64,000 nucleotides of DNA from Gekko japonicus. Lineage: Eukaryota. How positions within the stretch are numbered: the first letter of the stretch is position 1; each line of letters starts with the position of its first letter. A program made the translations under genes and the position numbers. The notes beneath the pieces were generated by a model. The model saw nothing but the letters and a program-made list of their open reading frames with translations, made no database searches and was not told where the DNA came from. Location: contig NW_015165235.1 of the NCBI RefSeq assembly GCF_001447785.1, positions 1,535,590 through 1,599,589 of the forward strand. The letters run 5' to 3'. Positions 1-64,000 of the stretch are shown here, piece by piece.

Positions 1-3000
1 GCTACTGCTCAAGTTAAGGGCTTTTTGGCCAGTGGACAGTTTCTTAGAATGGAGATTTGGAGGAGATTTTTGTCGACCATCTTTAGAAAGTGTGCAAAAC
101 TCCTCCCAAAGGGCATAATTATCATGGTAAACCAACAGTGACTGCAAGGCTTGTATTTGGATTGATGTTGTTATTGTTTTAATAATTTTATTGTATTTTG
201 CCATGTAGCCTTTGTTAGCCCCCTGGAATCCTTTGAAAGGCAGTATAGCTGTATGGGTTAGTTAGCTCTTTTAAAAAAACATTCAGAACCAAGCACTCTG
301 AAAACCATCTTCATAAGACAAAAGGACAAGTTATTGTAAGAGCCAGTATGGTGTGGTGGTTAGCATGTTCAAATGGAGGGGAGGTTCAAATGGAGGGGAG
401 AATCACATATGCCAGTTTTAGATCAAAACCCCATGCACAGATATGCATGGATTGCAGGCACGTGCAAGAATCTTCACTTGGATAACACAGATTCGGCTTC
501 TTTTGCAGGAGGACAGGAGGCAGACTGAGTTAATTAGGGAGAGCTCAAAATGTTTGTAAAACAGCTGCAAAGACTGTTCCCTCTGGACAATGCTCTTCTT
601 CATGCCTTAAGGTGAGAAAAACACTCTTAACTTTTAAATTCACTATGAGTGTTTCTCCAATGGATCTAGATTGGCAATAATTATAACACATTTCAACAAT
701 TCTAACAGAATCCCCAACCTGGCCTGGGGGTACCTGTACTAAGTGACCTAGTGGCTAAAGAAAGTGTTGGCACAATAGAATTGTTTCTCTTGAAAAGCAG
801 AGGCCCAAGCCACAACCAGGAAGCTTTTTCTATTTTGCTTGTACAAGTGACACAGCTATTTGACATGTCAGAGTAGGATTTTTAACCTTCCCACATGCAC
901 TTTTGGAACATAAACTAAACCTTTGTGAACCTGCAGACAAATCAAAATAGACATCCCAGTTAAGTTATTTACTAGTATGCTACAATATTAAGTCTGGAAC
1001 ATAATTTATCAAATTAACAGGAATTTAGCAGATTAAAGGAAGGGGCTGAAATCCGAAGAAGTCATAGTAAAACAGCTACACAACCAGAAACAGTAAGAGC
1101 TATGGATAAAACTAGGCTTAAGATATCAAACCCTTTGGAAAGAGATGCTGATGGCAAGAGAGAATGAAACATTATGAATGCACACAATATGGCCTTTATA
1201 AGTACAGATGCCCCAATGACAATGTATGTTCTGTTATGGGCTAAAGAAAGCACAGTGTATAAAATTTATACAGACTGTAATTAGAGATGGAAATTTAGCA
1301 TTGTGCATCTTTTATCTCCAATACAAACTGGGAATGTATACATCCAATAAGATACCACTTTTACTTTAGAAAATAAATTGTAATCGCATATGTGAGAGAA
1401 TTACCCCCTTCCGCCACTGCCAATCTACAAAGAAGACAACATTAAAAATAAGTGGTTCCTTTCCATCTACCAAGCATTAGTCTTTCCCATTAAAATGTGC
1501 ATAGATGGCAAAGGGTGCTTAGCTAATTCGTTTAACGAATTCTAGTTTTGGGATTGCTATATTAAATTTCTCTACTCATTACCCTCCCAGACCCATGGAT
1601 GGGAAGGGTAAAACTGAACTACTACAAGTCACATGTCTACAGGCCAAGAAAACAGGAGGGAATCTTCATATTCAGAGACAGCAGACCACTGAAAACCAGA
1701 TGCTGGAACCAAACAGTGGGAGAGACATGCTTATGGGCTTTTTAGGCTGCGTTCAGACGTCATGTTGTCAACATTCAGCACGAATCCAGTTTGCTGCTGG
1801 GATCACACACCTTACTTCGGTTTCCTTACCCTTCTTTCTCACCCAGAGTACAATGAAGGGAACCTGGTTTTAAACAACAACATATGAATGCAAGTTAGCT
1901 CTCCCCCCTGCTTCCCTGAAAGCCAGAATTTGAAACCATTGTTGAATCCAAGTTCAGAGGAGAAAACTAGCTACAGTTAGCCTGAGATCCTGCACTCACA
2001 ACTCACAGGTAATCAGATTTTCTTTTAAATCAGAATTCCTCCATCTTGGAAGGGAGCAAGAGTGAGGGATGTATGCAAGTCTGTGCATGCACCTGGCTTG
2101 TTGCCAGTGTCCTCTTAATGTTATGTCTGAATGTAATCTTGGAGGTACCCACCTGGGCAGTACTGGGAACAAGTGGCTTGACTAACTGATTTGTGATCTT
2201 ATGTTAAAAACTGGGGCCACCAGAATCTATAGCACGATATTTTAACACACACCCCATGCCACTAGATATTTTCCTTAAACTGCCACTATAGGTTTAAGGA
2301 TTTACTACAAGAAGTATTTTCAAGATCTAGCAGATGAAATTTCAAATCTACTGCCAGCGACAGAATTCCTCCCTGTTTAGAGGCACAGTAACTATGCTAA
2401 CAAGAGTACAAGTTCTATTTTATATTTTAAAAAATCAGTTAGGCTAGCACTTTTAAAAATGTTACACTATAAGTATGCGCAAAAGTTAGTCTGTTGTTTT
2501 GAAACAGGCTGTTTACACATAGTTTAACACATGGGTCTCTAAACAGATTTGTCTCAGTTCTTCAGCTGCAAAAAATCCAGCTCCCTGTCTTAAGCAGGAG
2601 CATTCCTGTGTCCAGTTATGCCCAATAGGTGGGTCAGGCTGCCAGCAGCGCCCATTCTTCCTCACCCATGCCACACCAAGACCTGAAGAATCTGTAATCA
2701 ATAAAGCACTGACTGTATTATTCCCTCTCCCGTGAGTCTGCACTGTCTTCTCCCTTCCCGTCTGCCTGGCCCAGTCATAAGAAGCAAAATTCATAACTAA
2801 GCATCATGCTTGGAGAGTATAGATCCAAATATCTTCATTTAAATAGCCAGTATATTAAGTGAAATAAAAGACAGATGCAAATCTACTTAGATTCACTAAC
2901 TAATCGTTGCTCATGGCATACATTTCAGGTATGCCACACTAAAAGAAGAGCATTGCCTTGTTAAAATTCAAATCCCAAGTACTTCCCCAGCTTCATCACC

Positions 3001-3882
3001 CATGGAATAAATTTACATAACAGATGAAATAGTTGCGTGAACTAAGGGTGTTTGTATGCCTAATTTTTTTTAAAAAAACAGTTTGCTGAAATTATGAAAA
3101 ACGTTGCTATAAAAGTAACAGAACTTTAAAAACTAAGAGCAGCATAGCACCTCTCAAGTCACAGAAATAAGAATGTAAAAAATCCTACAATACAAGTTTA
3201 ACTACCATTAATTTTAAACTTATCTACATGATCAAGAGGATGACTCATGATTTAAATGCTGGGACCAACAATTACAAGGGCAAGCCAAAGAACTTGTCAC
3301 CGGGTAAGAGAAAACCAATTACACCTTCCTACATGCCAGCAATTTGCTTACAAAAGAAGACTTTGAGTTAAAAAGAACACCAATCACAAAAAAGCACAGA
3401 TATTGCCGAACATCTCTAAAACCCTGCTAGCAATTAGGTGTGCGCTAATTCAAATCCAATATAGCACTATTGGGGGGAGGGGGCAGGAAATAACCACTGC
3501 ACAGGAATTTGCAACAGTAGCTCAAAATCCTACAATAATATATATATCTCAATTGATTCTTTCCTTTTAACTCTCGTTTGAGAAATATTGCTGTTACAGT
3601 TAAATTCCTTAACCAGAAGCCATTATGCCTCTTCATTTAAAAAAAAAATAACCAAGTGAGAATGAAATCCTTTTGGGGTTATATTTACAGTTTATAACCA
3701 CAGGTTATCACACTGTAAAATAAAATTATAAATGCTCTATTGCAATGCACAAATAAGACAATCATTTGGAGAGGGTAAATAAAATACTTTAATCTAGTGG
3801 GCAGGCAAGAGTTCAATCAGGTGATTTTCACTATGGAAAGTGGCAACTGACTGGGCACATTTGCATCAAATTTCATAAACTG

Positions 3883-4517
3883 TAAGAACATAAGAACATA
3901 AGAGATGCCAATGTTGGATCAGGCCAAAGGCCCATCCAGTCCAACACTCTGTGTCACACAGTGGCCAGAAATACCAGTGCCATCAGGAGGTCCACCAGTG
4001 GGGCCAGGACATTAGAAGCCCTCCCACTGTTGACCCCCCCAAGCACCAAGATGACAGAGCATCACTTGCCCCAGAGTCCCTATCTATACCTTGTGGCTAA
4101 TAGCCACTGACGGACCTCTGCTCCATATGCTTATCTAATTCCCTTTTGAAGCCGTCTATGCTTGTAGCCGCCACCACTTCCTGTGGCAGTGAATTCCAAG
4201 TGTTAATCACTCTTTGGGTGAAGAAGTACTTCCTTTTATCCGTTCTAACCCGACCGCTCAGCCATTTCATTGAGTGCCCATGAGTTCTTGTATTGTGAGA
4301 AGGGAGAAAAGTACCTCTTTCTCTACCTGCTCTTTCCCATGCATAATCTTATAAACCTCAATCATGTCACCCCTCAGTCGTCGTTTCTCCAAGCTAAAGA
4401 GCCCTAAGCGCCTTAATCTTTCCTCATAGGGAAAGTGTTCCAACCCTTTTATCATTCGAGTTGCCCCTTTCTGCACTTTTTCCAAAGCTATAATATCCTT
4501 TTTAAGGTGTGGTGACA
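3883..4517 (-). mobile_element. CR1 LINE 3' fragment, same young family as 20973-22911
   Basis: Encodes PHLKKDIIALEKVQK...; (taagaaca)n tail; closely similar to the reverse complement of 22281-22911. Confidence 0.92.
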
Positions 4518-4740
4518 TTTAATGATGTTCTATAGGCAGCATATATACCTTGCAATAGGCAGCATTAACAAAATCTAAAAACTCAGAAAAAGACTCCAAA
4601 CTTAAACAGAATCCTTTGTTCCAACAAACGAAAACAATACTGTCGCTATCAGTCTCCAGGTTAACTTAAGTACTAGGCCTGAGCTTTCCAACTAGTGGCT
4701 TAAATAGCAGCTGTCCCATGCTAGGCCCAATCGATTAGAA

Positions 4741-5059
4741 CAGTGGTGGCAAACCTATGGCACGGGTGCCAGAGGTGGCACTCAGAGCCCTCTCTGTGGG
4801 TACATGTGCCATCGCCCCAGCCAGGCCCAGACCATCATTAAAGTGTCAAATTCTCTGCCAAATAATTTTAAGTAAATGAAAGCATTTGGGATTGCTTTCC
4901 TTACTTTGTTTGGATCATCTTAAGTTAATGTATGAGTTGTTTTTTCTAAAGTAAAACCTCAGTATTCACATTAAATTGCCGTGTTGGCACTTTGCGATAA
5001 ATAAGTGGGTTTGGGATTGCAGTTTGGGCACTCGGTCTCTAAAAGCTTCGCCATCACTG
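4741..5059 (+). mobile_element. hAT MITE (TIR CAGTGGTGGCAAACCT...AGCTTCGCCATCACTG), copy 1
   Basis: Perfect 8-bp TSD GATTAGAA (4733-4740 and 5060-5067). Confidence 0.92.
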
Positions 5060-5459
5060 GATTAGAAGAACCTAAAAACAATTCAGCTAACTTCCTTCAG
5101 AAGGGAATCCACTCGATTAGCCAACCACAGGCACAGGTAGTTAGTTCCTTGTCTTCTGATGCAAATAAGCACATGCAACAACACTGTGAAACTCCCTCTG
5201 CAGAGAAGCAATACACACAGGGCTTTTATTTATTTATTTTTAACACTGTTTCACTGCAAAAAAAGATTAATTTATTCTCGCATAAATTCTCCCGGGTCAT
5301 AGAACTCACTTGGTCAGATACATGAAGCGGGCTCTACATCGGAAAAGTGCAAGTCAATGACCTGATTCGTCTTTATGGTGCCACACAAGACTCTTAGTTA
5401 CTTTGAAGGCAACAGACCAACACGGCTACGTCTCCGGAATTAGTTTCCAAACAGGCATT

Positions 5460-6800
5460 TTTACTCACGCGGCGCGCACGACCCAGTAGGCGACCTGCGG
5501 GGCCCCTTTATTGCGGTGCTAAGGTGAACAAGAGAAGAGCTGGATGAGACGCTCTCCACTCTAGCAAAGTGTGCCAGACTTTTATTCTGTCTGTTAAAGA
5601 AACGGGGCGTCCCGGACGCGCGTCTCTGGAGCAAGAAGGGAAGAGGCCACACGGCTGAGACGCTTCTCCCCCCACACGGGCTGGTGCGTGACTGGGGCGG
5701 TGGTCCTCCCTGTCCGTACTTGGAGTAGCAGAAACCCCCCCTGAACAGAGAGGGACGTACTCCGGGCTGTGATCCCCCCTGTTGGGCGACCAGCAAGTCC
5801 TCACAGGCGGATCCTAAAAAAAAAACCTAGAAGCGTCGAAGGCGAGCGGCCCCCCCTTCTGTAACTATTTCTCCACACGCCATCAATAAGGGGTGTGTAG
5901 TGGAGGGAAGGCGGGAGAAGACCCACCGTCTGCAGGCGGTGCCGCTCCATCTGAATGGGAGCCTAAGTGCTCCGAGTAGTTACCTGACACCACAAACCAC
6001 CGTGACTGACACCCGACACGACAGCCAAAACTCAGGGACGCTTCTGACCCAGCAACCTGAGGCTTCGGAAGCAGCAGAAGAGACCCACTGACGGAGGACT
6101 CCCACCGCGAAGAAAAGGCGCTTATCTGCTTTCCGTCCGGCGCCTCCTTTCGCATCCCCAAACTGGCAAAAACACCGGGGAAGGAAAGTTTCTGACGTGA
6201 GGCTCTCGACGCCGGCTTTGCCCCCGGGGTGGGGGGCAAGACCCGCTTAATTCCACCCCCCACGAGACGTCCTGCCCCCGAGCCCGGGGGGGGGGAGGGG
6301 GTGTGCGTGCCGTGCTTACTGAGAGGCAGAAGAAGCGCGCCTTCGCCCGGCTCCGCTTCCAGGTCCGCGGCCCGTCGCTCTCGCTCCTTCGGAAGCTCCG
6401 CCGCCGTCCGCCAGCCTCTCTGCTGCCCCGCCCGCGCACACGCCAGCCCCCAAACAGCGAGGAGGACGGGCCTCGGCTACGTTCCGCCCCACTCGTTTCC
6501 AGTCGCCGGAGCCAAAAGGCGGAGCCGCCGCCATCTTGGGGGAAGCGGGCGCCGCGGCCTTTTTCGGAGTCGGGCCGCGCAGTGAATGGTCTGAAAGTGA
6601 GAAGATGCGGGGCTGAGAGCGGTCTGCAAGCCCTTCCTTTGCTGAGCCTCCGTTCCCTGAACGAGGGGCGACGGGTGCGGTTGTGGTCATAGCCGCTTTG
6701 GGACTTATTTCGAAGCACTCTTGCCTCGTCCGGAGATTTTCGACAAGTACCGTCGCTGCTTGAAGTGCAGTCGGCAAAGTCTTTTCTGCTGTGGCCCCAA
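5460..6800 (-). promoter_or_regulatory. PLEKHF2: CpG-island promoter of a minus-strand gene, probably PLEKHF2
   Basis: Dense CpG/GC-rich island with GC boxes and a YY1-type motif (AAGATGGCGGC on minus, ~6527-6537). Gene identity rests on synteny only: in human, PLEKHF2 follows NDUFAF6 on the same strand and has a non-coding exon 1. No PLEKHF2 coding sequence is in the window. Confidence 0.65.
6320..6560 (-). other. PLEKHF2: Putative first exon (5' UTR) ending at a GTAAGC donor; TSS position approximate
   Basis: Minus strand reads ...CTGCCTCTCA|GTAAGC, with the intron starting at 6319, inside the CpG island and downstream of the YY1 motif. Confidence 0.55.
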
Positions 6801-7230
6801 ACCTGTGGAAGGACGTGGGTCTGCTATTTTTTATGTATGGGTCTGTGCTTTTAAATTATTTTTATCACTTTGGTCTACCGGAGTCAGGAGCCACGGAAGA
6901 ACGGTGTTAAGGAGGTGTAGTGGGCTGCCATGGTATTTTGTAGTGACATCCCTAGCACTTTAAGAGTATGGGTTGAAATGACCTTTTCAAATATTTGTTG
7001 TGGTCTGCATGATTAGAGAAAGCCACAGATCTTGATGGGGCAAATTAATGTAAAGATTCTCCCCAAGCATAAGCATCTTGTCTATTTACACTTGTGTTCC
7101 ACTCTTGCTCAGAGGAGTTCACAGAATCATACCTGTTCCAATGCTCCCTCTAAGCTGTGGAATCTTCTGAGCAAAAATTCTACTTTGAGAGCTACTGGCA
7201 TTAAAGCTGTGAGCAAGCGATTTGGCTACT

Positions 7231-7600
7231 GTGCCCCCCGTCACACGGGCGGGATATCGCGGGGAGGAGGCGTGGCTAATTGCTCCGGCGCAGTTTGATC
7301 CGCTATTACGCAATCAGATGCGCGGCCGGCACACCACGGGTCCTTCCCTTGACGCCGGCGGGTAAACGAGGGACCGGAGGGGGATGCCACGCGCCGGTGC
7401 AATCACACCACGGGCATCTGGAGGCAGCCCGTGGCAAACATTTACTAGTACCTTGGAGGTACTAGCTTTTGAACGCGCACTGTCGGCGGTAAGCCACGGG
7501 TGCGCTCCACTTCCCAGATGTTGGGGTGTGATCACGCCCGGATAATCCGTCCACCATCCGTGCCTCTCCCACGGCAACTTTGCTGTGTGACCGAGGCCAC
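7231..7600. mobile_element. CpG-rich MITE-like insertion with imperfect TIRs
   Basis: Ends gtgccccccgtcacacg / ctgtgtgaccgaggccac are imperfect inverted repeats. The segment is absent from sibling copies of the host MITE. No clear TSD. Confidence 0.55.
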
Positions 7601-7702
7601 CATAAATTAATTTGCTCTGGAGCCATCCTTCCTGAGTTAAGACAAAATTGTGTGAGCGAGAGGCTAAAAAACTGAGCTAGCTCACACTAACTCAGCTTAG
7701 AG

Positions 7703-8021
7703 CAGTGGTGGCGAACCTATGGCACAGGTGCCAGAGGTGGCACTCAGAGCCCTCTCTGTAGGCACACGTGCCATCGCCCCAGCCAGGCCCAGACAATCAT
7801 TAAAGTGTCGAATTCTCTGCCAAATAATTTTAAGTAAATGAAAGCATTTGGGATTGCTTTCCTTACTTTGTTTGGATCATCTTAACTTAATGTATGGGAT
7901 GTTTTTTCTAAAGTAAAACCTCAGTATTCACGTTAAATTGCCGTGTTGGCACTTTGCGATAAATAAGTGGGTTTTGGGTTGGATTTTGGGCACTCGGTCT
8001 CTAAAAGCTTTGCCATCACTG
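7703..8021 (+). mobile_element. hAT MITE, copy 2 (near-identical to 4741-5059), nested in another MITE
   Basis: Perfect 8-bp TSD GCTTAGAG (7695-7702 and 8022-8029). Confidence 0.92.
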
Positions 8022-10577
8022 GCTTAGAGGGAACACTGCCTGGTTCTCTCTCCACTTTATCCTCACAGGCTGAGAATGTGCAATTGACAAAATATCACCC
8101 AGGGAGCAACATGGTCATCTTGAGACTTCAACCTAGGTCCTCAGTGCCAAAACCACCACACTCTGCTGGTTCTTACATGCGTGACAGAGCCATACGTGTG
8201 TCTGAAAACGTAATTCATCCCACCTGTTTCTCTAGGAGTCAGGATTGTAAGAACCAGACAAACTGCACACATCTGTCCAAGACACTCACAACCTCCCATT
8301 GGCAGGTGAGCTTTGGAGATCTGGGGCTGGGTACCCATTACGCAGTTACCAAAATGGTAAAAACTGAACTGAGTACACTAGAGATAAAGCTGAGGCCAGA
8401 CAGTAGGATGGGAGAGTTCACAGTTTTTATGGTTCAGAGAGTATATCTGCTAGGAAGACTTGACTGCCTTACACAAACTGATCCCATCCTGTATCATTTT
8501 TTTAAATAAAACTTTAAATTTCTGGAATAGGCAACTTGCACACTTAAACTCTAGATAGTTGCTGGACAGTAAGCAAAACACAGGTTGACAGAATCTTAGG
8601 GGTGTGCATGAAAGATCCGTATTTGAAGTGCAAAGGGAGCCACTGAATAAAGTGTATAACTTCAAGACAAAAGCAAGGCTGCCTTGTCTGTGGCATACTA
8701 CCAGTGTGCATGCACACAAGCATATATACAAAGGTCAACACCATGGCAACAGACATGCATTTCTCTTTATTCCCTTTCTTAGCCTGCAGCTTAGGTTGCT
8801 ACACAGTGCGGAAATGGAGGCATCTTTATTGGGGAACATTATATATGTTTAGTTGTCTAGCCAAAAGGGGAGAAAAGGAGACTCAATCCTTAAAAAAACA
8901 CTACACAAATAATCCTATTTGTTTCTTAAAGCATTTTAGACTATCACACTTAATGTGTTGCAAGTATTACCAGCTCTTCTTCAAAAGTAAATAATTGGCT
9001 GCCTTTCATGTTCTCAATGACAAGTAACTTTCTGCAACCCTAGCCTTTGGCTGTGGTGCAAGCTACCATTTTAAAATAAACATTCAAAATATACAACTAA
9101 AAATAAAGACTGTGGTTGAAATCCCATGCACGTTTATCTGTGACATAGGCCCGTTGAAGAATTTTGTGGGACTTACTTCTGAGTCAGCGTGTGTAGGATT
9201 GGGCTGTAAATAAAAAAAAATGTTGAAACATCACACCCAACCCAAAACTTAAGTCTGGCCACCAAATTAGTAATAAGCTTTGTTTGATTTAGCTTGTTTT
9301 CTGATGCAAGTTGCAAGCAGCAGAAAGTAAGTGATGCAACAAGATAAAATTAGCTGGGAACAATGAGGAATCTGCTGCATAGCAGCAAATAGATATTTTT
9401 CTGAACAAAAATTAAAAGAAACAGCATGAATGCAAAAAGAGGCAGACATCAAAAGACATTTGTGTATCAGTCAAACCCACCACACAAGATGTAACTTAAG
9501 TGATCATTCTGATATAGAATGAGAGATTAATAGGTAAGGAACTCAAGAATTGCTGTTCTAGTTATCATGAGGTGAAATGCTTATTTTTTAATTTTTTTCA
9601 CACTTAGAAGACATAGGAAGAACAGTGACTGTGTTAGTTTATAGAAGACAAATAGAAGCATCCTTTGAGGGAGAATAACATGAAAACTTAAAACTGCTAG
9701 GAAAATATGTTTGTGAAATCATTTTCGCTTGAGCCATTCCCCCCTCCCTGAAGTTTATTTACCTCATATATACTCTGCCTTTCTCCCTAGTGGGGACCCA
9801 AGATGGCTACATCGTTCTCCTCTCCTCCATTGTATCCTCATAAGAACCCTGTGATGTAGGCTAGGCTGCAATGGACTCAAGGTGGCCTTCTGAATCCCAG
9901 CCATTAGTTTGGGGCCTGCCAGGGGCTTGAAAGATCCCATTTTTACATTCCCAGGTGGTAGTAAACTACGTACATGTCTGATGACTCATCCTCCTTTATT
10001 GATTAACTCCCAGTCAGTGTGATTGGCTCCAGTGGGGTGCGGAGCCTTGGCCTAAGCTATTTATTTAGGGCTCCTACATGCAGGCCCCACTCCAGTGCTA
10101 AAGTGTCCCAGATCCAGGAACAAGGGAATAAATAGGTGAGTTTAGCAGACGAGCAAAGAGAGGGTGAGTAACACATATATACACATACACACACCCCTTA
10201 AGTTTTCATATAAAACTATCAAGAATGGCTAAGTGAAAAGTGTTAAAAATAGTAAGGAGGGTAAATAGAACAAAAAATACCTTTAGGTACCAACATTTTG
10301 GAACTTCTCAGTGTTGTAGCTGCTCAGACTACTCAGGTGTGGCTAATTTTAGCTCTAATTTTAGTTCTGCTCTAGTTCTAATTTTACTTCTGTTGTAGCT
10401 GCTCAAACTACCTAGGTGCAGTTAATTTTTATTCTAAACAGGCTCTGAGGTTCTTGGCTAGTTTTACTGCAGTACCAGAAGGGTTCAATAGAGGGTCAAA
10501 CAAAGGACAATGACTAAAACTGAGTTTACAAAGCTAGTTTAAGCTGTAATATCACTTTTAAACTTTATTACACCTAA

Positions 10578-11679
10578 CTTCAGTGTGGTGTAAACCAGAG
10601 AGGGACTGTGAGGCACTCCAGAGGGATCTGTTGAAGCTGGGTGAATGGGCGCCAACAAGGGTGTAGACTTTCCAATTTCCCGGGGGGGGCTGGGGCTGGG
10701 CCAGAGGCATTGCTGTGCTAGGAGCAAGGGTGGCTCCCGGGGGAGGCTGAGCACTTTCCTGAAAATTTTGGCGGGGGCTGAAGCCCCGCCGCCCCCACGA
10801 AGATTACGCCTATGGGCGCCAACATGGCAAATGAGGTTCATTGAGGGCAAGTGCAAAGTAATGCACATTGGAGCCAAAAATACTAACTATAAATATACAT
10901 TGATGTGATGGTAACTGACCAGGAGAGAGATCTTGGAGTTAAGGTAGATAACTCACTGAAGATGTTGACTCAGTGTGTGACTGCAATAAAAAAGGGAAAT
11001 GCTATGCTGGGGATTATTAGGAAGGGGATTGAAAGCAAACAGCCAGTATCATAATGTCCCTGTATAAATCTATGGTGCGGCTTCATTTGGAATACTGTGG
11101 ACAATTCTCATCATGGTACCTCAAAAAAGATATTATAGCATTGGAAAAAGTACAGAAAAGGGCAACTAAAACGATTAAAGGAATAGAACATCTTCCCTGT
11201 GAAGAGGTTAGGGCTCTTTAAGCCTGGAGAAATGACAACTGAGGGGTGACATGATATAAGCTTACAAAATTATGCATGGAATAGAGAATACAATACAAGA
11301 ACTCGTAGGCACTTAATGAAATTAATGAGCAGTAGGCTTAGAACAGATAAAAGGAAGTACTTCTTCACCCAATGTGTAATTAACGGGGGAATAGGAAGTG
11401 GTGGCAGCTACAAGTATAGACCGCTTCAAGACGGGATTAGATAAACATACAGAGCAGAGGTCCATGAGTGGCCATCAGCCACAAGGTCTAGATGGAACAC
11501 TGTGTCTGGGGCAGTGATGCTCTGTATTCTTGGTGGCAACAGTGGAAGGGCTTCTGGAGTTCTGGCAGCACTGGTGGACCACCTAATGGCACCTAGGTTT
11601 TGGCCACTGTGTGACACAGAGTGTTGGGCTGGATGGGCCTTTGGCCTGATCCAACATTGCTTTTTTTAATGTTCTTATG
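10578..11679 (+). mobile_element. Older, degraded CR1 fragment carrying a nested MITE
   Basis: Collinear with 21900-22910 (KCKVMHIGAKN...; 3' UTR), with frameshifts. Confidence 0.88.
10656..10814. mobile_element. hAT-type MITE nested in CR1
   Basis: 8-bp TSD GGCGCCAA (10648-10655 and 10815-10822), imperfect TIRs, and the CR1 sequence resumes exactly after it. Confidence 0.75.
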
Positions 11680-14600
11680 ATGGGCTGCATTCAGTTCAGG
11701 CCACAAGTTTGTTTATTTATTAAATTAGACTAGTTAGGCCACCCTTCCCTGCAAGCAGGGCTCAGGGTGGCTTATATCAATGAAAATAAATATTATTACA
11801 CTTAAAACAGCATTAAAATTATTAAGTAAACTATTGTACACATGTAGGCCTGATCCTGTGCAGAAATAGGCATGTCAAAGCCACTGATATCACACTTAAG
11901 TCTGCAGGAAACTGGGCTGGCAGTTAACAAGTTAGGAGGAGTGCAGCTTGGGTTGGTAGCCCAAAGAAGTTAATCCAAAGTGGAGTATTGTGTTACTGTG
12001 GTTCAGAGGACTGTTCCTGCAGTAGTATCTATTTGTGTCTCAAAGAGAAAAGTACTGATTTTGATACAAAACTGCTAGAATCCTTATGTTCTTGAAAAAG
12101 ACAGGAAGGAAGTCTGACGAATCTGTTAGCTCTCAGAACAGGTCTGGATAATTTATATGAGAATATCATTTTTTCTTGGAATGGATGCAATCTTATGGTT
12201 TTTAATAATAAAAAGTCCCAGTAGTTTTGCACATTTCTGTTCTTTTACTGTTAAGACTCAAGTAGGAAGAATTATTGTTGGAGTTGGCCTTGACTGAATG
12301 TTCCTTGTAGCAACCACAGACAAATACACTCTGCAACCACAGTGCCAAGCCACACTCATATGCTGTCTCTTCAACCTCAGGCCACATTTAACCCTCACCC
12401 ACCCAGAACCACATCCCCCTTCTACGCCACACACAAAGCTTGTATCTAAACATACAATAATGTTTTACAATTGTACAACTTTATAATTATTGTGAACAAG
12501 ATTCAATTTTGTCACTTCAGGCAATGTTTTTGTCTGTTTGACCTACTTATGGTCTAACCCATCTTGTCCAGACCAATACATTGCTGAGGTTCAGCAAGGC
12601 CTCTTTTATCTTTATATTCGAACCCTGATCTTCTCAGTTTATGTGGTGTACTGGTTTAAATGGTGATCTAGGACTGAAAAAGAACCCGGTTCACATACCC
12701 ACTCAGTTATGAAGCTCAATGGGGTGGTGTTGGGACAATTGTATCCTCTCAGCCTAATTTCCATCTCAGGCTTGGTACAGAGGAAGAACAGAGGAGACAA
12801 CCATGTATAAAATATAGTGAGTTCCTTGGAGGAAGGAATAAAAATTAGATAACTTAACACTCCTCAGTCGAATCCTTGCTCCCTTACTATTAAAGAATTA
12901 TTCTTCAACTTTTTCCTTAAAGACAAGAGAAAATTAGGTATTTATACTTTCTTGTTCCAGCTGAAACTCTTGAATATTTTTGCTAACTTCCTCAGGTGGA
13001 AACAATTTTAAAAAACATTTTATCAGTGCAGTCCTAATAAAGTTACACCCTTCTAAGTCCATTGAACTTTACTCAGTATTTCATTTCTATGTCTTTGGGG
13101 CTGTACCATCACTTCAACCTTTTACCATGTTTGTATGATAATCATAAATACCAGTAATACTTTCAGCACTGTGTTCAGGGTCAACATATTCCAGTTTTTC
13201 ACAGCTTGTAATGCTGCTCTGTGTACTTACAGAGAAAACTGCATAGGTGAAGTGAATCCAAACAGTATATCAGTGCAGAGCAAAAACACATACCAGGAAG
13301 GCATATCAGGTAAGAGCAGATACAAACCAGAAGAAAGCCTTGAATAATTGGAAGAATATGCCTGAGTTTTGGTTTCAGTGACATCCTGTTTTGAGAAAGT
13401 GATTCCTACTTGAAAAAGCCTTGCCAGGTGAAACGTGGGACCGTATTGCTAGCGTGCCCGCAGGAGGACTTCATTGGGACCGCTGTCTTTGTATATCAGT
13501 GTTGTGGCTCGGTTGTCCAGTTTCAACTTGGAATGTGACTTCTGTTTCTGAAAATTGAAGACACCCAAGCAACTTCAACAGAGTGACTTATGAGCCTTTG
13601 ATGGACTGTGGGAATGTTTGGTTTTTTGCCCAATGGTTTGAGAATTTGAATTTTGATGTTGTTGGTATATGGATAGCTTTGGAATTTGTATTTATGAATT
13701 TTGTATATGATATAAAATTAATTTTCATAGAATAGTTTGAGTAGTTTAATTATCTTTGTTTAGGTAAAAACTTTTTTTTAACACGCAGCTATTTTGCTGG
13801 TTATGGTAACGTCTGAACTGGCAAATCATGGTTTGTGCTGGCACTCCAAATCACAGCTTTACAGTCCTGTTTTGGAAGGAAGCACAAGAAGCACAAACCT
13901 TGGTTTATCTGCTTGCATGTAATAGTGAACTGTTTGGTTTATTGTAAAGAGAAAGTAACTAATCAAATCAGAGTACAAGAAAGAGGAAGCTGATTTATTG
14001 TTGCAACTGAACCAAACGCACATTGAACAACCACCCAGCTGTTTAAGCTCCCAATAGAAAGTGGTTTGTTAGACTTCCTAAACCAGCTATTAAGACAACT
14101 GATATGCAGTTGATTATGACCTTTTCCATGTAGGTTATTTGCCTCTGGTTCGATGCTGTTGAGAAGCAGGTTTTTCCCGTATTTCTTCACAGCACCGGGG
14201 TGCATTCATGCGCTTCCTAGGTTTTCCCGGCTCTTCTCTGATCTTTCCCAAAGCTGTTTGCTTTGAAGCTTTTGGGAAAGATTGCAGCCAAACCTGGATA
14301 ACCACTGTGTAGGTGAGAAAGTTTTGAATTTTCCAGATCCTGCCTACATGCTGGCTATATCCTATGCGCCACTCCATCCATCCCCTCTGGTCAGCTGTTG
14401 GGCCTTTTTGTTTTAAATCATCAATTAATATAGGTATAACATTATAGCAATCCATGTTTCAGCTCTCAATTAAAACAAAAAAATCTCTAGCTCCTTTTGT
14501 TGCAGAGATATAAGGAGAAAGGCATACCTCTGCCACAAAAGGGGCTAGAGGCTTATTTTCTATTTGAAAGCTAGGAATTCATAGAACCTGATAACACAAA

Positions 14601-15192
14601 TTGTTATAATGATACACAGGGTTTTGTTTTTGTTTTTTAAAAAAAGAGGTGCCGGAACTCTCAAGGGGGAAATTAAGTTTTCAATCTATATACTGAAAAC
14701 TCATGAACTTTGAAACATTTTAAAAAGATTTTTGTGGAAGAGGTTCCAGAATTCCATTCCAGCGCATTCCCCCTGAAAAAAGTATTCAGTTACTAGTTTA
14801 AAGATACTGAAAAGCCCCGGTGGTGGTGGTGGTGGTGGTGGGGGCTGGCCAAAAGACTGGGCAGGGAAACTGAGGGGAAACCTGCCATATGGAGACCCCA
14901 TTGCTGCTGCACTGTATCAGGCACTACAGCATCAATGGAGAAAGCCCACCCCAAATCTCAACGTGACTTTCCTTTGCATAGCAGTGTCTTCCTCATGAAA
15001 CCCAGATTTCTAAGCCATATTCCAGTGTTCTGCATGATGTGTTGAGTTTTTACTCTTCTTCTGCACTCTTGCCTTTCAGTTCTCGTTTGACTTCCTTTGA
15101 TGGATTTTTTTGCCAGCTCTCAGTTCCTTAAGAATGCCTCAACAAGCACACAACATTCTTTAACAGTGCATTCCTAATCAGAAGTACACCCT

Positions 15193-15260
15193 TCTAATGC
15201 CATGGACTTCACTGGACTTCAAAGGATCTAATGCCATGGACTTCACTGGACTTCAAAGGA
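15193..15260 (+). repeat. Perfect 34-bp tandem duplication
   Basis: tctaatgccatggacttcactggacttcaaagga occurs twice. Confidence 0.9.
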
Positions 15261-16141
15261 TATAACTCTCCTTAGGATAGCACTGCAATTCTACCAGAGC
15301 TCCAGTTTTGAGTGCTGTGCCATGATTTTGTCATAACATTTTTTATGTAGTAATGAAGCATTGGGAGTTGCAAGTTTCTCAAGAAAGGCACTGTTTGACA
15401 GTCCGGTGGTGGGACACAGTATTCTCCCCCCCCCCCTTTTAGAAACAGTATTTTATTGAAGTATTTAGTCTGTTACTGCAGAAGATATACAAAACTATAA
15501 GTTCAGCTATAAAGGTCAGGCCTGAAATGGCATGACACTTGCATAACCATGAAACTATAGCCCTTTTGTAGTTTCATGCTAAAACTTAGAAGAGTGTTAG
15601 TGAGGGAGAAGCTTGTGAGTTAGATTCTATAGATGCAAAGATCAAGCATCTTGCCTGCACCCCCCTCCCAACAAAAATCCTTTCCAACTGTCATGGGCAG
15701 CGGCTAGAAAAGCTCTCTAACAGCTGCCACCACTCTGGTATGGGTCTCCTTGGAAGGGCCCAGAGTACCCACTGTTGCCAGCATCCTCAGCCCTGAACCC
15801 AGGGTGGTCTTTTCCAAGAGAGAGACACCCCAAAACAACCTCTGAACCTCCACAAGCAGTGCCCTCATGAACCCAGGCTTGGCTTAAACAGTGGCTTTTG
15901 CTGGGAGGCTAGGAGAACCACTTCTTGGCTGAGAGAATTCTCGAGGCTGGCTGCACTGCCAAGCATCCTGCATGCAAGCAACCCCCCCCCCCCATGACTG
16001 TCCTATCAGCTGAGTCCAAAAAGGACTAGAATGGGCAAGTCTCTGTCCTTGCCTCAGGCATCTTCTACTGACCAAATGGCTAGTCTTTTGTCTGTCAAAT
16101 GTACAGGCAGGCAGGGACAAAAGGCCTCTGGTCTGTGCTAT

Positions 16142-17290
16142 TGTCATGAATGAAGTATGTTGTATGTTTCCATCCCCCTCTCCTGTTTCACCTATATGTC
16201 AGGAAATACCTTTGGAATAATACTCTCATTCCTGTCTCCATACATTTGTCTAAGATATCTGCATTCCTATGCCTGTGCCAGACCTATCAAGGTAAATATT
16301 AACTTTCCATGTCTAGTGAATAGTCACCCATTCAAGTTCATCCTGCCACACATTAAGAAACATCACTTATTTTGTCTGGCACCAGGGAAACACCCGACCA
16401 CTGTATTGTTCCACAGTGGACACCCCCAGCCCAACCATCCAGTACCTGGCTTAATCTCATTATATCCAGACTCTGCCGCTCTTTGGTCACATCAGGCCAT
16501 ACCTCTCCTGACAACCATGCCCCCTGGGACAACAGATTGGCCCAGGTAATTATTGTTCTCATCTGAAACCAGCCATACATTTGTCTAAGATATCTGCATT
16601 CCTATGCCTGTGCCAGACCTATCAAGGTAAATATTAACTTTCCATGTCTAGTGAATAGTCACCCATTCAAGTTCATCCTGCCACACATTAAGAAACATCA
16701 CTTATTTTGTCTGGCACCAGGGAAACACCCGACCACTGTATTGTTCCACAGTGGACACCCCCAGCCCAACCATCCAGTACCTGGCTTAATCTCATTATAT
16801 CCAGACTCTGCCGCTCTGGAAGCTCATTGGTCACATCAGGCTATACCTCTCCTGACAACCATGCCCCCTGGGACACCTGATTGGCCCAGGTAATTATTGT
16901 TCTCACCTGAAACCAGCCCACCCAGGGCCACCCATTGGTCAGCATTGTTTTCCAATGTCTATATCCCTCAGAGCACATGGCGTCAGACTGTGTGCCCCTG
17001 CCCTGATGCCAACTGGCAGTCCACTCCTAAACCTTTAGGGTTTAGGCCATAAACTCATCTCCATGGACTCCTGCACATCTGGACAGGTGGTATCACCCCA
17101 TAACTGACCCCTCTATTCGCTATCAATCACCTCTGCTTTCTTAGTTCTCTATTGTGTGTGTGAATGCTTGATTTTATGTTTGTATGTTTAAGAATCCTTC
17201 AGTAAAGAAATCACTTCTTTAGTAATCCAGCCTCTGCATCTATTTCTGGGACTGGGAATTCTAACTCCAGTATACATGGGTCACGATCCA
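16142..17290 (+). mobile_element. Probable solo LTR with an internal tandem duplication
   Basis: TGTCATGA...TCACGATCCA flanked by TGCTAT on both sides, with an AGTAAA signal near 17201. The right boundary is uncertain. Confidence 0.5.
16238..16916 (+). repeat. Near-perfect tandem duplication (335 + 344 bp)
   Basis: Units start ccatacatttgtctaagatatc at 16238 and 16573 and differ by a few substitutions and a 9-bp indel. Confidence 0.92.
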
Positions 17291-17399
17291 TGCTATATGC
17301 TTATTGCCATTTTATATTCATAATTGCCCAAGCTATTATTAAGAAATAAGACAATTTGGCTAACACCACCCTACCATTTTATAGACTCCTTTTCCGGTA

Positions 17400-17877
17400 G
17401 GTTTCAAAGTGACCAAATGAGGCATGAGGGCCTAGGCAGAGTAACAAACTATTTTTATTAAAGAGATTTAACAACAACTGTAATTCAACAACATATAGGG
17501 GAAATGAGCACAGTAAAGGTAGGTAAACCAGCGAAATAAGAAATCTTGTACTGTCCTAGCCTTCTCTAGGTAGTTGGCCTCAAACGGACTCACTCCTTTT
17601 GGATGTGGGATCCCTCCTGCAGCAGCCTCACCACCTCTGCTCTTGGAGTGAACACCCTCCCACTTTGGGCAAGGCCTTTAATCCTTCTTCCCAGGCACCA
17701 CCCTCTACTCCTCTATTGGTATACGTTTTCCCTTCAAATCCCCTGTTAACCAATCACAGGGTCCAGAATAACTAGGAACTGTAGGCCCTGTAGTCACTCT
17801 AATACAGGCTTCCCTGGAGCCACTAGGCCTCCCTAGAGCCTATAGGTCACACTATTATAGGCCTATGATCACGGCAC
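17400..17877 (-). mobile_element. LTR-like segment
   Basis: Minus strand begins TG and carries CCAAT-type boxes and AATAAA (17454-17459). No TSD was found. Confidence 0.35.
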
Positions 17878-19806
17878 CAACCCTAGGAAAATGGATTCCT
17901 GTCCTCCTGTAACAAAACTGATGTGGACTAATAGCCAGCCAGGTCGGAAGGCTGTGAGGAAGAATGGGGTGAAAACCTGTCTGTTCCATCAATGGAGCTC
18001 CACTGATGAAACAGAGACAAGAGGGTGATTCTCTTCCTCCTCTTTGCAGCCTCCCACTACAAGTCCCACAACCCCAGAAATGGACTTCCTTGGGATCAAA
18101 AATGGTTGCAAGATTGAGATGGGAGATGCAGGTTGCAACCATCAGCACCTTCCACTGGCAGTACACAGGATTCAAACCCCTAGACAAATGCTGTCTTTCC
18201 TGAATGTATTCCTATAGAGCAGTGTTTCCCAACCTGTGGGCTGGGATCCCCGGGGTGGTGGTGAAGTTATTGCAAGAGATCCCCGAATCGATCCAGCTTC
18301 ACAGGTTTTTGCCTTCCCCAACCCATGCCTTCCCCTGGGCTCACCTCCACGGCAGCCATGCCCCCCCCCAGTTCTGTGTTCAGTGAGGTGCTGTCTGGGC
18401 TTCATTGGCCAGCTGTCTTGTTGCAGTGCAGCCACACTTCTTCAGCTGGGTCTGCCTGCTCCAAGTCTCTATGCAGGCAGGCACCTTAGGGCTATCCTTA
18501 GCCAGAGGCCCCCCAAGTGTGCATGAACCCGGTCAGAGCTGCTTGCCTACCCGAGAAGAGAACCACTCCCCATGAGAAGTTTGGGTGGGACATATAGGCT
18601 CCCATTGCCTGCCCGCCCCATCTCCAACAACAGTTGGAAATGCCCATGCCTTGAACATATGCATTGGCTGCAGCTCTGTAAAAAGCCAATGTTTGGCTGA
18701 CAGCTTCCTTATGGGCTCATCAGTTGGCTTCCTACATCTCTGGCGGTTCAGGAAGGCCCAGACTGCATCAGGCAGCTGTCAAGGGCCGGGAGTCTCGCCC
18801 TGGATGCATTGTCTCCCTCTCAACCACCCCAGAGTAGCCCAGCGAGGGAGGAGAGGTCATCCTCAGTCATCTGAAGTGAGGTCTGACTCAAGAAAGCTTA
18901 CGCTGGAATAAATTTTGTTACTTGTTCAGGTGATGCTGAAATTCTCAGTTATTTTGCTGCCTAGATTAGTAATCACTACACTATATACAATCATAAATAG
19001 TTCGGTTAAACCCTTATAAATTCAGATAAATAAGTAGCAGCAAAAAACCCAAAAACCAATAACTTCCCAGTGGAACATGAACCGTAGCAAATAGTGATGC
19101 CAAGAGTAAAAACAACAGAATACCAACATCTGAAATAACAGTCTTATGGCACTAACAAAGTGTAAGTCTTTAAGGTGCCATAAAACTCATTTGCTGTTTG
19201 AGCTGCTGAAGATTAACAGAGTTACCCACTATCAATGAACTAAAAACTCCCAGAGATATAAATTTAATCTTGGCATTGAAAAGAAATCAGGTTTGATAGC
19301 GGGGGAAAGGTTTTAAAGAGGGCAATCCTTACACATGTAAACAATGACATAATATAAAGCAGTGGTTCTCAAACTTTAGATGGGCCCCTCAAGCCCTCTC
19401 CCCCTTCGTCACTGGCGCCTGCCACATACCAAAATCAAAATTCATGTAATAATACTTTTTAGTAGGACTAACCAAAATGACAAAGCATTGTGCTGCCCCA
19501 CAAGACAGCCTTTTTTCAAAGTGTGCACAGAAAGCTGAGCATGCCCTGTCGTCCCTGCTTGAAAACCCTATCCGGGTGGAAAGCCAGCATAGAAATGTAA
19601 TTTTTGTAATGCATTAAACAGTTTTTTAAAAAAAAAAAACACACCAAAATAGTGTATTTTAAAAAACCAAAAAAATATCAGCTACACGTTAAAACAATAA
19701 AACAAGAGTCTAATGCCACTTGAAAGATAAAAAGATCTGATTGCTGTATAAGCTTTTCATGAGCTACAGCCCCCTTGTTCAAGGGGAATGTAGAGGGCCA
19801 TTAGGC

Positions 19807-20164
19807 CAGCCCCGTAGCTAAGGACTTTTTAGGGAGGGGTCCTGGGGGCCCCCGCCTGCTAATCCAATCAAAGGCTCCAGGGCAAGGGCTGCAGCGGCCA
19901 CAGCTTCCCTCCTCCCCTCCCACAAGGGCAGACCTTCCCTGTGGAGCATCTGGGTCCAGCTCCCTCCCTCCCCAAGGAGCGCCAGTGCCTCTTCCCGTGG
20001 CACAGCACCAGGGGCAGCCTCTGAAATCACTCCCCTTGTCCTCCCTGCCAACAGGCTGACAGGCAATCGGGGACTTGGGGTAGGGGACCCGAGGGTCAGG
20101 AAGGGGCCCCATAAAAACTGCTAGGGGGCCAGGGCCAGTTGGCCCCGCGTTAGCTACGGGCCTG
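19807..20164. mobile_element. GC-rich hAT MITE
   Basis: TIRs CAGCCCCGTAGCTAA / TTAGCTACGGGCCTG; perfect TSD CATTAGGC. Confidence 0.88.
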
Positions 20165-20972
20165 CATTAGGCAGACATTTATATATATGGTATGAAAAAA
20201 ACCAACAGCAGGGAGATGGAGGCATGTACAGGGTGAAATATAATTATACAAAATTCATCTGTAATCAAGAAAGTACAAAGGTCATTCGTCTCCCCAAAGT
20301 TACAAACCAAAATAGTTTGTTCTGTCTCTGTGAGGACAAAGCTCCACAATGAAGGTGCCTCTATAGAAAAGGTTTTTTCTTTCTTTTTGTCACCCGTTTA
20401 ACTCTCAAGATGGAACTCTGAGCAGTGTCCCTTGATACATTCTCAGAGTACAGTGTGCTTCACGTTTCTGACAAGTTGGATGATGGTTATGATGGGCTTT
20501 AAAGATGGATGCTTTGTTAAGAAGCTAATTGGAAGGCAGTATTGTGTGCTCCAGTTGGATCATTCCTGCTAATAAGCGACATCTGCATTTGAAACTAATT
20601 GAAGTTTCTTGATCTTCAAAGACAAACCTTGGCAGAGCATTCCAGCCTAGAGATTACAAAAGCACATAAAGCAGTAGTCAAGTTCTATGTAATATTGTCT
20701 AACAGCTGTCCAATTTGTATACATTGAATGACAATCAGAATGTATGGATACAGTCCAGCACAAAATCAAAGATGAGCCATGTCAAAATACAGCTCTATAT
20801 TTGGAATTGTTAAAGCACATTTTGATGGGGCTCTGGAGAATGGATTGCTTCATTCTTAGCTGACCCTGTGAAGTTTTGAAGCATTAACTGTCACTGCTTA
20901 AATCCTTTTAGGGACCAAATACTCAAGAAGCATCTGGAATACGACAAATATAAAGCAGAATGTACAAATGTA

Positions 20973-22911
20973 TTCTTCAAATACATTAGAAGCAGGAAAC
21001 CAGCCAGGGAGGCAGTGGGGCCCTTGGATGACCAAGGGGTAAAAGGAGTACTGAAGGATGATAGGGAAATGGCTGAGAAGCTAAATGCATTTTTTGCCTC
21101 TGTCTTCACTGTGGAAGATGAGAAGTGCTTGCCCACTCCAGAACCGCTGATTTCAGGAGGGGTGTTGAAAGACCTGAGTCAGATTGAGGTGACGAGAGAG
21201 GAGGTCCTAAAACTGATAGACAACTTAAAAACTGATAAATCACCAGGCCCAGATGGCATACTTCTGAGATTTCTGAAAGAACTCAAATGTGAACTTGTGG
21301 GTCTCCTGACAAAAATACGTAATCTTTCCTTAAAATCTGCCTCTATTCCTGAGGACTGGAAGGTAGCTAATGTCACTCCCATCTTTAAAAAGGGTTCCAG
21401 AGGAGATCCGGGAAATTACAGGCCAGTCAGTCTGACGTCGATACCGGGTAAATTGGTGGAAACCATTATTAAGGAAAGAATTAGTAGGCACATAGATGAA
21501 CAAAACCTATTGAGGCAGACTCAACATGGGTTCTGTAAGGGAAGATCTTGTCTCACTAACCTGTTAATGTTCTTTGAGGGGGTGAACAAACATGTGGACA
21601 AGGGGGATCCAATAGATATTGTTTACCTTGACTTCCAGAAAGCTTTTGATAAAGTTCCTCATCAAAGGCTCCTAAGTAAGCTCAAAAATCATGGGATAAA
21701 AGGACAAGTCCTTTTATGGATCAAAAACTGGCTAATTAATAGAAAACAGAGAGTGAGTATAAATGGGCAATTTTCTCAGTGGAGGGTGGTAAGCAGTGGG
21801 GTACCGCAGGGATCAGTACTTGGTCCACTGCTTTTTAACTTGTTCATTAATGATTTGGAGATGGGAGTAAGCAGTGAAGTGGCTAAATTTGCGGATGATA
21901 CAAAGTTGTTCAAGGTGGTGAAAACCAGTGAGGATTGTGAGGCACTCCAAAGGGATCTGTCAAAGATGGGCAAGTGGGCGTCAACATGGCAAATGGGGTT
22001 CAATGTGGCCAAGTGCAAGGTGATGCACATTGGAGCCAAAAATCCTAAATATAAATACACATTGATGGGGTCTGAACTGGCAGAGACAGATCAAGAGAGA
22101 GATCTTGGAGTTGTAGTAGATAACTCACTGAAAATGTCGAGACAGTGTGTGACTGCAATAAAGAAGGCCAATGCTATGCTGGGGATTATTAGGAAGGGTA
22201 TTGAAAACAGATCAGCCAATATAATAATGCCCCTATATAAATCAATGGTGAGACCTCATTTGGAATACTGTGTGCAGTTCTGGGCACCACACCTTAAAAA
22301 GGATATTATAGCTTTGGAAAAAGTGCAGAAAAGGGCAACTCGAATGATAAAAGGGTTGGAACACTTTCCCTATGAGGAAAGGTTAAAGCGCTTAGGGCTC
22401 TTTAGCTTGGAGAAAAGACGACTGAGGGGTGACATGATCGAGGTTTATAAGATTATGCATGGGAAAGAGCAGGTAAAGAAAGAGGTACTTTTCTCCCTTT
22501 CTCACAATACAAGAACTCGTGGGCACTCCATGAAACTGCAGAGCGGTCGGGTTAGAACGGATAAAAGGAAGTACTTCTTCACCCAAAGAGTGATTAACAC
22601 ATGGAATTCACTGCCACAGGAAGTGGTGGGTGCTACAAGCATGGACGGCTTCAAAAGGGAATTAGATAAGCATATGGAGCAGAGGTCCATCAGTGGCTAT
22701 TAGCCACAAGGTATAGCTAGGGGCTCTGGGGCAAGTGATGCTCTGTCTTCTTGGTGCTTGGGGGGGGGTCAACAGTGGGAGGGCTTCTAATGTCCTGGCC
22801 CCACTGGTGGACCTCCTGATGGCACCTGGTATTTCTGGCCACTGTGTGACACAGAGTGTTGGACTGGATGGGCCTTTGGCCTGATCCAACATTGGCGTCT
22901 CTTATGTTCTT
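20973..22911 (+). mobile_element. Young 5'-truncated CR1 LINE with an uninterrupted RT-containing ORF2 fragment (21015-22703)
   Basis: 562-aa frame with PGNYRPVSLTS, YLDFQKAFDKVPH, GVPQGSVLGP, FADDTKL and [11 protein letters not shown]. The CR1 3' UTR ends ...cttatgttctt. Confidence 0.95.
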
Positions 22912-23722
22912 AAACTGTAGCAGTTCTTAAAAATCAAGAGAAATTATGCTTCATTCAGTTCACTAAGTGGGTGTTTCCTTCAACAGCTTATAACTAAGTA
23001 CAAGCAGTTCTGTCAGCTGGAATCTGAATCCCCACATATCTCAGTAAGAGGGTCCCCTGACTTGCTGTTCCCTTCTGTTGAGTTTCCACGATCTGGTGTC
23101 TTCCCAGTCATACCTTTGCTCTTAATTGATACAAATCAGTTCCCTGAGGTCTGCCGTGTTCCTTTCTAGCATCCTCACATGGGACACATGCTCTCTTCAA
23201 AGGCTACTCCCCTCTTGGCTTAGAGCAGGGGTGTCAAACATATGACCCATGGGCTAGAACCAGCCCGTTCAGGGCTCTTATCTGTCCCGCGAGCAATTGA
23301 TTGCTTTTATTGCCAGATGACAGAGGCTGTGCATTATGTCCCTGTGTACTGTCCCAGTGCTAATGTGTAATGGGTGGTGGAAGTGGGAGGGTGGACATCA
23401 GGGAGAGCCTTTTAGGAAATACTGTAATAGTGTTAATGTTTTAAGAATGTTTGTATTTTGAGCAAAAGATAATATCATTAATTGGGTTTGCCTGCCTATA
23501 AAGGTTATATCTCTGGTACTTGGCATTATATTTTATAGCACACAGGGCCCAGCCTGACAAAGTGACATTTATGTCAGATCTGGCCCTCAAACTCAAGAGC
23601 CTGAGTGATGGCAACTGGGAATTTGCAGCAAATATAATTCTGATGCCTTGCTTGCTCCAGAGACTTGTTGTCCACCAAAGCCTAGATGGGGCAACACCAT
23701 GACTCAGAGGTACAGCAAAATA

Positions 23723-24017
23723 AAGAAGAAGAAGAAGAGAAGAAGAGATTGGATTTATACCCTGCCCTTCACTACCCAAAGATGTCTCAGAGCGGCTTAC
23801 AAACTCCTTTCCCTTCCCCTCCCCACAACAGACACCCTGTGAGGTAGGTGGGGCTAAGAGAGCTCTTGACAGAAACTGCTCTTTTTAAAGAACAGCTCTT
23901 ATCAGAACTATGGCTTGCCCAAGGTCACCCAGCCAGGTGCAAGTGGAGGAGTGGGGAATCAAACCCGGTTCTCCCAGATTAAAGTCCGTGCACTTAACCA
24001 CTACACCAAACTGGCTC
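23723..24017 (-). mobile_element. tRNA-derived SINE with a (TTC)n tail (Squam3-like)
   Basis: Head GAGCCAGTTTGGTGTAGTGGTTAAG (A box)...CCGGGTTTGATTCCCC (B box) and a (TTC)n tail. Confidence 0.85.
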
Positions 24018-26595
24018 CACTACACCAGACAGAAGTCCAGTGGCACCTTAAAGACTAAGAACATTTAATGTGCCATTTCTGTTTTGTTTTGCTATAGTGG
24101 ATCAACACAGTGACCCTTCTGGAATTCTCAGTGACAGAGCCCCTGTTTTGCATATGGAAGGCCCCAGATACAATCCCTGGCAGTTAAAAGGATCCGCTAG
24201 AAGGAAAATGACCTCTCCTTGAGATTTTGGACACCCGTTGCTAGTCAGACTAATAAGGCAGGTCTTGCTTTTTAATTACTTAGATGATGCTTGTGTAAAC
24301 CTTGCAATATCAAAATATTTGACACTACTTATCGACAAATCGCACCACTCTTTTTCTCTTGATAGGATATGCTAAACTTTGAGGCCACAACGAAGTTTTA
24401 ACTGTTCCCATCTTATCAAAACCAGTCAAAGAAGATATCGCTTCTACCACGTATAACAATTTATCATCTGGGTGGTGGGTGCAGATTCTAACACTTGTTA
24501 CTTGTGAATTACAAAAATCCATATAACTTGTTTGAAGAACAATTTTCCAGTGATTTGACTCCGAAGAAGCATATTGAGGTGAACAACCAATATATATAAC
24601 AGGAAATCCACACAAATATGAACCTCACACACCTCAGAGTAATATATAGCTCCCGAGCCTCCATTTCTTTATCTCAGATAGGCAATAAACTACAGGAAGG
24701 AAATTGACCAAGAAGGTCATACCACCAGGAGGTGGATAACCGCACACATGAATTCACCCAGTTATTTATCCTGAACAAATTGAAACCAAGTTTATCCATG
24801 CAAGTATAAAACAAGCTGTTATATTGTAAAGATTCCACCCAATGCAGGCTCCTGCACAAGGTCTCAATTCAAGTCCAGTCTTGTTCACATTCTGCTACAT
24901 GATATGAAATACCTAGCCAAGTATTATATAATTTCAAGTGTTGCCGAGGTAACAATTGTTATATATTTTTTGCCTGTGCTCAAATTCCTCTGACAAACTG
25001 AGAGATTCCTGATAAGCTGCCAGGTCTAAGTCTCAGAGTTACTAGGCTACATATCCTTGTTAAGGAGCGGACCTTTCTTGGGGCAATATATCAGCCTCCA
25101 AGTTTCTAAACTAAGCCCTTTTGCCAGATCCATTCCATTCAATATAAGTAGCATAAAGGGTAGCTGTGGTTGTATTTATGCCCCACAGATATGAAAACCT
25201 TGGCAACAGGATGTAGAGTATAACATCTCTACAGATAAAACCGTTGAATATTGTATTTCAGTTCCATTCCTTCTCTCTTTTACTGTGGGATCTCTTTTTA
25301 AATGTCCTGGCCCCACTGGTGGACCTCCTCATGGCACCTGGTATTTTTGGCCACTGTGTGACAGAGTGTTGGACTAGATGGGCCTTTGGCCTGATCCACA
25401 TTGGCGTCTCTTATGTTATTTTGTTCTTAAATAACATGAACCTATCAACCCTAATCAATAAAGTCTGGTTTTTAGCTTTCAGTAGCACACACAATCACAG
25501 TCTCTGAGCACACTCAGTAAGCAGGTTCTCCACTGATATAACTGAGTTATTCACTTAGTCCCCCTTGCAAAAAGGCGTACAGGTTAGTACACCTGTCACA
25601 TTCCAGGATCCTGCACAACGTCAAATTATTTCCCTGAATCCCATTTATGGGGAAATGCCATGGCTTTGTGGTAAGGTATTTGTTTGGTGTGCAGAAGGTC
25701 CCAGCTTCAGTTCCTGCCATCTCCAGTTAAAAGAACCAGGCAGTAGATGATGTGAAAGAAATCCACATGAGACTCTGAAGAGCTGCTGCCTGTCTGAGTA
25801 GACGATACTGACTCTGATGGACCAATGATTTGGAACGATGTAAAGCAGCTTCACATGTGTGCTCGTTCTCCAAGTCTTCAACCATTCCATTGAATTTCTT
25901 TTTTTTACTCATAGATAAGGGCTTAAATCAAGGTTGAGTTCTCAATTTCCTCTACTTGTTTCTCTTAAGGCAGAGAACTGCTTACTCTTTCATGCCCTAT
26001 CATCATCTTGATCTGAGTCAGAAACTCCAGTATGTGTAGATCCCCCAGTATGTGTAGCTTTGGCAATCTCTGCCTTACTTCCTCTTTTTGTGGTTTCTAT
26101 TTGGGATTCAAGGTCTGTGCTAGAAGCCCAACACTTTATGGATGCCTCTCAAAGGTTCAGCCTTACTGGTGGCTGATTTACCTTTTCTTCATGTAATGCC
26201 TAGAATTACGTGTTCTAAAGCTTGATATCTGATGCTTTTTGTTTGCTAATTAAGTTGCCTAGTCCAATAAGTGAGTAACCTATACTACTACCTTGACTTC
26301 CTCTTCATTTTTTAAATTGTATTTTACATCTAAGGAAAAGAAACAGGAGGAAGAGTCTTCTCAGATACTCTTTCTGACTGAAAGTCACAGTTCTTCAGCA
26401 AAGGAACTTCAAAGTCCAGACTCTAGAGAGAAACTGCTGAACTGGTATTTGTTAAGACGTTACACTAATTAGACTGGAGTTTTACATAATTACATCTCAT
26501 CCTGCGCTTCCTACATTTCATGGCCCCTTGATCCTGCTGTTTGTTTGTTTTTAAACCCCAACATAAAATAACTGAATGGGGAAGATCCACTCACT

Positions 26596-27057
26596 CAGGG
26601 GTCGTTTCGTAGAAAAAGAGGTAGGGGAACTCATTAGCATAACTCATTAGCATATGCCACACCCCCTGACATTACCGGAAGTGTGTCATAAGGCCACACC
26701 CCCTGACATCACCGGAAGTGTATCATAAAGCCACACACCCCGCCCCCAACGGTCCCGGCCGCCAGCGGCGGCCTTGCAGCTCCACTGCTGAGCCCCATTA
26801 GGGGCCCGGTGGTGGACCTGCAAGGCCGGCGGGAGTGCAAGGAAGCCCCGCGAAGGCCCTCCCTGGCCCCAGGCAGGGGTGGGGAGAAGCAGGGAGGAAG
26901 CAACTTACCCTCCCTCTTCTCCTGCCTCCTCCTGGCTGAATGAGGGCTGGAAGCGGGGTGGCCGGAAGCAGGGGGTGGGGCTTCGTCATGTGCCCCGCCC
27001 CCCGTACCTCACCCGGGGAACTGCAATCCCCCGCGATTCCCCCCAAAATGACCTCTG
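26596..27057. mobile_element. GC-rich hAT MITE with internal short tandem repeats
   Basis: TIRs CAGGGGTCGTTT / AAATGACCTCTG; perfect TSD CACTCACT. Confidence 0.88.
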
Positions 27058-29412
27058 CACTCACTGCATCTGAAGAAGCGGCCTCAAGTCCACACACACA
27101 CAATGTTAGAATTTTAAAATTGGTTAATCTAAGACGGCACAAGACTTCTGTTTATTTTTGCTGCAGCAGATTAACATGGCTGGAATTACCTCTATGTAAT
27201 ATCTTGTTAGCAATAAAAACATGCTAGGTTATAATCTACCATGGCACTGCCAGACAACTTTGGGAACAGTTGCAGAGCCCTGAGTCTCTCTTCTGGTCAT
27301 GTGGTAGAGTAACCAGGTAACTATTTCACTGCAGAGTCAAAAACTGCCTCCTCACACAATCTGCTGCAGAGTCACATCCTTTTAAATCCATTGCTTGCAA
27401 TGGATGCAGAATGATTTCTTAGGATAGGGTTGCCAACCTCCAGGTGGGGCCTTGAGATTTCCCAGAACTACAGCTGATCTAAAGATTACAGAGATCAGTT
27501 CCCCTGGAAAAAATGGCAGTTTTGGAGGGTGGACTCTATGGCATTATACCCAGCAAAGGTCCCCACCCGCCCCAAGCTCCACCTTTAAAACTCTTGGAAC
27601 TTCCCAACTCAGAGTTGGAATCCCTTATTTAGGACTGCACTGCCACACTATGTTCAGAATGCGGGGGTGCCAATTCAGGTTGTTGGTGAGGCAATATTCA
27701 AACACCTGCTCCTAGATACATTTATGATTAAACTGTGAAATAAAAGCCCTGTAGTTTTTAAAGCATTTGTTGTGGTAACTTTATAGTGTACAACATCTAG
27801 AGACCAATGCTATTGTGGAGTGCTCACAGGTGCTCCACAACAGGCGGTCGTCATTTATTCCATCTCAGAAACATCCAATTTTGTGGCATCACAACCTAAA
27901 ATACAGGTATTGTAGGCCACAACTATCATTCTATTGTTCCTGTGTAAATGTTTATTTTTTTTAACTTCAGCTTTCTCGTGTGTGAGTAGAAGGCTGATAC
28001 AGCAGTCCACTAATGTGTCACCCTGTTATTGCTTTTTATTCAAAGCTGACCCAGTTTGTTTCTTGGTTGGTCTGAAAGCAACGGGATTAGGGTTACATTG
28101 CCTTCTGAATAACCCAGATGCAAACCTAAGTCCGTCACCAACAGTATGCAGTGAATGCCACAGTGGCATAACAGAAGGTGCACGGCACATGCCCCACTTC
28201 CTCAAGCAGTATAACGTTCCAGAGGAAGCATTCACTATTATAGTTCTTTCTGAATTAGACTTAGCATCATTATAATGACACCAGATGTCATGACAAATAT
28301 ACAAGTGGAAGAGCTTAAGGAAGCAAAACTGTACTTCTAAAGGGCAGCCCATCGCCTCCCCTCCTGCGCAGGTAATGGTGGTATATGAATATTTTAATAA
28401 ATCCATAGAGAGGGACACCCCAAGATACTCTACCATCACTCAACCCAAAGTTCACTCACTTTCCTTGTCCTCTTGTCTTTGAAACTAATGTTTCTCTCAC
28501 CATCCCTTTCACTTCCTCACTATCACTGATTCACACATTATGGAGAACCTGCAACTCACACCGACCATCCAACAGGGCAGGGATCTCAGCCCAAACCTGT
28601 GAATTGCATAATGTGAGAATCAGCCTGTCACCACTCCCTTCGGCACTCTTCTTTCCACCCTTCTCCCTTCAGCTCAATGGGTGTCACTTCCTCCAGGCTC
28701 TGATGGTTAAGAAGTACTCATTAGCTCCTTTTTATGAAACATTAACATTGAGCCTGCTAGTTGATAATCTGCCTGACAAAATAATGGCCAACCAGATGCA
28801 GCAAATCTACATTGCCAACCGTAACCGTTTTCAGCTTGACACCAGGGCGGGAGGGGGAGGTCTACAAAACTTTGGGGTCCAAAGAGCTGGACAAGTCATG
28901 TGATTAATATGATATTTCATTGAGGTCTGGATGGTGCAAGTGAGGCCCAGAAGGGCTCTTTGTCTAAGGGTCAATGGTAGGTCTCAGCAAGCAGAGTATT
29001 ATCTATATACATAGAATTTTTAAAGTGAAAATTCTGTCTGCAAAAAAACCCCTTTCCAATTACTCTCTGTTGAAGAAGGAAATACTTGTGTGTACAGAGA
29101 TGGTTTCCCTTCAAGTGTCAGAAGCCCAAGAGCATACAGAGGACTTTAGACCTTGGGCAGGCGCAATTCAGTGTGCTTAAATTTACGATCACTGTCAGAA
29201 ATCACTCATTTGCAAGCCTGTGTGACTTTCTAATTTGCCGGGAACAAGGACTTCTCTTGGAAGCACGGTCAAGGTGACGTACTGGTTAACCCTCTCTGTG
29301 TCGAAGCCTGTGATAGTGCAGCTTCCACATTCACAATCAGAGATGGTTTTTATACCTTTAAATGCTCTAAGCCACCGAGCAAAGCCGCAGCCACTACCTG
29401 CTTCCCTGGCAC

Positions 29413-29618
29413 CAGTGTTCCCTCTAAGCTGAGTTAGTGTGAGCTAGTGCACAGATTTTTAGCCTGCAGCTCACACATTTTTGTCTTAGCTCAGGAAGGA
29501 TGGCTACGGAGCAAACTAATTTATGCTGTAGCCAAATCGCTCGCTCACAACTTTAATGCCAGTAGCTCACAAAGTAGAATTTCTGCTCACAAGACTCCAC
29601 AGCTTAGAGGGAGCATTG
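29413..29618 (+). mobile_element. hAT MITE (CAGTGTTCCCTCTAAGC family)
   Basis: TIRs present; TSD CCTGGCAC / CCTGCCAC (7 of 8 match). Confidence 0.85.
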
Positions 29619-29884
29619 CCTGCCACCACTGATCTTTCCCTCCAATCTGGCCACAACAGACAAAGAAGAAGATGGGTGAGAGGTGTAAGAGGACTAGTGG
29701 ATGAACAGCACCAGAGACCAGCTTACTCTAGTCTCTTTCAGTATTTGAGAGCATTTAAAGGTATAGGCACACCCCCATTTCTGAGCTCAGGACAAGCCCA
29801 CTATAGAGATTTTATTAACAGTATTCTTAGGGAGAGCACCTCAACAGGAAAGGTGTGAATTTAGAACAAAACCTGAAGTATATC

Positions 29885-30171
29885 TGAAAAGTATGCAGAC
29901 GGAGAGTGATTTTAGCAAAGCGTACTTTATTCGATCAGGAACAAGATGGCTTTGGCCGGCTCGCAGGCCGGCTTATATCCCCTCGAGAAACCGCCACCCA
30001 AAACACACCCCTACTTCCCTATAGGTTATTTACAGTGGCTGAGAGTCCCATAGGCTCTCGGCCGGGAACCTAGCCCCCTGATTGGAGCGGGCTAGGATCC
30101 GCATAGTCCATTGTCTCTTGGAGCGAAGCTCTGCGTTTGTCTCAGGACTTGTCTGGACTGGATACATTACA
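29885..30171 (-). mobile_element. Young solo LTR (287 bp)
   Basis: TG...CA termini, 5-bp TSD ATATC (29880-29884 and 30172-30176), minus-strand CCAAT, TATA-like and AATAAA motifs in LTR order, CpGs retained. Confidence 0.8.
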
Positions 30172-30675
30172 ATATCTGTGTATTTTCTCAGACTACCCTT
30201 TAACCAATTATGTTGTGCTCTTCTAAAAGAGGCTTCAAAATTCCTGCACTACTTTCCTAAAGTACAGATACACACCTCTATAGAATTCCATTTGTTCAGA
30301 AACAAATTTATATTGTCCTCCAACTGCTCATAGCCAAAGGGCTTTTCATGCCTTTTTTTGGGTTGGAACATAATATATATGCAAATATATGTACCCTGAA
30401 GCACAAAGAATATCTGCTGATGAAGTATTTTGAATTATGATGGTTTTACAGAAACAGAGATTTTTAAACCCACATGAAGAGCTCTTTTGAAAATGTGGAT
30501 TTCCTTGATACCAAGTAGTGTTAAGATCTTTTCAGCGTTACAAAGTGAACAATTATGCCTCAAGTGTTTCCCCATCCCACATTCATTTCATGCTTCCAGA
30601 AGTGTGACGCTCAGCTGTATGAAAGCTGATGCCTCAGCACAGTATTATATTCTGTATGAAATGTGCTGCTCAAGA

Positions 30676-30957
30676 AGAGAAGAAGAAGAGATTGGCTTTA
30701 TACCCCGCCCTTCACTACCCGAAAGAGTTTCAGAGCAGCTTACAGTCTCCTTTCCCTTCCCCTCCCCACAACAGACACCTTTTGAGGTAGGTGGAGCTGA
30801 GAGAGTTCTTTCAAGGACTGTTCCTGAGAGAACAGCGCTGAACAACTTGTAACTGACCCAAGGTCACACCAGCAGCTGCATGTGGAGGAGTGGGGAATCG
30901 AACCTGGTTCTCCCAGATTAGAGTCTGCAGTCCTAACCACTACACCAAACTGGCTCT
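30676..30957 (-). mobile_element. tRNA-derived SINE, same family as 23723-24017
   Basis: Same head, body and tail. A partial copy lies at 58626-58757 (+). Confidence 0.85.
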
Positions 30958-32379
30958 CCAGGAGGGTTCAGTGCTAAGATGTACTAGAAGCTCTTCAAGT
31001 ATATGTTCCTTATTTATATAATTGGTTTTATTACTACATTGCATTGTACAGTTCCACTGCCATCAGGTTGGGGTTCAAATATTTTGAATCTGGGGACTTT
31101 CTGCCTAAAACCCATCAGGAACTTTCCTAACCAAAACACATAATGGTATTTGCCTTATAAAAGTAATATAAAACTGCAAGTAAAACTATATGACAAATAA
31201 AGCAGAAATCATAGAGGCCAGGCATCAATCCAGCCTTCAAGCCACAACGTAATGAATAAGTTTTCATCTGCATTTCATTTTCACAAGTATATATATTGTT
31301 TCAGCAAGGGAGTTGCTTGGTTTAGATCCAAAGAATCGTGTGCAGACTAGAGCTCACAGAAGGGATCTCTGCTGCCATCAATTCCAGTGCAGCTTCCCTC
31401 CACACTCAAATAGGCACTCTTGAGGTTTGGGGGCCCTCATGAATAACAGAGAAAGCAGGGGGGGCTGCAGTGAGAAAGGAGAATTGTAGAAATCCCCCCT
31501 ACCTGTGCAAGATCCTACACCGACTGCAGTTCCATGCCATACACATTCCATGCCATTCCCATGGGCCTCTGAAACACCAACAGCTCTGTAGAGCTCCACC
31601 AGAGACCACAGCAAAGATCTTTTCTATGTGTCCTGCTTGTAGTTCTTTGGAATGAAACCATTCCTCTTTTCTACTAGTGGGCAACAGGCATTGGGATCCT
31701 CAAACATGTAACAGATTGTGCCTTCCCACTCCTGTATTCTCACACAAGACTTTCGATTGCATGGCCCATAAAGGCAATACTCATCCAGCCTTGCAGAAGG
31801 TACTGCAGGGCTTATTAAGAAAGTGAAAGATCTCCTTAACAGGTTAGAAAAATGAAGTCACTTTCCAAGTCATGCTTGAACTTAGAGATGCTGTGTCATG
31901 GTGTTATTTTCACTTTGGCAACAGAGGCGGCTCTTGCTGAACAAACATCTATTTTGTTCTCCTTTTAAATGCTGGCCTTCCTGCCAGTCTCTCAAGCCTA
32001 GTAAAATATTCAGCAAAATCCATGGTAGTGAATCATCTGTATAAAATCTCTGAATCCAGGTAGGTGGAATAAAGCAGGTAACTCTTCCTGGAGGCAAATT
32101 TTAGGTAGTCTATCAGTGTTCATGCTCACAATTCAATAATTTAACAGGTATAAATAAATCATCATAGCTAAGGAAAATACCCCTGTTTCAAGATGAAAAA
32201 GAACAGGAGTAGGTGGCTGAGAAGGCACTTAAATGTTATTGCAGGACTGAAACCGACCATTATTTCTGGATGAAATTTAGATTGTAATGGTTTTAGGATC
32301 CTTCGTGGTGTCGTTTTGGCCCATCATTGGGACTGGGAGGCACTCACCTCAAAGGTACATTTCAAAGTGTGGTGCTGGG

Positions 32380-32535
32380 GGGCTGCTGCTCAACCCCTTG
32401 GCCACTGGATTACAGGGTCCTGCAAGGTTCCATCTTGCCCTCCATGCTTTTCAATATTTACATAAAGCTTCCGGGAAAGGTCACCCAGAGATTAGGGTTG
32501 AGTTGCCACCAATATGCGGGTGATGCTCAGCTCTT
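32380..32535 (+). mobile_element. Short degraded L2 RT fragment
   Basis: Translation QGSILPSMLFNIY...LGLSCHQYAGDAQL resembles the L2 RT at 62190-62320. Confidence 0.65.
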
Positions 32536-32569
32536 TCATTTCCAGTAGATCAGTTTCCACAGCCTCCCT

Positions 32570-33551
32570 ATTAAAGATGGACTTCGTAGGCACATTGATG
32601 AACAAAAGCTACTGAGGAAGAATCAGGATGGATTCTGTAAGGGAAGATCTTGTCTCACTAACCTTCTAGAGTTCTTTGAGGGGGTGAACAAGCATGAGGA
32701 CAAAGGTGACTCAATAGATGTTGTTTACCTAGACTTCCAGAAAGCTTTTGATAACGTTCCTCAACAAAGGCACCTAAGTAAACTCAGTAGTCATGGGATA
32801 AGAGAACAAGTCCTCTTGTGGATTAAAAGACATATAAATGGGCAGTTTTCACAGTGGAAGGTAGGAAGCAGTGGGGTGCTGCAGAGCTCAGTACTAGGTC
32901 CAGTGCTTTATAACTTGTTCATTAATGATTTGGGGTTGGGAGTAAGCAGTGAAGTGGCTAAGTTTGCAGATGACACTAAGTTGTTCAGGGTGGTGAAAAC
33001 CAGGGAAGATTGTGAGGTGCTCCAGAGGGATCTGTCAATATAAGTTGTGGGCACTCAATGAAACTGATGAGCAGTAGGGTTAGAACAGATAAAAGTACTT
33101 CTTCACTCAAAGAGTAATTAACGTGGAATTCAGTGCCACAGAAAGTTGTGGCAACTACAAGCAAAGACAGCTTAAAGAGGGGATTAGATAAACATTATGG
33201 AGCAGAAATCCATCAGTGGCTGTTAGCCACATGGTATAATAATAATACCTTTCGATTTATTGATCGCTCAATCCGGCAGAGCTGCTGGCTCTGAGCGATT
33301 TACAGTTACACGGTTTCACACAAGGGACTAACAATTTCATAGGGGGGTAAGGGAGGACAACATATAATTCTTTAAATTGCACACATTTGCACACACTATG
33401 TCTGGGGTACTGATGCTCTGTATTCTTGGTGCTTGGAGGGTGACAGTGGGAGGGCTTCTGGAGAGCTGGCCCCACTGGTAGGCCGCCTGATGGCACCTGG
33501 GTGTGTTGGACTCGATGGGCTTGATCCAGCATGGCTTTTCTTATGTTCTTA
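32570..33551 (+). mobile_element. CR1 fragment with a large internal deletion near 33040
   Basis: RT motifs (YLDFQKAFD, FADDTKL) jump directly into the 3' terminal region and tail. Confidence 0.85.
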
Positions 33552-33612
33552 AGGAAAGGTGACAAAAGGAGACTACGTCACGGCAAGGTGGACAAACAGG
33601 CTGGCAGGGTGG

Positions 33613-34447
33613 AATCATAGAATCACAGAGTTGGAGGGACCTCCAGGGTCATCTAGTCCAACTTCCTTCACTTCACAAATACCTTCCCCACACACACACA
33701 CCCCAGTGACCACTGCTCCATACCCAGAAGACGACAAAAAAACCTTCAGGATCTCCAGCCAAACTGGCCTGGAGAAAAATCGCTTCCTGACCCTAAAGTG
33801 GTGATCAGCATTTCCCTGGGTCATAAGAACTAAGCACTGATGCAAGCCTTCCTGCCCCCCTATCATGATCTGCCTAAGTTCACAGAATCAGCATTGCTGT
33901 CAGATGGCTATCAAAGCCTCTGTTTGAAAGCCTCCAAAGGAGAACCCACCACCTCCTGAGGAAGCCTGTTCCACTGAGGAACTGCTCTAACTGTCAGGAA
34001 GTTCTTCCTAATGTTTAGCCGAAAACTCTTTTGATTTAATTTCAACCTGTTGGTTCTGGTCCGATCTTCTGGTCCAAACAACTTCATTCCATCCTCTATA
34101 TGACAGCCCTTCAAGTACTTGAAGATGGTCATCATATCACCTCTCAGTTGTCTCCTTGCCAGGCTAAACATACCCAGCTCCTTCAACCTTTCCTCATAGG
34201 ACTTGGTCTCCAGACCCCTCACCATCTTTGTTGCCCTCCTCTGGACATATTCCAGCTTTTCTATATCCTTAAATTGTGGTGCCCAAAACTGAACACAATA
34301 CTCTAGGTGAGGTCTAACCAGAGAAGAGTAAAGCAATACCATCACTTCGGGTGATCTAGACACTATACTTCTGTTGATACAGCCCAAAGATCACATTTGC
34401 CTTTTTAGCTACTGCATCACACTGCTGCTGACTCATGTTCAATGTAT
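33613..34447 (-). mobile_element. CR1 3' fragment of a second subfamily (different 3' UTR, ATTCTATG-type tail)
   Basis: ORF 33911-34387 encodes [16 protein letters not shown]...WNRLP. The same 3' UTR recurs at 57517-57745. Confidence 0.88.
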
Positions 34448-35420
34448 GGTGGCTTCCCCCATGCCTGGAGGACACAGTCAGGGAAGATCAATAAAAACTA
34501 ATCAGCTCATCTGGCTGCTTGATAGTAATTAGACTTTGCACTCAGGAAGACTTGTATTTGCTGATGAAATTACATTGATAGACTAAGGTGGGCGCCTGGC
34601 TTTGCAAGCCCCTGTGGCAAAGGGTAGACATGCAGATGTCCCAACAGTGAATCGGTCTCCTGCCCAAGGTTTTGGCCATTCATTAGCATAGCCTGAGAAG
34701 AGTCTCGGCCTCACCTTCTCCAAAGCAAGACATTGCTAGCTCCTAACATGGCTGCCAAGGCAAATTTAGCCAGGATGGAACCAGGGCAGACAGCACACAT
34801 CTAAGTAGGAACGGGGTCCTTGGTAACACTCTCTCCCCACCCATAGCAAAAGATAAAATGGAGATGGGCCCGTTTCTTTCTCATCATGACACAGTAATAA
34901 TACAATTATTAGTATCCTATCCCATCTGAGAATGGAAACCGTAATTCCCTTGCTCCGTTACTTACATCAGATAGTTTCAGAAGGTAACTGTGATGGCCTG
35001 CAGTAGAACAGTTGCACTGGAGTCCAGTTGCACCGTAGAAATCAACAAGATTTGGGGGGCATAAGATTTTCAGAGTTAACGTAAGAACATAAGAGAAGCC
35101 AACGTTGGATCAGGCCAGTGGCCTATCCAGTCCAACACACTGTCACACAGTGGCCAAAAATATAATATTGTACTCTGTCTACCTATTGGTTCTTGTTGTG
35201 TGCTGCCCTGAGCCTGCCTTGGCGGGGAGGGCGGGGTAAAAATCTGCTAAAATAAATAAATAAATAAATAAGTAAAAATACCAGGAGCCATCAGGAGGTC
35301 CACCAGTGGGGCCAGGACACTAGAAGATCGGAANNNNNNNNNNNNNNNNNNNNNNNNNNNNNNNNNNNNNNNNNNNNNNNNNNNNNNNNNNNNNNNNNNA
35401 CAAACACCCCCCACCCACAC

Positions 35421-35422
<2 letters not shown>

Positions 35423-35467
<45 letters not shown>

Positions 35468-35481
35468 ACACACACACACAC
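35423..35481 (+). repeat. (CT)n(CA)n microsatellite next to an assembly gap
   Basis: Read directly from the sequence. Confidence 0.95.
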
Positions 35482-36490
35482 AGTGGCAATACAGAAGGCG
35501 CAGGAGAAGTAAGTTTTACTGGTCTAGTGAAAGAGCTGAAAGTTGTAATGCGGGGCAGACAACTATTCATTATCAGGAAAGTAGGGCTGCTATATGCTGA
35601 GCTGGATGCAAGCTAGTCTGAAATCATCCAATCTCAGAAGGTAAGCAGGATCGGTGGTGCTTAGTGCTTGGAGGGGAGACCACCAAGGAAATTCCAGGGC
35701 CGCTACACAGAGGCAGGCAATGGCAAACCACCTCTGAACACCTCTTGTCTTGGAAACCATAGATGGCTGCAACTTTGACAGCACTTTCCACCAACAGGGC
35801 TGCTGCCACCACATTGTCTAGGAAGACTTACTTTTAACTGATGAATTAGCTCATCAGTTTAAGATTGTACTAACTTGGTACAGGTGAGTTTCCCCTTTCT
35901 CTAAGAACATAAGAGAAGCCATGTTGGGTCAGGCCAGTGGCCCACCCAGTCCAACACTCTGTCACACAGTGGCCAAAAATACCAGGTGCCATCAGGAGGT
36001 CCAGCAGCGGGGCCAGAACCCCAGAAGCCCTCCCACTGTGCCCCCCCCCCCCAAGCACCAAGATGCTCCCTTCACCAGATGCCAACAAAGGGAGCTTTGA
36101 CTCTGGAAAGCTTATACCCCCCCCCAAATCTTGTTGGTCTCTAAGGTGCTACTGGACTTACTACTTGTGTTGCAGGCTACATGAACTACATTCTTCAGCC
36201 CATCCACTGAGGCCTCCAGATTGCTAGACGGATTGAACTTTTCCTTCCCCCTTCCATATTCTCTCTCTCTCCCCAGACAGTATTATCCACTGGATGTGTC
36301 CCCCCCTTCTCTTTGCAAAAACAAACAAAGCCAGCCCTGTGCCTCCTAGCAACTTGTTCAGTTGCCACAAAGACAAGCAGGACTGACTGACTGAACCTGA
36401 CAGCCTCAGCAGCTTCATGATGCTACCTGGCAGCCTGGTGGGAGGGGTTGCCCCCGCCGGGAAATCCCAGGGAGGCTTGAGCCCTGATGC

Positions 36491-36831
36491 CAGGGCCAGA
36501 CCCAGCTTATTTTGCACCGTAGGCGAGGATCCCTTCTTCCCCCCCCCCCCCATGACCGGCGGGGTGCTCACAAGCCGTCGCTCCCCCGGCCCTGCTGCTG
36601 CTGCTCCTGCTGCCAGTCCCCAGCCGTGAGGAAGAGGAGGAGAAGTGCTCCGCTGGGAAGCCGAGGGGGCAGGCAGGGAGAAGTTAGCCGGCCAAAGAGG
36701 TGGTGGCAACGGCGGTCACCCGGTCAGAGCGATGCAGGGCTTTTGGCGGGGTGTGTGTGCAGTTTGGCGCCCCTAAGGGCCGGCGTGCTCTAGGCGAATA
36801 CCTAGTTCGCCAAGTGAGCGAGCCGGCCCTG
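36491..36831. mobile_element. GC-rich hAT MITE
   Basis: TIRs CAGGGCCAG / CCGGCCCTG; perfect TSD CCTGATGC (36483-36490 and 36832-36839). Confidence 0.88.
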
Positions 36832-37887
36832 CCTGATGCACCACCATAGATTACGCCCTGGCTGCCCATGATAACTAAGTGAAACCTCCATGTTTGGAGG
36901 TAGAAAATACAAAAGTGAAGTCATGCCATAGCTAGAATCCATATTACCCAAAACACCCTCCCGATGCATGCCACCTTTAACAATCCCATGGAAAGCAGAT
37001 GAACATACAGAGCTCAGATTTAGAGTCACATGCTCTGGATCTAGGGTTGCCAACCTCCCAAAATTACAACTGGCCTCCAGACAACAGGGATCAATTCCCC
37101 TGGAGAAAACGGCTAATTTGGAAGGTGGGCTGTATGATATCTCTCTTCCCCAAACTCCATCCTCAAAATTGCCAGGTATTTCCCAGCCAGAACTGATGAC
37201 CCAAACTGGATCCCAAAATTACTGAACTTATTGAAACAAGCATGGCAAACAAGTATAAAGCACACCATTAATTACATAACATTTATTATTAAAATATTGA
37301 ATCATATTATAACAACATACAATTTTAATTTTTAAAAAACTACATTGAAGTCCAAGCATGCCAAAACACATCAGCCAAGCAAACCTGGAACTGGAATATC
37401 AGAACAGTTTTATATGTAGGCCCACTGGAGAACTTGAGGTGGCAGATAGAATTCTCCTTCAAACCACTGTGGGAGAGTAACATTCACAAGTAAAGACATT
37501 CCAAAAAGCCCCGTTGCTATAAGTTCACAAGAAAAACAGCTCTGCCGAGATAAACAGCCATTCCATGCTATATTCTACAAAATAATACAGAAAGGGGGAG
37601 GGGCATTCAGAAGAGAAAGAAGGAGGGAATGGAACAAAGGTTTTTCAGATACAGCACTGTGGTCATCTATATCTTATTAAAGGTTCTCCTTCTCCAAAAC
37701 GTCACGTCCAAAACATCTATTCCTGTGAGGCAAATACATGGCAAGCAATCCATGTCCTCCACTTCCCTCCATCACTTCCCTCCACCGGCATTCTCCAGGT
37801 TCTTGCATCACCTTAGCTTGTCCTTCTTCAACCATGGACTGTCTATCCTAGGTCAACCGCTGGTGAAGACCTATCATAGAATAAGCT

Positions 37888-38239
37888 TTTTGTTGTTCAG
37901 TCACACAGTCGAGTCCGACTCTTCGCAACCCCATGGACTAGATCCTGCCAGGCCCTCCTGTCTTCCGCTGTCCTCTGAAGTTTGCTCAGTTTCATGTTCG
38001 TTGCATCTCTGACACTGTCTAACCATCTCATCCTTTGCCGTCCCCATCTTCTTTGACCTTCAATCTTTCCCAGCATCAGGGTCTTCTGGCAGTACATGGA
38101 TAGAAAACTGCCAGAAGTACAAGCTGGGTTTCGAAGAGGTAGAGGAACTAGAGATCAAATTGCCAACATTCGCTGGATTATGGAGAAAGCAAGAGAGTAC
38201 CAGAAAAAGCTGGGTTTCGAAGAGGTAGAGGAACTAGAT
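37888..38239 (-). mobile_element. RTE/BovB-like insertion with an inverted internal segment
   Basis: 37888-38095 (minus) is the BovB-type 3' end, KTLMLGKIEG...W..LVHGVAKSRTRL with a (CAA)n tail. 38096-38238 (plus) encodes EVQAGFRRGRGTRDQIANIRWIMEKAREYQK. Flanked by TSD AATAAGCT (37880-37887 and 38240-38247). Confidence 0.8.
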
Positions 38240-38249
38240 AATAAGCTAT

Positions 38250-38937
38250 GTTGGTGTAAAATCCCTTCAACCATCCATCAGCTGTAAGCATTGCAGCAGT
38301 GAAACACCTCTATTCACACCTACGTACACAACCTCATTCAGCCCATCACATTCACACCCACATTCAGCCCATCACTGTACTGATTTGCTTACTCCAAGCA
38401 TCAGGTGCCAGAAGTCAGGCAAAGCAGAGTTGTTCAGTCCAAGGTCAGGGGTCCAGAAGTCAAGTAAAGCAGAGTCATTCAGTCCAAGGTCCAGAAGCCA
38501 GGCAAGGCTAGGTGGCTTGGTGTCTATCATACATGTTGTGTCCATGCCTAACAGTCTCTTTTGGCTGGTTTTATAGCTCCACAGCTGCTCAGAAGCGATC
38601 CTGCAACTACTCATCTTTATTATCAGCAATCAGTTGGTGTCAGGCCAGGAGGCATGTACTTTGCCATCTTGTCTGTAGCTCTGTTCTCAAACTCCATCTG
38701 TGGTGCTCTAAGGGTGTAGGTGATACTGGTGGGCTGTGAATAGCCAACTGAGGTTCACCTGCTGAATCAGGGGTGGAGGGTGTCAGTGACTCTGCACCAG
38801 CTGTTGGCTGTGAATCCTAACAAGTCTGCAGCTCATTTTCCTGCTGGTCAGCTTCTGTTAGCTCAAGGCTAGCTACATAGAGCTCCTCTTCTCCTGAGGA
38901 GTCCTTGCTATTGCTGAGCCCTGGCTGACTCATGACA
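38250..38937 (-). mobile_element. Gypsy-like solo LTR remnant with short internal repeats
   Basis: Minus strand begins TGTCATGAGTCAGCC; ~45-bp repeats at 38405-38505; TATA-like ctataaaa on minus. The left boundary is uncertain. Confidence 0.45.
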
Positions 38938-39059
38938 ATTGGTTGATTCAGTAATGAAGCCATATGGTCATCTGAGTAACTGAAAGCATTAAAATCTCTT
39001 TGTGCCATAATGTCAGTTACAAAAAATCCCCAATAATTAACAAGGATACAACAAAAGGG

Positions 39060-39330
39060 AAACAAACCCAACCTAAAAATCAAGTCAATTACTCAAGAGG
39101 TTGAGTACCAACATCATATTTTTTAAAACAATTGTATAAATATTTATTGCACAGTGCACCAGGTCAAAGTTAAAAACAACACACATAGAGAATAAAAATA
39201 TCATATACAGCAACCAATTGGAGTTGCACGTACAGTGATAACAAGATGTCAATAGTGGTTTCACATAAAGATATATAACCACTAAGCCAGATGTGTTTTG
39301 GCCCTAAGGGCCTTCTTCAATGGTCAAAGC
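39060..39330 (-). mobile_element. Penelope-like fragment with a decayed hammerhead (39287-39323)
   Basis: Minus strand reads CCA-TTGAAGA-A-GGCCC-tta-GGGCC-AAAAC-ACATC-TGG. This is consistent with decay from CCA CTGAAGA...GAAAC GCGTC TGG, and an AT-rich tail follows. Outer boundaries are approximate. Confidence 0.55.
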
Positions 39331-39739
39331 CGTGTTGCACACACATAAAAAGTAAAATATCTTTCCTTTTGTGGGGCCAGGCAGGTTTTAAATAATTCAC
39401 TACAGGCTGAAGCTCCAAATAAAGAATGAAAGACAGGCCTGTATATCATAAGAAGCCAGCACTCTGATATCTCTGAACCACTATTCTGTTCTTGGCCATA
39501 GCTATATTTCCTCAGTGCATGCAAATGTGAACCAGAATTAATCAAGACCCCGGGTCTCAACTAAATACTCTCAGCATTCTACAGTTGACGATGCATGTGC
39601 CCATCAGTCTCTGATTCAACATATTTACTGCCTTAACTATGTTTGCTTGTTATTCCTTGAATCTGTTCAACATCTTCATTATGTTGATTTGCTGCTTACC
39701 TTCTATCTCTGTGTGTGGACTGGTGGGTTTAATTTCCTT

Positions 39740-39860
39740 GTGTCTGATGAAGTGTGTGTGCACACAAAAGCTCACACCTTGAATAAAACTTTGTTGGTCT
39801 TAAAGGTGCCCGTGGACTCAAACTTTGTTCTGCTGCTTCAGACCAACACAGCTACCCATC
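39740..39860 (+). mobile_element. Penelope-like terminal fragment with a hammerhead remnant (39740-39777, single core substitution)
   Basis: GTGT-CTGATGA-A-GTGTG-tgtg-CACAC-AAAAG-CTC-ACAC, with GAAA changed to AAAA at a CpG. It is followed by the recurring tail aataaaac...ggtcttaaaggtgc...cagaccaacacagctacc. Confidence 0.7.
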
Positions 39861-42800
39861 GGATTCTAGTTTTAGTATTTTAAGTTAAAATGTGTTAATG
39901 CCTAGTTGCACTTTCATAGGCCTAATGTAGACACAACTCCTAATCATGGTTAGTGGTGATCATGATTTCTTGCTCTAACCTGAATTAAGATCTCAAATGC
40001 ACCCCCGAAACTATTGTTGAGTTTGCCAAGCTGAGATCTGTCTGAATGCCTCAATCTGCAAGCAGAGAGATTACGTAGGTGGTAAACCAGCACTGACCAT
40101 GGATTGCTCACTGTGCAAGAAATGCTTTACCATGGTTAACATAAATCATTGTTTGGAAATGACTTGGAATCATGGATTCAGGGTTCATTTGAAATTGTCG
40201 TAAGGACAATGCCTAACTTGCATTCATTTAAGTAACAACTTTTAATTATTTTTGTGTTAGAAGCTCCATATGAAGTTTGGTCTAAAGATTTACTTTCTAC
40301 TCCATTTTCCTGTGAATTCCTCAAGACTCTTCATACTTACTCCAATATTGGATGGACTCTGGCAGGTGGAATAGTTCAGTGTTTATAGCAACTAACCTGC
40401 AGGTGTTTGTGCTGGGCATTGCTGGTGTACTGCGTAGCACAACTACTACAAAAATGAACATTAGGAAAGAGAAGACTAAGGGGAAACACTATAGGATGCT
40501 AATGGGCAGTAGACTCAGGATGGACAAAAGGAAATACTTCTTTACTCAATGAGTGATTAAAAGGTGGGATCTGGTGCCAGAGGATGTAGTGATGGCCATA
40601 GGCTTCAAAAAGAAATTAGACTGATCCATTAAGTCTATCAGTGGCTTCTAAGCCATGATGACTAAAGGGGACCTCCACATTCAGAGGCAGTAAACTTTTA
40701 AATACGAGTGCCAGGAAACAACATAAGGGGAAGGCTTCAGACCCTTTGCTCTGTTGTTAACCCTCCAACATAACTGATTGGTCACTGTGTGAGACAGAAT
40801 GTTGGATTAGATGGATACTGCTGGACTAGATGAGGTTGTGTCTTAAAAATGATCTGCTCCAGGTGTCAAATATGCTAGATATGCCACTGTTCTGCAGTAA
40901 TCCCTTAATTCTGCATGTGTATCCATCTTCATCTTTCTATAATAGACCTTTTAAAATTGTCCCATATTCGGAGAAAAAAAATAAAATTGTCCCATATACT
41001 ACAGTCATCAGAAGGCATACTAGAACTTTAAAAAGTAAGCTGCTTTAATATAGAAGCAATTCGCATATCTGAATAACTGAACACATTAGAATCTCTTTGT
41101 GTCATACTGACAACTAGGAATAAGGTCTGTTGTTGAAATAAATACAACAGATTCTAAAAAGAGGCTCTGGGCAGGTGCTCCAGCCTTGGGCACTCAGTGT
41201 CAGTTTGCTGTGGTGACTTCAGCAGGGTATAATAACACAGAGTCCACCATTTTCTCCAGGGAAACTGATCTCTACCACCTGGAGAGCAGTTGTAATTCTG
41301 AGTTATCTCCAGCCCTCACCTGGAGACTGGGAACAATGGTTCCCCAGGAGGGAAAGTACAGTCTTTCTCCGCAATGAGGACCAAAGCAGCTCACATCATT
41401 CTCCTCTCCCCCTTTTGATCTGCACAACAACCCTGTGTGGTAGTTTAGGCTGAAAGTCTGTGACTGGTCCAAAATCACCCACTCATCTTCCACAGCAAGA
41501 ATCTGGGTCTGGCAGACCCTGCTCTAAAGTGCTGCTATGCCACACTAGTTGTGGTATAGCCTGGTATCACAAATGAACTCCAGACAACAGATATCTCTCT
41601 CCCCCTGGAGAAAACAACTGCTTTGGAGGGTGAACTCTATAGCATTCTGTTCAGCTGAGGCCTCTCCCCTCCCCAAACTCTGGCTTCCATAAACTCCACC
41701 ACATAATCTCAAGGAATTTCCCCATCTGGAGCTGGCAACCCTAGTCAGGACTGGCCCCAATGAGTTCCCCACAAAGGCCAAAGTAGGCCTGGAAAGGCCC
41801 TCCTCCCCACACCTTTTTGCTGACAGAACCAAGCTTGGTAGCCTAACAACAAACACTAAGGGGAAAGTGAGCAGAAGGAGAAGAGAATGGTTTGATGGCC
41901 ACTGGCCCACCTCAGTAACCAGCAAGCCACAGAGGAGCCAAGCAGGAGAAGTGTCTTTGTCAGGAGAGACAGTTGTTTTGGCAGTTTATTCTGTCAAGGA
42001 AGAGTGGCCAAGTTGGCAGTGGGCAGGAAAGAGGAGTGGACCCACACCCAGCCAATGGCTCACAAGTTAGTTCGCCTAGTGAGCGAGCGGGCCCTGCCTG
42101 ATGCACCATAGCTAGAATCCATATTACCCAATCAAGCTAAGCAACACCAAATAATGGGCAAAAACCCAACCCAAAAATGGAACTGGATACCTAAAAGGTT
42201 GACCTTCAGGCCTTGGCATCCTGCCAGGCTTCAAGTCATAAGTTCACATTGCAAGCTCTCCCACTTTCACGGACGGACTTGCCTTCTTGATCCTCTCCCA
42301 TCCACACTTCAGCCTGTGTCCTCCTTTCTTGTCAGCCTTGATCTGCATGCTTGCCACCCTCTGGCAGAGAAACAGAGAGACAGGAAGTAAGGGCTTGTTT
42401 CAGAACTAAGGGGAAGGCCCACTTCCTTCCTCCTCCTCCTCCTAGTTGTCTGTGTGTGGCTGAGGTCAGCAACCTCTAAAGGTAGCCATTTCCCTGAGGC
42501 AACGTGTCCTCCTTTGATGAGGTGGCACTCTGGTGCCCCAACAGCTGAGGTCACTGCTGCAAAGTATCAAGGAAATGAATCCCTCTATTTACACTTCTTG
42601 TGTGATCTCTGTGCTTCAGTTTTAATGTGTTGACATACATATCATCACCCCATCATCCCATTTCCCACTGTATCCCTTTCTCTACTATTTCCTCTTTCTG
42701 TTCCTTGGCTGCCCCCTATTTCATTTATTTAAAAGCTCTTTCCATCCCTTGGCTGCCCCTATTTCATTTATTTAAAACTTTTGTTAGCTGCCTTTCTGCC

Positions 42801-44380
42801 TTGTGGAACTCAAGGTAGCTTACAATATAATCAGAGCATTATAAAAACACAATAAAAATAATAATTATAAAACCTGTAAAAGGCACGGATTAAAAGGCAC
42901 AGAGCCCTACAACCTCACCCCTTTTCTTTTTTTCTTCTTCCCACTCACCAAACAACCTACCTTTATTTGTTCCCGTGACGTAAGCTTTTTCCCTCCCTTT
43001 CCTACCTGCCATTGGCTCCCTGTGAAGTCTGGCAAGGGGGGTTGGTGGTTGCCAGCTCAGGGCTGATCCCAGTTGTGCAGTGGCTGCTGCTGTCAGCAGG
43101 GCAGGCCTCAGGGTGCCATAGCCACCGCTGCCAAGCCGAGCTAAATCGTATCCCTACTGGGCCTGTCATTGGCGAGTCATCCTCTATCAAGGGACATGAG
43201 GTTGAATGATCTGGAGGGAGGAGCCTTTCTTGGGCTGTTCCAGCCTCCTAGTCTACCCCTGCTCCCCCCTCCCATAGCTTCGCTTTCCAGAAATCAAGGC
43301 TTGGAATGTTTGGCAATACTGCTGTGATTGCCAAGTGAACTCCAACAGCCACAGAGTCCAGTGGGCATTCTTAAAGCTACAGATCTTGTTTGTTCTTTTG
43401 AGGAGTTTTGATTCCAGGATGTATTGTTTTCCCTCAGATTTCCCCCCCTGTAAACTTGGGACTGCTTCAGGTTTGAACTTAGGGCCCCCCCCCCATCTTT
43501 CCAACTCTCCCTATCTGGCAACCCTACTCCTAAGGCTGGCAACACTGGGTTTGGGCTGCGTTTTTAAAGTCTAGTTTGGCGTTCAGGTTTCACAAAACCA
43601 GACCTAAGAGTACTGTTAAAATACACTTCTAAAGGAGGTCTTTACTCAACAAGTGAATAAAATGTGGCATTCACTGCCAGAGGATGTAGTGATGGCCACA
43701 AGCACAGATGGCTTTAAAGGATTAGATAAAAATTTGTGGAAGATACTTCACTGCCACTTGGAAATAGAAACAGTCAGATACTCTGGAGAGCTATCAATAT
43801 ATCTGTGGTTCCCATGGTCGCTGCTTTTGCCATCCTGCATGTGTCTTTGGGAGGCAGAGGGTGGCTTATTATGGTTTATTTGTAGGGTTGTCATGTCAGG
43901 GTTGGGAAATACCTGGAGATTTAGTGGTTGGAGCCTGGGAAAGGCAGGCTTTGGGGAAAGACCTGAGCAGGGTATAGTGCCATACAGCCCCCCTCTCCAA
44001 AGCAGCCATTTTCTCCAGGGGAACTGATCTCTTTTGCATGAAGACCAGCTGTTAATACCAGGCGATCTCCAACAACCACCTGGAGGTTGGCAACCCTATT
44101 TACTTGTGGTTCTAAGGTTTGTAGTGTTGGTTTGCTTATAGTGGTGTGACTGATTGCTAGTGATTATGACCTCAGTTTTAATCAGTTGATCTATGTTACT
44201 TTTTCTCTGGGAACATTGCTCTGGAATACAACTTCTGTATACATAGATAAAACATCCCTTGCTTATTCATCTGGAAACCCTGTAACAAGCTAATTCCTCC
44301 CCCCTTGGGTCGAATTTAGGTAACATGTCTTCTTCCATTGTTGTCTTCTGCCAGCATTTGTTTAGTAACCCCCCCACTGA

Positions 44381-44709
44381 TAGGGCTGCCAAGTCCCCCC
44401 GGAGGGCGTATTTCCCCCCGCTTTGGAGGCCCGATTTCCGCCCCCGCAGAATCAGGCCCCGGGGGAAACCCCACCCCCGCGTGCACATCACAGGGAAGTG
44501 ACGTCATGACGCCGGGCACGCTGGGGGCAGGGCCACAGCCATTTGAGGGGAAAACATAGAGTTTTCCCCTCAAATGGCTATGGCCCTGCCCCCAGCGTGC
44601 CCGGCGTCATGACGTCACTTCCCTGTGACGTGCATGCGGCAAGCGCGCACGCTCCGGGAGCCACCCCAGAGTCCCCCGCTGGCGAGGTAAGTCCGATTTG
44701 GCAACCCTA
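44381..44709. mobile_element. TAGGGTTGCCA-type MITE with a long internal palindrome
   Basis: Ends tagggctgccaa / ttggcaacccta; internal arms at 44477-44555 and 44561-44639. Relatives with the same termini lie at ~27426-27626, 37042-37200, 41560-41743 and 43883-44098. Confidence 0.8.
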
Positions 44710-44782
44710 CCCACTGACCATTATTGACCCCTCTCCTTGGTTGCAGTCTTATGTGTTCTTTATATTTGTTTAGGTATTTTGC

Positions 44783-45208
44783 TTTTTTGGCCATCAAATC
44801 ACAGCTGACTCATGGTGACCCCATGGGGTTTTCAAGGCAACAGATGTTCAGAGATGATTTGCCCTTGCCTGCCTCTGCATAGTGACCCTGGACCTCCTTG
44901 GTGGTCTCCAGTGTTCCCTCTAAGCTGAGGGTAGTGTGAGCTAGCTCATAGTTTTTAAACCTCCGGCTCACATATCTTTGTCTTAGCTTAGGAAGGATGG
45001 CTCCAGAGCAAACTAATTTATGCAGTAGCCAAATCACTCTCTCACAACTTTAATGCCAGTAGCTCACAAGGTAGAATTTTTGCTCACAAGACTCCACAGC
45101 TTAGAGGAGAATCGGTGGTCTCCCATCCAAATACTAACCAGGGCTGAACCTGCTTAGCTTCCGAGATCTGATGAGATCAGGCTAGCCTGGGCTATCCAAG
45201 TCAGGGCA
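44783..45208 (-). mobile_element. 5S rRNA-derived SINE (interrupted by a MITE)
   Basis: The minus-strand head GATCTCATCAGATCTCGGAAGCTAAGCAGG...GGTTAGTATTTGGATGGGAGACC follows 5S rRNA and then continues into a non-5S body. Other copies lie at ~35594-35795 (+) and ~47229-47412 (+). Confidence 0.8.
44909..45114 (+). mobile_element. hAT MITE (CAGTGTTCCCTCTAAGC family) inserted in a 5S-derived SINE
   Basis: Perfect TSD GTGGTCTC (44901-44908 and 45115-45122). Confidence 0.85.
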
Positions 45209-47454
45209 CATTGTGCATATGCTATATTTTAAATGCTGTTATAATGGCAAAATATGTAAATATTTTGATGTTTGTCACCTTCCCCCCCCATTTGGATAGA
45301 AAGGCAGCATAGAAATGTTTTTCTTTTTTTAAAAAAATAAATCCCGTTAAGAGAGTTTCCCTCTATTTGCTTTCCAGGATTTCTGTAACTCTACAGTGGA
45401 CCAACCACTCAATTCAATGTGGGCCAGGTATTTCCTCTGCATTTCCAAATGGGATAACAAGACTTCTAGGTAGTCAACCTGTGTGATGGGTTCTTATGCA
45501 ATTTTGACATCAGTGCTGTCTAGGCCTCGGATTTTCAAAAAGGTTGTAATTTTCTCACAATTAGTTGAAAGAAACTTTCTTTTACAATAATTGTCCAATG
45601 TACATACAGTCTTCTCAGTTCCTTGTGATGGGAGGGAGGACACTCTGCAGCCTTTGAACTCCTTTAATGGCAAAAAAAAGGAAGCTGAACAGGAAAAGAG
45701 CTGAAATGGTAATTGATTAGTAGAACCCAAGTGAAGAAAGTCTTAAAAGCAGTTTGAACGGGAGACCATTATTACATGTTCCCAAAAGTGTGTGTGTGTG
45801 TGGGGGGGAAAACTCTCTCATTTGATGCCTACAAGCAAGAGGTTGTCTGCAGTAGCTCTCTGGGTTCCAGCCCCTGGTATCAACACGGGCATACTACTGT
45901 CCTGAAGAAAGTCAGGTGTTTTTAATTGCCTGATAGTGTCGTACTAAAATATGGCCAATATGGGGGAAACAGGGACGGGCACGAGGGAAAGGCCAAAGCA
46001 AGCACAATTTTCAGAAAATACAAAGACCAAATTAGGCAGGTTAACCCATCAACAGAAGGGAGAAATCATGCTATTCAGTTTAAATCTACTGAGTAAACAA
46101 TACATACCTTGATCACAAACTTTTTTTTTTACAGTGTGGTAAAATATCCTCACTCATCACAAGCTCTCTGCATGTGAACTAACCCACATCAAACATTTCT
46201 GTGGCACCACCTGGAAAGGGGTACGGAGGAGGGGGGAGCTTTTTTGGCAGCTCTCATCCCAAAGACCTTTTAGAGACTACTAACTAGGCTGCACTAGTAT
46301 ATCCAGCATGCCACGAAAGGCGCAAGGGAAGCTGCACCCTCTGGAGCTGATTCATATCTATCTGCATTCTGGCATCTTACTACAATTGCACATGATTGTT
46401 GTAATTCCTGTGAGCTCACATCCTGTTTATTGTCTCTGAACTTGCTCTCTCAACATGCTGGACTCTGCTACACCACAATTACTTTCTTACACAACAGACA
46501 ACACTATGGCTCTTCAGCTGGATTTTCACTCTGATCTGCCAGAATTTCTCCATTGGCCATACATCCCCAGATTTCCCCCTGGGGTATACAAGAAGCTACA
46601 GATCTGTTTCCCCCAGCCAGGTTTATAAAGAGTAGCCCAGAAAAAGGAATCAAGAGGCCAAGTGCATCAGTTTAAATATTCGAAAGGCTACAAACAAAGC
46701 TTCAGATTACACTGTAGTCAGAATCCAGAGGGGCAAAGCCACATCAATTAATTATAAATGATGTCAGCAGCCCCAAGCTGATATTGACTCAAAGCTGAGT
46801 GCTCTCTGAAAACCAAGCATTCGAAAGCTTGAGACAGAAATTATGTTAACTAAACTTAAGAAACCAGTTTCTACGTATTTCCTGGTAAATGATTCTCCCT
46901 CCCACGCATTTGCCCGTTCAGATTGTTTCTGACGAATAACACCATAATTGGGGATGATTTTGATTTAAATCAAATTATTCAAATAACTGAAATCAACGGT
47001 CAATAAAACGTTATCACTTTCTATCAAAAACCATCGTTCTTACAGTTTCTGTAAAATCGCATGCTCTTCAAAACTCACACACACATAGGGTTTATTTTTG
47101 AAGATATAAAATATACATTTTGAAACAGTATTTTGAACTTTTTTCAATTACTTCTGCAGTAATATTTTTTTTAAATCCTGCAATTATTTGGTTATTTTAT
47201 TTACCCAAGTTAATTAACACAGGGGGAAGGAAGGTGGCATGGTATAGCCCAATCTCATCAGATCTCAGAAGCTAAGCAGGGCCGGTACTTGGAAGGGAGA
47301 CCACCAAGGAAGACGCTGCAGAGGAAGGCAGTGGCCAGCCACCTCCACGTACCTTGAAAGCCCCTTGTGGGGTCACTATAAGTCCGCTGCAACTTGACAT
47401 CACTTTACACACACATGCAACACGCAATTAACACAGGTACCTGTGAGGTCACTG

Positions 47455-47660
47455 AGAGGGGTAGTGGCTGATCGGTAGAGCACCTGCTTGGTATTCAGAA
47501 AGGCCCACTTCCAATCCCCAGCATCTTCAATTAAAAGGATCAGGCAGTAAGTGATGTGAAAGACCTCCGAGACCCTGCAGAGCCGCTGCCAGTCTGAGTA
47601 GACAATTCTGACCTTGATGGACCAGGAGTCTGATTCGGGATAACGCTGCTTCATATGCTC
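47455..47660 (+). mobile_element. Second tRNA-derived SINE family (Squam2-like)
   Basis: gtggctgatcggtagagcacctgc...aaggcccacttccaatcccc head with a CR1-like tail. Other copies lie at 25647-25858 and ~24125-24270. Confidence 0.7.
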
Positions 47661-49860
47661 AAAGCCAACCCATCTGTAATTCAACAGGTTTGGGTGGACC
47701 TCATCCACCAGACAGACATACTGCTTTAATTAAGCAGAACTATGCTCTTACGTATTCTGGGTATTTTTTTGTCAAATAGGTATAATTTTAACAAAACTCA
47801 CTTATGAAATGTTGAATTTCAAAAAAAACCATAAATGTACAGTTCTGGTCACATCAATGTGCATTCCAAAATATTCCCAAATGGGGTTTGCTGAAGTGCT
47901 TACGCCAGATTTTCCTTTCTGAAATCCAATAGCCTCTTGGGAAGCCCATAGATTGAGCCCCTAACATAGTCCATGGCCAGTTGTAAAATATTTGTAAAAC
48001 TTTTCTTAAAGTTACATGAGCAGATTCTCATAGTATATAATTAAAAGTCAGAATCCTCATTCTATGATATCTTGGATTGACATAACTTAATTTAAAAGCA
48101 TCTTATATATATTTACATAAGATCTGATTTAAACATTTTAAAATGTGATATAAAAAAACATTGTTTTTTATCAGTACTTAATTGATAATCCAAGCTAACA
48201 CGGTTTGTAATCCAATTAACATTGCAAATAGTAAAACTTCCATTCACCATCACCACTAGCCTGGTATTTTCACAGCCCAGTTGTCCTTTTTTGGCAGAAT
48301 ACAGAGGAAAGTGGCTCTAGAACCTTTCCCTTTTACAACATTGTTTACTGCTGTACAGGTGACAATGTCTCCAAAGTACAGCCAGTTGCCACTTAGTTTA
48401 CCTTTTGTAAACAAAAACATATCCCAGGAAAATTCACCTCGAAAATCTATGCATTTTGTCATTCAGACAGATTTTTCACCCCAGCCTGTGGAACATAATG
48501 GCATAGAAAAAGAGTTCATTAAGAAAATTCTGAAGTGGGGAACCATTTTTAAATGCTCTGGAGAGATATAGCCCTTCCTGACAACCTAAAAATATTTACA
48601 TCACCACATTTTTGGGAGAGGAAAAATACCCCAGTCTCAGAAGCATTAGGGGTTATTAATTTTAAATGTCTTTAAATGTTTTCCTTAAAAATTAATAAAG
48701 TTTATGTTACTTGTCAAGTGTCTTGGGATCAAACTATAGTTTTTGTTGTTCATCATTTTAAAGCATTATAGCATTGGAAAGGAACCATACTGGTGCAAGT
48801 TATTCAATATGAAAAAGGGAAAGGTGTATCTATGCAAAAGGAACATTCTGACTGGACCTGCTGGACCTCCTGATGGCACCTGGTATTTTTGGCCACTGTG
48901 TGACAGAGTGTTGGACTGGATGGGCCATTGGCCTGATCCAACACTGGCTTCTCTTATGTGCTTATGACTCATGCCAAAGTGTGTTTTCAAGTCCTGGATG
49001 TTTTAGGTCCAACATACGTTACACTCCCCATCCCAGCCATGTGATTAAGAGATAAAAGAAAGCAAAATTGCCATAAAAGGGGGGAAAAATAGGATTCCAC
49101 TTTGGCATTAAAGTCAGATGCTGGGTCTGAAACAGCTGCATCCCACATGACAGAGAAGATCTCTCTACATCTTTGCTGTCCCTCATAATTGAATCAGTAC
49201 CCTCATGTATGTGGCATATTTGCAATTCAGTTTTAATCTTACATAGGAGATTTTTGGTTACAGAAATGTTTTAGATCTACATGCAACTCCTTTCCAGATT
49301 TAGCTGAAACAGCTACTAGAATTTTAGAAAAGAACCTGAAGAAATCCTTAAGGTTATATCTTGACCAATTTTCAAAGATTATAGAAGACATTAAATGTTT
49401 ATGATCTTGTTCTTCAAAAAAGGAAGCAAGATTGATTTCTGCCTTACCACAAGCAGTTTTTCTGTTTGAATCTGATCAGCAGGAAACAGTGATGCAAAAA
49501 GAAAGACTTCTAATGCCGTGGCTGCCAAAATGGTTTCTCCACTGTACACAACCATCCCTGCCAAGGTGAGTGAATATGGACAATACACTTTCTAAAACTG
49601 GTAGTGTACTTGGAAATAGCTCATTGGAGCTACTTTGGTCATTTGCACAATTATCTACAGGTTAAGCACTCTCAACTCAAGCCAATGGTTTGCTGGCATA
49701 ATCAAAGGCTAGAGTGCAGGAGGAACGATACCTGGTTAAGCAAGGAGGCTCTTCTCAGACCTCTAACCTTCAGTTCTGAGCAACAGCCTGTGTATTCTCT
49801 CTGAAGAGGCAACAGAAAATTGCACTAAATTATAAATATTAGTATCTTAATAAGGTGGAA

Positions 49861-50417
49861 GAACAGAACTTTCCCTATGAAGAAAGGTTAAAACGCTTGG
49901 GGCTCTTTAGCTTGGAGAAACGACGGCTGAGGGGTGACATGATCGAAATTTATAAGATTATGCATGGGAGGTAATGCATGGGAGAAAGAGGTAATTTTCT
50001 CCTTTTCGCACAATACAAGAACTCATGGTCACTCAATGAAATTCTGAGCAGTCGGGTTAGAACAGATAAAAGGAAGTACTTCTTCACCCAAAGAGTGATT
50101 AACACATGGAATTCACTGCCGCAGGAGGTGGTGGCGGCTACAAGCATGGACGGCTTCAAGAGGGAATTGGATAAGCATATGAAGCAGAAGTCCATCAGTG
50201 GCTATTAGCCACAAGGTATCGATAGGAACTCTCGGGCTGGGGCAAGTGATGCTCTGTATTCTTGGTACTTGGGGGGGCAACAGTGGGAGGGCTTCTAGTG
50301 TCTTGGCCCCACTGCTGGACCTCCTAATGGCACCTGGGATTTTTGGCCACTTTGTGACAGAGTGTTGGACTAGATGGGCCATTGGCCCGATCCAACATTG
50401 GTTTCTCTTATGTTCTT
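49861..50417 (+). mobile_element. CR1 3' fragment
   Basis: Encodes RTDKRKYFFTQRVINTWNSLP and has the same 3' UTR and tail as 20973-22911. Shorter tails of this family lie at ~25303-25430, 35082-35330, 35901-36062, 40500-40830 and 48858-48966. Confidence 0.9.
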
Positions 50418-51815
50418 AACAAGTGCCAACAGTGCCCAGGGGTGCACGCTTGGTTATATGATTCTTAAATTCCCCGCAGAAGCCATGCAGGGGGAGAAGA
50501 AATCTTAGTGGGAACTAACAGCTTTTGATGTCCTTGGAGTATATAAGCAAGAGAGGCCCTTTTACTTAAGGCAAAGGGGAAACATGCAAAGCATGATAGA
50601 TATACACTTTACTTTCTTGGTACAAAGGACTGAAGGGTGAAATTACCTATAATTCACCAACCACCATATGAGGATGTTTTTCTGTATTCTGGGTGCTGGA
50701 TTTAATTTCTGCATTTAAAACTACAGAGAATAGGGACAAAGGAATTCCTGCAGTTATCAGAAACTGAACTCTGCTGTTCACTAGACATCCATATCCTCCA
50801 TCTAAAACATTAATTCCTGAAGCACAGCTTGGCAAAGGCCTTTCGAATTAAAGTGATTATTTCTGGATTTTCAAACTTTCCTTCAGAGCAACAGACCCTC
50901 TGATTGAAAAAAGCAAGAGTATCTTCCTCTTACGCAAATTCATTACAGAGCACAGCGTGCACTAAAAGCACAGGATGTTGTTACACAACAAAGCATCTGG
51001 GAAGATTAATCCTGATTAAAAGGAGGAGGGGAAAAAATTACATGAAGAACTTCATTCGGCAAAACAGAATGGCCGCAAAATAGAAGATGCAGAAAAACAG
51101 AACAGGTATCAAGACAGACTGTACTTTAAAGATTTAAGATAACGTGCGCCTCATCTTGAGATATGTTTCACTGACCATTTTGGAGAAGCTCCTATAGCCA
51201 TTTCCCCTCTTAACAGCTCCAGCCGAAATCCATGGCCTCAGTAGCTTGGGAAACTAGTACGAATGAAGTTAACTTTGCTACAAGAGAAAATTATTTATTC
51301 CTAGCCTGGCAACTGATGCATCTCCCACTCCAATACAAGCCAGGGGAGTTCTGAAGTCAATCAAGCAGCTTCTAGTATAACCAGTTTCAATTTGGGGGAA
51401 GACAATTAATTACTTTACTTAAATATTCCAGTAAATGGTACCTTGAACAGAAGTATATCCCTCTTGAACATTACAGTCCCATCAGAAGTCACTGCAGAAA
51501 TCCTCAACTGCATTCACACGACACAGGTCAGACACACTGAGACAGCTACTCCTCAGTTGCTTTCCATTATAAGAGAGGAGGTGTGTGGAATTGCTTTTTA
51601 ATGATTATTATTTATCTGTAAATCACTCTGAGCCCACATGAGTGGGANNNNNNNNNNNNNNNNNNNNNNNNNNNNNNNNNNNNNNNNNNNNNNNNNNNNN
51701 NNNNNNNNNNNNNNNNNNNNNNNNNNNNNNNNNNNNNNNNNNNNNNNNNNNNNNNNNNNNNNNNNNNNNNNNNNNNNNNNNNNNNNNNNNNNNNNNTGGT
51801 CTTGGCATTGTAGAA

Positions 51816-51856
51816 CCTGACGTTTCGCCAGTAACTGTGACTGGCATCCTCAGAGG
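51816..51856 (-). ncRNA. Minimal type I hammerhead ribozyme of Penelope-like element type
   Basis: Minus strand reads CCT-CTGAGGA-T-GCCAGT-cacagtt-ACTGGC-GAAAC-GTC-AGG. Core CUGANGA and GAAA are intact, stem II is 6 bp, stem I is CCU/AGG, helix III is the palindromic ACGU type, and the cleavage triplet is GUC. Confidence 0.85.
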
Positions 51857-51879
51857 TATAAACACAGAAAGATGACATA

Positions 51880-52045
51880 TTTGCCGTCCCCGTCTTCTTT
51901 GACCTTCAATCTTTCCCAGCATCAGGGTCTTCTCCAGTGAGTGCTCCCTTCTCATTTGGTGGCCAAAGTATTTGAGCTTCAGTTTCATTATCTGGCCTTC
52001 CAGGGAACAGTCAGGGTTGATTTCTTTTAGGATTGACTGGTTTGA
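51880..52045 (-). mobile_element. RTE/BovB-like fragment
   Basis: Encodes KLKLKYFGHQMRREHSLEKTLMLGKIEGQRRRGRQ. Confidence 0.85.
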
Positions 52046-52377
52046 ATTGACTTATTGTTGTTGTTGTTGTCAGGATAACGTTTTATGTGATTCGTACAAT
52101 AAATGGGAATATCCACTGTAGTTTATGCAGTTCACACAAATAGGAAGGCCAGTCTTAATTCAGATTACTCTTCCCTCATGGGACATTACAGCTAGGTGTA
52201 GAGCATTAGATGTGTCTGCAAAGGCTGTTCATGTTGTTCTTCCATGCAATGTATGCTGCCCTAAGCCCTTCAGATAAAAGATGGGATCATGATAATAATA
52301 ATGTAAATAAAATACAATCAGAAAGGAAAGGAAGCAGGGAGAAAAACCTCAGAGGTCAGTCTCAGATTAAAGACTCT

Positions 52378-52506
52378 TTAATATGTTTTCTTCCAGGACC
52401 TAATATACAACTGCAGAGGTAATAAAGGACTCTTCCGGTGCAAGCTTGGATGAAATATATTGAAATCAGCTTTCTGTATTTTATTTAAATAATCCTCAAG
52501 AGCAAC
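52378..52506 (-). CDS. NDUFAF6: NDUFAF6 terminal coding exon ([42 protein letters not shown])
   Basis: Polypyrimidine tract plus AG acceptor at 52507-52508, then 42 codons and TAA. Matches the recalled human C-terminus [42 protein letters not shown]. Upstream exons were not found in the window. Confidence 0.95.
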
Positions 52507-52934
52507 CTGGAATAAAAAAGAGAGATAAACAAAGTCAGCTACACAGCAAAAGGCCACTTTACAAAGATAGGAATGAATTATCACGGTATGAAATATACCA
52601 CTCAGAAGATGTTGCACTATCAAAAAGAGAAGCAACAAAAAGGGATCAAATTCATATTTATGGCTAAAGATACAAGCCCTGAATTTCATAGAGGTCCCTG
52701 TATCAGACACTGAGAATATTGTAATTTCCATGCATTAATCTGCCCATCAGTTAAGATCATCTTCTTTATGTACCCTGACTACCAGAGGCAGGAGGCTACT
52801 GGAGAGAGGATGTACTCTGGATCACCTGATATCACTTTTAGTCACATTTTGGTGCCAGGCAACATCCATCCAATCCTATCATTGTGATCCCAGTTATTTT
52901 CTGTGGGCTAAAAAAAATGCGGAGTTCCACTTAC

Positions 52935-52991
52935 TGTGTAAAGAAAGGCAGGAAAAGCTTTAACAGGAACATTCTTTCTGAAGGACCGAGC
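52935..52991 (-). CDS. NDUFAF6: NDUFAF6 penultimate coding exon (ARSFRKNVPVKAFPAFLYT)
   Basis: On the minus strand: ...tcttccttcAG|GCT CGG TCC...TAC ACA|GTAAGT. The exon is 57 nt, phase 0/0. The peptide matches my recollection of human NDUFAF6 ARSFHKTVPVKAFPAFLQT and joins in frame to the next exon. Confidence 0.93.
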
Positions 52992-53671
52992 CTGAAGGAA
53001 GACAGAAAGCAGGTTACATTGCAAAGAATACTTCAAGCACGGAACCTATAGAAGCTGCCCGGATTCCATCTGAATATACTGCAAACTACAAAAAGATTTA
53101 TTGAACATGTCAACAGCCTGGCACTAAACAGAAAATAAAATACATACAAATTATTTGGAAATGGATGCTATGACTCTGGTATTTCCTCAGTAACTTTTGA
53201 CTAAAAGGAAAAGGATCAGGCTGTAAATCATCTTTCTTCTTCCTGCCATGCGATCATTCCAGTGATTCACATGAATTCCTTCTACTGTCAAAGAAGTTAC
53301 ATCAGTTAGCACTGTAGCCACAATCCAGGAATGAGACAGCGAGGAAGCCAGACTCTGATCTGTGCACCATCAGAACTGGTTGCTCGAGCTATTAAGACCT
53401 AGAAGGGCTTTTATTCTGTACTGGGGCAGAGGCCACAAGTAGAGACAACACAAAATTGCATCACTCTTGGGCTCTAAGGAGACTGTGTATAGTCATCTGT
53501 GCAGTCACATGCATGGATTCTGGACAGGCATAACACTCATTTGTGGGCTGCACAGACACCACAGAAAAGAGAAGAACAGAAAAGTTTTGCTTGGCTGGGG
53601 CTGGCTGACAGCTACAGTCAAAGGGGAAAAATATTTCACAGATATAACAGCATTCTGGGCATAACAGAGGT

Positions 53672-54252
53672 ATGAATGAAATTTTATTACAGCATCCAGC
53701 CAGAGCAATCCAAACACTTCAGCAAGGGGCACCAAAATAAAATATTGCAAAATATACAATATAAAAATATAGAATACACATAACAGATTCACTAAAAACA
53801 CACTAAAAAGGAGAGATTTGCAGTTTTACAAGTTAAGCCGTACTTCTTTAACGCAACGGCATGCCACCCAAAATTTAGCCACAATCTTAGTAAGAGAGTG
53901 GTTTTCATAACAGTTTATTACAATGATCCAAGTCTGTCAGCCCAGGCATCTCTTCAATAAGAGGTTGAATCAATCTATCTTGAACCTCACTGTACCACTT
54001 ACATCTAAACATCATGTGTTCAATAGTTTCTATCTCCCCAGACTCACATTTACAAAGTCTCTGTACAAGGGGAACTCTTCTGTATCTGCCCTTGAGTACC
54101 GCAGAGGGAAGAGCCTCACATCTAGCTAGTGTGAAGGCTTTCCTATATTTATTTATATCAAGGTGTGTTAGATATGCCTTCGGGACTGAACGATATCTAA
54201 TTTGATTAGGCACTCTGAATTTAGGGTATCTATCAAGATCCACTTGTCTCTC
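53672..54252 (-). mobile_element. RTE-X-like LINE, 3' part with C-terminal Cys/His motif and AATAAA-(ATTC)n end
   Basis: Encodes RKAFTLARCEALPSAVLKGRY...RLCKCESGEIETIEHMMFRC. The 3' end on minus is taataaaattcattcat. A possible GTATGA TSD lies at 53670-53675 and 56995-57000. Confidence 0.65.
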
Positions 54253-54819
54253 GACTTCCGGCGGTGCGGTGCGGCGACGGGCGGGGAGTTTTTCGAGCTC
54301 CCGACGCCCGATTCCCTTTTGCGTTCTTTGGGGCTTTCCCGGCTCCCGGGTAGCCCCACCAGACCTCCCGGAGAGAGGTCTGGGGCAAGAGGCTTTGTGG
54401 TGGCCCTTCCCGTTTTTGGCACAGCGGAGAGGTGACCACTGCCTGCCTCGAAGCAGACGCGGATGAGTGGAGGGGAACATGGCCGCCATGTTCCCCGTAG
54501 CTGCAGCCTCCGTCCTGTTTTTATCTTATCCGCTACATTGGATTACAAGAAATGAAGAAACCTTTAAGATTTAACAGTGCACACATCCTTGAGGAAATGT
54601 TGCCCCGAAAATGGTCAGCAAAAGGAGGATGAAGGAGGCGGCCAGACAAAGAGAGGCTGAGTACTTTATTCCTGTTTTGGAGTATTTGGGTCAATTTCTG
54701 TCATTCCCCTGAGAAAGTAAAACTTTATATATGTAGAGTGCTCTTTGTCCCCCAGCTTCATAAGAGGCTTGACTGTAAGTAGTAACCCTTAAAAGCTGAA
54801 GGACGTTTTCTTTTAAGAA

Positions 54820-55479
54820 ATGGCGGCTATGGGGGAGAAAGGGACGGAAGAGACATCGGAGAAAAGTTTGTTTGTGATGGACATATCTGTAGAACAGTTT
54901 ATGAAGATTATGAAAGAAGAGCTATCTAGGACGTTAAAAGAGGGATTACAAAAAGCAATAGGAAAAGCATTTGTAAGCTTTTATGAAACCCCTACTCAAG
55001 TAATTGAAATTGAAAATCAAGAATCCCCTAAAAGGAACGTGGAAGAGGCTGGAGAACTGCAGGAAGATAAAGAGGACATAGAATCACCATGTTCCCAAGC
55101 TTCAAGTCAAAAGGGGAAGAAACTAAGAGGTAGAAAGAGACAAGGAAAGACAAGAAGAAAGGGAAGGAGATATAGACTTCTATTTGTTAAAAAGGACAAA
55201 AAGAGGAAAGATGGACAAGGTCGATGTGAGACAAGGAATAAAAAAGATAAAAGGAAGGAGAGTTGGGACTTTTTGGCAAAAATCCAGAAAAGAGTGAAAA
55301 TTCGAGGGAAGGGCCAATGGTGTAAAGAAAACCAATATATAGATAGACTGGAAAAACAACATGTAGATAAGCTGCTACGAGACAAAAAGCTAAAGAATTA
55401 TAGAAATCAAATGAAATTATATGGACTATATATATGTTTGATTATATCTGTTTTGTTTGTAAGCAATGTAACAGTCTGA
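54820..55479 (+). CDS. 219-aa ORF of the non-autonomous retroposon; unknown protein (helical/acidic N-terminus, very basic middle, hydrophobic C-terminus)
   Basis: Open frame with ATG in a good context (gaaATGG). I recognise no domain, and translation is unproven. Confidence 0.4.
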   Translation: MAAMGEKGTEETSEKSLFVMDISVEQFMKIMKEELSRTLKEGLQKAIGKAFVSFYETPTQVIEIENQESPKRNVEEAGELQEDKEDIESPCSQASSQKGKKLRGRKRQGKTRRKGRRYRLLFVKKDKKRKDGQGRCETRNKKDKRKESWDFLAKIQKRVKIRGKGQWCKENQYIDRLEKQHVDKLLRDKKLKNYRNQMKLYGLYICLIISVLFVSNVTV

Positions 55480-55528
55480 AGGCTAAATTATAAAAGCTCT
55501 GTATCTATGTGAATGAAATGAATAAGAT

Positions 55529-56109
55529 AAAATGCTTAGGGAAATATTTTGGGTTGTCTTGTACTGCTTTTAAGATGTTATACAAGAATTTGGGGGAATG
55601 AAATATTCAGTTTTAATATGCATTGATTTATGGGTCCTGTCGATTTAAGTATGATATTTAGAAAATGAATTGTGGCCCTACGTATAAGACAAAGAGATAT
55701 ATAGGGTGACCAGATGCACCAAATGAAGTAATTTGAGTGTGATTGACTGTGATTTTGATATATTAATGTTTATGATATATTTCTGGGTATGGATAATTAT
55801 ACTTGTGCTCTTACAAAATGCTCATGGAAATATTTTGGGGTGTCTTGTATTGCTTTTAAGATGTTATAGAAGAATTTGGGGGAATGGAATATATAGCTTT
55901 AATATGCATTGATTTATGGGTCTTGTTGATTTTAGTATGATATTTAGAAAATGAACCGAGGAATAAGTCTGCGTATAAGACAAAGAGATATACAGAGGGG
56001 CCAGAGGCACCAAATGAAGTAATTTGAGTGTGGTTGAATGTGAAGTTATTTTGATATATTATTCTTTATGATATATTTTTGGGCATTGATAACTATATCT
56101 GGGCTCTTA
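55529..56109 (+). repeat. Diverged tandem duplication (~286 + ~295 bp) in the retroposon 3' region
   Basis: Both units begin aaaatgct..ggaaatattttggg.tgtcttgta (55529 and 55815) and align throughout with scattered substitutions. Confidence 0.85.
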
Positions 56110-56552
56110 AAAAGTGAAATGATGTAAAGAAATAAGGAGGGTCTTTGAAAATGAAAGGATGGAAAGATAAAAATAGTCTAGCCATAGAATACTAAGAATT
56201 AACGAGTTTAATGACAAGTTGAAACTAAAAGAAATATAACTGAATAACCTTCTCTAAGGGAGTTAACATGAAGAAGGTTTAGGAAGAGGAGAAAGAGGGA
56301 AATTGAAAAGTTCTCAATATTGGATGTGTGTAACTGCAGGTTGTATTTTGGTAATTTTGGTAATGGTATAGAAGGGAAAGTATGGAGTTTGAGAACTAAA
56401 TTGTGTTGTAAAGTTATGTGCAATATAGAGATAGTAGCAGAATTGGTGGGGGGTGGTGAGGGGTGGTGGGGGTTGTTTATATGTTCATATGTATGATGTT
56501 ACCGTACCTTGGTAAAGTGTTGAAAATCAATAAAAATACTTTTTTTAAAAAA

Positions 56553-56994
56553 AAGATCCACTTGTCTCTCTATATCCATTATTCTCTGTTTGAGAGCTAG
56601 TTTAGCCTGATCCCAGCTCATATCTAGAATCACCTGAGGGGAGAATCCAAGTAATTGTAATTTATTGTGCACTGATTTCAACCATTTAGATTGAAAGTTA
56701 TCCGACAGTAACAAATGGATTAATCCCTCAGGTTGAACATTCATTTTAAGCCAATAATGGAGCGAGGCCAAAGTAATTTTGGCTTCCATCTTCAAGGTAC
56801 CAGTTTCTAATCTTATTAATGCATTCGGGACACATCTCGGGACCTGAAGGATAGCTCTAAGGAATTTGGTTTGAACCCTCTCAAGAGAAGCAAAACTGGA
56901 AGAAGAGGGGCCAACTAAAGTGCCATAGAGCATTTGTGCGACTGCCTTTGCCTGAAAAAGATTTTGGGCAGCTGGAATGAAAAGAGCCCCTTTT
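56553..56994 (-). mobile_element. RTE-X-like LINE, 5' part (post-RT region), interrupted by the 2.3-kb insertion
   Basis: The ORF MLYG...LERVQTKFLRAILQVPRCVPNALIRLETG...DIERQVDL continues in frame with ERQVDLDRYPK... on the other side of the insertion. The clade assignment is tentative. Confidence 0.65.
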
Positions 56995-59900
56995 GTATGA
57001 TAAGGCTGTTATTGGCAGTTCTTTCACCTTGCGCCACCACATACTGTATGTGGGCATTTTTGGCCTAACAGAGGTACATTCTTTAACTAAATTAGCAAAA
57101 CAGGGTGCAGTTCGTCACTCTCCCCAGTGCTTAGATGAGTTGACCAGTTCCTGTACCCCTTTTACTGTGTTTCCCTGTCATTACTGCTGTGAATGCAGAG
57201 GCACTTGCACTGGCAACAGAGCATCCACAGGGAAGTTTTCTGAGCATTTTCTTCCATTAGCCACTATTTTCCCTGTATTTCCCCTAGTTGCACCATTAGG
57301 AAGATTTTAAAAAATCAGTAATTGCTATTGTGCTATTAAACATTATAAGTGCCACTGCCATAGTCTACTAATTCCTCTGAATTCCCAGCTCTCTCTCTTT
57401 TTTTAAAAAAAGATGTCTCTAACTCTTTGCATTGCAGAGATACAACAAGAAAGGTGTGTGTCTGCAGCTAAGGCAGCTAGGGACTGACTTTTTAAAAAAT
57501 GAAAACAAGGAATCCAGAATCACAGAGTTGGAAGGGACCTCCAGGGTCATCTAGTCCAACCCCCTGCACAATGCAGGAAATTCACAAATAACTCCCCACC
57601 CCCACCCCCAGTGACTGCTGTTCCACGCCCAGAAGATGACAAAAGACCTCCAGGATCTCCAGCCAAACTGGCCTGAGGGGAAATTGCTTCCTGACCCCAA
57701 AGTGGCGATCAGCATTTCCCTGGACATGTAAGAAAGGGTCACACAGTAGATCACAGCAACAGATCATTGTAATCCTATAGCAATCAGTGATTTTTATAAA
57801 GCACCACCCAAAGCCTTGTGGCGTTGTGGGAGTGAGATGGTGTGCACAGGGTGGATAAGGCAAGAAGCAAGGAAAATGGCACTGATGTGGGCAGGACCTT
57901 AAAAAATGCACACCTGCCCATCCACATGCTGTGCAAATGCACCTTGAATACGATCTTGCCAAAAAGACAATATCAAAACAGGTTTGGAAAAGTCTGGAAC
58001 AACCTTGGGGGCAATCTGAAAAGTGGACGATCGAGGCATGTCATTGTGTGGATGCTCAAAAAACCACACCCCAGGTTGGATACCAGAGCAGAGAAAAACC
58101 TTTGCCATTCCGACACTGCCATCTTCTCCTATTGAGCCAAGACAGGCTACCGGAATACCTCTGAACTGCTCTTTCCATGTGGGGGTGGGCGGGGGGGAGG
58201 GAGGGGAGACAGGAGTAGGACTTCAGCCTCCCCATGCTTCATCTCTTGGCCCTGTGATGCTGGAACAGAGAATCCACACAACCTTTACAGTACTGCATTG
58301 ACCACTCTGCAGTACGTGAACAGCAGCACAGGACCATTCAAATTGCTCAGAAGACGTACCCTGGTGATGGAGTGGGAGAAACAATGAGCAGGCTGTGCTG
58401 GTCAGGGAGCAAGGAAAGGAGAGGAGAGAAATGCAGACAGTTATCTGGCAGGCAATAGCCAGGGGGAAGACTGGGAAACAAGCAAATAGTCTAGTGAAGA
58501 AAACATTCCTGCATCCTTCACAACTTGGGCACAATTAAATAACTATCTCCTGGTGTACATTCTCTCTTTTTAAACAAAATCTTAATGATCAGGAATACTA
58601 ATTTATAAGTTCACTGGTTTCTAAGAGAACCAGTGGTGTAGTGGTTAAGAGCGATGGACTTAATCTAGAGAACGGGGTTCAATTTCGCACTCCTCCACAT
58701 GAAGCCAGCTGGGTGACCTCAGGTCAGTCACAGCTCTTTCGGAGCTCTCTCAGCCCAGAAAAAAAGTCTACCTTGTCACCTAGCGTGACGCCAATGAGCT
58801 GGACCTTAAGGCTGCCAGACAATCTTCAGATCTCCAGGCTATACTATACACAATGCTCTACAATTATTATTATTACTGGTTTCTAAGAATTCCTTTCAGA
58901 AGGTAGGAACGAGCTCTTTTGCAATAAGCCATGGGAGGAGGAAGCAGCAGAGTGTGGGGAAACTGGAGTGTGCAGTCTTGAAGGAGACAGGGCAACGGGA
59001 AGAAAGAGGANNNNNNNNNNNNNNNNNNNNNNNNNNNCTAAGTGAAGACAAAATCAAGGGAGTGCTCAAGGCAGTGAGTAGAACCTAAGTTTGGATTTAA
59101 AGGGCGAAGCAAGATAAGCGGCAACTTGATCAGACATGAATAATGAAGTCACTAAGAAGTGAGGTGGGGCTGCTCTCAGAGTGTAGGGAGACAAAAACAT
59201 CAGACAGTGAAACGAAAGTTAGGAGTTGGGAAATACAGAACTGAGTGAGCAGAAAGGCACTGGAGACAGCAGAATGTCAGATGGGTCATTTGGTGTCCTC
59301 CTAGGTCTTATGGAAGGGCAAATGCTGCCATGTTTGGACCAAAAGGCAAAGACGACAAGGAATTCCCCCACCAGAACAATATGCCTCATCCATCATGGTA
59401 ACTCTTCCAAGATGATAGCCCAGTTAGTGGTGTCATGACTTGGAAAGATGGAGCAACAGCAACAACAGAAGGAGACAAGGGTATGCCCCCTACTCAGCCA
59501 GGATTGCTTGGCCCTTCGAGGACACTCTCAGAAAGGAAAAATTCAGAGCTTGGAAAACCCATTTCTCATTTGGGGAAGCTACCTGACAGAGTTAGAATCC
59601 CCGTGGACCTGACTGACCAGCTACTACCCTGGCTACTTGACCCTCCAGCAGCCCTGCAAACCCTCCAAGATACAGAACCAAACCCTCTTAGCCCAGAAGA
59701 TCCAAGGCACATCTGTTTGAGTGGTCAGCCCCACGACAACAGGGAAAGAAAAGGTAAGAATGCTGGTTCATCCTTAGCAGACACCAGATGTATTTTAAAG
59801 CTGGGTTATTTCCTTTAGCAAGCATTGTTTCGATGCAAAATAATCAAGAAGCACACTAAAAGCCTAGCAAAACAGAAAGATTTTCAAGATGAATACACAT

Positions 59901-60249
59901 GGTAGAAAGAGAACCGCCAATATCAAGACATTACAGACCGTTAAAATGGATTGCTAGTTCTGCAGTTTTGAGGCTATTAATCAGCTTGACTACTAGCGTA
60001 AGCAGAGGGCTTATTTTGCCCTCTGCTGGTCATAAGTGAAGACTGCCTATGACAACACCCTATAACCATCCACCCTTGCAACCATTTATCAGATTTGGCT
60101 TAACTTCATTCATACCAACCACCTTCTAAAGTTGGGGCACGGTTGCACAGTGGTTAGGTGTAGGACTGTGGAGAGACCCAGGTTCAAATCTCCACTCAGC
60201 CATGACCCACACGGGGCTATTCACACGCTCTCAGACTAAGCATCTGCAC

Positions 60250-63200
60250 CAGGAGCGGCAGCTGCTACTAGCGCTCACATAGGAAGATCAGCTCATTTAG
60301 CTAGCCTGTCAGCAGTCTGAGGCTGTTGCGAAGACTGGCTAGTGCGGTGATGCTTGGGCAACAGATTCCAGTTCTCCTGGGGAGGGGAAAGTACAGCGGT
60401 GGGTCCAGGCAAAGAGTCAAGGGAAGGACGCTGAGAAATAGAATGGCTCGACGCCCTTCCAACCTGTGACCCATTCCAAAGATTGTCGGCAGTGGGGCTA
60501 GGATTGATAACCCCCCTCCAACATTGGTGCTGTGCAATGCCAGGTCTATAAATAAGACCACAGTCCTTCTGGACTTCCTTCTGGATCAGAAGGTAGACCT
60601 GGCGTGCGTGACCGAGACCTGGGTGCGGGATGGGGAGACCATAGCTCTCTCCCAACTTGCCCCACCTGGGTTCTCGGTCCTACACCAATCATGGATTAGG
60701 GGGCGGGGGGGAGTGGCTATTTTCATTCGGGAGGCTTACTCCTTCAAGGCACTCCCGCCGCTAGAGATCACGGGCACTGAGTGCGTCGGCCTGGTGCTGG
60801 AGGCCGAGGAGAGTTTGGCAATCTGGCTGGTGTCCCGACCGCCTAACACACCGGCCAGTAGCCTGCTGTCCCTGATGGAGGCCATATCAGACTGGGCGTT
60901 GGAGCATCCTAGACTGCTGATCTTGGGTGATTTCAACGTCCATGCTGATGACACGGCTTCCAGTCAGGCAGCGGACCTAGTGTCGTCCATGGCGGTGCTG
61001 GGACTCTCCCAATTTGTAACGACTCCCACGCACCAGGCCAGACATACACTCGATTTGATCTTTGCAGCTGGAATGACAGTGGACCGGATTACTGCTTTGG
61101 CAGTACCATGGTTGGACCACTATGCCCTGAAGGCCTGTCTGAATGTTCCACTCCGACCCTGTTTAGGCGGCGAGCAGATTTTAGCTCGCCCGCGGAGCCA
61201 AATGGACCCTGTACGGCTTCAGATGGCTCTGTGGGATCCAAGGCCCCCTGGCGGCTCATTGGATGAGCTTGTGGAGGACTGGCACAGCCGACTCTCTACA
61301 GCCATCGACGAGAACATTCCCCGGCACCCTCTGCGTGCTCGCTCTAGGCTGGCTCCCTGGTATACCCAGGAGTTGCAGCTTATGAAGCGAGAGCTGAGAC
61401 GGCTAGAGAGACGGTGGCGTNNNNNNNNNNNNNNNNNNNNNNNNNNNNNNNNNNNNNNNNNNNNNNNNNNNNNNNNNNNNNNNNNNNNNNNNNNNNNNNN
61501 NNNNNNNNNNNNNNNNNNNNNNNNNNNNNNNNNNNNNNNNNNNNNNNNNNNNNNNNNNNNNNNNNNNNNNNNNNNNNNNNNNNNNNNNNNNNNNNNNNNN
61601 NNNNNNNNNNNNNNNNNNNNNNNNNNNNNNNNNNNNNNNNNNNNNNNNNNNNNNNNNNNNNNNNNNNNNNNNNNNNNNNNNNNNNNNNNNNNNNNNNNNN
61701 NNNNNNNNNNNNNNNNNNNNNNNNNNNNNNNNNNNNNNNNNNNNNNNNNNNNNNNNNNNNNNNNNNNNNNNNNNNNNNNNNNNNNNNNNNNNNNNNNNNN
61801 NNNNNNNNNNNNNNNNNNNNNNNNNNNNNNNNNNNNNNNNNNNNNNNNNNNNNNNNNNNNNNNNNNNNNNNNNNNNNNNNNNNNNNNNNNNNNNNNNNNN
61901 NNNNNNNNNNNNNNNNNNNNNNNNNNNNNNNNNNNNNNNNNNNNNNNNNNNNNNNNNNNNNNNNNNNNNNNNNNNNNNNNNNNNNNNNNNNNNNNNNNNN
62001 NNNNNNNNNNNNNNNNNNNNNNNNNNNNNNNNNNNNNNNNNNNNNNNNNNNNNNNNNNNNNNNNNNNNNNNNNNNNNNNNNNNNNNNNNNNNNNNNNNNN
62101 NNNNNNNNNNNCAGTAGCTTGCTTCTTTTCTCCAGGGTCGGGGACAAAGGATGGCACTAGGGGAACAGCAGTCCCAGAGACACCTGCTCAAATGTGGAGT
62201 TCCTCAGGGGGCAGTGCTTTCCCCAATGTTGTTTAACATCTATATGCGCCCCCTTGCCCAGATCGCCCGGAGGTATGGGCTAGGGTGCCATCAGTATGCA
62301 GATGACACTCAGCTCTATCTGATGTTGGGTGGCCAGTCGGACTCCAGTCTGGAAGACCTGAACCAGGCACTGCAAGCCGTGGCTGGTTGGCTCAGACTGA
62401 GCCGGCTGAAACTAAACCCAGCGAAGATGGAGGTCCTGTACCTGAGTCGGGGCGGTCTGGGGATGGGGATCCCTCTCCCGGCCTTCAACGGGGTGCCTCT
62501 GGTGTCGGCGCCAGAGGTTAGGCGTTTGGGAGTGCTCCTGGATCCCTCCTTAACTATGGACGCCCAGGTGGCAGCCACTGCCAGGTCAGCCTTTTACCAC
62601 CTTCGGCTGATTCGGCAGTTGGTTCCCTTCCTCGACCGCGATGACCTGGCTACAACGAACCATGCAACGGTCACCTCGAGATTAAACTACTGTAATGCTC
62701 TCTACATGGGGCTGCCCTTGTCACAAATCCAGAAGCTGCAGCTAGTGCAGAATGCTGCGGCCAGGCTCCTGATGGGTCTCCCTAGATGGGAGCACATCCG
62801 GCCTGTGCTGAAAGCACTGCACTGGCTGCCAATAGCATACCAAATTTGCTTCAAGGTGCTGGTACCTTTAAAGCCCTATATGGCCAGGGTCCGGCAAACC
62901 TGAGGGACCGCCTTTCCCCACACATACCCCAGAGAGCACTACGATCGGAGTCACAACAGGGTTTGGGCTAGTGATTCCAGGCCCCAGGGAGGCCAGGCTC
63001 ACTGCAACCAGGGCCAGGGCCTTTTCAGTGGTGGCTCCTACCTGGTGGAACGAGCTCCCGGAGGAGATCAGGGCCCTGCGGGACCTTTTACAGTTCCGCA
63101 GGGCCTGCAAGATGGAGCTCTTCCGCCAGGCTTTTAATTAGGAGCCGCCACTGCCACAACCACCAACTATTATCGTTAGTAACAATGGGGTAGTGGGCTG

Positions 63201-63440
63201 GCCCTATGAAAATAAAGCCACAGCATCGTGACAGATTGATTATCACTGAACCGGGATTTTGTATTACATCTACACTATGCCATCTAAATTTGATTGAAGG
63301 AAGAACATCACTGAGCACTTTAATTGTAAAATATGGTTGTTTTATGTGTTTTTATATTTGGCACATGGTGCCCTAAACTGTGAGCTGCCCTGAGCCTGTT
63401 CGCGGGGAGGGTGGGATAGATAAGTAAATAAATAAATAAC
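60250..63440 (+). mobile_element. L2-clade LINE, near full ORF2 (APE endonuclease + RT), spanning an assembly gap
   Basis: APE motifs LCNARSI, VTETW, LGDFN and HTLDL (60524-61420). RT motifs GVPQGAVLSP, YADDTQLY, QNAAARLL and LHWLP (62151-62903). Ends in a (TAAA)n tail and contains frameshifts. Confidence 0.9.
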
Positions 63441-64000
63441 CGCACAGGTCTGTTGGGCAAACCCTCTGGAACTCCACGTTAGCCTGCTGCAAAGACAAAT
63501 GGGAGTTCAGTGGCCTTTATGGGGCCACAAGACTCCTGTTTATTTAAGGGCTGTTGTGGGAGAAGAAAGAAGAACCTTGGAGGAAGGAAAGCCTAAAAAT
63601 GCAATTATCGCTTTTAGAAGCAGGACTACAGCTCACTCAGGTTGCTTACTGAACACAGGACAGCTTGACACGTTACGAAGCTAATTCATGCCAAAGCATT
63701 CCTTTAAACTATAAGGGGCAAGTTTAACATGTATCTTCCATCTGTTAAATGAGGATTATACGTAGCCATCTCTTTGCCTCTGCCCCAAGCTAGCAGGAAG
63801 AGGGGAATGGGGAGAGACATGAGAGGGGATGCTGATTTTTGACAAGAGGAAAGCCTTCATCCAACAGGGGAATTCGCACAGAGCCCTGCAAGGGGGACTG
63901 CATCCTCCAATGCATCACACTGCAGGATGGACAAATGGAAATGGGAGAGGCTATTCTTAGTGATACAGGATATGCCAGCATCGTTGGTTTTTATTTTTAT

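Follow-up and report, generated by a model that had tools for sequence, protein, structure and literature searches.

A minimal type-I hammerhead ribozyme motif is located on the minus strand just past the stop codon of NDUFAF6 in the 64-kb window, that is, the whole stretch of DNA analysed here. The best explanation, to which we give a probability of about 0.85, is that this motif belongs to a truncated fragment of a Poseidon-kind Penelope-like element (PLE), that the hammerhead is an ordinary one of the minimal kind, and that the fragment is a bystander to NDUFAF6, the bulk of whose mRNA ends upstream. The hammerhead would sit near the pseudo-LTR/ORF junction of the Poseidon-kind retroelement. 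A short 5′-truncated tail of this element, extending from 51874 to somewhere in a gap of N, would have been inserted roughly 0.5 kb past the end of the NDUFAF6 coding sequence, beside or within a LINE fragment, and in sense orientation by chance.

In its own element, such a hammerhead would process the element RNA either as a tandem dimer or together with the element protein. At the NDUFAF6 locus it stands as a single copy, its most stable predicted fold hides the CUGA box, and most NDUFAF6 mRNA would be cleaved and polyadenylated upstream of the hammerhead, probably via the ATTAAA at the stop codon. Taken together, the single copy, the hidden CUGA box and the upstream polyadenylation would leave no measurable effect on the gene. 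The motif would then add a further dispersed example to a ribozyme type that has been known since 2014 and is present in thousands of copies in non-mammalian vertebrate genomes. The case is also a useful negative: a core-intact sense hammerhead can lie shortly after a stop codon and still not be part of the mRNA.

NDUFAF6 exons and the hammerhead motif

The last coding exon of the gene (52378–52504, minus strand) encodes 42 residues and ends with the stop codon TAA at 52380–52378. In RNA it is spliced to the penultimate exon at 52933–52991. The junction 52504/52933 skips 428 nt with GT..AG borders on the minus strand, and it is covered by 53, 9 and 9 reads in the raw-read runs X21, X20 and X22, respectively, and by one contig of the contig run X1. 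An exon upstream of 52991 was looked for in the window and not found.

The last-exon peptide, searched alone, has matches in 31 representatives at E-values up to 0.001. The best of them, 86% identical, is a partial protein of the king cobra Ophiophagus hannah. Its alignments extend to the very C-terminus of two proteins named NDUFAF6, P0018 (residues 289–330 of 330) and P0007 (residues 200–241 of 241), and PF00494 (the SQS_PSY family) is found in five of the six matches scanned. This homology identifies the gene as NDUFAF6, complex I assembly factor 6. Pfam reports no family in the last-exon peptide alone, and an ESM Atlas search with the same exon returns unnamed clusters, with an SQS_PSY cluster appearing first at rank 22 (score 0.86), a weak lead. 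The sole match in a PDB sequence search, a heme oxygenase (E 1.4), was taken as chance.

Downstream of this exon, the minus strand from 51857 to 51815 reads as a complete minimal type-I hammerhead. It opens with the first strand of helix I, ACCU (51857–51854), followed by the core box CUGAGGA (51853–51847) and an extra U (51846) between A9 and G10.1. Helix II comprises 6 bp formed by GCCAGU (51845–51840) and ACUGGC (51832–51827) around the loop CACAGUU (51839–51833). Then come the core box GAAA (51826–51823) and C15.2 (51822), G16.2 (51821), U16.1 (51820) and C17 (51819), and the motif closes with the second strand of helix I, AGGU (51818–51815), which makes 4 bp with ACCU. The predicted cut, GUC^AGGU, falls between 51819 and 51818.

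All conserved core boxes of the minimal hammerhead are present, namely CUGAGGA, GAAA and GUC (51821–51819), as is the G10.1–C11.1 pair (G at 51845 with C at 51827). The palindromic positions 15.2–16.2, A-C-G-U at 51823–51820, have no loop. Helix III is impossible within a single copy, since A15.1–C15.2 runs straight into G16.2–U16.1.

The pattern CTGANGAN{8,30}GAAACGTC matches once in the 64-kb window and in 0 of 100 dinucleotide shuffles. A stricter descriptor of the minimal hammerhead was composed of the core boxes, an optional base after A9, the G10.1–C11.1 pair, a helix II of at least 4 bp, the palindromic 15.2–16.2 (between A15.1 and U16.1) and a helix I of at least 3 bp. It also gives one match on the two strands of the 64 kb and none in 100 block shuffles. 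Hammerheads are represented in Rfam by the families Hammerhead_1, Hammerhead_3, Hammerhead_II, HH9 and HH10. These models have no match at gathering score in the whole window, and none at E-values up to 10 on 51797–52400 (604 nt), consistent with a hammerhead that has no helix III. The sole Rfam rows on 51797–52400, SCARNA15 (E 2) and SNORA44 (E 9.7), were taken as chance.

The initial annotation had placed a core-intact sense hammerhead, cut at 51819/51818, 522 nt past the stop codon of NDUFAF6. The motif and its cut site are borne out by the sequence, the pattern scan and the descriptor; the distance is correct, with CCU beginning at 51856 and the stop codon at 52380–52378; and the gene name stands on the C-terminal alignments and on PF00494 in the matches.

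Origin of the hammerhead-bearing fragment

The minimal hammerheads of metazoan PLEs were defined by Cervera and de la Peña in 2014 (PMC4209133). As described there, they have CUGANGA, GAAA and UH boxes, one nucleotide left unpaired between A9 and G10.1, a G10.1–C11.1 pair, a helix II of 6–8 bp, a helix I of 4–5 bp, no or a very short helix III and palindromic positions 15.2–16.2, which permit dimer formation, and they are mostly dispersed single motifs from truncated elements. The features listed in that paper emerged without being imposed by the search. The motif downstream of NDUFAF6 shares with the PLE minimal hammerheads the type-I layout, the boxes, the extra nucleotide, the G10.1–C11.1 pair, the 6-bp helix II, the 4-bp helix I and the palindrome without loop 3. 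Unlike a full PLE, the locus has no visible RT/EN frame and no visible second flanking repeat, because the fragment is 5′-truncated and enters the gap of N. The sequence next to the fragment has no RT or GIY-YIG coding.

The Poseidon element PAc of Anolis carolinensis offers a published geometry for comparison. According to its description (Mob DNA 2024, PMC11167929), stem II of the PAc hammerhead begins with an ATG that is preceded by C3 and G8, and cleavage is placed 26 nt past this start codon. At the NDUFAF6 locus, C3 and G8 also come before an ATG (51847–51845, minus strand), which consists of A9, the unpaired U and G10.1; counting from this ATG, base 26 is C17 (51819). The reading frame from this ATG (MPVTVTGETSGSTMPRP...) stays open up to the gap. 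The comparison with PAc is one of geometry; the letters of the motif have no occurrence in the available text of PMC11167929.

The motif anatomy and the published geometry support the assignment to PLEs. Judged from its sequence, the hammerhead is of a known kind, an ordinary PLE minimal hammerhead of a truncated fragment; the fragment as such probably belongs to the Poseidon group. PAc insertions are reported to end 111–118 bp into the ORF (PMC11167929), and if the present family behaves as PAc, the 3′ end of the fragment would fall inside the gap at 51648–51796.

RNA reads mark out the fragment as part of a repeated, transcribed element. The hammerhead-bearing segment (51797–51874, minus strand), probably a PLE tail or the pseudo-LTR/ORF-start region, is truncated at its 5′ end and runs from 51874, in the minus-strand direction, into a run of 149 N (51648–51796), which is an assembly gap or masked sequence. 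On 51801–51877, reads at least 97% alike reach a depth of approximately 176 in X20, 9 in X21 and 50 in X22, against single digits on the gene (3–7 in X20), and reads matching the segment diverge at 51874 (127 in X20 and 9 in X21). The boundary-diverging reads and the high depth from other copies show that the fragment belongs to a family of near-identical copies, which is transcribed. The earlier proposal that a transposon donated a minimal hammerhead of the Penelope type, its helix III being palindromic, is supported by the anatomy, by the ATG/26-nt geometry and by reads from other copies. Within the sequenced 64 kb, the descriptor finds no second hammerhead and, the LINE part excepted, 51797–52100 has no second copy; a second hammerhead copy could lie inside the gap at 51648–51796.

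The family reads vary at core and stem positions. In X20, the base at 51826 (G12, minus strand) is changed in 20 of 187 reads and the base at 51822 (C15.2) in 10 of 173, so some transcribed copies have core changes. A 1-nt deletion at 51860 is present in 78 of 208 family reads.

Five bases away, on the same strand, lies a LINE-like fragment (51880–52045), putatively RTE/BovB-like. Self-comparison, reading frames and RNA reads delimit it as a piece truncated at both ends, with a coding tail that ends in LKYFGHQMRREHSLEKTLMLGKIEGQRRRGRQ. A 54-nt stretch is 98% identical to 38034–38087, where the frame continues open, and X20 reads matching the LINE part diverge at 51880 (4282 reads) and at 52045 (1256 reads). 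A search of the ESM Atlas with the LINE tail yields unnamed clusters only, and Pfam has no family for the 85-aa LINE/PLE frame. The summed depth on the LINE-like fragment rises to approximately 5000 in X20 and 2400 in X22, from other copies, and so the LINE family is abundant in transcripts.

Retrozymes are a further relative. The non-LTR retrozymes of animals are described as hammerhead repeats in tandem that originate from the pseudo-LTRs of PLEs (PMC7229834), and their monomer derivatives as dispersed (PMC7229834; preprint 10.64898/2026.07.22.740005). The NDUFAF6 locus resembles them in its PLE-related type-I hammerhead and differs in the lack of head-to-tail units, with one motif in 64 kb of sequenced DNA. 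Canonical retrozyme hammerheads have loop–loop contacts and a helix III stub, whereas the hammerhead at the NDUFAF6 locus has neither.

Cleavage and folding

Published reports describe no detectable in vitro cleavage by minimal hammerheads in single copy. A single Schistosoma minimal hammerhead gave no detectable cleavage in vitro, and its dimers and trimers had low activity (PMC4209133). The PAc hammerhead is reported not to be cleaved without the PAc protein, and no RNA-seq read ends are reported at its cut site (PMC11167929). Dimeric cleavage is attributed to Lunse et al., as cited in PMC6765202.

The hammerhead at the NDUFAF6 locus is like PAc in that read ends do not accumulate at the cut site. 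No pile-up of molecule ends at 51819/51818 reaches the threshold (five molecules together with one fifth of local depth) in the three raw-read runs, at a family-wide depth of 9 to 176. In the predicted lowest-energy fold of the monomer (−15.3 kcal/mol), the core UCUGA pairs with the UCAGG that spans the cut site; a structure in which helices I and II form has −11.0 kcal/mol, 4.3 kcal/mol above this fold. An intermolecular 4-bp duplex of ACGU with ACGU contributes only −1.7 kcal/mol. The folding z-score of the monomer (−0.45) indicates a stability that is not unusual, and the fold was not counted toward the motif being real. We infer that the copy at the NDUFAF6 locus is inactive.

The 3′ end of NDUFAF6 transcripts

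Several candidate poly(A) signals were found on the minus strand. The ATTAAA at 52377–52382 overlaps the stop codon and has a U-rich stretch approximately 30 nt downstream. It is followed by CATAAA at 52127–52122 and again at 52087–52082, and by AATAAG at 52056–52051. Past the stop codon, a canonical AATAAA first occurs at 51294–51299, beyond the hammerhead and the gap. The last coding exon itself also has a canonical AATAAA (52485–52480, L-N-K codons). In X21, five molecules begin at 52434, beside a depth of 17; this position is about 46 nt downstream of the exonic AATAAA and 56 nt before the stop codon, and the ends there may reflect premature polyadenylation or simply noise.

RNA coverage was followed on 50800–53100 in the three raw-read runs and the contig run, all of the same species label. 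Depth inside repeats represents reads from other copies and is uninformative on the NDUFAF6 locus. In three of the four runs, coverage is lost within approximately 110–270 nt of the stop codon, well upstream of the hammerhead. The summed depth of X21 is about 36 on 52417–52493, then 2.0, 1.3 and 1.3, then 0 on 52109–52185, and each of the 11 bins between 51646 and 50800 is empty. The X22 depth falls from 6.9 through 1.0, 0.7 and 0.6 to 0, and does not exceed 1.5 past the gap. In X1, the spliced contig stops at 52269 and 52109–52262 is uncovered.

In X20, the exon has a depth of 7.5, and the stretch between it and the repeat has 3.5, 5.2, 3.1 and 5.6. Beyond the gap its depth is 1.2, 3.3, 3.2 and 1.1 (51569 to about 51340), dropping after the AATAAA at 51299–51294. 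X20 also covers the last intron (0–1.9) and the preceding intron (6.2 on 53033–53100), and its mates are not clearly stranded. Low and roughly even coverage of 1–6 at 50800–51569, at 52109–52416 and in introns is seen in X20 only, and may stem from pre-mRNA, from carried-over DNA or from an overlapping transcript that is not annotated. Among the loose ends listed, none is poly(A)-tailed.

The loss of coverage suggests that the main 3′ end of NDUFAF6, with its putative poly(A) site, lies within about 20–270 nt of the stop codon, and the ATTAAA at the stop codon would be the likeliest signal for this proximal end. At most a rare long form of the mRNA remains, from X20. The poly(A) signals listed in the initial annotation (ATTAAA, CATAAA, AATAAG and the AATAAA at 51294–51299) all recur in our inventory, the exonic AATAAA being absent from that list. 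Its suggestion that the NDUFAF6 transcript may include the ribozyme is not supported. It had named polyadenylation upstream of 51856 with no read-through as speaking against the idea, and in three of the four runs the 3′ end is on that side of 51856 and read-through is slight. An effect of the ribozyme on 3′ end formation, termination or stability likewise finds no support, either in the coverage or in the literature on the inactivity of single copies.

Alternative explanations

A tissue-specific long 3′ UTR of NDUFAF6, reaching approximately 51299–51294, could include the hammerhead, and cleavage, perhaps aided by the PLE protein or by a partner copy inside the gap, could destabilise this isoform in the way of Clec2. 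The rodent Clec2 hammerhead, as described in PMC6155905, is a discontinuous type III ribozyme with a very long helix I, located inside the mature 3′ UTR, and it is common to mammals. The NDUFAF6-locus hammerhead is similar to it in following a stop codon in sense orientation, and differs in being minimal, type I, transposon-derived and, in three of the four runs, beyond the main 3′ end. It is not inside the mature 3′ UTR in X21, X22 and X1, and X20 is ambiguous.

The long 3′ UTR would account for the X20 depth of 3–6 from the stop codon to 52109 and of 1–3 past the gap, falling after 51300, with about 7 in the exon. It would also suit a core-intact hammerhead in sense orientation and the situation reported for Xenopus, where exon-overlapping PLE-derived hammerhead or retrozyme units are mostly in 3′ UTRs (preprint 10.64898/2026.07.22.740005), and protein-aided cleavage has a precedent in PAc (PMC11167929). 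We nevertheless consider it improbable. X21, which has the most NDUFAF6 reads (53 junction reads), is at zero on 52109–52185 and past the gap, and X22 and X1 agree with it. Given the intron coverage of X20, the downstream depth of this run, in a library that is not clearly stranded, may be pre-mRNA, DNA or another transcript. Single minimal hammerheads are reported as inactive in vitro (PMC4209133, PMC11167929), and the cut site has no pile-up of ends. Should the long isoform exist and undergo cleavage, nature would offer here an example of a mitochondrial assembly factor tuned by a transposon ribozyme, of which no sign was seen.

Still less probable is a conditional version, with distal polyadenylation at about 51299–51294 in some tissues and a hammerhead that is cut only in the presence of the still-expressed Penelope protein or of a second copy hidden in the gap. 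It would couple the mRNA level of a complex I assembly factor to transposon activity. A rare long isoform might end at the AATAAA at 51294–51299, its only trace being the weak X20 depth.

Elements cleaved co-transcriptionally give entry to 5′–3′ exonucleases and thus aid termination. A hammerhead past the poly(A) site could therefore cut nascent read-through RNA, the exonuclease entry aiding termination of RNA polymerase II, and its position on the transcribed strand, about 0.4–0.5 kb beyond the apparent main 3′ end, would be appropriate for this role. We hold the idea to be highly improbable, as there is no sign of cleavage, monomeric minimal hammerheads are described as inactive in vitro (PMC4209133), and read-through RNA in X21 is nearly absent already upstream of the hammerhead.

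Finally, a chance match in unique sequence that does not derive from a transposon would explain the missing Rfam match and the absence of a second copy in the window, and it is extremely improbable in view of the 0 of 100 shuffles that match in either of two tests, the hundreds of RNA reads from other near-identical copies and the presence of all features specific to PLE hammerheads.

Other repeated sequences in the window

Two further observations concern repeats elsewhere in the window. A stretch of about 30 nt beginning with ctagttcctctacctcttcgaaacccagctt occurs twice on the minus strand within 38120–38240, with the two occurrences approximately 85 nt apart, and this pair sits just upstream of the second copy of the LINE tail (37900–38088). 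Two open reading frames on the minus strand, of 206 aa (53908–54525) and 169 aa (56502–57008), look like remnants of retrotransposon coding sequence and adjoin the element at 54235–56570.
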